DNA of 64,000 bases from Eledone cirrhosa (taxonomy: Eukaryota): the NCBI GenBank assembly GCA_964016885.1, contig OZ024742.1, positions 197,532,001 to 197,596,000 on the forward strand, read 5' to 3'. Each line of letters starts with the position of its first letter. The stretch's first letter is position 1. A program made the position numbers and the translations under genes. This document shows positions 1 through 64,000 of the stretch, one piece after another. The notes below the pieces were generated by a model, which was not told the DNA's origin, ran no database searches, and saw nothing but the letters and a program-made list of their open reading frames with translations.

Positions 1-410
1 TGTAGTTTGGGACCACACATTGAAAACGTGTTCTGTTGTGGAGATCAGCTGCCCACTTGATGTAAACGTTGTCAGAAAAATACAGGAGAAGGAGGACATC
101 TACGGACCATTGATGAGGAGTTTACAAATCCAGTATCCAAGATACACCTTTAGCTTCATACCCATCATTATTGGTGCTACGGGTTATATACCAACCCGCT
201 TGGACCAAAGTATGACTGAACTTGGATTTGCGGACAAAAAGCGCAGCTCCCTAATTTATAGTCTACAAATAGCTGCGATAGCTGGCACCTTCAAAATTTG
301 CAAAACATTCTTGCGATTCAAGGGATGACAATTTCTTTTCTTTTACAACCTTGCCACCAGGAAGGTGGCCGGTCAAAAAAATATACTCGAAATTAAGAGA
401 AAGAGAAAAC
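1..410 (+). mobile_element. 3' end of a non-LTR retrotransposon with restriction-like (REL) endonuclease (R2/R4/NeSL-type), with (ACAT)n tail
   Basis: ORF 20-328 reads VVEISCPLD...QEKEDIYG...IPIIIGATG, the REL C-terminal motifs. The 3' UTR has a hairpin GCCACC-aggaa-GGTGGC and runs into ACATACAT. Confidence 0.8.
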
Positions 411-426
411 ATACATACGTACATGA

Positions 427-698
427 TGATGGCTTCCCCCTCGTTATCGAGTATGGCCATTGCACGAGAAAAAAATAATAATAATAACAATAATAATAAC
501 AATAACAACAATAACAATAACGTCAACAACAACAATAATAAATATACATATATATATATACACACACGCACACACAAATATTTCGATACACACACACACA
601 CACGATACCAATTAACAGCGCTGCGATAGAATGTGGATTTTTAGCCCAGCCAATGATCTAAAATGTCTCGCACAAAGTCGGCAACCAAAACATTCACT
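427..698 (-). mobile_element. 3' end of an RTE-like LINE (C-terminal zinc-finger remnant plus 3' stem-loop tail)
   Basis: The minus strand encodes CRLCARHFRSLAGLKIH then a stop at 612-614. The terminus GGCCATACTCGATAACGAGGGGGAAGCCATCAT is followed by a TGTA-type repeat. Confidence 0.6.
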
Positions 699-726
699 GT
701 ACATACGTACATATATACATACGTAT

Positions 727-1193
727 ATGGTGGCTGCCAACTCGTTTTCGAGTACGCCCACTACTTTATATCCATGTAGGAGAACCCCTACCGATGTGCT
801 GAACGAGTGTGACTTTTTAGTCCAGCCAGCGACTTGAAAACTCTGGTACAAATACTACACTTGTGGCAATTATTGTCACATAGTGCTGGGCCCATGGTGC
901 CATGTGACGACAAGTGCAGAGAGATCTCCAGATATAAAGCAATGCCTGTGCCGTGAAACTTTTATAGTGAGCAAAGGCACTACACAAAGCCAGTCCCACT
1001 ATCTTGACCAAGATGATATTTACCAAAAAGAAGAACAAGTCAACATCATTGGATACCATCAGGGTTGCAGATGTTATATCAGAGTTTTCCTTCTCCTAGA
1101 ATTCTGCCTTGACAAAAGCTAAGGGGTCATCTCTCCCGGTGATTTTGGATGGTCATTGACTCTTAAGAGGTCCTTTGCCCTTTGACAGGTTTT
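727..1193 (-). mobile_element. non-autonomous RTE-related retroelement, 5'-truncated copy 1
   Basis: Near-identical to 2120-2398, 2398-2772 and 42277-42889. Flanked by CATA-type repeats, with no credible protein. Confidence 0.75.
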
Positions 1194-1387
1194 ACATACG
1201 TACATACGTACATACGTACATACATACTGGAACAGTAAAAATATGTAAAACATTCCAAAAATTTTGCTTCTAATAACTGCATATACACATGTACAGATAC
1301 AAAGCATATACACATGCACACATACAACTCAAAACATACACATACAATAACATCCATATCTACACATGCATGCATGCATACATAATC

Positions 1388-1497
1388 TACCTAGTTGATG
1401 TTGTGTAAATTCTAATGAGAGAGTCTTGTGTCTATGTTAGAAAACGACTCTCTCTCTATTGGTGAAAAATTTGTGAAATTATAAAACCAGAAGAATA
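1388..1497 (+). mobile_element. short retroelement 3' end with hairpin and (ACAT)n tail; inverted copy at 2819-2930
   Basis: Hairpin GAGAGAGTC...GACTCTCTC followed by (ACAT)n. The reverse-complement copy at 2819-2930 abuts (TATG)n. Confidence 0.55.
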
Positions 1498-1556
1498 TAC
1501 ATCCATACATACATACATACATACATACATACATACATACATACATACATACATAC

Positions 1557-1860
1557 GGGCCATTGATGAGGAGTTTACAAATCCAGTATCCAAGATACAC
1601 CTTTAGCTTCATACCCATCATTATTGGAGCTACGGGTTATATACCAACCCGCTTAGACCAAAGTATGACTGAACTTGGATTTGCGGACAAAAAACGCAGC
1701 TCCCTAATTCATAGTCTACAAATGGCTGCGATAGCTGGCACCTTCAAAATTTGCAAAACATTCTTGCGATTCAAGGGATGACAATTTCTTTTCTTTTACA
1801 ACCTTGCCACCAGGAAGGTGGCCGGTCAAAATAATATACTCGAAATTAAGAGAAAGAGAC
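1557..1860 (+). mobile_element. second 5'-truncated copy of the REL-LINE 3' end, inside a (CATA)n tract
   Basis: ORF 1563-1781 is almost identical to 20-328. (ACAT)n lies on both sides (1500-1555, 1860-1907). Confidence 0.8.
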
Positions 1861-1914
1861 ACATACATACATACATACATACATACATACATACATACAT
1901 ACATACATGTACAT

Positions 1915-2035
1915 GGCGTCTGAGGATGAACAAACGTCCATCTATAATGTTCAAAACGTTGAGCTCTACAAAGGAATACAAATCTATCATATTTTATGTG
2001 AGTATACCTTCTATATTATTGCATTGTTTTATAAT
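1915..2035 (+). mobile_element. PLE pseudo-LTR remnant with decayed hammerhead motif
   Basis: CTGAGGA-T-gaaca...tgttc-AAAA-cgtt, where GAAA has mutated to AAAA. Confidence 0.45.
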
Positions 2036-2119
2036 ATTGTTTCTACTTTAGGCACAGGGCCAGCAATTATCAGTTCATTACTGGTACTTTATTGCATTTA
2101 TGTATGTATGTATGTATGT

Positions 2120-2772
2120 AAGAGAGTGGGACTGGCTTTGTGCAGTGCCTTTGCTCACTATAAAAGTTTCACGGCACAGGCATTGCTTTATATCTGGAGA
2201 TCTCTCTGCACTTGTCATTACATGGTACCATGGGCCCAGCACTATGTGTCAATAATTGTCACAAGTGTAGTGTTTGTACCAGAGTTTTCAAGTCGCTGGC
2301 TGGACTAAAAAGTCACACTTGTTCAGCGCATCGGTAGGGGTTCTCCTACATGGATATAAAGTAGTGGCCGTACTCGAAAACGAGTTGGCAGCCACCATTC
2401 TAGGAGAAGGAAAACTCTGATATAACACCTGCAACCCTGATGGTATCCAATGATGTTGACTTGTTCTTCTTTTTGGTAAATATCATCTTGGTTAAGAGAG
2501 TGGGACTGGCTTTGTGCAGTGCCTATACTCACTATAAAAGCTTCACGGCACATGCATTGCTTTATATCTGGAGATCTCTCTGCACTTGTCCTCACATGGT
2601 ACCATGGGCCCAGCACTATGTGTCAATAATTGTCACAAGTGTAGTGTTTGTACCAGAGCTTTCAAGTCGCTGGCAGGACTAAAAAGTCACACTTGTTCAG
2701 CGCATCGGTAGGGGTTCTCCTACATAGATATAAAGTAGTGGCTGTACTCGAAAACGAGTTGGCAGCCACCAT
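2120..2772 (+). mobile_element. two tandem 5'-truncated copies of the non-autonomous RTE-related element
   Basis: 2120-2398 and 2398-2772 both end in (GG)C[C/T]GTACTCGAAAACGAGTTGGCAGCCACCAT. The pair is flanked by (TATG)n. Confidence 0.75.
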
Positions 2773-3141
2773 GTATGTATGTATGTATGTATGTATGTAT
2801 GTATGTATGTATGTATGTATATTCTTCTGGTTTTATAATTTCACAAATTTGTCACCAATAGAGAGAGAGTCGGTTTCTAACATAGACACAAGACTCTCTC
2901 ATTGGAATTTACACAACATCAACTAGGTAGATATGTATGCATGCATTGTTTTATAATATTATCATCAGGACTGTCCTCTTTACAGATTGTATTGTATAAT
3001 GTTTTGTCCATAATATGATGTAGACTGTTGCCTGTAATAGATGAGAAAGCGGGCATGAGTGGACAGCAATCATATACATATGTATGTGTATGTATGTAGG
3101 TATATATATGTGTGTAAATACATATGTGAGTATATGTGTAG

Positions 3142-3179
<38 letters not shown>

Positions 3180-4011
3180 GTGTGTGTGTGTGCGCATGTA
3201 TGAGTATGTATGTGTGTATGTATGTATGTGATTATGTATGTGTATGTGGATGTATGTGCGTGCATGGGTGTGTGTATGTATGTGTATGTGGATATATGTG
3301 TTTATGTGTGTATGTGTGTGTATGCATGTGTATGTGGATGTATGTATGTGTAAATGTGTGGGTGTGCATACATTACTTCAATTCTGGGTCTCATATCAAG
3401 AAAAGAAAGAACTGTGGTGAAATCTATTGTTATTTCACTCTTCCCTTGATATTTTTTCATCTTCAAGTTAATTGAATTTTATTTATGTCTCCAGTAATAG
3501 AGGTGACAACCTTGGAATGAGACGTAAGTTTTCTAAACAACTGTGTTAGCAGTACAAACCTAACTTAATAATACTTCACTTAACGTTCCATTATAAAAGG
3601 GGAGGTCAGACCTCGTTGATTTTTCACAATTGAAAATGATGATGTAAGCAGGAAGAGAAAATATTGAAGTATAACCTCTTAGTTGTTTGATTGATACCGT
3701 TAAAAGTGGAAACGGCTGTGATGAGACATGGAATTAACTAGTGTAATTTATTTACTTTGTTGTCTGGCGTGATAAGATATGTTTGATATACTTTGTTGTC
3801 GATAAACAACCCCATTTAGCAGACGACATGCTGTTATCTATTCACAAAAAATGTTACTCAGTTAAGAGTATTTTAATTCAAAAGCTCTTAAATTATAACA
3901 AAATATTTGTATCGAGATGAATCAAAATATGTTAAAAAAATACGAATCTTTATTTTCTTTTTAAGCAAAGTAAATGTACTTGAGTACATGGGTACGCGCT
4001 TATACTATATG

Positions 4012-4076
<65 letters not shown>

Positions 4077-4242
4077 ATTAAAAAAATAATGAATAAAACA
4101 ATGAAACAGTTCCTTATATTAAACAAAAAAAGTTCATTATTTAACGATCGTTTCTAGGACATATATGTGTTAGAATTGGCATGCATATTCAACAGATCTA
4201 TGTACAAAATTATACAAAATTATACAAACTATATATATATAT

Positions 4243-4430
4243 ATATGAAAGAGTCGGGACCCCGACGGCTGAGCTCTTGCCGTTTCAACAGCTAGTTCCA
4301 CGAACTGTTGAAATAGCAAGAGCTCAGCCGTCGGGGTCCCGGCTCTTTCATATGACCAGACTCTACTACCCCAAGTATCGGGTACTCTGGTGAGTAATTA
4401 TCTAACCAGTTTCTTACTGTATCCATCTTG
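4243..4430. mobile_element. palindromic copy of the short half-hammerhead pLTR-like family
   Basis: Inverted repeat 4243-4353 with ~50-bp arms. Homologous to 23876-24013, 32266-32378, 56080-56221 and 56896-57093. Confidence 0.6.
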
Positions 4431-4493
4431 ATTTATATATATATATATTGTTATATACATACATTTATATATATATATACATATACATATAAA

Positions 4494-4619
<126 letters not shown>

Positions 4620-4671
4620 AAGAAGAAGAAGAAGTTGACGGACCGGGCGTATTTAACAATGGCAGGACCGG

Positions 4672-4722
<51 letters not shown>

Positions 4723-4735
4723 CATATATATATAC

Positions 4736-4817
<82 letters not shown>

Positions 4818-5852
4818 TTCACCCTTATATATATGGGGGCGGTGATATGTGCGGGCGGTCGTATTTTGACTGTGATATATTTTTCATTAAATGTATTTTG
4901 AACACTTGAAATCTGAGAGAAAAAAACTTCATTCAGAAAATTAATGTTTTTATTTTTTCAGAAGATCAACATAATTATTATGTTTTTGGGTTGCTATTTC
5001 AGTGAAAAGTAAGGTTGATAAACTTCCATCTTACGCTCCATAGAAGTGATGCACTCCTAAACAAAAGCATCTCAACCGAGGAACAGAAATGTAGAAATGT
5101 GATAATAATTAGCTTTAATATTTCATTGAAGTATTGAAGATAAGGATGTGGTATCATATTAAGAATATAAAGATAATTTCAAGTTATATCTTTAAGGAAG
5201 AAAGATTGGTTTGTCTATTGTCAGTTAACGATGTGAAAATCAGTGAATGTGAGAAAAGTAGAGAAATGCTTACAGTGGTAGTAGGTTGTTAAACAAATAC
5301 CTTTTGACCGGAAGTTTTGTCAGTGAACTAGTTTATAAAACACTTAATTAATTTCCGTGCGTTGGAGGAAGAATTTTTTCCACAAATTATTTCACCATTA
5401 AATAAATGAATAATATTTGCACCAGTCTTGGCAAAAATCCACTCATCAACTTTTAGCAGAAGGGATACTGTACCTGATGTTTATTTCTGTGTGCATTCCT
5501 TGATGAGCAAGTCGTAGAAACCCACCGGACGCCACACTGCAAAATATAATTTGACATGTTGTCAAAAAAAATATACATTATCCTGTAATTAAACATATAT
5601 CTACTATATGAAGGGGATAACTGGAAGGGAGGAGATATGCAAAGAAACGGTTCATAGAAGAGCAATAAAAAGAAATAAGTATGTGGAATGAAAGATGAAA
5701 TAGTAGCTGTAAACATGTGTTAAACCAGAAGGAAACATCTCTTATATTGTTCACTTTGATGAAGTCTCAAAATAGTTTTAAAAGTTCCGGAGTTGCACTT
5801 GTTTGGCATGTGATTTCATCTGAGATCTTTGGCTAGTGTTTCCTTGTTGGTT

Positions 5853-6370
5853 TACCAAACACTACTTTATATATAACATACACTGTAGTACCAAACACTA
5901 CTTTATAACATACTCTGTAGTACCAAACACTGCTTCAGCTATATAGTACACTGTAGTACTAAACACTGCTTCAGCTATATAGTACACTGTAGTACTAAAC
6001 ACTGCTTCAGCTATATAGTACATTGTAGTACTAAACGCTGCTTGGGCTATAGAGTACACTGTAGTACTAAACACTATTTTATCTATAACATACCTGTAAT
6101 ACCAATTAGTACTTCCTCTATAACATACTATGTTGTTATGAGGACTGTTTTATCTCTATAATACACCAAACAATACTTCGTCTATAACATAAATTGTAGT
6201 ACCAAGAACTGCTCTATCTATATAATACCCGGTAGTGCCTATAACATAGCCTGTAGTACCCAAAACTGTTTCTTCTATATAATACAGAGTAGAACCAAGC
6301 ATTCCTTCCCATATAACATACTCTGTAGTACAAAACATTGTTTTATCTATAACACATACTGTAGTATCGA
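5853..6370. repeat. 36-bp minisatellite, degenerating 3'-ward
   Basis: Unit TACACTGTAGTACTAAACACTGCTTCAGCTATATAG recurs at ~5947, 5983, 6019 and 6055. Confidence 0.85.
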
Positions 6371-6569
6371 ACGAGGATCATCTTGCATTCATCCATCCTG
6401 CTTTATGTTGCTGGGCTTTACAATATTCCTCAGATTCAACCATATCCCTTTCAAGAAACAATGGTCTCCACATTCCACTCCACCAATTTATTGCCAGTTT
6501 AATGGTATTTCAAGGTCAAGACCTATTTCATTTGATAACTAGTGTGTAGGCTATCTTCTATCAGAACAG

Positions 6570-6622
<53 letters not shown>

Positions 6623-6663
6623 CTATATATATATAGATAGATATATATAGATATATATATATA

Positions 6664-9600
6664 TCGTTATACTTTGGGAGGGTCATGTTGCCAATAAGAA
6701 ACACACGCACCAGTTGCTTTCACTCCAATTTATTATAAATTAAATTTATAAATTTAAGAATTTATAAATTTCCGGTTGGTTGGTTGGTTCCACAAACGGA
6801 CGGTTGTTCATATATTGTCAAAGTTCTTTCGTCACACATTCTGTGACCTCTTCAGTGACTGGGGATTCTTCTCTTTGTTTTGTGCCTCTCCTTTGTTCTG
6901 TCCTACGCCATCTTGTTTTTGTGTGTCTTGTGTGTTTCGTTTGCGCATGTGTTACATCCGGGTGTCTGTGTGTGTTTTTATTTGTTTATTTATTTGTTTA
7001 TTTACATGTTACTGGTTGCTGGTTTGTTCTATGTGTGTGTGTGTTTTCATTTTGTCCTTAATTATAAGTTGAGATGTTGCTATTCCACTCATATTTTCTA
7101 TTTAATTTTGGTTGGAGTTCATTTATGTTTATTGCTTCTGTGATTTGTCTAAACATTGCGTCTGTTCTGTGTGTAGATTCTATTTTTATTTCTATGTTCT
7201 CTAATTTGCCCTTATGTTCTATTTTAGCATATTGGTAGAGTACTGATGAATCTTTTCTATCTTGATGTTCTCGCCAGTGTTCATTTATCCGTTCTCCTAT
7301 ACTACTAGCTGTCTCACCTATGTACATTATATTCTTATTTTTACATTGTCCTTCAGTACATCTTATGCTATATACTACATTTCTAGTTTTACAGTTAATA
7401 TGGGGGCTTAATTTACTGATTATACATTTCTTACCTATACAGGGAGGTCTTTGAAAACGGTATATATTACTAATAAGTGTTTTTATGGAGGTACCTGGTC
7501 TTTCTACTATCTTAATATTTAGTTTAAGTTTATCTAGGGCCCTTCTAAATGTGTAAGCTAATTCACCTCTAGGGGTTGTATCGATGAACATTACACTCTG
7601 GTATTTATTGCTATCATACCATGAGTTTATTTTATTAACCTTATTCCTAGTTCTTTCTATTCTATTCCAAACTTTGCTCCTATACAAGGGGCAGGTCCCA
7701 TTTATATCATTATTCACCATTTTTCCCATTTAGTTCTGGCTCCCCTATATACTCTGATTTTATCTCTTTGATTGTAACCAGAGAACTGCATACGATGGAT
7801 GAAGTGTTGTATGTGTCTCTCTAGTTCTTTGGAGTTGCACATGCGTAACACGTTTCTCATCACCCGTACTAAATCCGCAATCAGTATGTTGATTTTGGTG
7901 TGATCCGAAACAGCTGAGTTTCGATGGATTAGATATTTGGAAGTCATGGGTTTGGCATAATGGGAATGGAGAATTTGTTTTTTGTTATTAATGGTTTCTA
8001 ACCAGAGCTCTGTGTCTAGTACAGGTAATCGAAGGTTGGGGTGTTTGCTTGGGTAGTCTATAGTAACTCTAATACTCTGGTGGATGGAATTAGCTATTTG
8101 CTGGATGCTTTCCATGGTGCTTTTCTCTAATTCCTGACTGTTCTCTAGTGGGGGTATTTTTACTACGATGTTTATGTCATCAACGTAGCAAGAGTACAAT
8201 ATCAGGGTTAAGAGGTTGCTGTCTACTAATTGTTCTTTAAGTTTAAGTTTAAGTTTATTGTCCCACCATACCATGAATAGGTTAGCTATGTCACCTGCAA
8301 TGCTAACACCAATGTCTGCTCCCTCCTCTTGGATATATGTTTTTCCATTACAATTGAACATATGTTCCTTAAGGGTTAGTTTTATACTGGCCCCCACCGC
8401 ATGTGCAATCATTTTCTTCAGTTCATCATGGTTTTCAGGGGTCCGTATGGCTCTGGTCCACCCGTTCCATCTTTATGTGTGGGTTTTCTTGGCCATTGAA
8501 GTAATGGTAGGTGGTCTGCCTCTTGCTGGCCTTGTGGGGCAGAGGTTGCTAAGGTCATACGTATCTAGATAATCATTACTATAGGTAAGTTTAAGTAGGA
8601 GTCCCAGCTCACTGGTATCAATCCCATGGAATTCAACATTGCTCTCACTGATCATTTCTACGCATTTCTCCACAACAAAATCCATGTCAATGGATGGTTA
8701 TAGGGACACAACATCCATACTACTTATTATACAGTCTGTTGGGTCCCTAGATCGGTTATTTTCATTGATTCTGCTGAGGAGGTCCTCCGTGCTGTTACAT
8801 ATATCCGGGGACATTTCAACGATGGGGTGTACGATCAGGGAGAGGAGGAAGTAGGAAAGTATGTAGTTACTAGCAATGTTAGCTCCACAGACTGGCCGTG
8901 TTGGTGGTCCTGTGACTGGGTCACTTTCGTCTTATAGTCTTTTAGAAGCCCATACAACGCATTGTTCCAGGCCTGGAAGTTGTTGGCAGTCCGTTTATTG
9001 GGCTGCATTATGTTTGTCCACATCATCATATGAGCATTGAGGGTTTTCTCCCTATTCTCATGCTCTTGTGGTGTTACTTCTCTTGTGTTAGTGATGTGGA
9101 GTTGCATTGCCTGGATGTAGTTTGGCAGACTGTCAACCGACATTCTGCCAGACTTGTCTGTTGGAAAGCATGCAAACTCCATTACGTGAGCGTTGCATGA
9201 GCTTCCGCAAGCCATTTGCAGATTTTTCTCCCAGTTGCTGGGCCTCCATTCTATTTTGCTTCTTGCTATACTGTTCTATAATATTTCTAAGTTTAGATCT
9301 AGCTATATTAAATTGTGCTTCTGTTTGTTCATCGACCTGCGACGGCAATTGCGTGCGTTTGTTAAAAGCTAAAGTCGTGGCGTGGACTTGTCGTAGGTCG
9401 AAGGACATATCGGAAGGATTATAAAAAGTAAAATTCCAGGCTACTGCTTTATGTGTACTATTGCTATTGTTATTGTTAGTTGTGTTGTTTCTATTTCTAT
9501 TTCCACCAACAGCCTCATGGTCGTTTCTATGTCTCATTATTACTCCTGTCTCTTTTCTCTGGCTCATTGTTATTATCTACTCTATTTTGTGTGTCTGTGT

Positions 9601-9880
9601 GTTCGTCCTGGTTATTTTCTCTGTCAGTATCGGTAGTCTCCCTTCTTATTTCAATCCAATTACCTTCCCTTACTGTCTTACTGTCACTACCTGTTTTCTG
9701 TGCCTGTGTGTCTGTTAAGATTGTGGTGGTCGTGAGAGGCATAGGATGTGTGGGTGTTGTTGTTGATGTGGATGTGTGTTGTTGTTGATGTGTGTTGCTG
9801 TTGATGTGTGTTGTTGTTGTTGTTGTCTCTGTGTATGTTGTTACTATTGTTGTGTGTGTTGTTGTTGTTAAATAGAACAT
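6664..9880 (-). mobile_element. Penelope-like element family A (RT plus C-terminal GIY-YIG, probably Nematis-like), frameshifted
   Basis: RT motifs PTDKSG, GADIGVSIAGDIANLFM, YVDD and LPVLD. GIY-YIG motif VVYSIRC...YIGET...RINEH...EA...P.LN in ORF 7058-7729. The 3' pLTR at 6664-7140 is inserted in (TA)n. Confidence 0.9.
6817..6859 (-). ncRNA. minimal type-I hammerhead ribozyme in the family A pLTR
   Basis: gtca-CTGAAGA-G-gtcaca(gaatg)tgtgac-GAAA-gaac-TT-tgac. Stems I and II pair and stem III is minimal. Confidence 0.75.
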
Positions 9881-9888
9881 AAGGGCAA

Positions 9889-10469
9889 ATTAGAGAAGAT
9901 AGAAATAAAAATAAAATCTACACACAGAAAAGACGCAATGTTTAAACAAATCACAGAAGCAATAAACATAAATGAACTCCAACCAAAATTAAATAGAAAA
10001 CATGAATGGAATAGCAATCACAACTTACAATTAAGGACAAAATGAAAACACACACACATAGAACAAACAACCAGCCAGTAACATGTAAATAAACAAATAA
10101 AAACACACACAGACACCCGGATGTAACACATGCGCAAACGAAACACACAAGACACACAAAAACAAGATGGTGTAGGACAGAACAAAGGAGAGGCACAAAA
10201 CAAAGAGAAGAATCCCCACTCACTGAAGAGGTCACAGAATGTGTGACGAAAGAACTTTGACAATATATGAACAACCGTCCGGTTGTGGAACCAACCAACC
10301 AACCGGAAATTTATAAATTCTTAAATTTATAAATTTAATTTATAATAAATTGGAGTGAAAGCAACTGGTGCGTGTGTTTCTTATTGGCAACATGACCGTC
10401 CGAAAGTATAACAATATCGGTTTCAACACACGTTTTCAGATAAAGAATCTTGCTAAACAAATTCAGAAA

Positions 10470-10472
<3 letters not shown>
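9889..10472 (+). mobile_element. inverted pseudo-LTR of PLE family A with ~60-nt terminal extension; HHR at 10219-10261
   Basis: Reverse complement of ~6664-7200, plus an extension ending TTCAGAAACG before (TA)n. Confidence 0.85.
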
Positions 10473-10543
<71 letters not shown>

Positions 10544-11069
10544 ATCTTCTATCAAAGCAGTATGTATCTCGTCTCTGTCATCCTAGCTGGTTATTTTGTG
10601 TATTCTGTCTCACTGCCTAGTTATAGTGTAGTCTACGAAATAAAAATGTTTCGAGTCTGGAAGGATTCAAGTCACATTTGTTTTTCCTTCTGTTTTAAGT
10701 AATACTGATACCCCTGTTGGGAGTATCAGTATTACTTGAGAAGTTATCCATTTAAGTTACACCCCTACAGTATTTGCCAATAACAGCTGGCCACCTCTCA
10801 GCAGGTCAACGATCTGATAACCAGAGATTTGCTGGTGGTAGTCGTTTTATACAACTCGATAGTATGGGTCGGGGACTAAATCGGCAACCCCACCAAGCTT
10901 TTTTAAAGGATTTTTTTACACACTATGGGGTGCAAATCAAAAGCTGACAAAAGGACAGATAAAATCAGTCATGTTAAACGGCTATTGAAGACGGACAGTG
11001 GGGGAAATCCATAGCATCATAGGTAGAGATACGTCACTCCGTGAATCTTTCCCCGTTCGTTGTTTGAGT

Positions 11070-11640
11070 GGCTGTAAGATCAAGATGTCTTGACCTTGCT
11101 CGCTCTAAATAATTCAGCTCACCATCCCTACTCCTTGCTACATTGACTGTAGGATCAATGTGTCTTGACGTGGCTCGCTCTAAATACTTCAGCTCATCAG
11201 CCCTACTTCTTGCTATATTGACTATAGGATCAAAACGTCTTGACCTTCCCCGCTTTGAATACTACAGCTCACAACCCCTACTCCTTGCTACATTGACTGT
11301 AGGATCAAGATGTCTTTACCTTCCTCGCTCTGAATACTACATCTCACAACCCCTATTCCTTGCTACATTGACTGTAGGATCAAGATGGCTTTACCTTGCT
11401 CGCTCTACATACTACATCTCACAGCCCCTACTCCTTGCTACAGTGACTGTAAGATCAATATGTCTTGACCTTGCTCACTCTAAATACTATAGCTCACCAG
11501 CCCTACTCCTTGCTACATCGACTGTAGGATCAATATGCCTTATCTTTGTTCGCTCTACATACCCTTTACACCTATTGCTACAATGGCTGTAGGACCAAAA
11601 TGTCTTGACCTGTTCTTCTTTACTCTAAATACTACAACCC
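11070..11640. repeat. 75-bp minisatellite, ~7.5 copies
   Basis: GACTGTAGGATCAA...CTACTCCTTGCTACATT starts at ~11145, 11220, 11295, 11370, 11445 and 11520. Confidence 0.9.
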
Positions 11641-11699
11641 ACCAACAGATTACTACAAACAAATATCTACAAAAGCTATCAACACTTAAATATTTAGTC

Positions 11700-11926
11700 T
11701 TATGAAACAATAGTTTCTGATTTAGACACAAAGCCAACAACCCTGGTGGGAGGGGAAAGTCAATTAGATTGGTCTCAATGCGTTACTGGTACTTTATTTT
11801 ATCGACTCCGTTAGGATGAAAGGCAAAGCTAACCTTGGTGGGGTTTGAACTCAGAACGTAAAGGGAAGTAACTCTATATGGCTAAGCATGTTGTCCGATG
11901 ATCTACCGATTCTGCCAATCCACCAC

Positions 11927-11971
<45 letters not shown>

Positions 11972-12375
11972 TGTTTCTACATTTGGCACAAAGCCAGCAA
12001 TTATCCCAGTGCATTACTGGTACTTTATTTTATCGACCTCGTAAGGAGGAAAGGCAAAGCTAACCACAGCGGGATTTGAACTCAGAACGTAAAGAGCCGT
12101 TTGATAAGTCAAAGGAACACTGGATTGATTTCCATCCGTGTTACCAATACTCCTGCTGATTGTCTTCCACTCTGAGAATTGTTTCTACTTTTGGCACAAG
12201 GCCAGCAATTAACCAGTACATTACTGGTACTTTATTTTAACGACCCCGTAAGGATGAAAGGCAAAGTTAACCTCGGCGGGATTAACTTTGCCTTTCATCT
12301 ATACAGGGTCGATAAAATAAAGTACCAGTAATGTACTGGTATAATTGCTGGCCTTGTGCCAAATGTTGAAACAAT
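11700..12375. mobile_element. cluster of tRNA-derived SINEs (Meta-domain-like core), including a head-to-head inverted pair at 12178-12375
   Basis: B-box GAGTTCAAA followed by TTTGCCTTTCATCC...GGTCGATAAAATAAAGTACCAG, the same family as 43204-43384. Confidence 0.75.
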
Positions 12376-12399
12376 TATTATTATTATTATTGTTGTTAT

Positions 12400-13231
12400 T
12401 ATTCTTTGAGTCTCAGTCATTGATGTTAGTTAACTGGAAAGTTTGTTAAAATGAATATCAAGCCACTACCTGCAGCCTCAGATATTCAGGACGTATCGGA
12501 AGGTTGTTGCTGTTTCCAGCAAGCATGCCTTTTGAAGCGTTCCAAAAAGCGTGCGGGGCCAATTTTCTTTAACCATCCCTAGAAACTTTTTGAGATAGTA
12601 CCTAGTGCGCCTATGACAATCGGGACCACTTTGACTTCATGGCAGTTCCAAATCCTTTTTACCCCCCACTTTAAGTCCTGGTATCGGTTAATTTTCTCCC
12701 TCTCCTTCTCTTGCACTCTCGTATCGAATGGGCAGGCCACATCCACAATCAGGCACGATCTTTTTTCTTTGTCCAAAACCACCAGGTCAGGTCTATTTAT
12801 TATTATTATTATTATTATTATTGTTATTCCTTGAATCTCAGTCATTGATGTTGGTTAACTGGAAAGTCCGTTGGATTGAATATCAAGCCACTACCTGCAG
12901 CCTCAGATATTCAGGACGTATCGGAGGGTTCTTGCTGTTCCAAGCAAGCATGCCTTTTGAAGCGTTCCAAAAAGCGTAAAGGGCCGATTTTCTTTAACCA
13001 TCCCTGGAAACTTTTGGAGATAGTCCCCAGTGCGCCTATGACAATCGGGATCACTTTGACTTCATGGCAGTTCCAAATCCTTTTCACCTCCCACTTTAGG
13101 TCCTGGTATCGGTTAATTTTCTCCCTCTCCTTCTCTTGCACTCTCGTGTCGAACGGGCAGGCCACATCCACAATCAGACACGATCTTTTTTCTTTGTCCA
13201 CAACCACCAGGTCAGGTCTATTGTGTTCCAG

Positions 13232-13233
<2 letters not shown>
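12400..13233 (-). mobile_element. two 5'-truncated 3' ends of the R4/Dong-like LINE in (TAA)n
   Basis: RPDLVV.DK...IVDVACP...EK..RY...[12 protein letters not shown] motifs in ORFs 12579-12845 and 12911-13468. Each copy is bounded by (TTA)n. Confidence 0.85.
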
Positions 13234-13272
<39 letters not shown>

Positions 13273-13273
<1 letters not shown>

Positions 13274-13542
13274 GGGCCTACTCTGAGTACGTATCTGTAA
13301 ATTAAAGGTGGAAAACTGGGAGAGGGCACTTGCCTTGTGGTCAGGGTCACTGTGGCCTTTTACTGGGCTTTCTCCACAAATGTCCCTCGGAAGCCTCCCC
13401 CCTATTGGGGAATTTTTCTTTGTTATTTTATTACATCCTCTGTTTTTTTTACACGCAGAAATGCCCATTTGTACCGCCCTGTATTGTCCTGTACTGTCCT
13501 TAATGTCTACTTTATGTAAACCCTTGTGGTTAATAAAGAAAA

Positions 13543-13543
<1 letters not shown>
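13273..13543 (+). mobile_element. 3' end of a Tx1-like LINE with (ATT)n tail
   Basis: Shares CCTCCCCC(C)TATTGGGGA and CCCTTGTGG(T/C)TAATAAAGAAA with the 3' UTR of the element at 36796-38922. Confidence 0.65.
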
Positions 13544-13579
<36 letters not shown>

Positions 13580-13585
13580 GTTGTT

Positions 13586-15562
13586 ATTCCTTGAATCTCA
13601 GTCATTGATGTTGGTTAACTGGAAAGTCCGTTGGAATGAATATCAAGCCACTACCTGCAGCCTCAGATATTCAGGACGTATCGGAGGGTTCTTGCTGTTC
13701 CAAGCAAGCATGCCTTTTGAAGCGTTCCAAAAAGCGTGAAGGGCCGATTTTCTTTAACCATCCCTGGAAACTTTTGGAGATAGTCCCCAGTGCGCCTATG
13801 ACAATCGGGATCACTTTGACTTCATGGCAGTTCCAAATCCTTTTCACCTCCCACTTTAGGTCCTGGTATCGGTTAATTTTCTCCCTCTCCTTCTCTTGCA
13901 CTCTCGTGTCGAATGGGCAGGCCACATCCACAATCAGACACGATCTTTTTTCTTTGTCCACAACCACCAGGTCAGGTCTATTGTGTTCCAGTTTTTTGTC
14001 CGTCTGTATCCTAAAATCCCACAGCACCTTCACCTGATTGTTCTCCATCACCGCCTCTGGCCTATGCTCATACCATTTCTCAGAATGTGGTAAATTTTTT
14101 ACTTTGCACAGGTGCCAGTGGATCACCCTGCCCATCACATCGTGTCTCCAGCCCTTATAGTGGGTCTGGGCTAGGTGTTTACACTCGGACACAATGTGAG
14201 CCACAGTCTCCTCTCTCTCTCCACAGATCCTGCACAGTGGGCTAGCCTCCTCCTTGTAAATATGGTGCTTCAACCACTTCGTTTTGAGGGCCTGCTCCTG
14301 CGCAGCCATTAGCATTCCTTCTGTAGCCTTTTTGAGGTCTCCTCTTCTCAACCAGTTCCATGTCTGTGGATCTCTAAATTCAGTTTTCTCAAAGAAGGTA
14401 CTATGAAGGGATTTTCCCTTAAGGCTGCTCTTCCTCCTTGATGTTATTTCCTCCTTGGACATCCCCTGGCCTACTGTCCCCTCCTTCAGTACAGTTCTGA
14501 GCATTGGCTCCTTACTATAGGTCACGTATTTGTATAGGTTGTTTTTCTCCATCTGAACACAGTCCTCTATGCTGATAAGACCTCTTCCACCCTCAGATCT
14601 CCTTAGGTAGAGTCTATCGACATCACTCCTCTTGTGGAACATGTTGTAGATAGTCAATAGCTTCCTAGTCTTCCTATCCATTTCTTTTTGTTCAGCAACA
14701 TTCCATCTCAGAATTCCCGCACTGTACCTAATAATAGACACAGCTCGGGAATTTACTGCGCTTATGGCATTTCTGCTGTTCAGATGTGACTTCAATACGC
14801 TCCTTACTCTCCGAATGTATTCAGTTCTTAACAATTCCTTCATTTTTTTGTTCTTTATGCCATAAGCCTCCAGAACGCCCAAATACTTGTATCCTTCCTC
14901 AGAGTCAATTTCCTTTATCATCTCACCTGTTGGTATCTGGATCCCGTTACTTCTGCTCAACCTACCCCTCCTCATCACAATGACTCCACATTTACTAATA
15001 CCAAACTGCATACATATATCACTGCTGAAAATACGGACAGTGTCAACAAGCACATCCAACTCCTCACTTTTCCCGAAGAGCTTAAGATCGTCCATGAAGA
15101 GGAGGTGATTGATGGTAAGCTCTCCCTTTCCCAACTTGTATCCTGCTCTCACTTTTCGCAGCATAAAGGTCAAGGGCATCAGGGCAAGGACAAACAACAG
15201 AGGGGACAGGCTATCTCCCTGGAAGATACCTCTCTTGATCTTCACGCTTCCCAAGGATACTCCAGTTGATGTCAACTCTGTCTCCCAGGACCCCATACTC
15301 CTGCCCAGCAACTGTCTGATGTTATCTGCCACCCTGAAGATCTCCAGGCTTTTGGTGATCCAAGAATGAGGCACCATGTCAAATGCCTTTCTGTAGTCTA
15401 TCCATCCCATGGCAAGATCAGTGTGTCTCCTCCTGCAATTCCCCATTACCATCTTATCAATAAGTAACTGGTCCTTTGTACCACGTGACTTCTTTCGGCA
15501 TCCTTTCTGTTCGTCCGGTAACAAGTTGTTTGTGTGGAGGTGATGGTAGATTTCCTCAGACA

Positions 15563-15563
<1 letters not shown>
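13586..15563 (-). mobile_element. R4/Dong-like non-LTR retrotransposon (RT, CCHC knuckle, REL endonuclease), 5'-truncated, inserted in (TAA)n
   Basis: About 630 stop-free codons: [63 protein letters not shown]. (TTA)n lies at 13543-13585 and 15564-15607. Confidence 0.92.
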
Positions 15564-15608
<45 letters not shown>

Positions 15609-15735
15609 TCGGTGGATTGGCAGAATCGGTTGATCATCGGACAACATGCTTAGCAGCATAGAGTTACGGCCCTTTGCGTTCTGAGTTCAAACCCCGCCAA
15701 GGTTAGCTTTGCCTTTCATCCTAACGGGACGAGAA
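15609..15735 (+). mobile_element. tRNA-derived SINE, 5' part
   Basis: A-box-like TGGCAGAATCGG, B-box GAGTTCAAAC and core TTTGCCTTTCATCC. Confidence 0.7.
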
Positions 15736-15799
15736 TACAAGAAATTTCGCCTTTTTCTACAATCAAATCTTCCCACACCATTCTTTAATTCTAGCCCTC

Positions 15800-15923
15800 C
15801 TTCTCCCTGTCTCATTCTTTCTCTCCTATCCTTTCTCTTTCTCTCTCTCTCCTACTCTTTCCCTTTCTCTCTCTCTCTCTCTCCTTCTCCCTCTCTCTCA
15901 CTCTTTCTCTCTCTCCAACTATT

Positions 15924-15984
<61 letters not shown>

Positions 15985-16140
15985 TCCCCTCTCTTCCTCT
16001 CTCTCTCTCCTACGCTCCCTTTCTCTCTCCTACTCTCCCTCTATCTCTTTCGTATTCTCTCTCTCTCCTACTCTTTCTCTTTCCCTTTCTCTCTCTCTCT
16101 CTCTCTCCTACTCTCTCTCTCTCTTTCACTCTTTCCCTCC
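15800..16140. repeat. CT-rich polypyrimidine simple repeat
   Basis: Direct inspection. Confidence 0.9.
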
Positions 16141-16339
16141 TACTTCCATCTATTTATCACCCTACACTGTCACATTCTCTTTATTCAGTTACTCTTTTTA
16201 TTTTTATTTGTATTTTTATTTTTATTTTGATCTATGTTCTCTCCTCCACATGTTGTCAGCGAATTCATTGTTAACGGAAAACATTCCAAAATGTTTTCAC
16301 GTAGAACAGCATCGCCTCTCCTACACCACACCACTCCCC

Positions 16340-16378
<39 letters not shown>

Positions 16379-16915
16379 TACGCGCGTGCGCACACACACA
16401 CTTCATACCTTGAGAATAATTCCAAATGAAAATTCTTGTATATTTTATCGTTGGTGCCAAACCAAACGTCTTAGAGAAATAAATGAAAATAAGGTCAAAT
16501 AATTCCACATGGAAGTTGTATGTTTTATCGTCTCATCACTGACAACAGCAACTGCTGAAGAAACAACAACAACAACACAAAATATATACACAAAACCATA
16601 CACAATAACGAACCGACGTGTAGGTGGCGGAGACACTGTGAAATTAACGAGTGCAATGTTGCCATACAATGTTAATGTGGAAGACCCAAGTAAGGTAAGC
16701 CTAGGCAGGAAGGAAGTTGTATTGCAGCAGTTCTACAGCAATATCAACAGAGTTTAGTAATATTTGAGAAGGGATGGGTTAAGTCAATTCAGTTAGCACG
16801 AAGACTACACACAGAACTGCCTACTAAAGCTTGCAGTCGGTAATCTTTGAGAAGGTATGGGTAAATACAATTGAGTTAGCACCGAGTCTATACACAGTTG
16901 CTCGACCATCTAAAA

Positions 16916-17224
16916 CAAGGGTGTGCAACATATTCCATTGGCGGGCCACTTTTGAACATTGGAACAACTATTAGGGCCATTAATATTTATTAAGCTCTAT
17001 TCCAAAGATTCACAACTTCTTTCCATAACATGGAACTGGGAAATTATAACACACATAACCCTATCAGTGAAGCCCTTTAGTAGAGGTCAACTAACAGAAA
17101 ATTGTATTACGGTTACGAAAAAAACTCTAAATAAGCCTACAAGGTAAAAATTAAAAACGGTCAACGCGGGCCACTCTGACTGGGCCGGATTGTGGCGCAC
17201 GGACCGCCTGTTGCACGCCCCCTT
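16916..17224. mobile_element. hAT (Charlie-like) MITE
   Basis: Ends CAAGGGTGTGCAAC / GTTGCACGCCCCCT with subterminal GCGGGCC motifs. The 8-bp TSD is imperfect (ATCTAAAA-like). Confidence 0.6.
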
Positions 17225-18062
17225 TTAAAAACTTGCAGTCGGTTCTCTTAAATTGCACCCTACAATCTTATAAAATGAAGCACACGTTGCATAATGTAGT
17301 CCTAGATGAACAGTGCCTGAACGAAAACACATACACAGAATAAAACACAGTTAGAATTCTTTTGGTGATATCTAACCTGGGGTTTTGATTAGAGTTGACC
17401 TGGGGTTAAATAGTGGCAGCTGTTTGAAATAACTGCAATAAACTCACCAACAATAATTACAACAATAATAACCGCTTATTTAGAAACAACAGTAGTTACA
17501 GTAACATTTAGGGCCTCGTGTGTCGGAACACTACGGATGAATACATGGAGAGTTCCTCTTTGGAACACAGGTCTTGGCAAGGCTTCATTTATATTAAAGA
17601 CCAGCAGCTACCCATACATGTAGGTTTCCACACCTTAGATATTGTCCAGGAGAAAGGAACAGTTCCGATACAGTCTGACACTAGCCAAGGGACGCAATAA
17701 ACACCGCAAGGTGTACTAACTGACGACACAATAAATGCGACAACAATAATAGTTGTTTTTTTATGAAACTGCTGTTAGCTTCTAAATATAGGATGTTGTT
17801 TATGTATAAACGTTTGGACGTATTACGTAAGTACATAGTATATATTACGTATCTGCGTATTATGTATATACATACATGAAGACGTGGGTGAACTGTAACG
17901 GCTGTGCCACAGCATGGCCGCAGTCGAATTACTGAAATCAGTAAGAGGAAAAAGAATAAATATGTTTCTTAGCATATGTGCGTGTGTTTCAACTCATTTC
18001 TACATATATAAATACATATAAATACATATATATAAATACATATTCATGTATACATGTATACA

Positions 18063-18104
<42 letters not shown>

Positions 18105-18197
18105 CGTACAAAGTGTGTATATGTGCGAGGTGGCATATGTGTGAATATATACATATGGATACGTTTGTGCGAATATATATATATATATATATATATT

Positions 18198-18234
<37 letters not shown>

Positions 18235-18268
18235 ATACACACACACAACCACACACACCCACACACCC

Positions 18269-18299
<31 letters not shown>

Positions 18300-18583
18300 T
18301 GGCGACCTTATGAATATTTTAAAGCCTTTGGGGGTGTGGTTGATAGTCTATTCAACAGTTAACATATGTCTCTCTCTACTGTACCCTTGTGCAGGAGTGT
18401 GACACACCCTATACCAATGTCAATTCTACGAACGACACCAAGGGGGGAGATTTGAATGTTATCGCAGGTGTTAAACCCACCGGAAGATGGAGTGGATCTC
18501 TGTCGATTTTGAAGATGAATGTTTCAGTTGTTCCAATCAAGTTAACATGTAAGTGACTGAGCATTCCACAGACATAACGTAAT

Positions 18584-19185
18584 CAGGGCCGGATTTAGAC
18601 CTTGGAGGTCCGGGGCACTTGAGGTTTGAGGGGAGGGGGGCGCATACATAAACTAATTAGAATATAGCAAACTCCCAATTTTACATATCAAAACCAGCTT
18701 GATACAAGTAATTGAAATTAAAAAATCTAACCATCCTCACCTTATGTCCACTTTCCACACTGGCATGTTTTGGACAGGTTGTCGCAATCCAAGACCAGAC
18801 ATATCAGAGCGACCTCATCTTTCTCAAACATTACATATTTGGCATGGCTTCTATGGCTGGATGCTTTTCCTAACATAACCACTTTGAAGTGTTTACTGTG
18901 TGAATTGTTTCTGCGATACCAGCATAAACACTTTACACTGAGACATCAAATCATTTTTATTAGAATATTGTTCTGATATCTCTAAAGTTGAAAAACTTTG
19001 ATGAATTTTGCCACAGTTAGGACATTAAATACATTTTATTAAAAATATAATTCTCGTTGTCAAAGGGATAAAACTAAAAAGCCAAGCAAAGGGCACAAAT
19101 AAATTGCTATAGACGTCACTGGTGGGGGCTCCCCACCAGTGACGGGATAATTTCCCCCTTTGTACCCCCATTAAATCCGGCTCTG
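18584..19185. mobile_element. non-autonomous hAT element
   Basis: TIRs CAGGGCCGGATTTA / TAAATCCGGCTCTG and an exact 8-bp TSD AACGTAAT (18576-18583, 19186-19193). Confidence 0.85.
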
Positions 19186-19649
19186 AACGTAATCTCTTAA
19201 CATAATTTTTAGGGAGATTCAACGTGAGACATTGTGTGAAAAGGCTGACCCTTTGAATTAATGTACAGTCCATCCGACGGGTTTCTGAACATTTTCCGTC
19301 TACCAAATTTCCCTCATAAGGCATGGGCCGAGCCGAGGCTGTGGAAAATACATGCATGGTCCCGTAAATTCTGAGTCGTAGGGGTGTTCTAGGATATTTT
19401 TTAAAACCTGGTGGAGCCCATTTCCTCTCCAGGTTAGGGTTAGAGGTAAATAATACTTGCCCAAAATGTCATGCAGTAGGACAGAACCCGGGACCTAAGG
19501 ATTACATAACAAACTCCTTAACCATTCCGCCATGCTGTCTCCACACACCGGAAGATGTCCCCTCGTAAATTGTCCAATAATCAGAACACAGTGGGGAATC
19601 TATTATTTCGGGAGATAGAACAGGGCAGGGCTTTTTAACTTCGTTAGTT

Positions 19650-21810
19650 TGTCTTTTAGAGTTTGTGTATGTGTGTGCCTGTGTGTGTGTGTGTGTATGT
19701 CTTTTAGAGTTTGTGTATGTGTGTGTCTGTGTGTGTATGTCTTTTAGAGTTTGTGTATGTGTCTTCCTGTGTGTGTATGTCTTTTAGAGTTTGTGTATGT
19801 GTCTGCCTGTGTGTGTATGTCTTTTAGAGTTTGTGTATGTGTCTGCCTGTGTGTGTGTGTCTTTTAGAGTTTGTGTATGTGTGTGCCTGTGTGTGTATGT
19901 CTTTTAGAGTTTGTGTATGTGTGTGCCTGTGTGTGTCTGTGTATGTCTTTTAGAGTTTGTGTATGTGTCTGCCTGTGTGTGTGTGTGTGTATGTCTTTTA
20001 GAGTTTGTGTATGTGTGTGCCTGTGTGTGCCTGTGTGTCTTTTAGAGTTTGTGTATGTGTGGGCCTGTGTGTGTGTGTGTGTGTGTATGCCTTTTAGAGT
20101 TTGTGTATGTGTGTGCCTGTGTGTGTGTGTGTGTGTATGCCTTTTAGAGTTTGTGTATGTGTCTGCCTGTGTGTGTGTATGTCTTTTAGAGTATGTGTAT
20201 GTGTCTGCCTGTGTGTGTCTGTGTATGTCTTTTAGAGTATGTGTATGTGTCTGCCTGTGTGTGTCTGTGTATGTCTTTTAGAGTATGTGTATGTGTCTGC
20301 CTGTGTGTGTCTGTGTATGTCTTTTAGAGTATGTGTATGTGTCTGCCTGTGTGTGTGTGTGTGTCTTTTAGAGTTTGTGTATGTGTCTGCCTGTGTGTGT
20401 GTGTCTTTTAGAGTTTGTGTATGTGTCTGCATGTGTGTGTGCGTGCATAAGTGTGTGTATATGTGTGTCTATGTGTGTATGATGTGTATATGTCTGTATA
20501 TGCATGAGTGTGTATATGTGTGCCTGTGTGTGTGTCTATGTGTGTATGATGTGTATATGTCTGTATGTGGATGAGTGTGTATGTGTGTGTCTGTGTGTGA
20601 AGTTGTGTGTATGTATGTGTGTATGTGTATGTGCCTGTGTGTGTCTGTGTTTGCATGAGTGTATATGTGTGTATGTGTGTATATATGTGTGTATGTGTGT
20701 CTGTGTGTCTGTGTGTCTGTGTGTCTGTGTGTCTGTGTGTCTGTGTGTGCATGAGTGTATATATGTGTATGTGTGTATGTATGTATGTATGTGTGTCTAT
20801 GTGTCTGTGTGTCTGTGTGTGCATGAGTGTATATGTGTGTATGTGTGTATATATGTGTGTATGTGTGTCTGTGTGTCTGTGTGTCTGTGTGTGCATGAGT
20901 GTATATATGTGTATGTGTGTATGTATGTATGTATGTATGTGTGTCTATGTGTCTGTGTGCATGAGTGTATATGTGTGTATGTGTGTATGTATGTGTGTCT
21001 GTGTGTCTGTGTGTCTGTGTGTGTATGAGTGTATATGTGTGTATGTGTGTATGTGTGTATGTGTGTATGTGTGTCTGTGTGTCTGTGTGTTTATGTGTGC
21101 ATGAGTGTATATGTGTGTATGTGTGTATATATGTGTGTCTGTGTGTCTGTGTGTCTGTGTGTGCATGAGTGTATATGTGTGTATGTGTGTATGTATGTGT
21201 GTCTGTGTGTCTGTGTGTGTATGAGTGTATATGTGTATGTATGTGTGTATGTATGTGTGTCTGTGTGTCTGTGTGTCTGTGTGTGTATGAGTGTATATGT
21301 GTGTATGTGTGTATGTATGTGTGTCTGTGTGTCTGTGTGTGTATGAGTGTATATGTGTATGTATGTGTGTATGTATGTATGTCTGTGTGTCTGTGTGTCT
21401 GTGTGTGTATGAGTGTATATGTGTGTGTATGTGTGTATGTATGTATGTCTGTGTGTCTGTGTATCTGTGTGTGTATGAGTGTATATGTGTATGTATGTAT
21501 GTGTGTATGTATGTCTGTGTGTCTGTGTGTGTATGAGTGTATATGTGTGTGTATGTGTGTATGTATGTATGTGTGTGTGTCTGTGTGTCTGTGTGTGTAT
21601 GAGTGTATATGTGTATGTATGTGTGTATGTATGTATGTGTGTGTGTCTGTGTGTCTGTGTGTGTATGAGTGTATATGTGTGTGTATGTGTGTATGTATGT
21701 ATGTGTGTGTGTCTGTGTGTCTGTGTGTGTATGAGTGTATATGTGTGTGTATGTGTGTATGTATGTATGTATGTGTGTCTGTGTGTGTGTGCGTGTATGA
21801 GTGTGTGTTT
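19650..21810. repeat. compound TG-rich satellite: ~40-bp GTCTTTTAGAGTTTGTGTATG units, then ATGAGTGTATATGTG/CTGTGTGT units
   Basis: Direct inspection, with the unit switch near 20420. Confidence 0.9.
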
Positions 21811-22064
21811 GATGTGTTTCAATTTTTACTCTCTTTTTTTCTGACTTATTCAAGTGGGGTTTATCTGGGTTTTTTTGGCTGCTGTTGTTGTTGTTATTGT
21901 TAATGGCGGTGGTGGGTGGGGTGGGGGAGGGGTGTAGTCCCCCTCCCCCAGCCCCATTCTATTAATCTGGTGATTTCTCTTCTAGATTAGAATTCTATTT
22001 TTATTTTCTATAATGGATAAATAAACTCTCGGTCGTTGTTGATGTTTATTGTGGTTGTTTTATT

Positions 22065-22980
22065 ATGGAGGAGAAAGGGAGAGAGTGAGAGAAACAAAAG
22101 GAGAAAGAGAGAGGGAGGAGAGAGAGACAGAGAGGGGGAGACAGAGAGAGGGAGGAGACAGAGAGAGAGGCAGAGAGGAGAAGGGGCAAGAAAAAAGACA
22201 GAGTGAGGGAGAGAGAAAGAAAGAGACAGAGAGGGGCATAGCGAGAAGGAGTGAGAAAAGGGAGACAGAAAAAGAGACAGCGAGGCTGAGAAAGAGAGAG
22301 AGAGGAGGAGGAGATGGGAGAGCGGGAGGGAGAGAGAGACACAGAGAGAGAAGGGGAGAGAAAAACGACAGATAGGGAGAGAAAAAGAGAGCGACTGAGA
22401 GGGGCAGAGGGAGACGGAGAGAGAGAAGGAGACAGAGACAGAGAAAGAAAGAGGGGGAGAGGGGGGGTTTAGATTTAAGCTGTATTACTGTGGAGGATTA
22501 AGTTGTGTTGTAATGACAAGAGAGAAAGGGGGGGGGGGGTATGTTATATTATAGAGAATGTCTTATTGGAATAACGAGAGAGAGGGAAAGATAGGTAAAG
22601 AGAGAGTTAGGTAGTGATAGACAGGTAGAGAGAGAGAGGGAGAGAGAGAGATAAGTAGAGGGAAAGAGAAAGTTAAGCAGTGATAGATAGGTAGAGAGAG
22701 AGAGGGGAGGGTGAGAGAGTGAGAGAGATAGGTAGAGGGAAAGAGAGAGTTAGGTAGTGATAGACAGGTAGAGAGAGAGAGGGGGAGAGAGAGAGATAGG
22801 TAGAGGGAAAGAGAAAGTTAAGCAGTGATAGATAGGTAGAGAGAGAGGGGGAGGGAGAGAGAATGAGAGAGATAGGTAGAGGGAAAGAGAGAGTTAGGTA
22901 GTGACAGATAGGTGAAAAGAGAGAGAGTGAGAGAGATAGGTAAAGGGAAAGAGTGAGACAGAGTGGGGAAGAGAGAGGCA
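22065..22980. repeat. GA-rich polypurine tract with ~60-bp GATAGGTAGAGGGAAAGAG repeats
   Basis: Direct inspection. Confidence 0.85.
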
Positions 22981-23828
22981 GTACGTCGGCTAGATTTAAG
23001 CTATTTTAAAGGATTATTTTATTACAAGAATTTATTATTAGACAACAGAAGATAAGAAACATAATTGTATCATGTCATGTAATTACTATCATTGTTGTAG
23101 TTGTTGTTGTTGTTATTACTATCATTGTTGTTGCTGTTGTTGTTATCACGTATTACGGTACGTGAAACACGAAGTTGGCTGAGCCGCCGTTCGAAGGCTC
23201 AAAGTAGCAACAAAACCACAACTCGAACTCTACAGACGGCAACAGGTGCGTGCTATACGACTCCAATAGTAAAGATATTCGCTTCCCAATCACGAAGTGT
23301 CGGGTTCGATCCGATCCCACTTTGGGACTTCTTGGTCCCATATGTTCCCCCATAAAATAGTTGAAAATGATCAAGTGGTTATCTGTAAAATTTCCGGATC
23401 TTTCAAATCTTCAAGTAATTTAATATTTTAAAGAATATTCTTAGAAATAGAGTAAAATACCTGACCTCAAGTTCAGCAAAGCCTTGTAGGCGAAATTGGT
23501 TAGATCGAAATTGTGCCATCATGCAACAATTCTATAAATGACTGACTTCTGAGTCTATTTCAGCAAATGTTGTTTATAACATAAACATACGCTTGTTTAG
23601 CCAGGACAGCCCATAGTTTTAGATATAGATCCTGTGTAAGAGAAAAGAGGAAGAACTTCACCTATCGATAGAGGAATAAAGGTACGCTTGAAATTGATTA
23701 CTGACATCGTTCATTTTACAATCGTTGCATTCATTTTTTTTACTCACTTTTCCATTTTTTAGTCAAAAATACGGCGAAAACTTCTATTTCTATAGAATTT
23801 CAAAATTAGCTCGCTGTTTCAAAACAAA

Positions 23829-23875
<47 letters not shown>

Positions 23876-23877
<2 letters not shown>

Positions 23878-24013
23878 CGAAGGAAATGTGGTAAGGAACC
23901 AGGTGGACCATAACGCACCAAAGTACTCAATACTTAGGGTAGTAGAGTGGGTAATAGGAACAAGTAAGACCCCGACGGCTGAGCTCAAGCCGTTTCGACG
24001 GCTAATTCTGGAC
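23876..24013 (-). mobile_element. short half-hammerhead pLTR-like element in (TA)n
   Basis: Near-identical to 56896-57033. The minus strand has gccgtc-GAAA-cggct(tgagctc)agccg-TC-ggggtc. Confidence 0.65.
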
Positions 24014-24015
24014 TG

Positions 24016-24047
<32 letters not shown>

Positions 24048-24286
24048 TTAATACATTAGCAGAGAAAGCCTTAAGTGATACTCTGACAAACTCCATCTCA
24101 CTCAACAAACATTAGTATTATCCCAATTTAGTGTTTGGGGTGCTAACTAATCAGTATTTCGTGGATAGCTGGTTGTATTATTTTATATGAGACATAATTA
24201 AATAAATCTCTCTTTCCTATATATATATATAGTTAAATCTTAGACGGGAACAGTTTATTAGGTTCACGCTCTTGAGAGTGGGGGTG

Positions 24287-24317
24287 GACATTTCGGGCAT
24301 AAGCCCTTCATCAGGAG
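24287..24317 (-). ncRNA. hammerhead core in a solo pLTR-like segment (stem I decayed)
   Basis: CTGATGA-A-gggc(ttat)gccc-GAAA-tg-TC. Confidence 0.55.
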
Positions 24318-24780
24318 AAAAGTGGGTAGGGAGAGAGTTCCGAGGGTGTGTGGGGGAGTGGTGGAAATATATTTAGAAAAAGTGGGGGGGGGGAGAAAAG
24401 GGAGGAAAAACGATTTTAGAAGTACAAATAAAAATAAAAATAAACATTAAAAAATAAACATAAAAATAAACAAGTGGTGGCGGGTGGAGTTGGGAGAGGG
24501 AGGCGGGGGGTCCGAGCGGGGAGGGCTGAAGGTGGCGTTTATGTATGTGTGTAGGTGTACGTGTGTGTGTGCACGCGTGTGTATGTGAATGTGAGAGTTG
24601 GGGGAAGAACGAGGTTCCATGTTCAGGAAAAGGTGTGTGCGTGGGGTGTAAGTCGGTGTGTGCGTGTGTGTGGGTGGAGAGGTGGGCATGTGGATTCCGG
24701 AGGCTGAGTGTGTATATGTGGGGATATCCACGTGTGTGTTTGTTCGTGGGTATGTTCCTAAAGTAGTTCCGTGGAGTGTG

Positions 24781-24875
<95 letters not shown>

Positions 24876-24964
24876 TAGATAGATATAGGTATTGAAATTT
24901 CCGTTGAAAACAGAAAAGGTCATAGAAGTGAAGAGTGCTCTATGTAAGTACCAGAGCAAAATTT

Positions 24965-26954
24965 AATGTATAAAAATCAATGCAATATAATTACCTAATT
25001 ACCAGAGGGTTCCCGAATGAGGCGAATACGAAAGAAACGTCTTCATACGTTCGTCAGACGAGGCAATATAAAACATGGATAAATACTTGGAAAGTCTCAT
25101 CAAGAAAAGCAAAAAAAAAATATAGACAAATGAATTAGAATATTAAATATATAAAAATCTTTCAAGAAATATAGTTAGGTGTATGTATATGTATGTATAT
25201 ACGCTCACAGATGTGCATATATGTGTATGCACATATGTATACGTATAGTGAAAAAGTGTGCGTAAATATATAATTTAGGGCAAATGTATCTGTGTATCTG
25301 TAATCTACAGACAGAATAGATACATCATAAGAATATGAAGGCACGCGCATAAACACACCTACACACACGTACACTTATATGCGGAAGTAAAAGAGGTAAG
25401 GGAGTGTAATAATTAAAGGAAAATATCAATCTCGATATATTTATAAAAATGGAACAATAATTTAGAAAGAAAAAATTAAAGAAAAGAAGACAAACAAGGT
25501 ACACGCATACACACACACGTATACCTCACAAAAGAAACGCAAAAATATACATGATTATATACACACGCACACTTACACATCCATACGTTCGATACGTACA
25601 CACACACACACACACACACACACATACTTACACTCACGCATATTGACCTGTATGCATGCACACGCATAAAAATGAGGATGTAAAAAAAGGGGGAGAAGAA
25701 AAAAGAAACAAAACATAAAACCTAGATGTAAAAACACGGATATAAAGACACATACACATACATATATACACGCACGCGCGCGCACATACGTAGGCGCTCA
25801 TGTACATATATAGAAAGTATACACACATTAAGGCGTTCAGACACATAGATACAGGGTGTAAAAAACTTGTGGATAAGTAAGTACAAATATAAAATTGTAA
25901 GAATGGCTGCGCAAAAATAAAAAATAAAAATAAAAATAAAAATAAAAATAAAAATAAAAATAAATGAAATTAATAATAAGGATAAAAATGAAAGTAAAAC
26001 AGAAAGGGTAATTATGAAGAGAATAATAAGAGTTTGTGGAGGATAAGTATCTGAAAGTGTGTTAAGTTTATATGAGCTGGAAAGCAGGTGTGATTTCATG
26101 TGTGGGCAACTGGTTTAAATTTCCGTTTTTGTGTTCAGGCAGGTCTTTGGTGATTTAAGATTTTGCAAGATCCAATATTTTTCATTTATGCAGAGCGTGC
26201 ATTTTCTTGTTCCTCTTGCATATTCTTTAGATTGGTTCAAAATTGACCAATCCAATTTATATTGGATGCCTTGGTCTTTCAAATCCCAAATTCTGCTAGC
26301 CAGAGCTGTTGTAAATCTTTTTTCTGGATGTCGAAAGGTATGGATGTGTAAGTGTGCGTGTGTATATAAGCATGTATATTTTTGCGTTTCTTTTGTGAGA
26401 TATACATGTGTGTGTATGCGTGTACCTTGTTTGTCTTCTTTTCTTTAATTTTTTCTTTCTAAATTATTGTTCCATTTTTATAAATATATCGAGATTGATA
26501 TTTTCCTTTAATTATTACACTCCCTTACCTCTTTTACTTCCGCATATAAGTGTACGTGTGTGTAGGTGTGTTTATGCGCGTGCCTTCATATTCTTATGAT
26601 GTATCTATTCTGTCTGTAGATTACAGATACACAGATACATTTGCCCTAAATTATATATTTACGCACACTTTTTCACTATACGTATACATATGTGCATACA
26701 CATATATGCACATCTGTGAGCGTATATACATACATATACATACACCTAACTATATTTCTTGAAAGATTTTTATATATTTAATATTCTAATTCATTTGTCT
26801 ATATTTTTTTTGCTTTTCTTGATGAGACTTTCCAAGTATTTACCCATGTTTTATATTGCCTCGTCTGACGAATGAATGAAGACGTTTCTTTCGTATTCGC
26901 CTCATTCGGGAAACCTCTGGTAATGAGGTAATTATATTGTATTGATTTTTATAC

Positions 26955-26960
<6 letters not shown>
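24965..26960 (-). mobile_element. truncated PLE (probably Hydra-like) with inverted pLTRs at 24965-25590 and 26337-26960
   Basis: Minus strand 26100-26335 reads TALASRIWDLKDQGIQYKLDWSIL...KCTLCINEK...CLN...CPH. ORFs 25162-25516 (-) and 26408-26762 (+) are mirror copies. A decayed CTGACGA...GAAA lies near 25010-25060 and 26865-26915. Confidence 0.8.
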
Positions 26961-26996
<36 letters not shown>

Positions 26997-27215
26997 TGTA
27001 TATATAGTGTATTTTGCAATACACTGTGTGCTTAATTAAAAGCATTTCGAAGACCTTACGCTATTGTTTTAGAGTAGTGACAGTCTCACTTACTTTAATT
27101 TTCAGCGAACAGGGGAGATAAAGCTGACAGAGCTCTGTTTCGCACTTTTTGGTGCTTATCAATGCTAAGTACTCCGCCTGTTTGCTGAAAATCATGAATG
27201 TTTGATTCTTATAGA

Positions 27216-27292
27216 ATTCTAGTAATAATCAGGAACTGATTATACAGAGCAGTTGCCGCTCTGTATAATCAGTTCCTGATTATTACTAGAAT
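27216..27292. repeat. perfect inverted repeat, 35-bp arms, 7-nt spacer
   Basis: ATTCTAGTAATAATCAGGAACTGATTATACAGAGC-agttgcc-reverse complement. Confidence 0.9.
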
Positions 27293-27544
27293 GTATGTAT
27301 ATATATATGGGATAACAAGTTATCGCTTTAGGTAATCCAGTTAGAGGTTGTGAGTACTCTGTTCTATGGATTGTTTTAACGTACAGCATTGTTTGACTCA
27401 ACAAGAGGTTTCCTTAGTTAGGTAGCGAGTTTGCGAGAATTCCCATGCAACAGCCGACCATGTTATTCTTCACTCTTTCACTACTATATATATATATAGC
27501 AGTGCCCCAACATGGCCCCAGCCTCTCGACTGGAACGCGTAATA

Positions 27545-27582
<38 letters not shown>

Positions 27583-27584
<2 letters not shown>

Positions 27585-30500
27585 CGGCGATGAATTAGTT
27601 TTGCGAGGTTTTTTATATGAAATCGTGTGTCGAAACAAATATTGTTATACTTGGGAGGGTCATATTTGTGTAATATTGCCAGAATTAATAACAGAACACA
27701 CTCACTGTTTGGTTGGTTTTCGCTTCTCGCTTCTGTGTCTTTTATATCGGTAATCTAACTTACTCGGTCCTCAATGTTGCCATTGACTGACCAACGGTCA
27801 AAAATAATACAGATACAATATAGACACAAACACATATATATAGTTTATCATAAATCTTTCGTTGCACATCTGCAACATCGTCAGTGGTGCTATCTTTTCC
27901 TCCTGTTGTATTGTATGTCTACGCCATTTTTATTCAGTCTGTCTTTATATTTATTTATTTATTTGCTTGTTTGTTTATTTTATTTTGTCTTCTTTGCGCA
28001 TGCGTTTGCGTGTGTGTATAGTGTTTTGTTTGATGTGTGATGGGTGACTAGTGTGTGTTTATGTGCTTGTTGTTATTGTGCTTGTGTATGTATTTATTTA
28101 TTTATTTATTTATTTACTTTATTTTATTTACTTATTTATACTTCTCTTAGGTCAGTGTTGTTTGTTTGGGTGTTGTTGTTATTCCATTCATTCTTTCTGT
28201 TTAGTCTTGGTCTTCTAATTTCTATTTCACTGGCCTCTCTGATTTGCCTATCTGCTGGGTCATTTCTATGTTTAGATATTATTCTAATTTCTATGTTGTC
28301 TATGTTACCGTCATGTTGTTGTCTAGCATGTTCGTATAGTACTGACCCGTTTTTTCATCCTTTTAGTTCCCCCCAGTCCTTTCACCTATGCTACGAGCTG
28401 TCTCACCTATGTATGTTGTTGTCATGTTTCTGCAAGTACCATCTGTACATCTTATGCTATAGACTACGTTTCTAGTTTTACAGTTTATCCGGGGGTTTAC
28501 CTTACATATGATACATTTCCTATTGGTACAGTGGGTTTTCTTAAAAGGGTAGGTTTTGCTGATCAGGGATTTTATGGTGGTTCCTGGCTTTGCTACCACC
28601 TTAATTTTTAAGTGGGTCTTTCTCAGGGCCTTTCTACACTGGTTAGCTAATTTCCCTCCAGGGGTAGCGTCCACAAACATGACACTCTGGTATCTCTGGT
28701 TGTCGTACCATGAGGTGGCTTTCCCTATCTTATGTCTAGCCCTATCTAAGCTATTCCATGATTTGCTCCTGTATAATGGGCAAATTCCTTTCATGTCCAG
28801 TTCTATGAGGGTCTTATACTTCTCCATGGCTCCTTCGTATACTCTGACTCTGTCTCTTTGGTTGTAGCCAGAGAACTGCATGCGGTTGATGAAGTGTTGG
28901 ATGTGTCTTTCCATTTCTGTTGTGTCGTACATGCGGGACACATTCTTCATCACTCGTACCAAATCTGCGATCAGAATATTAAACTTAGCACTACTGGACA
29001 TTGCTGAGTTTTTTAGTATCAGGTATTTGGAGGCCATGGGTTTAGCATAGTGTGAGTGGAGAATTTGGGCTCTCTCGTCTATAATGTTAATCCAGAGTTC
29101 TGTGTCCAATACAGGTAGTCTATTGTTAGGGTGTTTGGAAGGGAAGTCGATAGTTATAGTTATACTCTGGTGTATGGAATTAGCTATCTGCTGGATGCTT
29201 TCCATCGTGCTACGTTCTAAATCAAACTTGTTAGTGCTCTCTAGTGGGGGTGTTCTTATAACTATATTGATATCGTCTACATAACGAGAGTACATGATGA
29301 GGTCTATGGAGCTCTCAATAAGGAGATCTTTAAGTCTCCTTTCCCACCATACCATGAAAAGTTTGGCAACATCACCAGCTATGCTGACGCCGATGGCTGC
29401 TCCCTCATTTTGGGTGTAGATCTTCTCGTTGAACTTAAATATGTGGCCCTTTAGGGTAGTTTTGATACTAGCCCCTATTGCATGTGCGACCATTTTTCTT
29501 ACCTGATCATTGTTTTGGGGGGTCCGTATAGCTTTGGTCCACCCAATCCACCTTCCTATGGGAGTCTTTTTTGTCATAGAACTCTGGATTAATATTATAG
29601 ACGAGAGAGCCCAAATTCTCCACTCACACTATGCTAAACCCATGGCCTCCAAATACCTGATACTAAAAAACTCAGCAATGTCCAGTAGTGCTAAGTTTAA
29701 TATTCTGATCGCAGATTTGGTACGAGTGATGAAGAATGTGTCCCGCATGTGCGACCCAACAAAAATGGAAAGACACATCCAACACTTCATCATATAGGTC
29801 TACTAGGGCAGAAACGTCTAAGGTCATGGCTGTCTGGGTAGTCAGTGTCGTAGGTAAGTCTAAGTAGGAGGCCCAGTTCGTCTGTGTCGACGTCGCAGAA
29901 CTCTACCTCACTCTCAATGATCATCTCCACACATCTTTTCACAGCAAAATCAATGTTAATGGATGGGTACAGTGACACCACATCCTATGCTGCCTATTAT
30001 GCAGTTGGATAGGTTCCTGTTTTTGTTGCACTCACTGATTCTGCTGAGGAGGTCCTCTGTACTGTCACATACATCTGGGGACATCTTGATTATGGGGCGT
30101 ATAACCATTGAGAGGAAGTAGGAGATCCTGTAGTTACTAGCTATATTAGCTCCGCATACGGGTCTTGTTGGTGGTCCTGTTGTCGGGTCGTCGACTGTCT
30201 TGTGGTGGTACAAGGGTGGTATGCCATTGTTAGACGCCTGGAAGTTGTTGGCAGTGCGTCTGCTTAGCTTTAGGATGTCAGTCCACATCATCATGCGAGC
30301 GTTGAGGATTTTCTCTCTCCCATCGTGTGTTTGTTGTGCAATTTCGCTCGTGTTGGTGATGTGGGGTTGCATAGCCTTGATGTAGTTCGGCATGCTATCT
30401 ATTGACATCCTACCAGACTTATCCATGGGTAGACATACTACCTCACCATCCCTTGTGCGCTGCTTGAGGCTAACCAAGCCTTCTACAGGTTTCCTCCCAA

Positions 30501-31706
30501 GTTGTTGGGCCTCTGGTCTGCTCTGTCTCTTAGTATACCTGTCTACTATTTGTCTAATCTTATTTCTAGCTATGGTGAACTGTGCCTCTGTCTCGTCATC
30601 TATTTGTTGTGGTATGCAAACTCTTTTATTAAAGGGTAATCTCGTAGGATAGATATTATCCATCTTATATGTTTTGTCAGCTGGGTTGAAAAATGGTTTC
30701 TCTAAGGGGTTGTCATTATATCTGTCGTCATAGTTGTGTGTGTGTTGCTATTATTGTTATCATGGTGGTTGTTGTTGTTTCTATCATTAGCATTATTATT
30801 ATTGTTATGATTGCTAGATGTATTGTTGTTTACTTCACCGTTATTGTTGTTGTTACTGTTATTTCTACCATTGTGGTTGTTACTTTTATTATGTTTCTTG
30901 TTTTTGTTGTGTCTATCATTGATGTTGCTACATGTACTATTTCCATTATTACCACAGTGGTTATTGTTGTTGTTGTTCGTATTGTTACCGTTATTACTAC
31001 TATGGTCGCTGCTGCTGTGTCTGTGGTTAATGTTTCTATTATTATTATTATTGTGGTTGTTGTTGTTCTGTCTATCGTTAGTATTATTACCATTATTACT
31101 ATTTCTCACTTTCCTGCTATTGTTATTGTTATGGCTGTTATTTCTATACTCAGAGTTATTGTTTATATTACTACTACCGTTATTATTGTTGTTGTTGTTG
31201 TTGTTTACCTTTGCATTCCAACGTATTTTTGTGAAACACTTTTCCAGCTCCGTTTGGCACTCCATAGGGTTAATCTTTTTGTAGATGGCAAATTTTGGTG
31301 GTAGCCGCAGGATTTGTTGTTCTTGTTCACTGATTAAAGTGTTCCCATAAATATTTACTGTGTGGTCATTGGTAAATTCTTCCGGTAGTTTTACATCAGT
31401 CATACGGATATTGTTGATGTTATCTGGGTATTTTTGAGAATATTCTATTTTCCTTTCTTGTAGTTTTTTCTTATTCATCCATTCTAATTTCTTATTGAAA
31501 TGCCTATTGCATTCGTTTCGGGCGTATTTCGTTTCACGTCGGATGACGCTCATAAAGTTATCCCTCTCGTTTGGTGTGGTGAGATTTAGGACTTCCTTAC
31601 CGTTAATGCGTTTCTGTCTGTAAAGTTCGTTGACTTTTGTGTATGTTGTTCTTTTCATATTAACTGTTATTGTGTGTTTTAGTCGTTCGGCTTGTGTTTT
31701 GTTCAA
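27583..31706 (-). mobile_element. Penelope-like element family B (RT plus GIY-YIG, probably Nematis-like), near full length and disrupted
   Basis: ORFs 30702-31706, 29956-30663, 29790-29981 and 28363-29577 carry LRLPPKFA, DKSG, RPVCGA, SLYPSI, GAAIG, RYVDD, YIGETARS. The pLTR at 27583-28200 lies in (TA)n. Confidence 0.9.
27847..27888 (-). ncRNA. minimal type-I hammerhead in the family B pLTR
   Basis: acca-CTGACGA-T-gttgca(gatg)tgcaac-GAAA-gatt-TA-tgat. Confidence 0.65.
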
Positions 31707-31736
31707 AATTACACAAATATGACCCTCCCCAAGTAT

Positions 31737-31798
<62 letters not shown>

Positions 31799-32147
31799 TT
31801 GGGGAGGGTCATATTTGTGAAATATTGCCAGAATTAATAACAGAACACACTCACTGTTTGGTTGGTTTTCGCTTTTCGCTTCTGTGTCTTTTATATCGGT
31901 AATCTAATTTATTCGGTCCTCAATGTTGCCATTGACTGACCAACGGTCAAAAATAATACAGATACAATATAGACACAAATATTACAGATACAATATAGAC
32001 ACAAAGATGAAATAGTAATAACACAGTGAGTGTGTTCTGTTATTAATTCTGGCAATATTACACAAATATGACCCTCCCCAAGTATAACAATATTTGTTTC
32101 GACACACGATTTCATATAAAAAACCCCGCAAAACTAATTCATCGCCG
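31707..32147. mobile_element. inverted and direct pLTR end fragments of PLE family B
   Basis: Copies of 27583-27830 in both orientations, separated by (TA)n. Confidence 0.75.
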
Positions 32148-32256
<109 letters not shown>

Positions 32257-33239
32257 AAAAAGTGTTAAGACCCCGACGGCTGACCTCCGGCCGTTTCGAC
32301 AGCTAAATCCGAACCTTGTGTACTCTGGTGCCTTATGGTCCACCTGGTTTCTTACCACACCCTCTTTGTTCTTTGTTATATATATATAATTAGACTAAAT
32401 CTATACATATATTATATATTATTTATATGTATATATAAACAAAATATAAAACAATCAAATTTTTGCTTAATGCATTTAATTGCTGACGATCGTTTAAAAT
32501 AAATAAATAAATAATAAACAAGTATATTAATTAATAAATTGATTAATTGTATAAAGATTTAAATAACATAAGATTTTTAAATCCATTGAAAAATTGTAAT
32601 ATTTCCTTAATTACCCACCTTATGTTATTAACTCCCTTTGTGATAATCTTTTTTACTATTTCAAATTCCAACCGTTATGGTTACTTAACACCACTGCTAC
32701 CATTAGATTTCGTGAAAGCGAATTTTTAACTCCAATTGTAATTCTTAATAAAAGTTCTACAAAGAGGAATGTATTATCCAATATTTTTCAAATACATGGC
32801 AACAGAAACCGTGGGATTAACATTTACTTTATATATATATTTAAACTTTACCAATTTATGTCCATTGATCACATACGCCACAATTATAAATAGTAACATT
32901 TCATACATTAAACCTTTGCATTACACCCAACATAAACATTTTTACATTAACTCAAATATAAACATATTTGAATTCAACTAACTTGTCATATATTATTTAC
33001 ATTACATAACATTTATATCTATGCTATCATATTTTTGTTTTTTTGTGTTTTTCGTGTGAGATAAAGCCTTTACTGTGAAAATACAATAGTAAATATTGAA
33101 ATGAATAAACCATATGTAAATAAGAACTTTTGGATTAGGACAATGGGATTGATGAGTTAATATCTGTATACAACAATTACAGCGGTACGCGATGGGGCCC
33201 ACTAACAGCCCCGGCGGACAGAATGGAGAAGGCGTTTCC

Positions 33240-33282
<43 letters not shown>

Positions 33283-33408
33283 CTGTAATACATCTGATAA
33301 TTTACATTGACCTATTTTTCTTACTGGTAATCGGGTAGTACAACATATTACCCTTTCCTATTTATAATTGTATATAGTTTAATATATAAGTATAAATACT
33401 ATTATTCT

Positions 33409-33449
<41 letters not shown>

Positions 33450-33760
33450 TAAAATAACAGATTAAAGTTTAAGCAAAGAATCGCTGCTTTCACCCTTAAG
33501 GGATCTTCTGAAACTAAAAAAGTCAATCTGTGAACGCAGAAGTAAATATTTCAAAAGGCGTTGCAACCGGAGGAAGACAGGAAGACGATACTTTGGTTCG
33601 TTCCCTGGCAAAGAACGGGAAAAAACGAAGATAATACGTCATTATTTGGAGCGGTGAAAAACAATTACACGCAAAGACAAAACCACGTTTATGGTATAAA
33701 AGAAGTCGTAGACTAATATTCATTTATACCATTGAACATCGATGAAAGAATGGTATTTAA

Positions 33761-34465
33761 CTAATGTATTGGTAGGCGATGGGGCCCACTAACAGCCCCG
33801 GCGGACAGAATGGAGAAGGAGTTTCCCCGGAGGACAGCAAGGGAGACGCGCTGGAAAAACCACTCCAACTCGCGGGGCTCACACCTGCGGCTGGCCAGCT
33901 CAGCGCCTATGGTGGTGAGTAAGGAGGTAGCCCTGGGGCCGAGGACACCAGAAGTTTCCACTGCCAGGGGAACGACCGCAAACCTGTCGGATAGCGACCG
34001 GTATTTGAGGAGTTTGGCCCCTCAGCCCGACGTGCAGCAGAACCTGGGTCAGTCGCAGACTGCACCAGGTTGCGGCTGCAGAAAGTTTCGGTGCAAGTGG
34101 CATCCCAGACGAGGGGTTTGCCACCGCGGAACGGGAAGATGGTCATGCCATCTGGCCTTTTGCCGTCCCCTCGATCCAGCCCCACCGGCTCGAGCTGGGA
34201 AGGGAAGCCTGCAGCGTCCAAGCCATGCTTAATGACCTCGTTGGAGACAGGAAAGCGGGTGGAGGCTGAAAGAGTCTACGGTGGAACCGCAGCGACATTG
34301 GTGAGGCTGGCAGGTCCGGAGGCCGAACCTCAGGGAAACGCTGATTCTCAGGCTATGGTTGTCTAGCTGCGTGCCAGTGGAGAAGGAGGGCAGAGCATGG
34401 AGTCAGGCACTACTGTGGGGTTTGGAGGCCGCACGAAAACAAGCAAGGCGGTGTGGTTCATGGAG
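33761..34465 (-). mobile_element. 3' fragment of a CRE-like non-LTR retrotransposon (REL domain); a smaller piece lies at 33189-33240
   Basis: EPVGLDRGDGKRPDG...VWDATC...ETSGVLG...FQRVSLAVLRGN, homologous to 61800-62450. Confidence 0.8.
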
Positions 34466-34796
34466 ACGTTCTCTGGCAATGAACGGAAAAAACGAAGATA
34501 ATACGTCATATGTAGAGCGGGGAGAACAATTGCACGCAAAGACAAAATCACGTAAATGGTATAACTGAAGTCGTAGACTAAAATTCTAACTAGGAAACCG
34601 AATGATTCTCGACTTCAGATTTAAGAAATAAATACAGAGGTAATTGAAATTAAATAAATACATGTTATTTTAATAAATATTTGCTCTACGGTTCTTATAT
34701 ATTTGATATATATTTATCCTTATCGAGCCCTCTTTGGATTTTAGTCTTCAAATTTATTATTATTACTATATGTATATATATATATAGTAATATATT

Positions 34797-36560
34797 TCGT
34801 TTCTGAATTTGTTTAGCAAGATTCTTTATCTGAAATCGTGTGTTGAAACCGATATTGTTATACTTTGGGAGGGTCATGTTGCCAATAAGAAACACACGCA
34901 CACATCGCTTTCACTTCAATTTATTATATATTTATAAATTTATAAATTTCTGGTTGGTTGGTTGGTTCCACAACCAGATAGTTGTTTATATATAGTCATA
35001 GTTCTTTCGTCACACACTCAGTGACCTCTTCAGTGACTGGGGATTCCTTTCTTTGTTTCTGTGCCTCTCCTTTGTTCTGTCCTACGCCATTTTGTTTCTG
35101 TGTGTGTGTTGTGTGCTCAGTCTGCGCATGCGCCACATCCTGTGTCTGTGTGTGTTTATGTTCATTTATTTATTTGTTTATTTACATGTTACTGGTTGGT
35201 TGTTTGTTCTATGTGTGTGTGTGTTTTCATTTTGTCCTTAATTGTAAGTTGTGATGTTGCTGTTCCACTCATATTTTCTATTTAATTTTGGTTGTAATTC
35301 TTTTATGTTTATTGCCTCTGTAATTTGTCTAAACATTGCGTCTTTTCTGTGTGTAGATTCTATTTTTATTTCTATGTTCTCTAATTTACCCTTGTGTTCT
35401 ATCTTAGCATGTTGGTAGAGTACAGATGATTCTTTATTATCTTGAAGGTCTCGCCAGTGTTCATTTATCCGTTCCCCTACACTACGAGCTGTCTCACTTA
35501 TGTACACTATATTTTTGTCTCTACATTGTCCTTCAGTACATCTTATGCTATACACTACATTTCTAGTTTTACAGTTAATATGGGGGCTTATTTTACAGGT
35601 TATACATTTCTTATCTATACATGAGGGTCTTTGAAAAGGGTATGTCTTGCTAATAAGTGTTTTTACGGAGGTACCTGGTCTTTCTACTATCTTAATATTG
35701 AGTTTATGTTTATTTAGGGCCCTTCTAAATTTGTAAGCTAATTCACCTCTAGGGGTTGTATTGATGAACATTACACTCTGGTATTTATTGCTATCATACC
35801 ATGAGTTTATTCTATTAGCCTTGTTCCTAGTTCTTTCTATTCTATTCCAAAATTTGCTCCTATACAAGGGGCAGGTCCCATTTATGTCATTATTTACCAT
35901 TTTTTCCCATTTGGTTCTGGCTCCTCTATACACTCTGATTTTATCTCTCTGATTGTAGCCAGAGAACTGCATACGGTGGATGAAGTGTTGTATGTGTCTC
36001 TCTAGTTCTTCGGGGTTGCACATGCGGGACACATTTCTCATCACACGTACCAAATCCGCAATCAGTATGTTGATTTTGGTATGGTCCGAAATGGCCGAGT
36101 TTCGGTGGATCAGATGTTTGGAAGTCAGGGGTTTGGCATAATGGGAATGAAGGATTTGTTTTTTGTTGTTAATGGTATCTAATCAGAGCTCTGTGTCTAG
36201 TACAGGTAATCGATGGTTGGGGTGTTTACTTGGGTAGTCTATAGTAACTCTAATGCTCTGGTGGATGGAGTTTGCTATTTGCTGGATGCTTTCCATTGTG
36301 TTTTTCTCTAGTTCCTGACTGTTCTCTAGTGGGGGTGTCTTAACTACGATGTTTATATCATCTACGTAGCGGGAGTACATTATCAGGGTTAAGGGGTCTT
36401 CTAATTGTTCTTTAAGTTTAAGTTTAAGTCTACTGTCCCACCATACCATGAATAAGTTAGCTATGTCGCCTGCAATGCTAACACCAATGGCTGCTCCTTC
36501 CTCTTGGGCATATGTTTTTCCATTAAATTTGAACATATGTTCCTTAAGGGTTAGTTTTAG
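34797..36560 (-). mobile_element. PLE family A, 5'-truncated copy; HHR at 34994-35038
   Basis: ORFs 36183-36536 (GAAIG, RYVDD) and 35238-36053 (GIY-YIG). The HHR reads agtca-CTGAAGA-G-gtcac...gtgac-GAAA-gaac-TA-tgact. Confidence 0.9.
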
Positions 36561-36795
36561 ATGATGGCAAAATATTAAAAGATTTTAAACAGTTTTCAAA
36601 TTAATCTCAAATTAAATTTTCGTCCCTTTGGGGGCGAAAAATGAGATTGCCACCCAGCTGACAATTCAGCCTGGGGGGTTAATCTACAAAACAATGTGTT
36701 TTTTTTAAACAAGAATTTCTGTTTTTTGTAAATAAATTGACAAACTTACCAGCAAAATTGTGTGCGCCCAGCTACCAGATAGATAGATAGATAGA

Positions 36796-38922
36796 TTTCT
36801 TTATTAGCCACAAGGGCGCAACAAGAAAGGGGACTATACAAAGACATGCCGGGGATTTTACATACAGTCGTGTAAAAAATATAAAAACAAACAATTACAA
36901 CAATCGAAATCCCCAATAGGGGGGAGGCGCCACAAATGGGTTGTTTAATACCCCGTCGATAGAACAACCTCAACTCCAGGAGCGTGTTGTGCAAGTGCTC
37001 TTTTCTTCCTTTTGCTCTCTTCTTCAACCTACAGGCTTATAAACAGAGAAGGCCCAATCACTCGGGCCATTTTCGCTTCATTCACCCACCTTTTAGTAAA
37101 TTTACTGGAGTGCAGTGCCTCTCTCTCCACCCTGATTCTCCTTCTAAAGTGATACTTAAAGAAGGGAATCAATTGTTGTCCAGAGAGAAAGGCATCTGTT
37201 CTCAGTCCTCTCAACCTCGTCCACTATATAACTTCTTTCACCATAGCCACTGTACAGAGGAAAACCGCCTCTCTTTCGTTTTTGAAAGAGGCTGGCGGTT
37301 TGATCCTTACTATGGACTCGGCAGTCAACTGGATTTGTCCCATACGCGATAGCAGTTGTTCTGCATAGTTCCACAGGTTGGTTACGCCCGGGCAGTGTAC
37401 AATTGCGTGCAGGACTGTTTCAATGTCCTGCGCGCATCTTGGACACGTCCTCTTGGAAGGATCCCTGCCGGGGCATCCGTGCCTGTAGATCTTGTCACGA
37501 ACCGGTAGAGCTCCTCGGTAGCACTGCCAGGTCAGGGACCTCTGGAAGTTGTCCATAGGTCCCGGGCGGAAAGTCCTACAAAACAGACTGGTGAGCTCAT
37601 CGTCTTCGACGCCCAGAGTCTCTCCGAGCACGTCGTCGCCCTTGTAACGTACAATCCCTCTATAGAATGTCGAAGTGGAGTCTCCACTGATTGCTGCGCC
37701 CGCTTGCCAGAGGACTGTGAGCGCCTGAGCGCATTCAATGTGCCAGGCGCCCATCGTTTTCGGTCTTTTCTTGACCCAGGACTGCAGCTCCGTCAGCGAA
37801 ACGAGCTGTAGGAAAGCCTGTCTCACAAACGGTGCCCACACCGGTTGGGGGGTCGGTGAGGATTACCTGGAGATGCCGCAGCCTCAGCGCATGTTTGCGC
37901 ATCATCAGCCACGGCATTCCCAGCCCTCCATTGGAAGGGTGCTGACAGCAGACGGATCTCCTCACCAGCGGAGCCTGCTTCTTCCACAGAAACTGGAATA
38001 GTATGCGTTCCATCTTGGCGAGGTGTTCACGGGGACAAGGCATGACAGTCAAGCGGTAGTAGATGACGGACGCTATGAAAGTGTTCGGCACCTCCGCTAG
38101 ACCTTTCAAGGACAGTTTGCACTCTGGCCACTTCTGGGTGAGTGCGAACACCTTGGCTGTGACCTCGTTCCAGTTTTTCTCCGCCTGGAGGTCTGGACCG
38201 AACCAGACCCCGAGCAATTTCACCGGTCCGTCCGTCCAGCGTCTAACGACGCTGTCGGACGTCATCGGTTTGCCTCTTCACGTACCGAGTTGCAAACCGA
38301 CAGACTTGTCCGGGTTTAGTTTTGCTCCCGTCAGCGTTTCGTATTCTTTCAGTAAGTTTCGGATCACCCCGATTTCCGAGGTGCTCGACACCATTACCGT
38401 CACGTCGTCTGCATAAGCCGACGCCGCTTTGCGCAGTCCCGGTTCTAGAGGGAAGCCCTGCAACAGCTCCAATTTCCGCAGTAGTGGCTCTAGAGTCAAT
38501 ACATACAGAATGGAGGAGAGAGGGCACCCCTGTCGAATGGAACGCGTGATTGCGAACGGCTCCGATAGGTAGCCGTTCACCTTGACCCTCGAGCAGATGC
38601 TGGTGTGCATCGCCTCGATCCAGCCTCTGAACACGTAACCGAAACCGGCCGCCTTGAGAACCGCTTCCAAGTATCGATGGTCGACCCTATCGAATGCCTT
38701 AGACTGATCCAAATTGATCAGAGCCCCACCAAAGCCGGGTTTACTACCCACCCTCTCTATGATGTTTCGCATGAGGTGGAGGTTGTCGTGTATGGACCTG
38801 GTCGGGATTGCACACGTTTGCGCTTTCCCTGCCAGGTTCTCAACGACAAGCGCCAACCTCGTCGCTAGCACCTTGGCCAAAATCTTTAACTCTGTGTTGA
38901 GCAGAGTTATGGGCCTGAAGTT
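36796..38922 (-). mobile_element. Tx1-like (L1 group) non-LTR retrotransposon, 5'-truncated, in (GATA)n
   Basis: FRPITLLNTELKI, LDQSKAFDRVDH, RQGCPLS, AYADD, LLGVWF, GGLG, CPRC...ETVLHAIVHC. The 3' end is AATAAAGAAA(TCTA)n, with (GATA)n on both sides. Confidence 0.88.
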
Positions 38923-39015
<93 letters not shown>

Positions 39016-39272
39016 ATATTCTTTATTAAGATCAAGTTTGTGTCTTCTCACTCTGGAGTTTCTGCTGTATATTCACAGGGTCGCAAGTCTTCACTGATAA
39101 TTCTGCGAGTACACAGAAAAAACCTCACAGCAATGGCACAGAGTCTTAACCATAATAAAGAATATATTAATCCATACTATGATATTGATTACTTATTCTC
39201 GAGATCGTCAATACTAAGCCTATATACACATCTGCGTATACATACACACAGATACATACACACACATATATA

Positions 39273-39475
39273 CAAGTGGGTACTCAAAAGTTCCTAGCTT
39301 GATCGCTGCTACAGAGGCCCAACTTTTCGACTTCTTTTTAGTGGGTTTAGAAAAACCGAAGGACTGCTGCAAAAAGTGTCAATCTGAGAGGGAAATATGT
39401 TGAATAAGATCATAATTAACTGATCCTCCTGTATTTTCTTTCATTCAAAGCCAGGAACTTTTCAGCACGACCTTG
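39273..39475 (+). mobile_element. mariner deletion derivative
   Basis: Imperfect TIRs flanked by TA. The interior resembles a mariner transposase C-terminus (GL.K...C.KC...G.YVE*). Confidence 0.65.
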
Positions 39476-39577
39476 TATATATTGTTTTAATGCGTTTTAC
39501 ATATACATATGCCAATTTGAGATTTAAAATCACACATACCCACCCACACACACGGACATACATATAGATATAAGTAC

Positions 39578-39620
<43 letters not shown>

Positions 39621-39649
39621 GATATGTGTGTATATATATATGTACATAC

Positions 39650-39710
<61 letters not shown>

Positions 39711-39799
39711 GACAGAGAGAGAGCGAGAGAGAGTGAGAGGGAGAGAGAGAGATACTGAGAGAGAGGGAGAGAAGAAAGAGAGAGAGGGGGGAGAAGATA

Positions 39800-40085
39800 T
39801 AGTGTTGTACTTTGGGGGGGGACATGCTGGCAATAAAAAACACGCGTGCCAGTTGGGTTTCACTTCAATTTATTATTATAATTTCTCAGTCGGTTAGTTT
39901 AATAACCGACAATCAACAACTAAACAACCATTCGGTTATTAAATTAACCGACTGGGAAATTATAATAATAAATTGAAGTGAAACTCACAGGTGCGGGTGT
40001 TTTTCATTGCCAGCATGACCCTCCTAAAGTATAACAATATCTATTTCAACACACGTTTTCAGATAAAAAAAAATTTACAAAACAA
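39800..40085. mobile_element. inverted pair of pLTR ends related to PLE family A
   Basis: Arms of ~105 bp around a spacer at ~39910-39931. One arm carries the ACACGTTTTCAGATAAA extension. Confidence 0.7.
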
Positions 40086-40104
40086 ATACAAAAACAATAC
40101 ATAA

Positions 40105-40171
<67 letters not shown>

Positions 40172-40272
40172 CCACTCTCAAGAACGTGAAACTAATAAAC
40201 CTTTGTTCGTACTGCCTCTCTGTTTTGTTCCCGTTCCATTTTTCACTATATATATATATATATATATAAATA

Positions 40273-40332
<60 letters not shown>

Positions 40333-40339
<7 letters not shown>

Positions 40340-40920
40340 ATACTTTGGGAGGGTCATGTTGCCAATAAGAAACACACGCACCAGTTGCTTTCACTTCAAT
40401 TTATCATAATAAATTTATAAATTTAGGAATTTATAAATTTCCGGTTGGTTGGTTGGTTCCACAACCAGATGGTTGTTTATATATTGTCAAAGTTCTTTCG
40501 TCACACATTCTGTGACCTCTTCAGTGACTGGGGATTCTTTTCTTTGTTTTTGTGCCTCTCCTTTGTTCTGTCCTACGCCATCTTGTTGGCTAAACTATTG
40601 TGGCTAAACAAGATGGCGTAGGACAGAACAAAGGAGAGGCAAAAAAACAAAGGAAAGAATCCTCAGTCACTGAAGAGGTCACAGAATGTGTGACGAAAGA
40701 GCTTTGACAATATATAAACAACCATCTGGTTGTGGAACCAACCAACCAACCGGAAATTTATAAATTCCTAAATTTATAAATTTATTATAATAAATTGAAG
40801 TGAAAGCAACTGGTGCATGTGTTTCTTATTGGCAACATGACCCTCCCAAAGTATAACAATATCGGTTTCAACACACGTTTTCAGATAAAGAATCTTGGTA
40901 AACAAATTCTGAAACGAAAT
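40333..40920. mobile_element. palindromic solo pLTR pair of PLE family A with HHRs on both strands (40486-40528 minus, 40666-40708 plus)
   Basis: Inverted arms of ~255 bp matching 6664-6915, flanked by (TA)n. Confidence 0.85.
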
Positions 40921-40958
40921 ATATATATATATATATATAAATATATATACATATATAA

Positions 40959-41066
<108 letters not shown>

Positions 41067-42117
41067 TATATATATATATATTTATATATATATATATACG
41101 TATGTATATATGTATATATGTATATGTATATATGTATATGTATATATGTATGTATATATGTAACTCATTCGCCTTATGTTTTTACCTAATAAATGTGACG
41201 AAGTTAAAAAAACATTAAACGTCCACCCACTGGTAACTCTGCAATCGTCACGTGTCGTCTTATAATGACGTTATAGTATGGACCAATATTGTTGTTATTG
41301 CCACTGTAGTACATAACCAGATTGGTTGTTCCTGCTGCCATGACACTATTGTGGCTAAACCCATATCAACCTCACTTTGTTTTGTCATTGTTGCTACTGT
41401 TAGGACAAAAGCGTTCCATTTATGACCACCCAGTTTTTTCTTCTACAGATTAAGGGACGAAACACTTACTTAAGACCTGCTGTCCAGCTCTCTTGAGAAT
41501 TTCTTATAACTATCTCATTCTACACTGTGTTTTTCTGGGGGGTGCGGGAGTTCTTGTGTTTTAATAAGATGATCGGTGAGATTAGCCTGTTATTTTTAGC
41601 AGGACAAGCTGGCCGTAGCTTACATCTGTTGTTACAGCGACAAATCTACTGGTACTGCTGATTTCAGTAAAATATACAAGATATAAGATTCTATATATTA
41701 AGTTGTGCGCTAAACAGACGAAATATATTATTAAGTTATATCGATATGTATACAGAATAGAGATAACGAAGACTGTGTAAATGTGTATATAAATTTACTC
41801 ATTTTTAGTATATAGATATGTAAATTCTTACAGAATGAAAATATAAACACCTATAATACAATTAATACTTCATAGTTGCACAAACGTTTGCAATTCCTTC
41901 AGAATGAAAATATAAACAGAGCATATAAATAAATTTACAGTAGAATAACATAACAAATATGTTTTAAATATATACATAAATAACATTATAAATGCTTCGG
42001 TAACACTATAAAGGATGATACAATGAAAGATATATTCTTTTAATGTTACAAGAAAATGTAAAAGAACCAACACCAGAGCAAAAGACAGCAACGTCACGTT
42101 TGCTGGGCAACCTCTCT

Positions 42118-42225
42118 AATGAATTTTGAGGCAAGCCAGCACACTCGCAGCGTTGCCTCTGGTGATGGCGAAGCTGATGCGCTGAAACAGCCAAGTACCC
42201 TCGCGTAATTCGCCAGACACCTCTG
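42118..42225 (-). mobile_element. extreme 3' coding end of a second CRE-like family
   Basis: Minus strand reads EVSGELREGTWLFQRISFAITRGNAASVL. Confidence 0.6.
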
Positions 42226-42231
42226 TGTATG

Positions 42232-42276
<45 letters not shown>

Positions 42277-42280
<4 letters not shown>

Positions 42281-42889
42281 TCAGGTCACCAGTTGGTGCT
42301 ACTGGTAACATGTATCTCAGTACAACCTGTCCTATGGTCGGGTCGTTGGCGACTAAACTGGCAACCCCACCATGGTTTCTTGGTGAGAAGAGTGACTTTG
42401 GACATCCTGCAGGACTAAAAACAAAACCTGTCAAAGGGCAAAGGAGCTCTTAAGAGTCAATGGCCATCCAAAATCAGCGGGAGAGATGACCCCTTAGCTT
42501 TTGTCAAGGCAGAATTCTAGGAGAAGGAAAACTCTGATATAACACCTGCAACCCTGATGGTATCCAATGATGTTGACTTGTTCTTCTTTTTGGTAAATAT
42601 CATCTTGGTTAAGAGAGTGGGACTGGCTTTGTGCAGTGCCTTTGCTCACTATAAAAGCTTCACGGCACAGGCATTGCTTTATATCTGGAGATCTCTCTGC
42701 ACTTGTCGTCACATGGTACCATGGGCCCTGCACTATGTGTCAACAATTGTCACAAGTGTAGTGTTTGTACCAGAGTTTTCAAGTCGCTGGCTGGACTAAA
42801 AAGTCACACTCGTTCAGCGCCTCGGTAGGGCTCTCCTACATGGATATAAAGTAGTGGCCGTACTCGAAAAACGAGTTGGCAGCTACCAT
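42277..42889 (+). mobile_element. longest copy (~610 bp) of the non-autonomous RTE-related element
   Basis: Matches the copies at 0.7-2.8 kb and extends them 5'. It lacks Pol III A/B boxes and is flanked by (TA)n. Confidence 0.75.
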
Positions 42890-43005
42890 ATATATATACG
42901 TTATTCCGGGTTGAATCGGAGGTAACCACACACATATATATATATATATATGTGTGTGTAAATATCCCAAATATACGTATTTACATTTAAATTGAAAAAT
43001 GATAA

Positions 43006-43054
43006 ACACCTTTATTCGATTTTCGAACCTAGTGTATCCTTCATCAGAAGGTGT
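43006..43054 (-). ncRNA. minimal type-I hammerhead in a solo pLTR-like segment
   Basis: acacctt-CTGATGA-A-ggat(acactag)gttc-GAAA-atcgaa-TA-aaggtgt, with a 7-bp stem I. Confidence 0.75.
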
Positions 43055-43203
43055 GTATATCATCCAAACAAAGAAATACATAATCGAGGGGTTTTATACT
43101 CTATCACTTAGAATAGTATCCTGAATTAGACGTAATAATTTGCTTATAGCAAGGAAGAGAAGAGAACTCTGTCAAATGTATCATTTATCATTATTTCTCC
43201 TCA

Positions 43204-43384
43204 TGGATTGGCAGTACCGGTAGAGGGTCGGACGCCATGCTTTGACGCATAGAGTTACGGCCCTTGCCATTCTGAGTTCAAATCCCGCCGAGGTTAACTT
43301 TGCCTTTCATCGTTTTGGGGTCGATAAAATAAAGTACCAGTAATACACTGGGTAATTGCTGGCCCTGTGCCAAAAGTAGAAACA
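43204..43384 (+). mobile_element. complete tRNA-derived SINE with TSD
   Basis: A/B boxes and a Meta-like core. The 14-bp TSD ATTATTTCTCCTCA is at 43190-43203 and 43385-43398. Confidence 0.85.
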
Positions 43385-43490
43385 ATTATTTCTCCTCACA
43401 CTACATTAACATACGTCAATGTTTGATTTTGACTGAGTTGACTTTAACCGAGAAAATCACAACTAATCTCTCTCGGCCGTCAACTACATA

Positions 43491-43531
<41 letters not shown>

Positions 43532-43660
43532 ATATATATATATGTATGTATATAGATATATATATAGATAGATATATAGATATATGTATAGATATATATA
43601 CATATATATATATATATAAATATATACACATATATACATATATATATATATATACATATT

Positions 43661-43694
<34 letters not shown>

Positions 43695-43706
43695 GGTATA
43701 CATATA

Positions 43707-43741
<35 letters not shown>

Positions 43742-43806
43742 GTATACATATATATATAAATGTGTGTGTGTGTGTGTGTTTGTATGTATGTATGCATGTA
43801 TGTATA

Positions 43807-43906
43807 CAGGATATCCCAAAAAATATATACACACTTTGATTACCAGTACAGGCAATATTTATTAGAATGCTTTTGAAGTGTGTATACATTTTTGGAGGAC
43901 ACCCTG
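43807..43906. mobile_element. 100-bp Tc1/mariner-type MITE
   Basis: TA-CAGGATATCCCAAAAAATATATACACACTT...AAGTGTGTATACATTTTTGGAGGACACCCTG-TA. Confidence 0.75.
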
Positions 43907-43929
43907 TATATATATATATATATATATAG

Positions 43930-44033
<104 letters not shown>

Positions 44034-44340
44034 TTTGCCCACTTATTCCTGTGAAGGTCGTGAGAGCATGCTTTCTAGCGGGCCCTGTCAGAGGCAACCA
44101 CTTCCAATTGATCCGGCTGGATCTCCAAGCCCAAGCGACACATGCCAAGTTCATGGATGTTATCCAAACATCTTGCCGGCGTCTACGCCTGCGTCTCCTG
44201 CCAACTGGTTTTGCTCGTAAAATCTGGCAGTATCGTTAAAGCGTCAAACAGAATAACTTGAGATATCAGTTCCAGTTCTCTGTGTTATAAGTTCAATGAT
44301 GTCAACTTCGTCTTTTCTCCTTTCGGGGTTTATAAATGGT

Positions 44341-44588
44341 GGAGGTGCCTGGCCTAGCCTAGTGGTAAGGGTGTTGGACTTCCTGGGCTGAGTTGTGCGT
44401 TGTGTTCTTGAGCAAAACATTTCATGTTCAAGCTGCTCCAGTATACTCAACTGAAAATCAATACCATCAATAGCCTGCGTTGGACTGGCGTCCTGTTCAG
44501 GGGGGAGTCTTGTACTCTCAGTTGTTTCACGCCACGAAACCAGGATAAGCACCAGCCTAACGTGCCCTCTGGCTTTAGACAGACTTTA
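44341..44588 (+). mobile_element. tRNA-derived SINE of a second family
   Basis: A-box GGCCTAG..TAGTGGTAAG, then TGTGTTCTTGAGCAAAAC and a V-SINE-like CCTGCGTTGGACTGGCGTCCTGTTCAGGGGG segment. Confidence 0.6.
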
Positions 44589-44621
44589 GGTTTATAAATG
44601 ATATACCAGTCCAACTATTTC

Positions 44622-44708
<87 letters not shown>

Positions 44709-45567
44709 GTTGTATATGTAATTCAATGTTCCAGCTTTGTCACAATGTGTCACGTTAACTTGACTTGAATTTGCGATAAGTGTATACGTGTCTGTGGAAT
44801 ACTCAGCCGTTTACACGTTAATTTCACAAGTAGGAAAAGAGTTGTTTGTATTAACTGCTCATTGTCGTGATAGACGGGGAATCAACGCCATCACCAGAAG
44901 TTAGTCTTATAGAATCTATAATAATACTATTCTGTTTACAACATGTGTTCGGCTACTGCGTTTTTAACAACCTCAACTATGAAATAAACTCAGACAAAAT
45001 CGAAATATTTAACATTATGAAGTAATGTTAGTCTGTCTCAAACCCAGAAGATCATCCGGTCAGTGTTTATCCCGGTTTCCTCAGCCTTGAGCGACTAATA
45101 ATACAGACCCACCAGTCACCCATACCCGTGAACTGAGGTTCATTTTCAACCGAGTTTACAGGATCAACGTGAAATGAAGTGTTTTTCACAAGAACACAAT
45201 GCTCTAACTGGTCCAGTAATCGAACCGAAAGATCAATACATTTAAATGAGGAATTTCCATGGGTCCCGCTACCTAAAATAACATGTATATGAACTAAACG
45301 TGTAGTAAGATTGATATGTGATAACTGACCTACAGAATGGAGATAAAGAACTGCAATTTCTGTAATAAATTACAGTAAAGAAAAGTCAGAGACAAACAGT
45401 CTTGAAAAACAATCAATAAGTACTCTTTGCTCTCGAATAATCTCCCACCGACTCCACCCCTGCGCTTATCAATTTTTTAGATTTTTTTTCAAAACCCCCT
45501 CTACCCGCTCTTATTCCACCACCTACCTACCCCCACTCTTATTTCTCCCTCTCAATAGAATCTAGAC

Positions 45568-47891
45568 CAGTGCTTCTCAACCTTTTTCAGCCCATGGACC
45601 ATTTTATCTTCAAAAATTCCAATGGACCACTCCTACTTTTACTTTTAAGCTGTTCCATTTTCACACTAAAATACTTAATGAAAAGACAAAATAGTCTATT
45701 TACACTTTAAAATTTATTTTAGTAAACAAGGATAAACACAGGATATCAAAATCAATTTTGATGAAGTCATTCAGTTTTAGTCCATTCAGCTAGTGACTAC
45801 CTTGATCTTGGTGTTTCTGACACAAGATATCATAATCAATTTTGATGAAGTCATTCAGTCTTAGTCTGATAGTTCCTCTGCTGTTGAGATCTAATTTATT
45901 TCCTTTTCTACTGAAAACATCCACAACAGCTGAAAATCCAGATTCCACCATCCATGTGGTAGGGAAAGAAATGATGCTTGCTTCTAGATGTTGAAAAATA
46001 TTTGGGTGTGAGTTCTTTATTGATGTGTAGGCAAAGACACCTTCTTTGTCAACTCTTCTCAGTTTTACATTCTCTTTCAAGTCTAACAACATTTCAGCCA
46101 ACTCAACATTTTCATCTCCTGGCTCATAATTTTCTAGGTCTACAAACCAGAGTGGATAATCCATCTTTAATAGATCATTGTATCTTCTCTCAAAGTCTAC
46201 ATGAAGACCTTCAAGATGGGCAATGCATGCAGCAATGCATTCTGATGTAGGAGCAGTGGTGTTGAAATTTTGAAATGATGCTAAATTTCTTTTCTCAAAC
46301 TGTTTTTTCCAAAATTTCCTTAGCTGTATCAGCTTGCTTCTTGGAGTTGTAATGAGTCATTTGGGACTTGAACATGAGAATGTTGATTAATGGTTCCCAC
46401 AAATTCACTAGTCTTTCAAGGCTCAGGCCTTTTGACAACCATCTTACTTCTGTGTGAAGCAATAGGGTTTTAAAATTTTCATCTTCACAGAATTGCACAA
46501 AAAATCTATTATTCACTGAGTTTGATTTGACAAAGTTAATTGCATGTATGGCAGTGTTGAGTGCTTCTTGCATGTCTCCTCCAATATTCTTAGCAACCAA
46601 ATGCTGTCTGTGGATAATGCAATGTATATAAAAGATGTGAGGAGCAACTGATTTCATTCTAGAAACAAAGCCTGTCACTTTTCCAGTCATGGCTGCAGCC
46701 TCATCTGATGCAATGTTGATCAAATTAGTCAATGGAATATGTTGATCATTAAAATACTGCATTACTTCATTGAATATATCTTCTTCATTAGTAGTTTCAG
46801 GCTAACTTTTAATGAATAACATTTCTTCCCTTATATCATCTTCATGGATGAATCTGACATAGACCAGAAGGATAGCTTGGTTATGAATTGTGCTTTCATC
46901 AACCTGGATAGAACACTTTGTCTTTTGCAGAATTTCCACCATCTTCTCCTCAACAAAATTAGACATTTCATCCTGTCTTCTTGTAATAGTGTCATTTGAA
47001 AGTGGAATTGTACTCAGGGTAGATGCAGCATCTTTTCCCAGAACCTCATTTGCACAAGCTATCATAGCAGGCTTGACAAGCTTCTCACCATAAACCTGAG
47101 GTGCTGCAACCTTGGCAATAATTTCAGAGACCAAATAACTTGGTTTGAGTGTCTTTGCTTTTGTAGTATTCATCTTCTTTACAAAGTCGGATAGTTTGAC
47201 TGGCTGTCTTTTATTTTTATTCTCAAAATATTCCCTATCTTTACCAACAGATGATGGATGCTTTGATTTCTGGTGCTGCTCCAGGTTAACTTTCTTCATG
47301 GAATGATTTGTCAAGATGGCACCACATTCAAGACACATAGGTTTTGAGTCTACAGATACACAGCCAAACATGATAAAATCTTCTGTGTAATTCCTCAGTT
47401 TTGCCTTTTTAGCAGTTGGTTCAGACATTCTTACAACTGATATGAAAAAAAATAAAAATAATAAATACTTTATTTCTATAAATTAGAAATATCAAATTTA
47501 TTATCAAACAATATTGTGTAGTGATCTATTAGCATAGGAATAATTTTTTTGGTCCTTCTGGCGGATATATGTACCGAGTCTTTGCTATTCTCTTGAATAT
47601 CTTACTATAATTTGCCGAATGTCCGTCTGTCTGTCCGTTTTAGTTATCAACGAAGAAGATTTTTCGGTACGTACAATCATTACAAGTACCATTTTTTATA
47701 TGAATAAAAAAATAAATATAGCACTGCATAATACCTACGTAATTTCGAAATTTTCAAATATAATGGACATGTGTTATTAAACAAAATATTATATTAGTTA
47801 CATTTTTGTGAAATGGCTACAATTTTTTTATGGCTACGAATTCTCTGTGGACCACTAGAAATGCTATGTGGACCACCGGTTGAGAATACTG
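45568..47891 (-). mobile_element. hAT DNA transposon, Charlie/Buster-like, with both termini (2324 bp)
   Basis: TIRs CAGTGCTTCTCAACC / GGTTGAGAATACTG and an exact 8-bp TSD ATCTAGAC (45560-45567, 47892-47899). Confidence 0.93.
45790..47428 (-). pseudogene. disrupted hAT (Buster/ZBED5-like) transposase
   Basis: BED-like CLEC...H...H, QVDEST, CIIHRQHL, LLHTEVRWLSKG and FPTTWMVESGFS, split over ORFs 46802-47428, 46295-46762 and 45790-46164. Confidence 0.9.
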
Positions 47892-48392
47892 ATCTAGACT
47901 ATATCTATCCGGTAGCATCTGGCCTTCTGGATGGAGAATACAATATGTTTTTCGAAAACACCCCTCTGCCTAAGGCCTGAACGCGTCGCTTTTCATCCGC
48001 GCAAAGGACGATACGGTATGGATGTCTTTAATGTTCCCAGCTATATTGCAGTGTTTTGCTCTCATTCGCACCAGTAACAAATTTGGTGCTTTCTCAGGCC
48101 CGCGAAGACTACGCTGTTAATTTTTAGAGGCAGCCTTTACTCGCTTCGTTGCAGCTACATCAATGAGTTGTTAGAGTTTACTTGCGAGCTAACAGTGTTA
48201 CGCATTGCTCCATCTCCTCTAGTAACTTGTCACTGTTGGTCTTGGGTTCTTTATTCCTCCGGCAGCAGCCTGCCTATATCGCAACTAACCCTCGTATCTC
48301 GGTTTCTCGGCAGAGCTGTTCAACTAAAGAAGGGGTCACAGGGGCGTATAGCGATAGCGTCACCAGATATGAGGGTTAGTTCCGATACATAT

Positions 48393-48507
<115 letters not shown>

Positions 48508-48851
48508 CAAGCTATTTAAACGTAATGTTATTATTCTACTCATTCCTTATTGTAGGTCGACTTTGCTTGGCCACAGCCAAAACTTCGATTTTACTAAGCT
48601 TCCACTTGTATTATTATCTCCTAGACATAATAATTAATTAATTAATTTAATTAGACAATTCTGTTGATTGGTTAATTATTAGTGTTTGTTTAATAACGTC
48701 TAGTTGAGAGCTTTTATTCGGAATGTTGAGCGGAAATATTTTCCTTTGTTAACACTTTGAATTTACCCGCCAAAAACCGGGGATTGCTTCCCTTGTTGGA
48801 AATAACACGTGACAACGAAATGATTGAAGGCTGTCTATTGTTGCGGTCGCA

Positions 48852-49780
48852 TTGAGTTAGAAGGGAGGAGAGAACCAGATAGTTTATCTATTAGACAAAC
48901 TATCTGGTTCTCTCCTCCCTTCTAACTCAACGTTAAAACCAAAGTAGGCAAAAAATGTCTAGCCCTCTTAGATAGACACTTTCCCATAAGTCATAAATGT
49001 CGCTCCATCTTTAACAGACACCAAGTAAAACTAGGATACTCCTGCGCTAAGAACATGAAGGCCCACATCACCAACAACCCTAAGAGCAACACCCCACCAG
49101 GGTGCTCTTGCCGAAAGCCCGAAGCTTGTCCCCTTCAGCAGCAATGCAACACACCCGCTGTAGTTTATGAAGCTGTGGTCACTTCCAACCGACCAAATCA
49201 ACCACAGGAGATCAAATCCTATGTGGGTATGGCGGAGGGCCGATTTAAGGAACGCTTCCAGAACCACCAGTCGACCTTTAGGTACCCGGACAAACGTTCA
49301 TCCACGAAACTCGCGTGCCACGTATGGTCCCTCAAGGACTCAAGTATATACGACTCCATTCAATGGAAAGCCATCACGAAGTCCAAGCCATGCGCAAGGG
49401 GAAATCCGTCGTGTGGACTATGTATTGATGAACGAATAAATATTCTAAAGAGATTACGCAATAGCGATTGCCTAAACTAAGAAGTGAATTCTTCACACGT
49501 TGTCCAAACGTCTGGAAACACCTCTTCCACAACTACAAAGCTCCGGGTGGAATAACAACAACATCCTAATTTTCTTATCAACTAGAAACTTTCGGACTTT
49601 CGGAGTTATCTCCTTTACACCTCTCGCACGCAATTTAGTATTGCCTGGTGAAGTTTCTGCGCATGCGCGTTCGTACGGTTGTCCTTCCCGTTCCGTATAA
49701 CCATGTCCATTACGAGCTGAAGATCCGCTAAAGTGAAACAATTGTTCTCGGTTTGCTGAACTAACTGTTGTGTAACCACT
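48852..49780 (+). mobile_element. 5'-truncated PLE (probably Hydra-like) with a 5' fold-back palindrome (48852-48930) and HHR (49713-49750)
   Basis: IWFSPPF, CSCRKPEACPL, VVYEA...YVG...FKERFQNH, CGLCIDE. The HHR reads cgag-CTGAAGA-T...GAAA-caattg-TT-ctcg, with stem II shortened. Confidence 0.85.
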
Positions 49781-49912
49781 ATATATATATATATATATAT
49801 ATAAATATGAGATATATATATATATCTTATATATATATATATCATCATAATCGTAAAATGATGATGATGATGATGATAATATATATATATATAAGATATA
49901 TATATATAAGAT

Positions 49913-50034
<122 letters not shown>

Positions 50035-50326
50035 GAGGATATATATATATAAAATATATATATATAGGAAATATATATATATAAAATATATATATAGGAA
50101 ATATATATATATAATATATATATATAACACATATAAAATATATGACACAGAGGTCTGTGTCAGGCTCGTCTGTTTTATTTATTACATAACTAAAAAGCTC
50201 TGTAGTCTACATAGAGCACTCCTCTTTCCTTAAAACTTTCCTACGGAAACACTTCATGTAAATATATATATATAGATAGATAGATATAAAATATATATAT
50301 ATATATAGTAATAATAATAAATTTGA

Positions 50327-50398
<72 letters not shown>

Positions 50399-50416
50399 AT
50401 ATATATAATATATATA

Positions 50417-50483
<67 letters not shown>

Positions 50484-50489
50484 TATATA

Positions 50490-50652
50490 TAATTGTTTCT
50501 ACTTTAGGCACAAGGCCAGCAATTACCCAGTTCATTACTGGTACTTTATTTTATCGACCCCGTAAGGATGAAAGGCAAAGTCAACCTCGGCGGGATTTGA
50601 ACTCAGATCGTAAAGGAACGTAACTATGCTGGAAAGCATGGCGTCCGACCCT
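50490..50652 (-). mobile_element. tRNA-derived SINE (same family as 43204-43384)
   Basis: Reverse complement of the B-box, core and tail. Confidence 0.8.
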
Positions 50653-50759
50653 CTATATATATAATATAATATAATATATATATATATATATAATATAATA
50701 TAATATATATATATATAATATATATACATATATATATATATATAAATCAGGAAAGAAGG

Positions 50760-51289
50760 TAAACATGGTTTGCTATACAAAAAAGGTTTAATCACATAGC
50801 TTACATTTGTTTCACTTAGCTGGCAGGTCTAGAGATCGCTATTCGCTTATTTTCGCGTTACTCGATCGCCAATACAAAATTATAACCAGTCAGATCTTCG
50901 GAGCATGCGAGAATGAAGAAAATACACAGGCAAGAAAAGAATATATACAGGCTACTATATGAAGTAGTAATGGCATTCAATTAGAACAATAACAACAATT
51001 ACAACAATGCTATCAATAAATTATCTAAGGAGACCCTGACATTACTTAGGTGGGGGTATATAATGTATCTAACGTTACGGCGTGTAAAACTAGCTGTCAT
51101 GAGGCAAAAGAAAGCGTTTGGCATGTACAGAGTATCGGAGTGTATATCAATTTTAAATTTTAAAGATAAGCTAGTGTTTATAGTCTTTCTCTTCATCTTC
51201 AATAGTATACATGAGTGGGACAACATTGTTAAAGCTAAATAGTTGTTGAGTTAATACAGAGGTTAACGAAGTAATATACGCATATATTT

Positions 51290-51360
<71 letters not shown>

Positions 51361-53200
51361 CATATATACACATGCATATGTACATAGACACATACATACA
51401 CATCAATATATACTCGTACAAAAATATACATACATGCAAAGAGATAAGCGTGCTAATTGTAATTATGGCAAAGAAGGTAAAGTTACATTGTAGTAGTGAT
51501 TTGAGAAAAACTAGGATTTAGGATCAAATGATAGCAGCAGCTGAGAAGGAATAAGTTTGTTGGTAGATGAGGTACTTACAGACAATTATGTGGTATAGAC
51601 TTGTGAAGGATATAGTATACTTAATGAATATATTTCTGTGGGTAGTAGTTATCCTAATTTAAAGCTATGTTATGTTGGTTCGATTCACGGAGGTTTGAAT
51701 CTTATGAATTTAGTGGCTATTCTATGTCTGCAGAAGATAGATCTTTCTAACTTATTGTTAAGTAGCCTTTTTACATTTTTAAGGATATACAATAGCTCAA
51801 GATCACATAGCCCGCAGTGGGACATCCCTGTACTATAGGTTTTAGCAGCCGACAACTTCGACCAGTTGATACTGTAGTTAGTGTTGCTGTCCTTCAATTC
51901 CCATATTTTTTTGGCGAGGGTTGTGGAACCCATAAGTGCACGGTTTTTCATTGAGTGTCTGTGCACATACCATCTTTTTTTTAAAGAACCCGCGGTGGAT
52001 CCTATGTAATTCCAGGTGGAGTTACCCGAGATGACCGTGCACATGTACACCAGGCTCGAATCGAGACATCTGTTCGCCAATGGGCACCTATCTGGGAGGT
52101 GACAGTTACAGTTTGAGGCGCTGTTTTGTGCAGCTTTTACATTCCTGTTTAGTACTCTGTTATAAGTGGGTTGTGATATACGCCCAATGGGGTTTTGCTG
52201 CTGCGCGTTTGTATGCGCTTGTGGTTGTGATGTTGTGATGTGTTTGTGCTTATGTATAGATGCAGTTGATTTACTAGAGATATTTCTGTGGTTGATCTTG
52301 CGTATGTGTGATTCTATGTTAGCTGCTGTTGAGAATGAGAGTTTTATAGTAGATCTATTGAGTATTTTGTGATATCTATGCGAGATAGGGAAGTGTTTAT
52401 CTATTAGTTTAAAGAATGTAGAGGGCAGTCTAGTTTTTATAGAGGAGTTGAATATTGGGTTGAACCATAGGTATTTTCTTTGTCTGTTTCTTCTATTGTT
52501 TCTTGGGTTTATGTTATTAGTGTTTTGGCCGTTTACTCCAGGTGTTACGTATCTAACCCTATGTCTAGTCAAGCTATTTCTATTATTATGTGAGCGGTTG
52601 GAGTAGTAATTACTAGGATTGTTTACGTTGTCCTTAATCACTATATACTGTAGTTTATCTTTATGACCGGCCCTACTTAATGCTGCATTATAATAGTCAG
52701 CATGCTCGTTAAAGATGTCTAGGTTTGAGGATAGGCGGGATATTCGGAGGGCTATGGATCTAATTATGGATTTGGGGTGATTTGAGTTGTAACTAATGTA
52801 GGCAAGATTTTCATTATTTTTGTGGAAAGGTTCTATTAATCCAGTATTTAGATTTAGAGTTACATCTAGAAAATTTACCTTCTTATGGTTTAGTTCGTAG
52901 GTAATACTTAGGCCTAGTTTTTTGAAGAATATTCTAATATTTTTTCTTAGTCTTTCCATGCTCTGGTTATTTAGGTTCCTAGTATAAGTAACGTGTCGTC
53001 CCTATAAATTCCTCCTTGGAGGTTACTGAATTCCTTATGTAGGTTGTGTGCTATAAATAGCCCCACGATATCTGTAATTTGCGCAGAATCATTTGAACCC
53101 ATTGTTATATCGAAGCTATTTATTCTATCCTTTCTTACCCAGTAGCTATTTTCAAATTTTATGATAGTCCTTCTAGCCGCTATTATTATTTCAATTTCAA
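50760..53200 (-). mobile_element. PLE (probably Hydra-like): RT C-half plus GIY-YIG, 5'-truncated
   Basis: FDITMGSNDSAQ...IYRDD at 52990-53120. ORF 51685-52959 has NFLDVTL, SNHP, WFNP, CNC..CPL, LVY...YIGST...KKRW..H, CGLC and CRH. Confidence 0.88.
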
Positions 53201-53205
53201 TGGCC

Positions 53206-53310
53206 AGTGGATTGGTAGTATCGGTAGAGGGTCGGACGCCATGCTTTGACGCATAGAGTTACGGCCCTTGCCATTCTGAGTTCAAATCCCGCCGAGGTTA
53301 ACTTTGCCTT
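53206..53310 (+). mobile_element. SINE 5' part at the PLE truncation point
   Basis: Nearly identical to 43204-43305. Confidence 0.8.
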
Positions 53311-53709
53311 AATGATCCCCGCCAGAAACGAATTCAAAATGGCTAAGAACTGTGACGTGTCATTGGTCAAGTCAGAAAGAATGTGATTGGTGCTTTGCGG
53401 CGAGTGGGCTTGTTGCTAGAAAGCGCAGCCAAATACTGTCTAATTTGCATCTCAACCATATGGGAGATTATCAAATATAAAGATTTACATATACATAAAC
53501 TAGACAAAGTCATAGATATATATATATGTGTTTTTTGCGACCATTCACGATGTGGCTCAATGAGGAATTAATTAATTAAATAATCAACAATCAGAGCAAT
53601 ATACAATAAAGTATGTCCATAGAATCATTTGATAAAATATATACACCATCTCCTCTCCCAATCAGCATAATCAACCACATAAAAAACCAATTAAACATAT
53701 ATATATATC

Positions 53710-53794
<85 letters not shown>

Positions 53795-53853
53795 CAAGGC
53801 TCTGATACCATCAACACTATACACACAGAGCTGGCATATCTAAGAACTGACTA

Positions 53854-53909
53854 ACTGCCTGAAGAGGTCATAGCCATTCAATGGATATCATCGAAATATA
53901 TATAGCAGT
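53854..53909 (+). ncRNA. minimal type-I hammerhead in a solo pLTR-like segment
   Basis: actgc-CTGAAGA-[stem II with 2 mismatches]-GAAA-tatata-TA-gcagt. Confidence 0.65.
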
Positions 53910-53950
53910 AAATAAAGGATTATGAGTTCATGCAATTGACATATGTTTCG

Positions 53951-54005
<55 letters not shown>

Positions 54006-54039
54006 AGAAATTAAAAGATGGTTAAAGAAGTTCCATATA

Positions 54040-54105
54040 TTTTATTATACGTATTTCGAAAACAACATCATCTTGGGACAAAAATTGTGTTCTCATCAGA
54101 TAAAA
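54040..54105 (-). ncRNA. minimal type-I hammerhead; a partial inverted copy lies at ~55148-55216
   Basis: ttttat-CTGATGA-gaacacaa...ttgttttc-GAAA-tacgta-TA-ataaaa, with a palindromic stem III. Confidence 0.7.
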
Positions 54106-54242
54106 TAAGGTAACATGATATGAGGCCTAAAAACACTTGTCAAAAGGAAAGTAGGAAAATAGAAAAAAGGAAAAGAAGAAGGAGAAAAAGGAAAAAGAAA
54201 GTGAGGAGAGGAAAAAAGAAAAAAGAAAGAAAGAAGAGAGAA

Positions 54243-54325
<83 letters not shown>

Positions 54326-55305
54326 TTTTGATCAGGAACGCTGTCAAAATGAAAACAGCTGTAGATAACGGTTAAAAAGTAAATTGATGAGGTGTATGTG
54401 CGAATATTATAGATGGTATTCAAATATTAGAAGTCTAAAATATAGAAACTGGGTGTATTATTTTATATTGGGTTTAAATACTAAAACTTGGATTAAGAAG
54501 TTTAAAAATGAAATTAAATTAAAAATGAAATTAAATAAAATTAAATTAAAATAAGTATAAAAAAAGATTTTTATATAAAATAAATTAAAATAAAATAAAA
54601 AAGTAAAAATAGTCTATCTATGTCAAAATTAAAATTTTTTATTAAAAATCCATATATGTGGGGGTATACTATTTAATTATTATTTAATATCAACAAGTAA
54701 ATAAAGGAAATTGCTAGAATGATTTATAAAATTAGAAAAACATATGACGTCATAATTTGTTTACAAAATCTACGAAGGTTTGAGCGAAAATTTAAGACTA
54801 TCGAAAAAAGGTCAAAGGCTTTAAATATGCTGAGAAAACTAAATTAATACATTGTAGAATATAATGAAATACGTGTAAAAAAAAATATATATATATATAT
54901 ATGTAAAAAGAATATATATGTAAAAAAATATGTGTGTAAAAAATTAACCGTTATTCGTGGAAAAAGTTATAGGACATTAGCTATACACTTTGTGAAAGGT
55001 CTTGAAGGATTTATGATTACAAAGACCAAATAAATCTGTTCTTCTAATTATTATAGAGTTGAAATTCGAGATAATGGTAAATTTTTCAACTAGACATAAA
55101 TTATAAACACTAGATGTGGAAGCATTAAAGTATGGAGATGCGTTGTAGATGTTGTCTTCGAAATGCGCATAATAATATATATGGAACTTCTTTAACCATC
55201 TTTTAATTTCTTCTTTAATATATACTCCAGTTCTACCAACTGTTGAGTGTTACTTATCTGGGATATGCATAGTTTTATTGTTCTACAATATTACTCACCT
55301 TCTAC

Positions 55306-55344
<39 letters not shown>

Positions 55345-55575
55345 AAAAGAGAGCGAGAGAGAGGGGGGATTATATATATATAACCATCATGTTTTGTGAC
55401 CCTATCGCTATTCGCCACCTGTATATATATGTGTGTGTGTGTGTTCACACATTCTAACTGAATTAATATTACCTTGTGAATTAAGATGAAATTCAAGGTA
55501 TACTGGGTCGGGAATCTTACCCATGAAATATTTACAATAAAGTGATATATATATATATATATATATATATGTATA

Positions 55576-55887
55576 AATATTTCGTATCTCCAAGGAAATA
55601 CGGTTTTAGGAAGCCGTAGCTATGCAAACGCCGGGGGGCTAACGCCCTCTGGTGATGTCCAGCAGAAGCAAGGAGGACAACCGTCTATGCATTTCAGGCT
55701 TAACTGGCCTTCGTCAGGACGGTCCCTCCCACCGCTTGCGACTGCTGGACTAGAAGACAGGCGAGAATATATACTTTTCTCGTCTGTGTAAATGAGGTGA
55801 TTAATCTCATTTGCATATGAAGCTGCATAAGTTGGCTCAACTTATAATAAAAAGAAATAGGATTTCGCTTCAAGCATAGCTTTATAC
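55576..55887. mobile_element. stand-alone structured, HHR-containing element (retrozyme-like candidate)
   Basis: GC-richer island between (TA)n tracts, with six hairpins plus a closing helix, an HHR and no coding remnant. Confidence 0.55.
55680..55723 (-). ncRNA. intact minimal type-I hammerhead ribozyme
   Basis: accgtc-CTGACGA-aggc(cagttaa)gcct-GAAA-tgca-TA-gacggt. All stems are perfect, stem III is palindromic (ATGCAT) and the cleavage triplet is AUA. Confidence 0.85.
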
Positions 55888-56011
55888 AATATATATATAT
55901 ATAGTGTTCGAAATGTTATGGCTCTTTTCCTGCTGCATCAAGCGTTAAACTGATATATTTCTTCATTGTACTGTGTCGCTTTCTTTGTTATTTCTGTTTA
56001 CTTTTTATACT

Positions 56012-56074
<63 letters not shown>

Positions 56075-56261
56075 GGGGGGGGGGGTATCAGGATTAAACC
56101 AGTTTTAAACTATTAAGACTATTATTCAACGGAGTACTCAATACTTGAGACAGTAAAATGTAAATATATTAGAGAAACGGGGCCCGACAGCTGAGCTATT
56201 GCCGTTTCGACAACAAATTCCATACACACGCACACACACACACACACACGCACGCACGCAC

Positions 56262-56302
<41 letters not shown>

Positions 56303-56351
56303 TGAAAATGTGTGAGATCCTTGGTACAGTTGTTAGGTATATTTCAAAAAA

Positions 56352-56512
56352 AGGAAAAGAATGACTTCACTTGTAGTGTTACAAAAATGTTTATGATATA
56401 ATGTTATAATATTATAATATTATGAGTTTGGTAGACTCATAATATTATAATATTATAACATTAGCTCATAAAAAAATGTTTAACACTACAAGTGAAGTCA
56501 TTCTTTTCCTTT
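56352..56512. repeat. imperfect palindrome, ~75-bp arms
   Basis: AAGGAAAAGAATGACTTCACTTGTAGTGTTA...ATGAGT(ttggtag)ACTCAT...TAACACTACAAGTGAAGTCATTCTTTTCCTT. Confidence 0.85.
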
Positions 56513-56514
56513 TA

Positions 56515-56572
<58 letters not shown>

Positions 56573-56856
56573 GGTAGAAACAATAACAATACACAGATAT
56601 TAATATATACATTATATATATATATGTATATATATATGTATATTATATGTGTTAAGCCCAGTCTGTGAACATTTCAAATTATGTAACAGCTGAGACAATA
56701 TAATGTTTGAATGAGACATTAGCTGGGGAGAGGATTATCGGTTTGTTTTGTTCAATGAAATTAGTAAAAGTCAATATTAGATCCTAGCAGTATATATATA
56801 TTTATATATATATATATATGTATATATGGAGAGAGAAAGAAAGAGAGAGAGAGAGA

Positions 56857-56895
<39 letters not shown>

Positions 56896-56897
<2 letters not shown>

Positions 56898-57088
56898 CGA
56901 AGGAAATGTGGTAAGGAACCAGGTGGACCATAACGCACCAAAGTACTCAATATTTAGGGTAGTAGAGTGGGTAATAGGAACGAGTAAGACCCCGACGGCT
57001 GAGCTCAAGCCGTTTCGACGGCTAATTCTGGACGTCCAGAATTAGCCGTCGAAACGGCTTGAGCTCAGCCGTCGGGGTCTTACTCGTT

Positions 57089-57093
<5 letters not shown>
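56896..57093. mobile_element. half-hammerhead pLTR-like element with a perfect 2x60-bp spacerless palindrome
   Basis: 56974-57033 is the exact reverse complement of 57034-57093. Confidence 0.8.
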
Positions 57094-57123
<30 letters not shown>

Positions 57124-57219
57124 TTAGGTTTGATGACATCACCGGATTCATATGGAACCCGGTCATTGAAATGATCATAGTATAATAAACCTTTCAAGGA
57201 TTTACACCAGTCCAGCCTC

Positions 57220-57263
<44 letters not shown>

Positions 57264-57267
<4 letters not shown>

Positions 57268-57801
57268 TGTTAGTTATGGAATTTATTCAAATTTCTGGCA
57301 GTATTTTTACAATGACATGTGATTATTCACAATATACAGAATATAAATAGTTAATCATTTGTCGTTCTACTTTTCTTTTTGTAACTTGCTAAAAAAATCA
57401 AATTGAATAAATAGATTTTCACGGGAGCCTACAATGACCAGCTTATCCTTCGGAAAGCAGCTGTCGCCACAGCTTTACACAGCTGCCGTTCAAGTAAGTT
57501 TCGATTCTTTGCTTATAACTACATTTGTAGTGATGTGGCGTAGTATTTGTTCGAAATACAGAACTTAACTTATTTAGAAAAAACCACAAAAACAAGGAAC
57601 TATTTCTAATGAAAAAGTAAAACAACCTCCAATAAAATATCCAGTGTTTCACATCGTCTGTCATCAATCACCATACAGAATCTTTGGTTATTACAATTGC
57701 AGCGTAAAGAAATCAGAATCTGCTATAGGTATATTATATATATTTTCAAATATTCTATATACGACGAACTGGCAAAGTCGTTAGAAGGTTGGAGACATGG
57801 G
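57264..57801 (+). repeat. ~540-bp segment duplicated at 63035-63724
   Basis: Colinear, high identity by eye. The second copy has ~165 extra bp at 63446-63610. Confidence 0.85.
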
Positions 57802-57834
<33 letters not shown>

Positions 57835-57836
<2 letters not shown>

Positions 57837-58605
57837 CTTGCTGTTTTTCCAACATTCGGTTTGCTTTTCCTTCTTGTTGTTTACTTGTCTCACTCGTTTA
57901 CGCGTTTCACTTGTCCCAATAGCTTATTTTAGTTATTGCTCGAACCAACCTGAGGTATCTGATTTTTAATGCGATGAAATACCAATGATGGTTGGCAAAT
58001 CCCTGATGAGGGACTAATTTTATAATATGTAATCCATGTGCAACCACGCAGTATTCCTCTCCCCTTGTTTTTCATATATATTTACCTAGACTGCGATTAT
58101 CTGTTTCTCTCTTTCTCTCTTACTGCTCCCCCGTTCTCTCTGTTTATCTTACCTTCTTTCGCCCCCTCTGTCAGTTACACTTTCTCTCGACTGACCTCTT
58201 CCTCGTACTTCCACTCACTCACTCTCTGTTTCTCCCCTTCTCACTTCCTCCCGTTCGCTAGTAGTGGGGTTCCTTCTTTCTCACACCTCATTCACGGCGA
58301 ACAGTCTGCTTCTCTGACCGCTCATGAAATTCACCCAGCTTATGCTGATCGGATAACTACCATGTGGCTTGCTGTTTTCCAACCTTCGGTTTGCTTTTCC
58401 TTCTTGTTGTTTACTTGTCTCACTCGCTTTACGCGTTTAACTTGTCCCAATAGCTTATTTTAGTTATTGCTCGCACCAACCTGAGGTATCTGATTTTTAA
58501 TGCGATGAAATACCAATGATGGTTGGCAAATCACTGATGAGGGACTAATTTTATAATATGTAATCCATGTGCAACCATGCAGTATTCTTCTCCCCATGTT
58601 TTTCA
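57835..58605 (+). repeat. two ~240-bp direct repeats (57835-58075, 58366-58605), pLTR-like, each with CTGATGA but no GAAA half
   Basis: Near-identical copies separated by a CT-rich spacer and flanked by (TA)n. Confidence 0.7.
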
Positions 58606-58633
58606 TATATATATATATGTGTATATATATATG

Positions 58634-58819
<186 letters not shown>

Positions 58820-58857
58820 ATATATATATATATATATATGTTATATATATATATATG

Positions 58858-58904
<47 letters not shown>

Positions 58905-58949
58905 ATATATATATGGAGAAGTTTATGAAATGGAAATGCGGGTATACAG

Positions 58950-59010
<61 letters not shown>

Positions 59011-59025
59011 TATATACATATATAC

Positions 59026-59065
<40 letters not shown>

Positions 59066-59639
59066 ATATACATAATATATATAAACATAATATATATAAT
59101 ATATACATATAATATATATATATAATATATATAGTATATATATATATAATATACATAATATATATTATATATATATATTTATATATTATATGTATATATT
59201 TATATATATATGTGTGTGTATAACCATCATATCTGCTTATTACATATAGTAGACATATATAAATATATATAAACCTATATGTAATAATATATATTAATAT
59301 GTGTGTATTGTTATCGTTTCTATCAGTTTTTAGAATTGATAGACTCATATTTAGCCACATGGTTCTATGAGAGACTGTTAACACGCTCGCATGTGTCTGT
59401 GCAGAACTCTGGGGGTTTTCCGCTGGGAACAATCCCCGGTTTTCTATTTGTTCATACATTCATTCATTCACTCATTCATTTATTTATTTATTTGCTAATT
59501 TTCTACATTCTCGTGTGTCGCCCCTCCATGCATCCCGCCCCCTGTTTTATTTTATATCTTGTCTTATGTCGCCTCCAGATCTGGTGTGGGTGAGCTATGA
59601 GGCCTCACTCATACTAGCACTTTCCCTTCCACCCACATA

Positions 59640-62470
59640 CATTTGAGCCTAGCACCCAAGCTGACACTTGCAGCACTACGAACAGACGGAAGAGGGACCG
59701 GAACTGTTCGTGGTGCGGCTGCTTCCACCGCTTCACTTGTGTTGGCTTGACGCGTCGAGCCTCAAGTGCCTTCGCAGCGTGAGGATGCATCAACTGTCTC
59801 TTCCTCTCGTCTGCCCAGCCATGGCCGTCTGGCACACCACCAGATGAGACAGCGAGCTTGTCTGATGCCCAAGCCTCACTGGTCAACATCACTCGACTCA
59901 CGCGGCTCTGGAAGATTCCGCTCAAGATCCTGAGAGCGGCCCGGGTGCCGGTAGCCGATGACCTCGCTTCCTCAATTGAGAGTGCCCTGGACTCTAAGCG
60001 GGCCAGCGACTGGGAGCGCCTCTTTTATTTCGCCCCACTCGCCCTTGGCCTCCCCAACTCTGGCGCTGACCGAGGCGGCCTGTCGACAGCAGCCTTTGTC
60101 AAGGTCAAACTTTCGTCCTTTGGGAAAGCGCCCATCCCAAGCGTGCTGAAGGATGTCACACCCCTTGCTATCTGGTGCCTTCAATCCTCCACCCCCAGGC
60201 CAGCGCCAAACGTTTACGTGACCGCGTAAACGCTAAACTAATCATAGGTGATTTCTCGGCCGCAGTCAGAGTGGTTGCCTCAGATGACACTGTCCTCCAA
60301 CCCACGGAGGAGGTACTGGTTGCCCTGTGACTCAAGCACTCTGAGCCACGCGCTGACCTCAGGCCCATACCACCACCCGATCCTCCACTTGCTCCTTGTG
60401 ACTTCCGATGCAGACATCATGTCTTCTACAAGGCTATCCCCGCCTCTCCGCTGAGACCGGCGCCGCCTTCTGAGTGCAATTGTGGCACTCACCAATAGGC
60501 TCATCCATGGTGCTCTGGACCCTCACACCCGAGGCCTCTTTTTTTCGGCTAGCCTGACCGCTCCCAGGAAGAAGGAGGGTGGCATACGCCCCATAGCTAT
60601 GGGCAATGTCTTCCGGAGGCTGCCTGCTAAGGTGGTCTGCAGGTCCATAACTCCTGAGCTGGGTGAGGAGTTCAGTCGGGTGCAACTGGGTGTCGGCGTG
60701 TCCGGTGGTTGTGAGGGACCGCACATGCAACCAGGAAGATCTTCAACAGCTGCCCACCGGAACCGGCATCCAGGGACTCGAGGCACCTCAAGCTTGACAT
60801 GAGGAATGCCTTTAACTGCTTACGCCGGGACGATCTGCTCGATTCCTGCCTTGGTCTATCCCCCTCTGCCTACCCGCTGGCCTACTTGTCATATGGAGCC
60901 CCGAGTATGCTCCTTGCTGCTGATACGGTCATATCTTCGGCCACTGGTGTCCAACAGGGTGACCCTTTGGGCCCCCTCATGTTTGCCCTTGGTATGGACC
61001 ACATTGCCTGGGGTATCACGGCCCCTCTCAACGTTTGGTACCTGGATGATGCTACGTTGGGCGGACCCGTAGAGACTGTCTGCCATGACCTACAATCAGT
61101 GGTTCCTGCCCTGGCGGGAATCGGCCTCCAGGTCAACTCGTCCAAGTCGGAGGTGGTGAATGTCAGCCACGATGCTGAGAGCTTTGCAGCCTCCGTCTCG
61201 GACGTGCGGTCTATTCTCCACCAGGTACAAGTGACCCCCTCCCCCCTACAAAGAGGATGTCCTCATCCTCAGCTCACCGGTCCACCCGCCGGCCATCCGC
61301 TCCACCATCAGGTCCAGGCTTCAACAACTCCAGACTCTCACGAGCCGACTGGGCTTGATCGACGGCCACCCAACCCTCTTTCTGTTGAGGAACTGCTTCT
61401 CCATGCCGAAGCTCCTCTATACCCTTCGCAGTGCTCCGTGCTACACCCACGCATCTCTCCTAGCTGACTTCAATACTTGTATCCGAGCGACAACAGGTCA
61501 CTTTACCTGTCAGATATGGTGGCCTTGGCTTCCGGTCCCCGATCTCACTGACTTTGCCGGCGTTTCTTTCGTTTGTAATCTCATGCCGCGTCCTCTTCAC
61601 AGCGGTTCTCCAAAACACAATAGAACCCTCTGTGATCGGGGAACATGAGGCTGCCTGTGAGACGTGGGACCAGCTGGGACTTAGTCCAGTAGATGTCCCT
61701 CTTCCTTCTCCCCCTGCTGACGTCACCACCACCCCAAAGCATTTGGGATGCCATCCAGTGCAGCCTGGCCGCAGACAGGCTCACGCGCCAGCTCGACCAG
61801 CACTGCCTTGCCTGTTTTCGCGCGGCCTCCAAACCCCACAGTGGTGTCTGGCTCCATGCCTGGCCCTCCTTCTCCACTGGCACACAGCTGGATAACGATA
61901 GCCTGCGCATCGGTGTTTCCCTGAAGCTTGGCCTCCGGATCTCGAGCCACATAAATGTCGTTGTGGATCCACCGTGGACTCTTTCGGCCCCCACTCGCTT
62001 TCTTGTCGCCACAGTGCCAGCCGGCCATGCTGCCCTCAACGAGGTCATAAAGCATGGCTTGGACGCTGCAGGTTTTCCCTCCCAGCTCGAGCCGGTGGGG
62101 CTAGATCGAGGGGACGGCAAAGGTCCAGACGGTATGACCATCTTCCCGTTCCGCGGTGGCAAACACCTCATCTGGGATGCCACTTGCAGCGACACTTTCT
62201 CTAGCCGCAACCTGGTGCAGTCTGCGACTAACCCAGGTTCTGTTGCACTTTGGGCTGAGGAGGCCAAACTCTCTAAGTACCGGTCTCTCGTCGACAGGTT
62301 CGTGGTTGTGCCCTTGCTAGGGGAGACTTCTGATGTCCTTGGCCCTAGGGCTACCTCCCTACTCACCACCATAGGCGCTGAGCTGGAATGGCTCTTCCAG
62401 CACACCTCTCTTACCATCCTCCGGAGAAACACCTTCTCCATTCTGTCCGTCGTGGCTGTGGGGAGGCCAG
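59640..62470 (+). mobile_element. CRE-like non-LTR retrotransposon (RT plus REL endonuclease), decayed
   Basis: KKEGGIRPIAMG..FRRL, QLGVG..GGCE, LDMRNAFN, GVQQGDPLGPLMF, WYLDD, H.ALN, EP.GL...DGK.PDG, IWDATC, with several frameshifts and stops. Confidence 0.88.
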
Positions 62471-63867
62471 CACGTGAGACTCCCTCACCATACAGAGAGA
62501 TGGGGAAGGCGATAGAGATGGAGGCGATGACAGTGGGAGATCGGCTCTTCCATGTTCGGATCATATCTTTGTGGTTGTGTTCATTAAGCAGTTAATGATT
62601 CTGTTTGTGTATAAACATATAAACTAAGTTCATCTTGCCTTAACCTGATCAATTCCACAAATGGGCTTATATTACTAAAATATATAGTACCTATTCCTGT
62701 CAGCTGAGGCAAGTGATGTGTAGAAAATTTAATGTACATAATTAAGTACTTATTTATCCACTCAATCATATCAGCGCTACATATCACCATAACATTTTTA
62801 TATAGAAATGGCTTCTACAGGACTAGAACTGTTTCACTCGAACGAAATCTTTGTTGGTGAATTTAAAGAATGGGGATTCTTTTTTTTTTAAATACATAGT
62901 GATACAGAATGATACAAATGCAGGCACTCCTAATTTTCAAGGTTCATTTATTTTAAGCAAACAAAGTGTTTTCATTAAGTGGCTGTATTAACATGCTGTG
63001 TTAAGACAGCAAATGTAGGTAAACCAAAAATATATATACTGTTAGTTATTGAATTTATTCAAATTTCTGACAGTATTTTTATAATAACAGAATATATAGA
63101 CAAGACAGTTAGTCATATGTCGTTCTACTTTTTTTGGTAAATTGCTAATAAAATCAAATTGAATAAATAGATTTTCACGGGAGCCTACAATGACCAGCTT
63201 ATCCTTCAGAGAGCAGCTGTCACCACAGCTTTACACAGCTGCCGTTCAAGTAAGTTTCGATTCTTTGCTTATAACTACATTTGTAGTGATGTGGCGAAGT
63301 ATTTGTTCGAAATACAGAATATAGCTTATTTAGAAAAAAACCACAAAAATAAGGAACTATTTCTAATGAAAAAGTAAAACAACCTCCAATAAAATATCCA
63401 GTGTTTCACATCGTCTGTCATCAATCACCATACAGAATCTTTGGTCTTTGTAACAGACTTTGGTTTTTCTAACAGAGAAACAATTTACTACAGTCGCTCA
63501 AATCAAAAACAAATATAAATAATTCAGTTCTTGAACAGAGAAACGGCTTACTACAATCGCTTACATCAAAGACAAATATAAAATAATTTGCATCTGTAAC
63601 TGAGTGGACGGTTATTACAATTGCAGCGTAAAGAAATCAGAATCTAATATAGGTAAATTATATATATTTTCACATATTCTATATACGACGAATCAACAGA
63701 GTCGTTAGAGCGTTGGATAGATGGCTTTGCAGCATTCTCTCCGGCTCTCTACGAGTTCAGTTCAAAAACACACCGAGGTCCATTTTGCTCTCATCCTTGC
63801 GCGGTCGATTAAAAGATACCAGTCGAATACTGGGTCGATTCTTCGACTATATCTCTTTCTTGCTTCA

Positions 63868-63914
<47 letters not shown>

Positions 63915-63917
<3 letters not shown>

Positions 63918-64000
63918 TTGCAAGGTTTTTGATATGAAATCGTGTGTCGAAACAAATATTTCTGGCAATATTACAACAATATGACCCTCCCCAAGTATAA
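63915..64000. mobile_element. pLTR end fragments of PLE family B in inverted arrangement
   Basis: GAAATCGTGTGTCGAAACAAATATT followed by ATATGACCCTCCCCAAGTATAA, as in 27600-27680 and 32050-32130. Confidence 0.7.

Follow-up and report, generated by a model that had tools for sequence, protein, structure and literature searches.

The Locus and Its Features

The window, that is, the whole stretch of DNA analysed here, comprises 64,000 nucleotides of a contig of Eledone cirrhosa (OZ024742.1), and it holds, between two (TA)n microsatellites, one copy of a non-coding repeat with a unit of 322-323 bp. The repeat belongs to a dispersed, young family with more than 1,000 hammerhead-bearing copies; the copy in the window is a monomer, with one arm, one unit and one hammerhead. 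The features referred to below are the following:

55545..55569, no strand: left (TA)n target microsatellite, read from the sequence
55570..55892, minus (the likely functional strand): complete 323-bp unit, junction to junction, delimited by the tandem period and the junction in other copies
55570..55579, minus: end site A (no tail), a likely reverse-transcription start in the junction hairpin
55657..55750, no strand: long helix around the hammerhead (pairing 55657-65 with 55742-50), found when either strand is folded
55669..55680, minus: weak match to the host snRNA distal element
55680..55723, minus: minimal type-I hammerhead whose stem III is palindromic; cleavage predicted at 55686/55685
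55739..55743, minus: predicted transcription start, about 20 nt before the hammerhead, placed by host U6 geometry
55768..55773, minus: TATA box, 44 nt downstream of the 12-mer
55806..55817, minus: 12-mer with octamer, matching the proximal promoter element found in U6, U6atac and RNase MRP genes of the host
55843..55853, minus: end site B, where the tail ends, about 48 nt beyond A in a tandem, overlapping the T5 run of the hammerhead strand
55893..55903, no strand: right (TA)n target microsatellite, read from the sequence
34786..36584, minus: 5'-truncated copy of the likely partner Penelope-like element (PLE), outside the insertion, found by family search; its chimeras with the element lie elsewhere

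The sequence and a motif scan agree on the hammerhead, which an earlier note, made from the letters of the window alone, had placed at the same positions. It consists of stem I, a CUGAcGA core, a 4-bp stem II, GAAA and a palindromic AUGCAU stem III, with cleavage predicted after AUA, between 55686 and 55685. An Rfam scan of the window called no family at the element, hammerhead included. Also present, as the note had described, are the octamer (55809-16), the TATATA (55768-73) and the flanking (TA)n on both sides, and no PLE coding remnant adjoins the window copy. The boundaries given there, 55576 to 55887, enclose the core of the element and fall short of its true ends: other copies stand head to tail, the former end meeting the former start via a 10-nt junction, and because the edges of the window insertion, TGTATA and AATAT, are the two halves of that junction, the insertion spans 55570-55892. 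The description "stand-alone" suits the window copy and does not extend to the family, in which most sampled copies are a partial tandem with an inverted arm.

Two other short repeats with minimal hammerheads lie nearby. The one at 53999-54150 on the minus strand, partly repeated at 55148-55224, has a type-I hammerhead and no adjoining open reading frame, and its end, a run of pyrimidines followed by (TA)n, strongly resembles site B; it may represent another family of retrozyme type or else the 3' end of a PLE. The other, at 53781-53953 on the plus strand, carries its hammerhead at 53854-53909, lies between (TA)n runs and also flanks element copies at two further loci (L073 and L141).

Family Size, Unit and Subfamilies

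A search of the animal's own genome (3.0 Gb) gave 2,364 candidates, and among the best 40, which were scored, full-length matches were 95-98% identical. Genome-wide, an exact hammerhead 35-mer occurs in 423 copies, relaxed hammerhead patterns in 1,041 and 1,139, and a 21-mer from the other end of the unit in 1,030, while reversed control patterns have no match; a metagenome scan with the hammerhead pattern likewise returned none. The period of 322-323 bp was obtained from tandem copies elsewhere in the genome, and the list of open reading frames in the window holds none of at least 120 aa across the unit. The detailed analysis covers 197 non-redundant loci, which are a non-random sample, since they were picked by best BLAST hits or exact pattern matches and lie mostly on contig C1.

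Four subfamilies (A, B, C and D) were found among the analysed loci. Subfamily A, which includes the window copy, has a median distance of 3.0% from the column majority, and subfamily B one of 5.5%. Subfamily C is marked by a two-sided change in hammerhead stem II (27 exact copies), and subfamily D by a U-U at the base of the same stem (91 copies). Tandems with at least two hammerheads exist in the family, as the exact motif forms 57 head-to-tail dimers genome-wide; none of these is chained into a longer array anywhere in the assembly, and the longest arms at the sampled loci reach about 2.3 units. Satellite DNA, in the form of a newt satellite-2-like array, had been put forward earlier as one candidate and was rejected, as no long tandem arrays were seen in the assembly, from which arrays may be absent.

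At C1:143.3-143.8 Mb and C12:16.9-17.5 Mb, copies of the element recur at intervals of about 60 kb, which suggests segmental duplication of large blocks in tandem. At two loci (L010 and L057), one foreign repeat lies to the right of the element and starts inside the junction AATA at three places; we take its start to resemble the ends of Helitrons or Helentrons.

Insertion Anatomy

Copies of the element lie inside (TA)n, and most of those sampled combine a partial tandem, about 2.3 units long at the most, with an inverted arm attached head-to-head; their inner ends vary. At 113 loci, 178 of 203 arms start at one of two fixed sites, mostly adjoining (TA)n: 92 at unit position 1-4 (site A) and 86 at unit position 264-287 (site B). 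Both sites are 3' ends of the hammerhead strand, and they are about 48 nt apart. A set of 153 loci yielded 104 blocks with two head-to-head arms and 53 other blocks. Where both ends of a two-armed block could be classified, 64 of 67 paired A with B, two paired A with A and one B with B, which departs strongly from random pairing (p = 3e-16); another 37 two-armed pairs had an unclassified end.

The inner arm ends are scattered along the unit. They do not pile up at the cleavage site, with 2 of 275 at unit 107-113 where 7 were expected, in a sample to which selection bias applies; deletions at the cleavage site are not raised, and there is no scar. The 35 arms that seemed to end at unit 312 turned out to be a chaining artefact.

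A partial tandem, an inverted copy that is truncated at its 5' end and joined head-to-head, a tail confined to one end and a microsatellite target are marks of endonuclease-bearing PLEs, as described in PMC8557442 and PMC3846280, and, with PMC11167929, the same works describe them for the Neptune clade, where the minimal type-I hammerhead also lies on the strand with fixed 3' ends. In vitro, according to the account in PMC11167929, a PLE protein cleaves AT-rich DNA and extends the two strands, using two internal RNA start sites that bound the tail. The end anatomy of the element is this "tail" signature of PLEs. The element differs from Neptune-clade PLEs in having no open reading frame, and in the length of its tail, which is about 48 nt as compared with 30-40 nt in the PLE literature and about 63 nt in the partner family described below.

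A Candidate Promoter on the Hammerhead Strand

Newt satellite 2 has an snRNA-type octamer promoter, and the earlier note had carried this idea over to the octamer and TATATA upstream of the ribozyme. We compared the element with the genome's own U1, U2, U6, U6atac, 7SK, RNase P and RNase MRP genes (L224-L284). In this host set, an octamer-like motif stands at -76 to -78 of U6 starts, and the corresponding 12-mer at -77 to -79 in the U6, U6atac and RNase MRP promoters. The motif occurs at 5 of the 20 U6 loci (three independent promoters), the others being 7 without a 5' end and 8 without the motif, and at one of the 8 U6atac loci, the best-scoring. A pattern built from four promoters (three U6, one U6atac) matches the hammerhead strand at 55817-55806, where all 12 letters are identical to one of the U6 promoters (L236). 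An RNase MRP promoter held out of the pattern (L277) carries the identical 12-mer at -78, whereas the 7SK, RNase P, four U1 and two U2 promoters lack it at that place. The host U6, U6atac and RNase MRP promoters that share the 12-mer thus lend the snRNA-type promoter idea independent support.

Among 40,000 shuffles, the 12-mer arose in 29, and the 12-mer with a TATA 42-50 nt downstream in none. It is intact in 168 of 207 element copies, and its spacing to the TATA box is 44 in 183 of 190 copies, 3-5 nt shorter than the 47-49 of five host promoters. A much weaker likeness concerns the host distal motif, which 10 of 13 promoters carry between -257 and -288. Of its 12 letters, the corresponding stretch of the element (unit 94-105) matches 10 in the most frequent allele, that of 175 of 291 segments, and 9 in the window copy; it would lie at about -260 only relative to the next unit of a tandem. 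A match of this weak kind occurs in 91 of 15,000 shuffles in a fixed 36-nt window, and in one tandem (L120) it is absent, with more than two mismatches. The genome as a whole has two kinds of proximal promoter, one with a TCAGT core at about -56 to -66 (U1, U2, 7SK, RNase P) and one with the 12-mer at -78 (U6, U6atac, RNase MRP). TATA-like boxes are also found in U1 and U2 promoters, and the distal motif at about -260 is common to the host genes.

Judged by its motifs, the hammerhead strand likely carries a candidate promoter of the U6 type. Of the features of a type-3 (U6-like) Pol III promoter, it has the host proximal element followed by a TATA box and departs from the host spacing of 47-49 nt. 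Furthermore, a T5-T6 run occupies site B in 95 of 109 copies of subfamily A, the youngest, while B and D mostly have T4 and C mostly no run; in subfamily A, such a run would be expected to end most Pol III transcripts once they reach about 215 nt. Because of the spacing and the T run, a plain Pol III reading is doubtful, and the polymerase could be Pol II or Pol III.

The Probable Penelope-like Partner and Chimeric Insertions

The abundant PLE family considered as the partner gave 39,722 candidates, and the best 126, which were scored, showed 97-100% identity, with open frames of up to about 1,240 aa. One complete copy (L222) encodes about 1,240 aa with reverse transcriptase motifs, a CX4CxxC linker and GIY-YIG at the C terminus, and has a hammerhead in its pLTR (terminal repeat); its tail, of about 63 nt, is the start of its open reading frame. 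In Pfam, GIY-YIG was matched in one of five window fragments and nothing matched the full partner frame; the Atlas neighbours of this frame carry GIY-YIG and RVT_1, and a PDB search with it gave 0 matches. The family qualifies as Neptune-type by its motifs (linker, GIY-YIG, pLTR hammerhead and tail), which serve here in place of a tree.

Fragments of this family lie in the window at 6661-8500, 27580-31808, 34786-36584, 9870-10500 and 40250-40945, with further copies at L220-L223. The family is very abundant and young and has long asparagine-rich stretches in the N-terminal half of its protein; its 3' UTR contains, upstream of its hammerhead, what we take to be NRF1-like and YY1-like motifs. 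Beyond TA-rich ends, no homology was found between the element and either four copies of the partner or the PLEs of the window.

At 5 of the 197 loci, a joint that contains no TA run connects the element with another repeat, and in four of these chimeras the other repeat is the abundant Neptune-type family or an older relative. One (L152) reads (TA)n, an element arm without a tail, a short palindrome, the PLE from mid-endonuclease to tail, and (TA)n, with the two parts head-to-head. In two others (L047 and L183), the 3' end of the PLE comes first and passes into the element via a short microhomology, and in the fourth (L125) the element runs into the tail of the older relative. The three latter chimeras are collinear and place the hammerhead strand in PLE sense. 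The fifth (L134) joins the element head-to-head with a repeat that is not the PLE partner. That repeat is two-armed and palindromic, lies in (TA)n with PLE-like ends and is also present in the window at 56896-57095, 23839-24013 and 4230-4541. The chimeras are supportive rather than conclusive, because five is a small number for 197 loci and roughly one chance neighbour would be expected from so abundant a family.

Together, the fixed ends and the collinear chimeras point to the hammerhead strand as the likely template. End anatomy and chimeras also favour what the earlier note had supposed, a non-autonomous hammerhead retroelement of the retrozyme type that is likely mobilised by (TA)n-targeting PLEs. 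Retrocopies of U6 and U6atac at four loci (L253, L252, L270 and L269) start directly after (TA)n, which suggests that the (TA)n-targeting machinery that copies the element may copy host small RNAs as well.

Circular or Linear Template

Sharing of alleles was examined at sites resistant to private mutation. Units of one arm have the minor allele in common in 33 of 39 comparisons, as against 14% for random pairs, and opposite arms in 156 of 207, which is close to the same-arm level (p = 0.30); both arms are therefore usually of one haplotype, and the comparison gave no sign of different templates for opposite arms. New alleles reach all units of later tandems. This sharing fits a unit-length bottleneck, such as a circle, and fits local conversion or a homogeneous source too. 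A circle could act as the template, since internal starts need no RNA 3' end.

The most serious alternative, which we nevertheless regard as the less probable one, accepts the element and its PLE partner as proposed and makes the template an uncleaved linear multimer, with no circle and the hammerhead as a passenger. It agrees with the in vitro results in PMC11167929, in which PLE hammerhead mutants inserted normally and unprocessed RNA was the main substrate, and it agrees with inner ends that avoid the cleavage site and with sampled arms that never exceed about 2.3 units. A linear template, however, could never outgrow the locus that it came from, and one subfamily after another shows multi-unit arms, each unit of which carries the diagnostic alleles; none of the 57 hammerhead dimers is chained into a long array, and a two-sided change in stem II became a subfamily. 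The position of inner ends speaks on both sides: near the predicted start, at unit 149-176, they are in broad excess (9.5 against 5.2 per 1000 nt, p = 6e-4) in the set of pattern-chosen loci, but not in a smaller, differently chosen set (p = 0.62), and a sharp peak at the predicted transcription start is seen in neither set. In the Xenopus study of bioRxiv 10.64898/2026.07.22.740005, only one of nine retrozyme dimers is described as cleaved in vitro, which speaks against the reading with a cleaved template.

Folding and the Two Strands

Both strands fold far beyond chance. The minimum-energy fold of the plus strand has -131.1 kcal/mol (z -10.1) and contains the longer helix and the hairpins that had been listed earlier, the fourth of them as 55788-55814. 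The minus strand folds at -105.1 kcal/mol (z -5.5) with stems I and II of the hammerhead formed, and 75 pairs are common to the two folds. As a circle, the minus strand still has z -4.9 with both stems formed, leaving the hammerhead free to form. When G-U pairs are forbidden, the strands become equal (-98.0 kcal/mol for plus, -96.4 kcal/mol for minus), so the difference between the folds rests on a few wobble pairs.

The earlier note had suggested that both polarities are under structural selection, the plus strand serving, for example, as an antisense template or a folded cDNA. The idea is worth testing because PMC3846280 proposed an antisense template for PLEs, and three observations agree with it: of 93 full units, 90 have the better fold on the plus strand, wobble sites fixed in all four subfamilies comprise 6 G-T and 1 A-C among 104 helix pairs, and private mutations are strand-symmetric in stems (C>T 20.1 and G>A 19.9 per 1000), so mutation bias offers no explanation. 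Strand-biased mutation as the source of the G-T excess was accordingly rejected, with no CpG excess among private changes either. The fixed 6:1, however, gives p = 0.125, and with the subfamily-variable sites (4 G-T and 7 A-C) the total becomes 10 to 8 (p = 0.81), so that the subfamilies taken together do not sustain the plus-strand bias. Two of the six fixed G-T sites lie inside promoter-like motifs of the hammerhead strand, and the only two-sided change among the helix pairs is that in hammerhead stem II. Moreover, the fixed ends are 3' ends of the hammerhead strand, the collinear chimeras put that strand in PLE sense, and a sense template works in vitro as described in PMC11167929. We therefore consider selection on both strands very unlikely.

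The count from which the suggestion started, six G-T and no A-C pairs on the plus strand, needs correction. In the stems chosen there, the window copy has seven G-T pairs, one of them private (55630-55653, A-T in most copies). The lack of A-C holds for those stems and fails elsewhere, at 55588/55597 in the alternative hairpin 55583-55602 (C-A) and at 55679/55724 in stem I (A-C), both of which are G-U on the hammerhead strand. Position 55761 is G, C or T across subfamilies and almost never A, the base that would perfect the hairpin. CpG hypermutability is not seen among private changes in the alignment of the element.

Relation to Known Elements

That the copies are nothing but 5'-truncated pLTRs of an unsampled autonomous PLE is the least probable reading of all, although the end anatomy is PLE-like, bioRxiv 10.64898/2026.07.22.740005 relates Xenopus retrozymes to pLTRs and our comparison covered four PLE-like families of the window and the partner, because the tail and the upstream neighbour of the element are the same 322-bp unit while the tail of the partner is its ORF start, because 0 of 59 free inner ends continue into a shared or collinear coding flank (an RT-GIY-YIG frame), and because the PLE coding sequence that adjoins the element in one chimera (L152) has the opposite orientation. 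A remote descent of the element from a pLTR is possible.

On its genomic features, the non-autonomous element can be classed with the metazoan non-LTR retrozymes, for which PLE origin and mobilisation have been proposed (PMC7229834, Cervera & de la Pena 2020; bioRxiv 10.64898/2026.07.22.740005, Li, Clavereau & Pollet 2026). As described in these two reports, they share with it a non-coding 150-450-bp unit with one type-I hammerhead, head-to-tail copies, a strong self-paired fold that leaves the hammerhead free, the lack of LTR, PBS and PPT, and co-occurring PLEs. The differences are several. Coral retrozymes have a canonical hammerhead, whereas that of the element is minimal and PLE-type; retrozymes form long arrays, whereas the element is dispersed, in partial tandems that stop at about 2.3 units and bear an inverted arm, and has no homology to the pLTR of its likely partner. 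The partner of retrozymes is named from co-occurrence, and that of the element also from end anatomy and chimeric insertions. Retrozymes are known with circular RNAs; for the element, a circle is a prediction from genomic sequence.

Among other repeats, Schistosoma SM-alpha and newt satellite 2, as described in PMC6765202, resemble the element in having a promoter followed by a hammerhead in short tandem repeats, and differ from it in that neither is described there with PLE-type inverted arms and tails. According to that description, SM-alpha is SINE-like and transcribed by Pol III, newt satellite 2 is transcribed by Pol II, and single copies of the Schistosoma repeats cannot propagate, because the promoter lands at the 3' end of the cleaved RNA. 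The candidate promoter of the element is like that of host U6 and RNase MRP genes, while PLEs, in the sources cited, use a Pol II promoter in the pLTR. The non-autonomous PLEs of Chlamys (MRC1), as presented in PMC8557442, are similar in being non-coding and in forming pLTR-like and head-to-tail insertions by PLE machinery; unlike the element, they have 3' sequence in common with autonomous families and are mostly without hammerheads. Titles and abstract openings, in a collection with most subscription journals outside its coverage, contained no report of a retrozyme with a U6-type promoter or of a retrozyme-PLE chimera; the supplements to bioRxiv 10.64898/2026.07.22.740005 may list similar families.

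A Proposed Cycle and Its Significance

We are fairly confident that the element is a hammerhead repeat with Penelope-type ends in (TA)n, that its hammerhead strand is likely transcribed under a U6-type promoter, and that a Neptune-type PLE RT-endonuclease likely copies it in trans. In the cycle that we propose, the 12-mer and TATA of a partial tandem would start transcription about 20 nt before the hammerhead, and read-through into the next unit would give an RNA with two hammerheads. These would cleave, probably as a dimer, releasing an RNA of unit length, which may then be closed into a circle by ligation; on this proposal, read-through and two-hammerhead cleavage would carry the upstream promoter sequence along. 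The PLE protein would then cut (TA)n and extend the two strands from two start points within the RNA, about 48 nt from each other and each serving one arm, a step for which the observed ends match the in vitro behaviour of PLEs. The product is what the insertions show, a partial tandem with a head-to-head inverted arm. The window copy is probably a dead end, because it is a one-armed single unit with one hammerhead.

More tentatively, the cycle might combine three particular devices: a captured host promoter of the U6/RNase MRP type split over the tandem junction, with the distal part in one unit and the 12-mer and TATA in the next; a hammerhead circle that copies this external promoter; and a PLE dimer that primes both target strands from two internal sites of one circle, giving the strict pairing of tail and no-tail ends. 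We put this forward as a possibility that is doubtful as a whole.

The enzyme that moves animal retrozymes and the manner of their transcription have so far been a matter of hypothesis, drawn from co-occurrence and pLTR similarity (PMC7229834; bioRxiv 10.64898/2026.07.22.740005). The present family supplies genomic footprints: PLE tail ends, chimeras with a named and still intact PLE family, and a candidate promoter open to comparison with the snRNA genes of the host. It further specifies the RNA, of 322 nt, and the partner protein to be put into the in vitro PLE assay outlined in PMC11167929, in which a circle could be set against a linear template and the rule of one site per arm could be tried. 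The family is thus a testable case of the transcription and spread of animal retrozymes.
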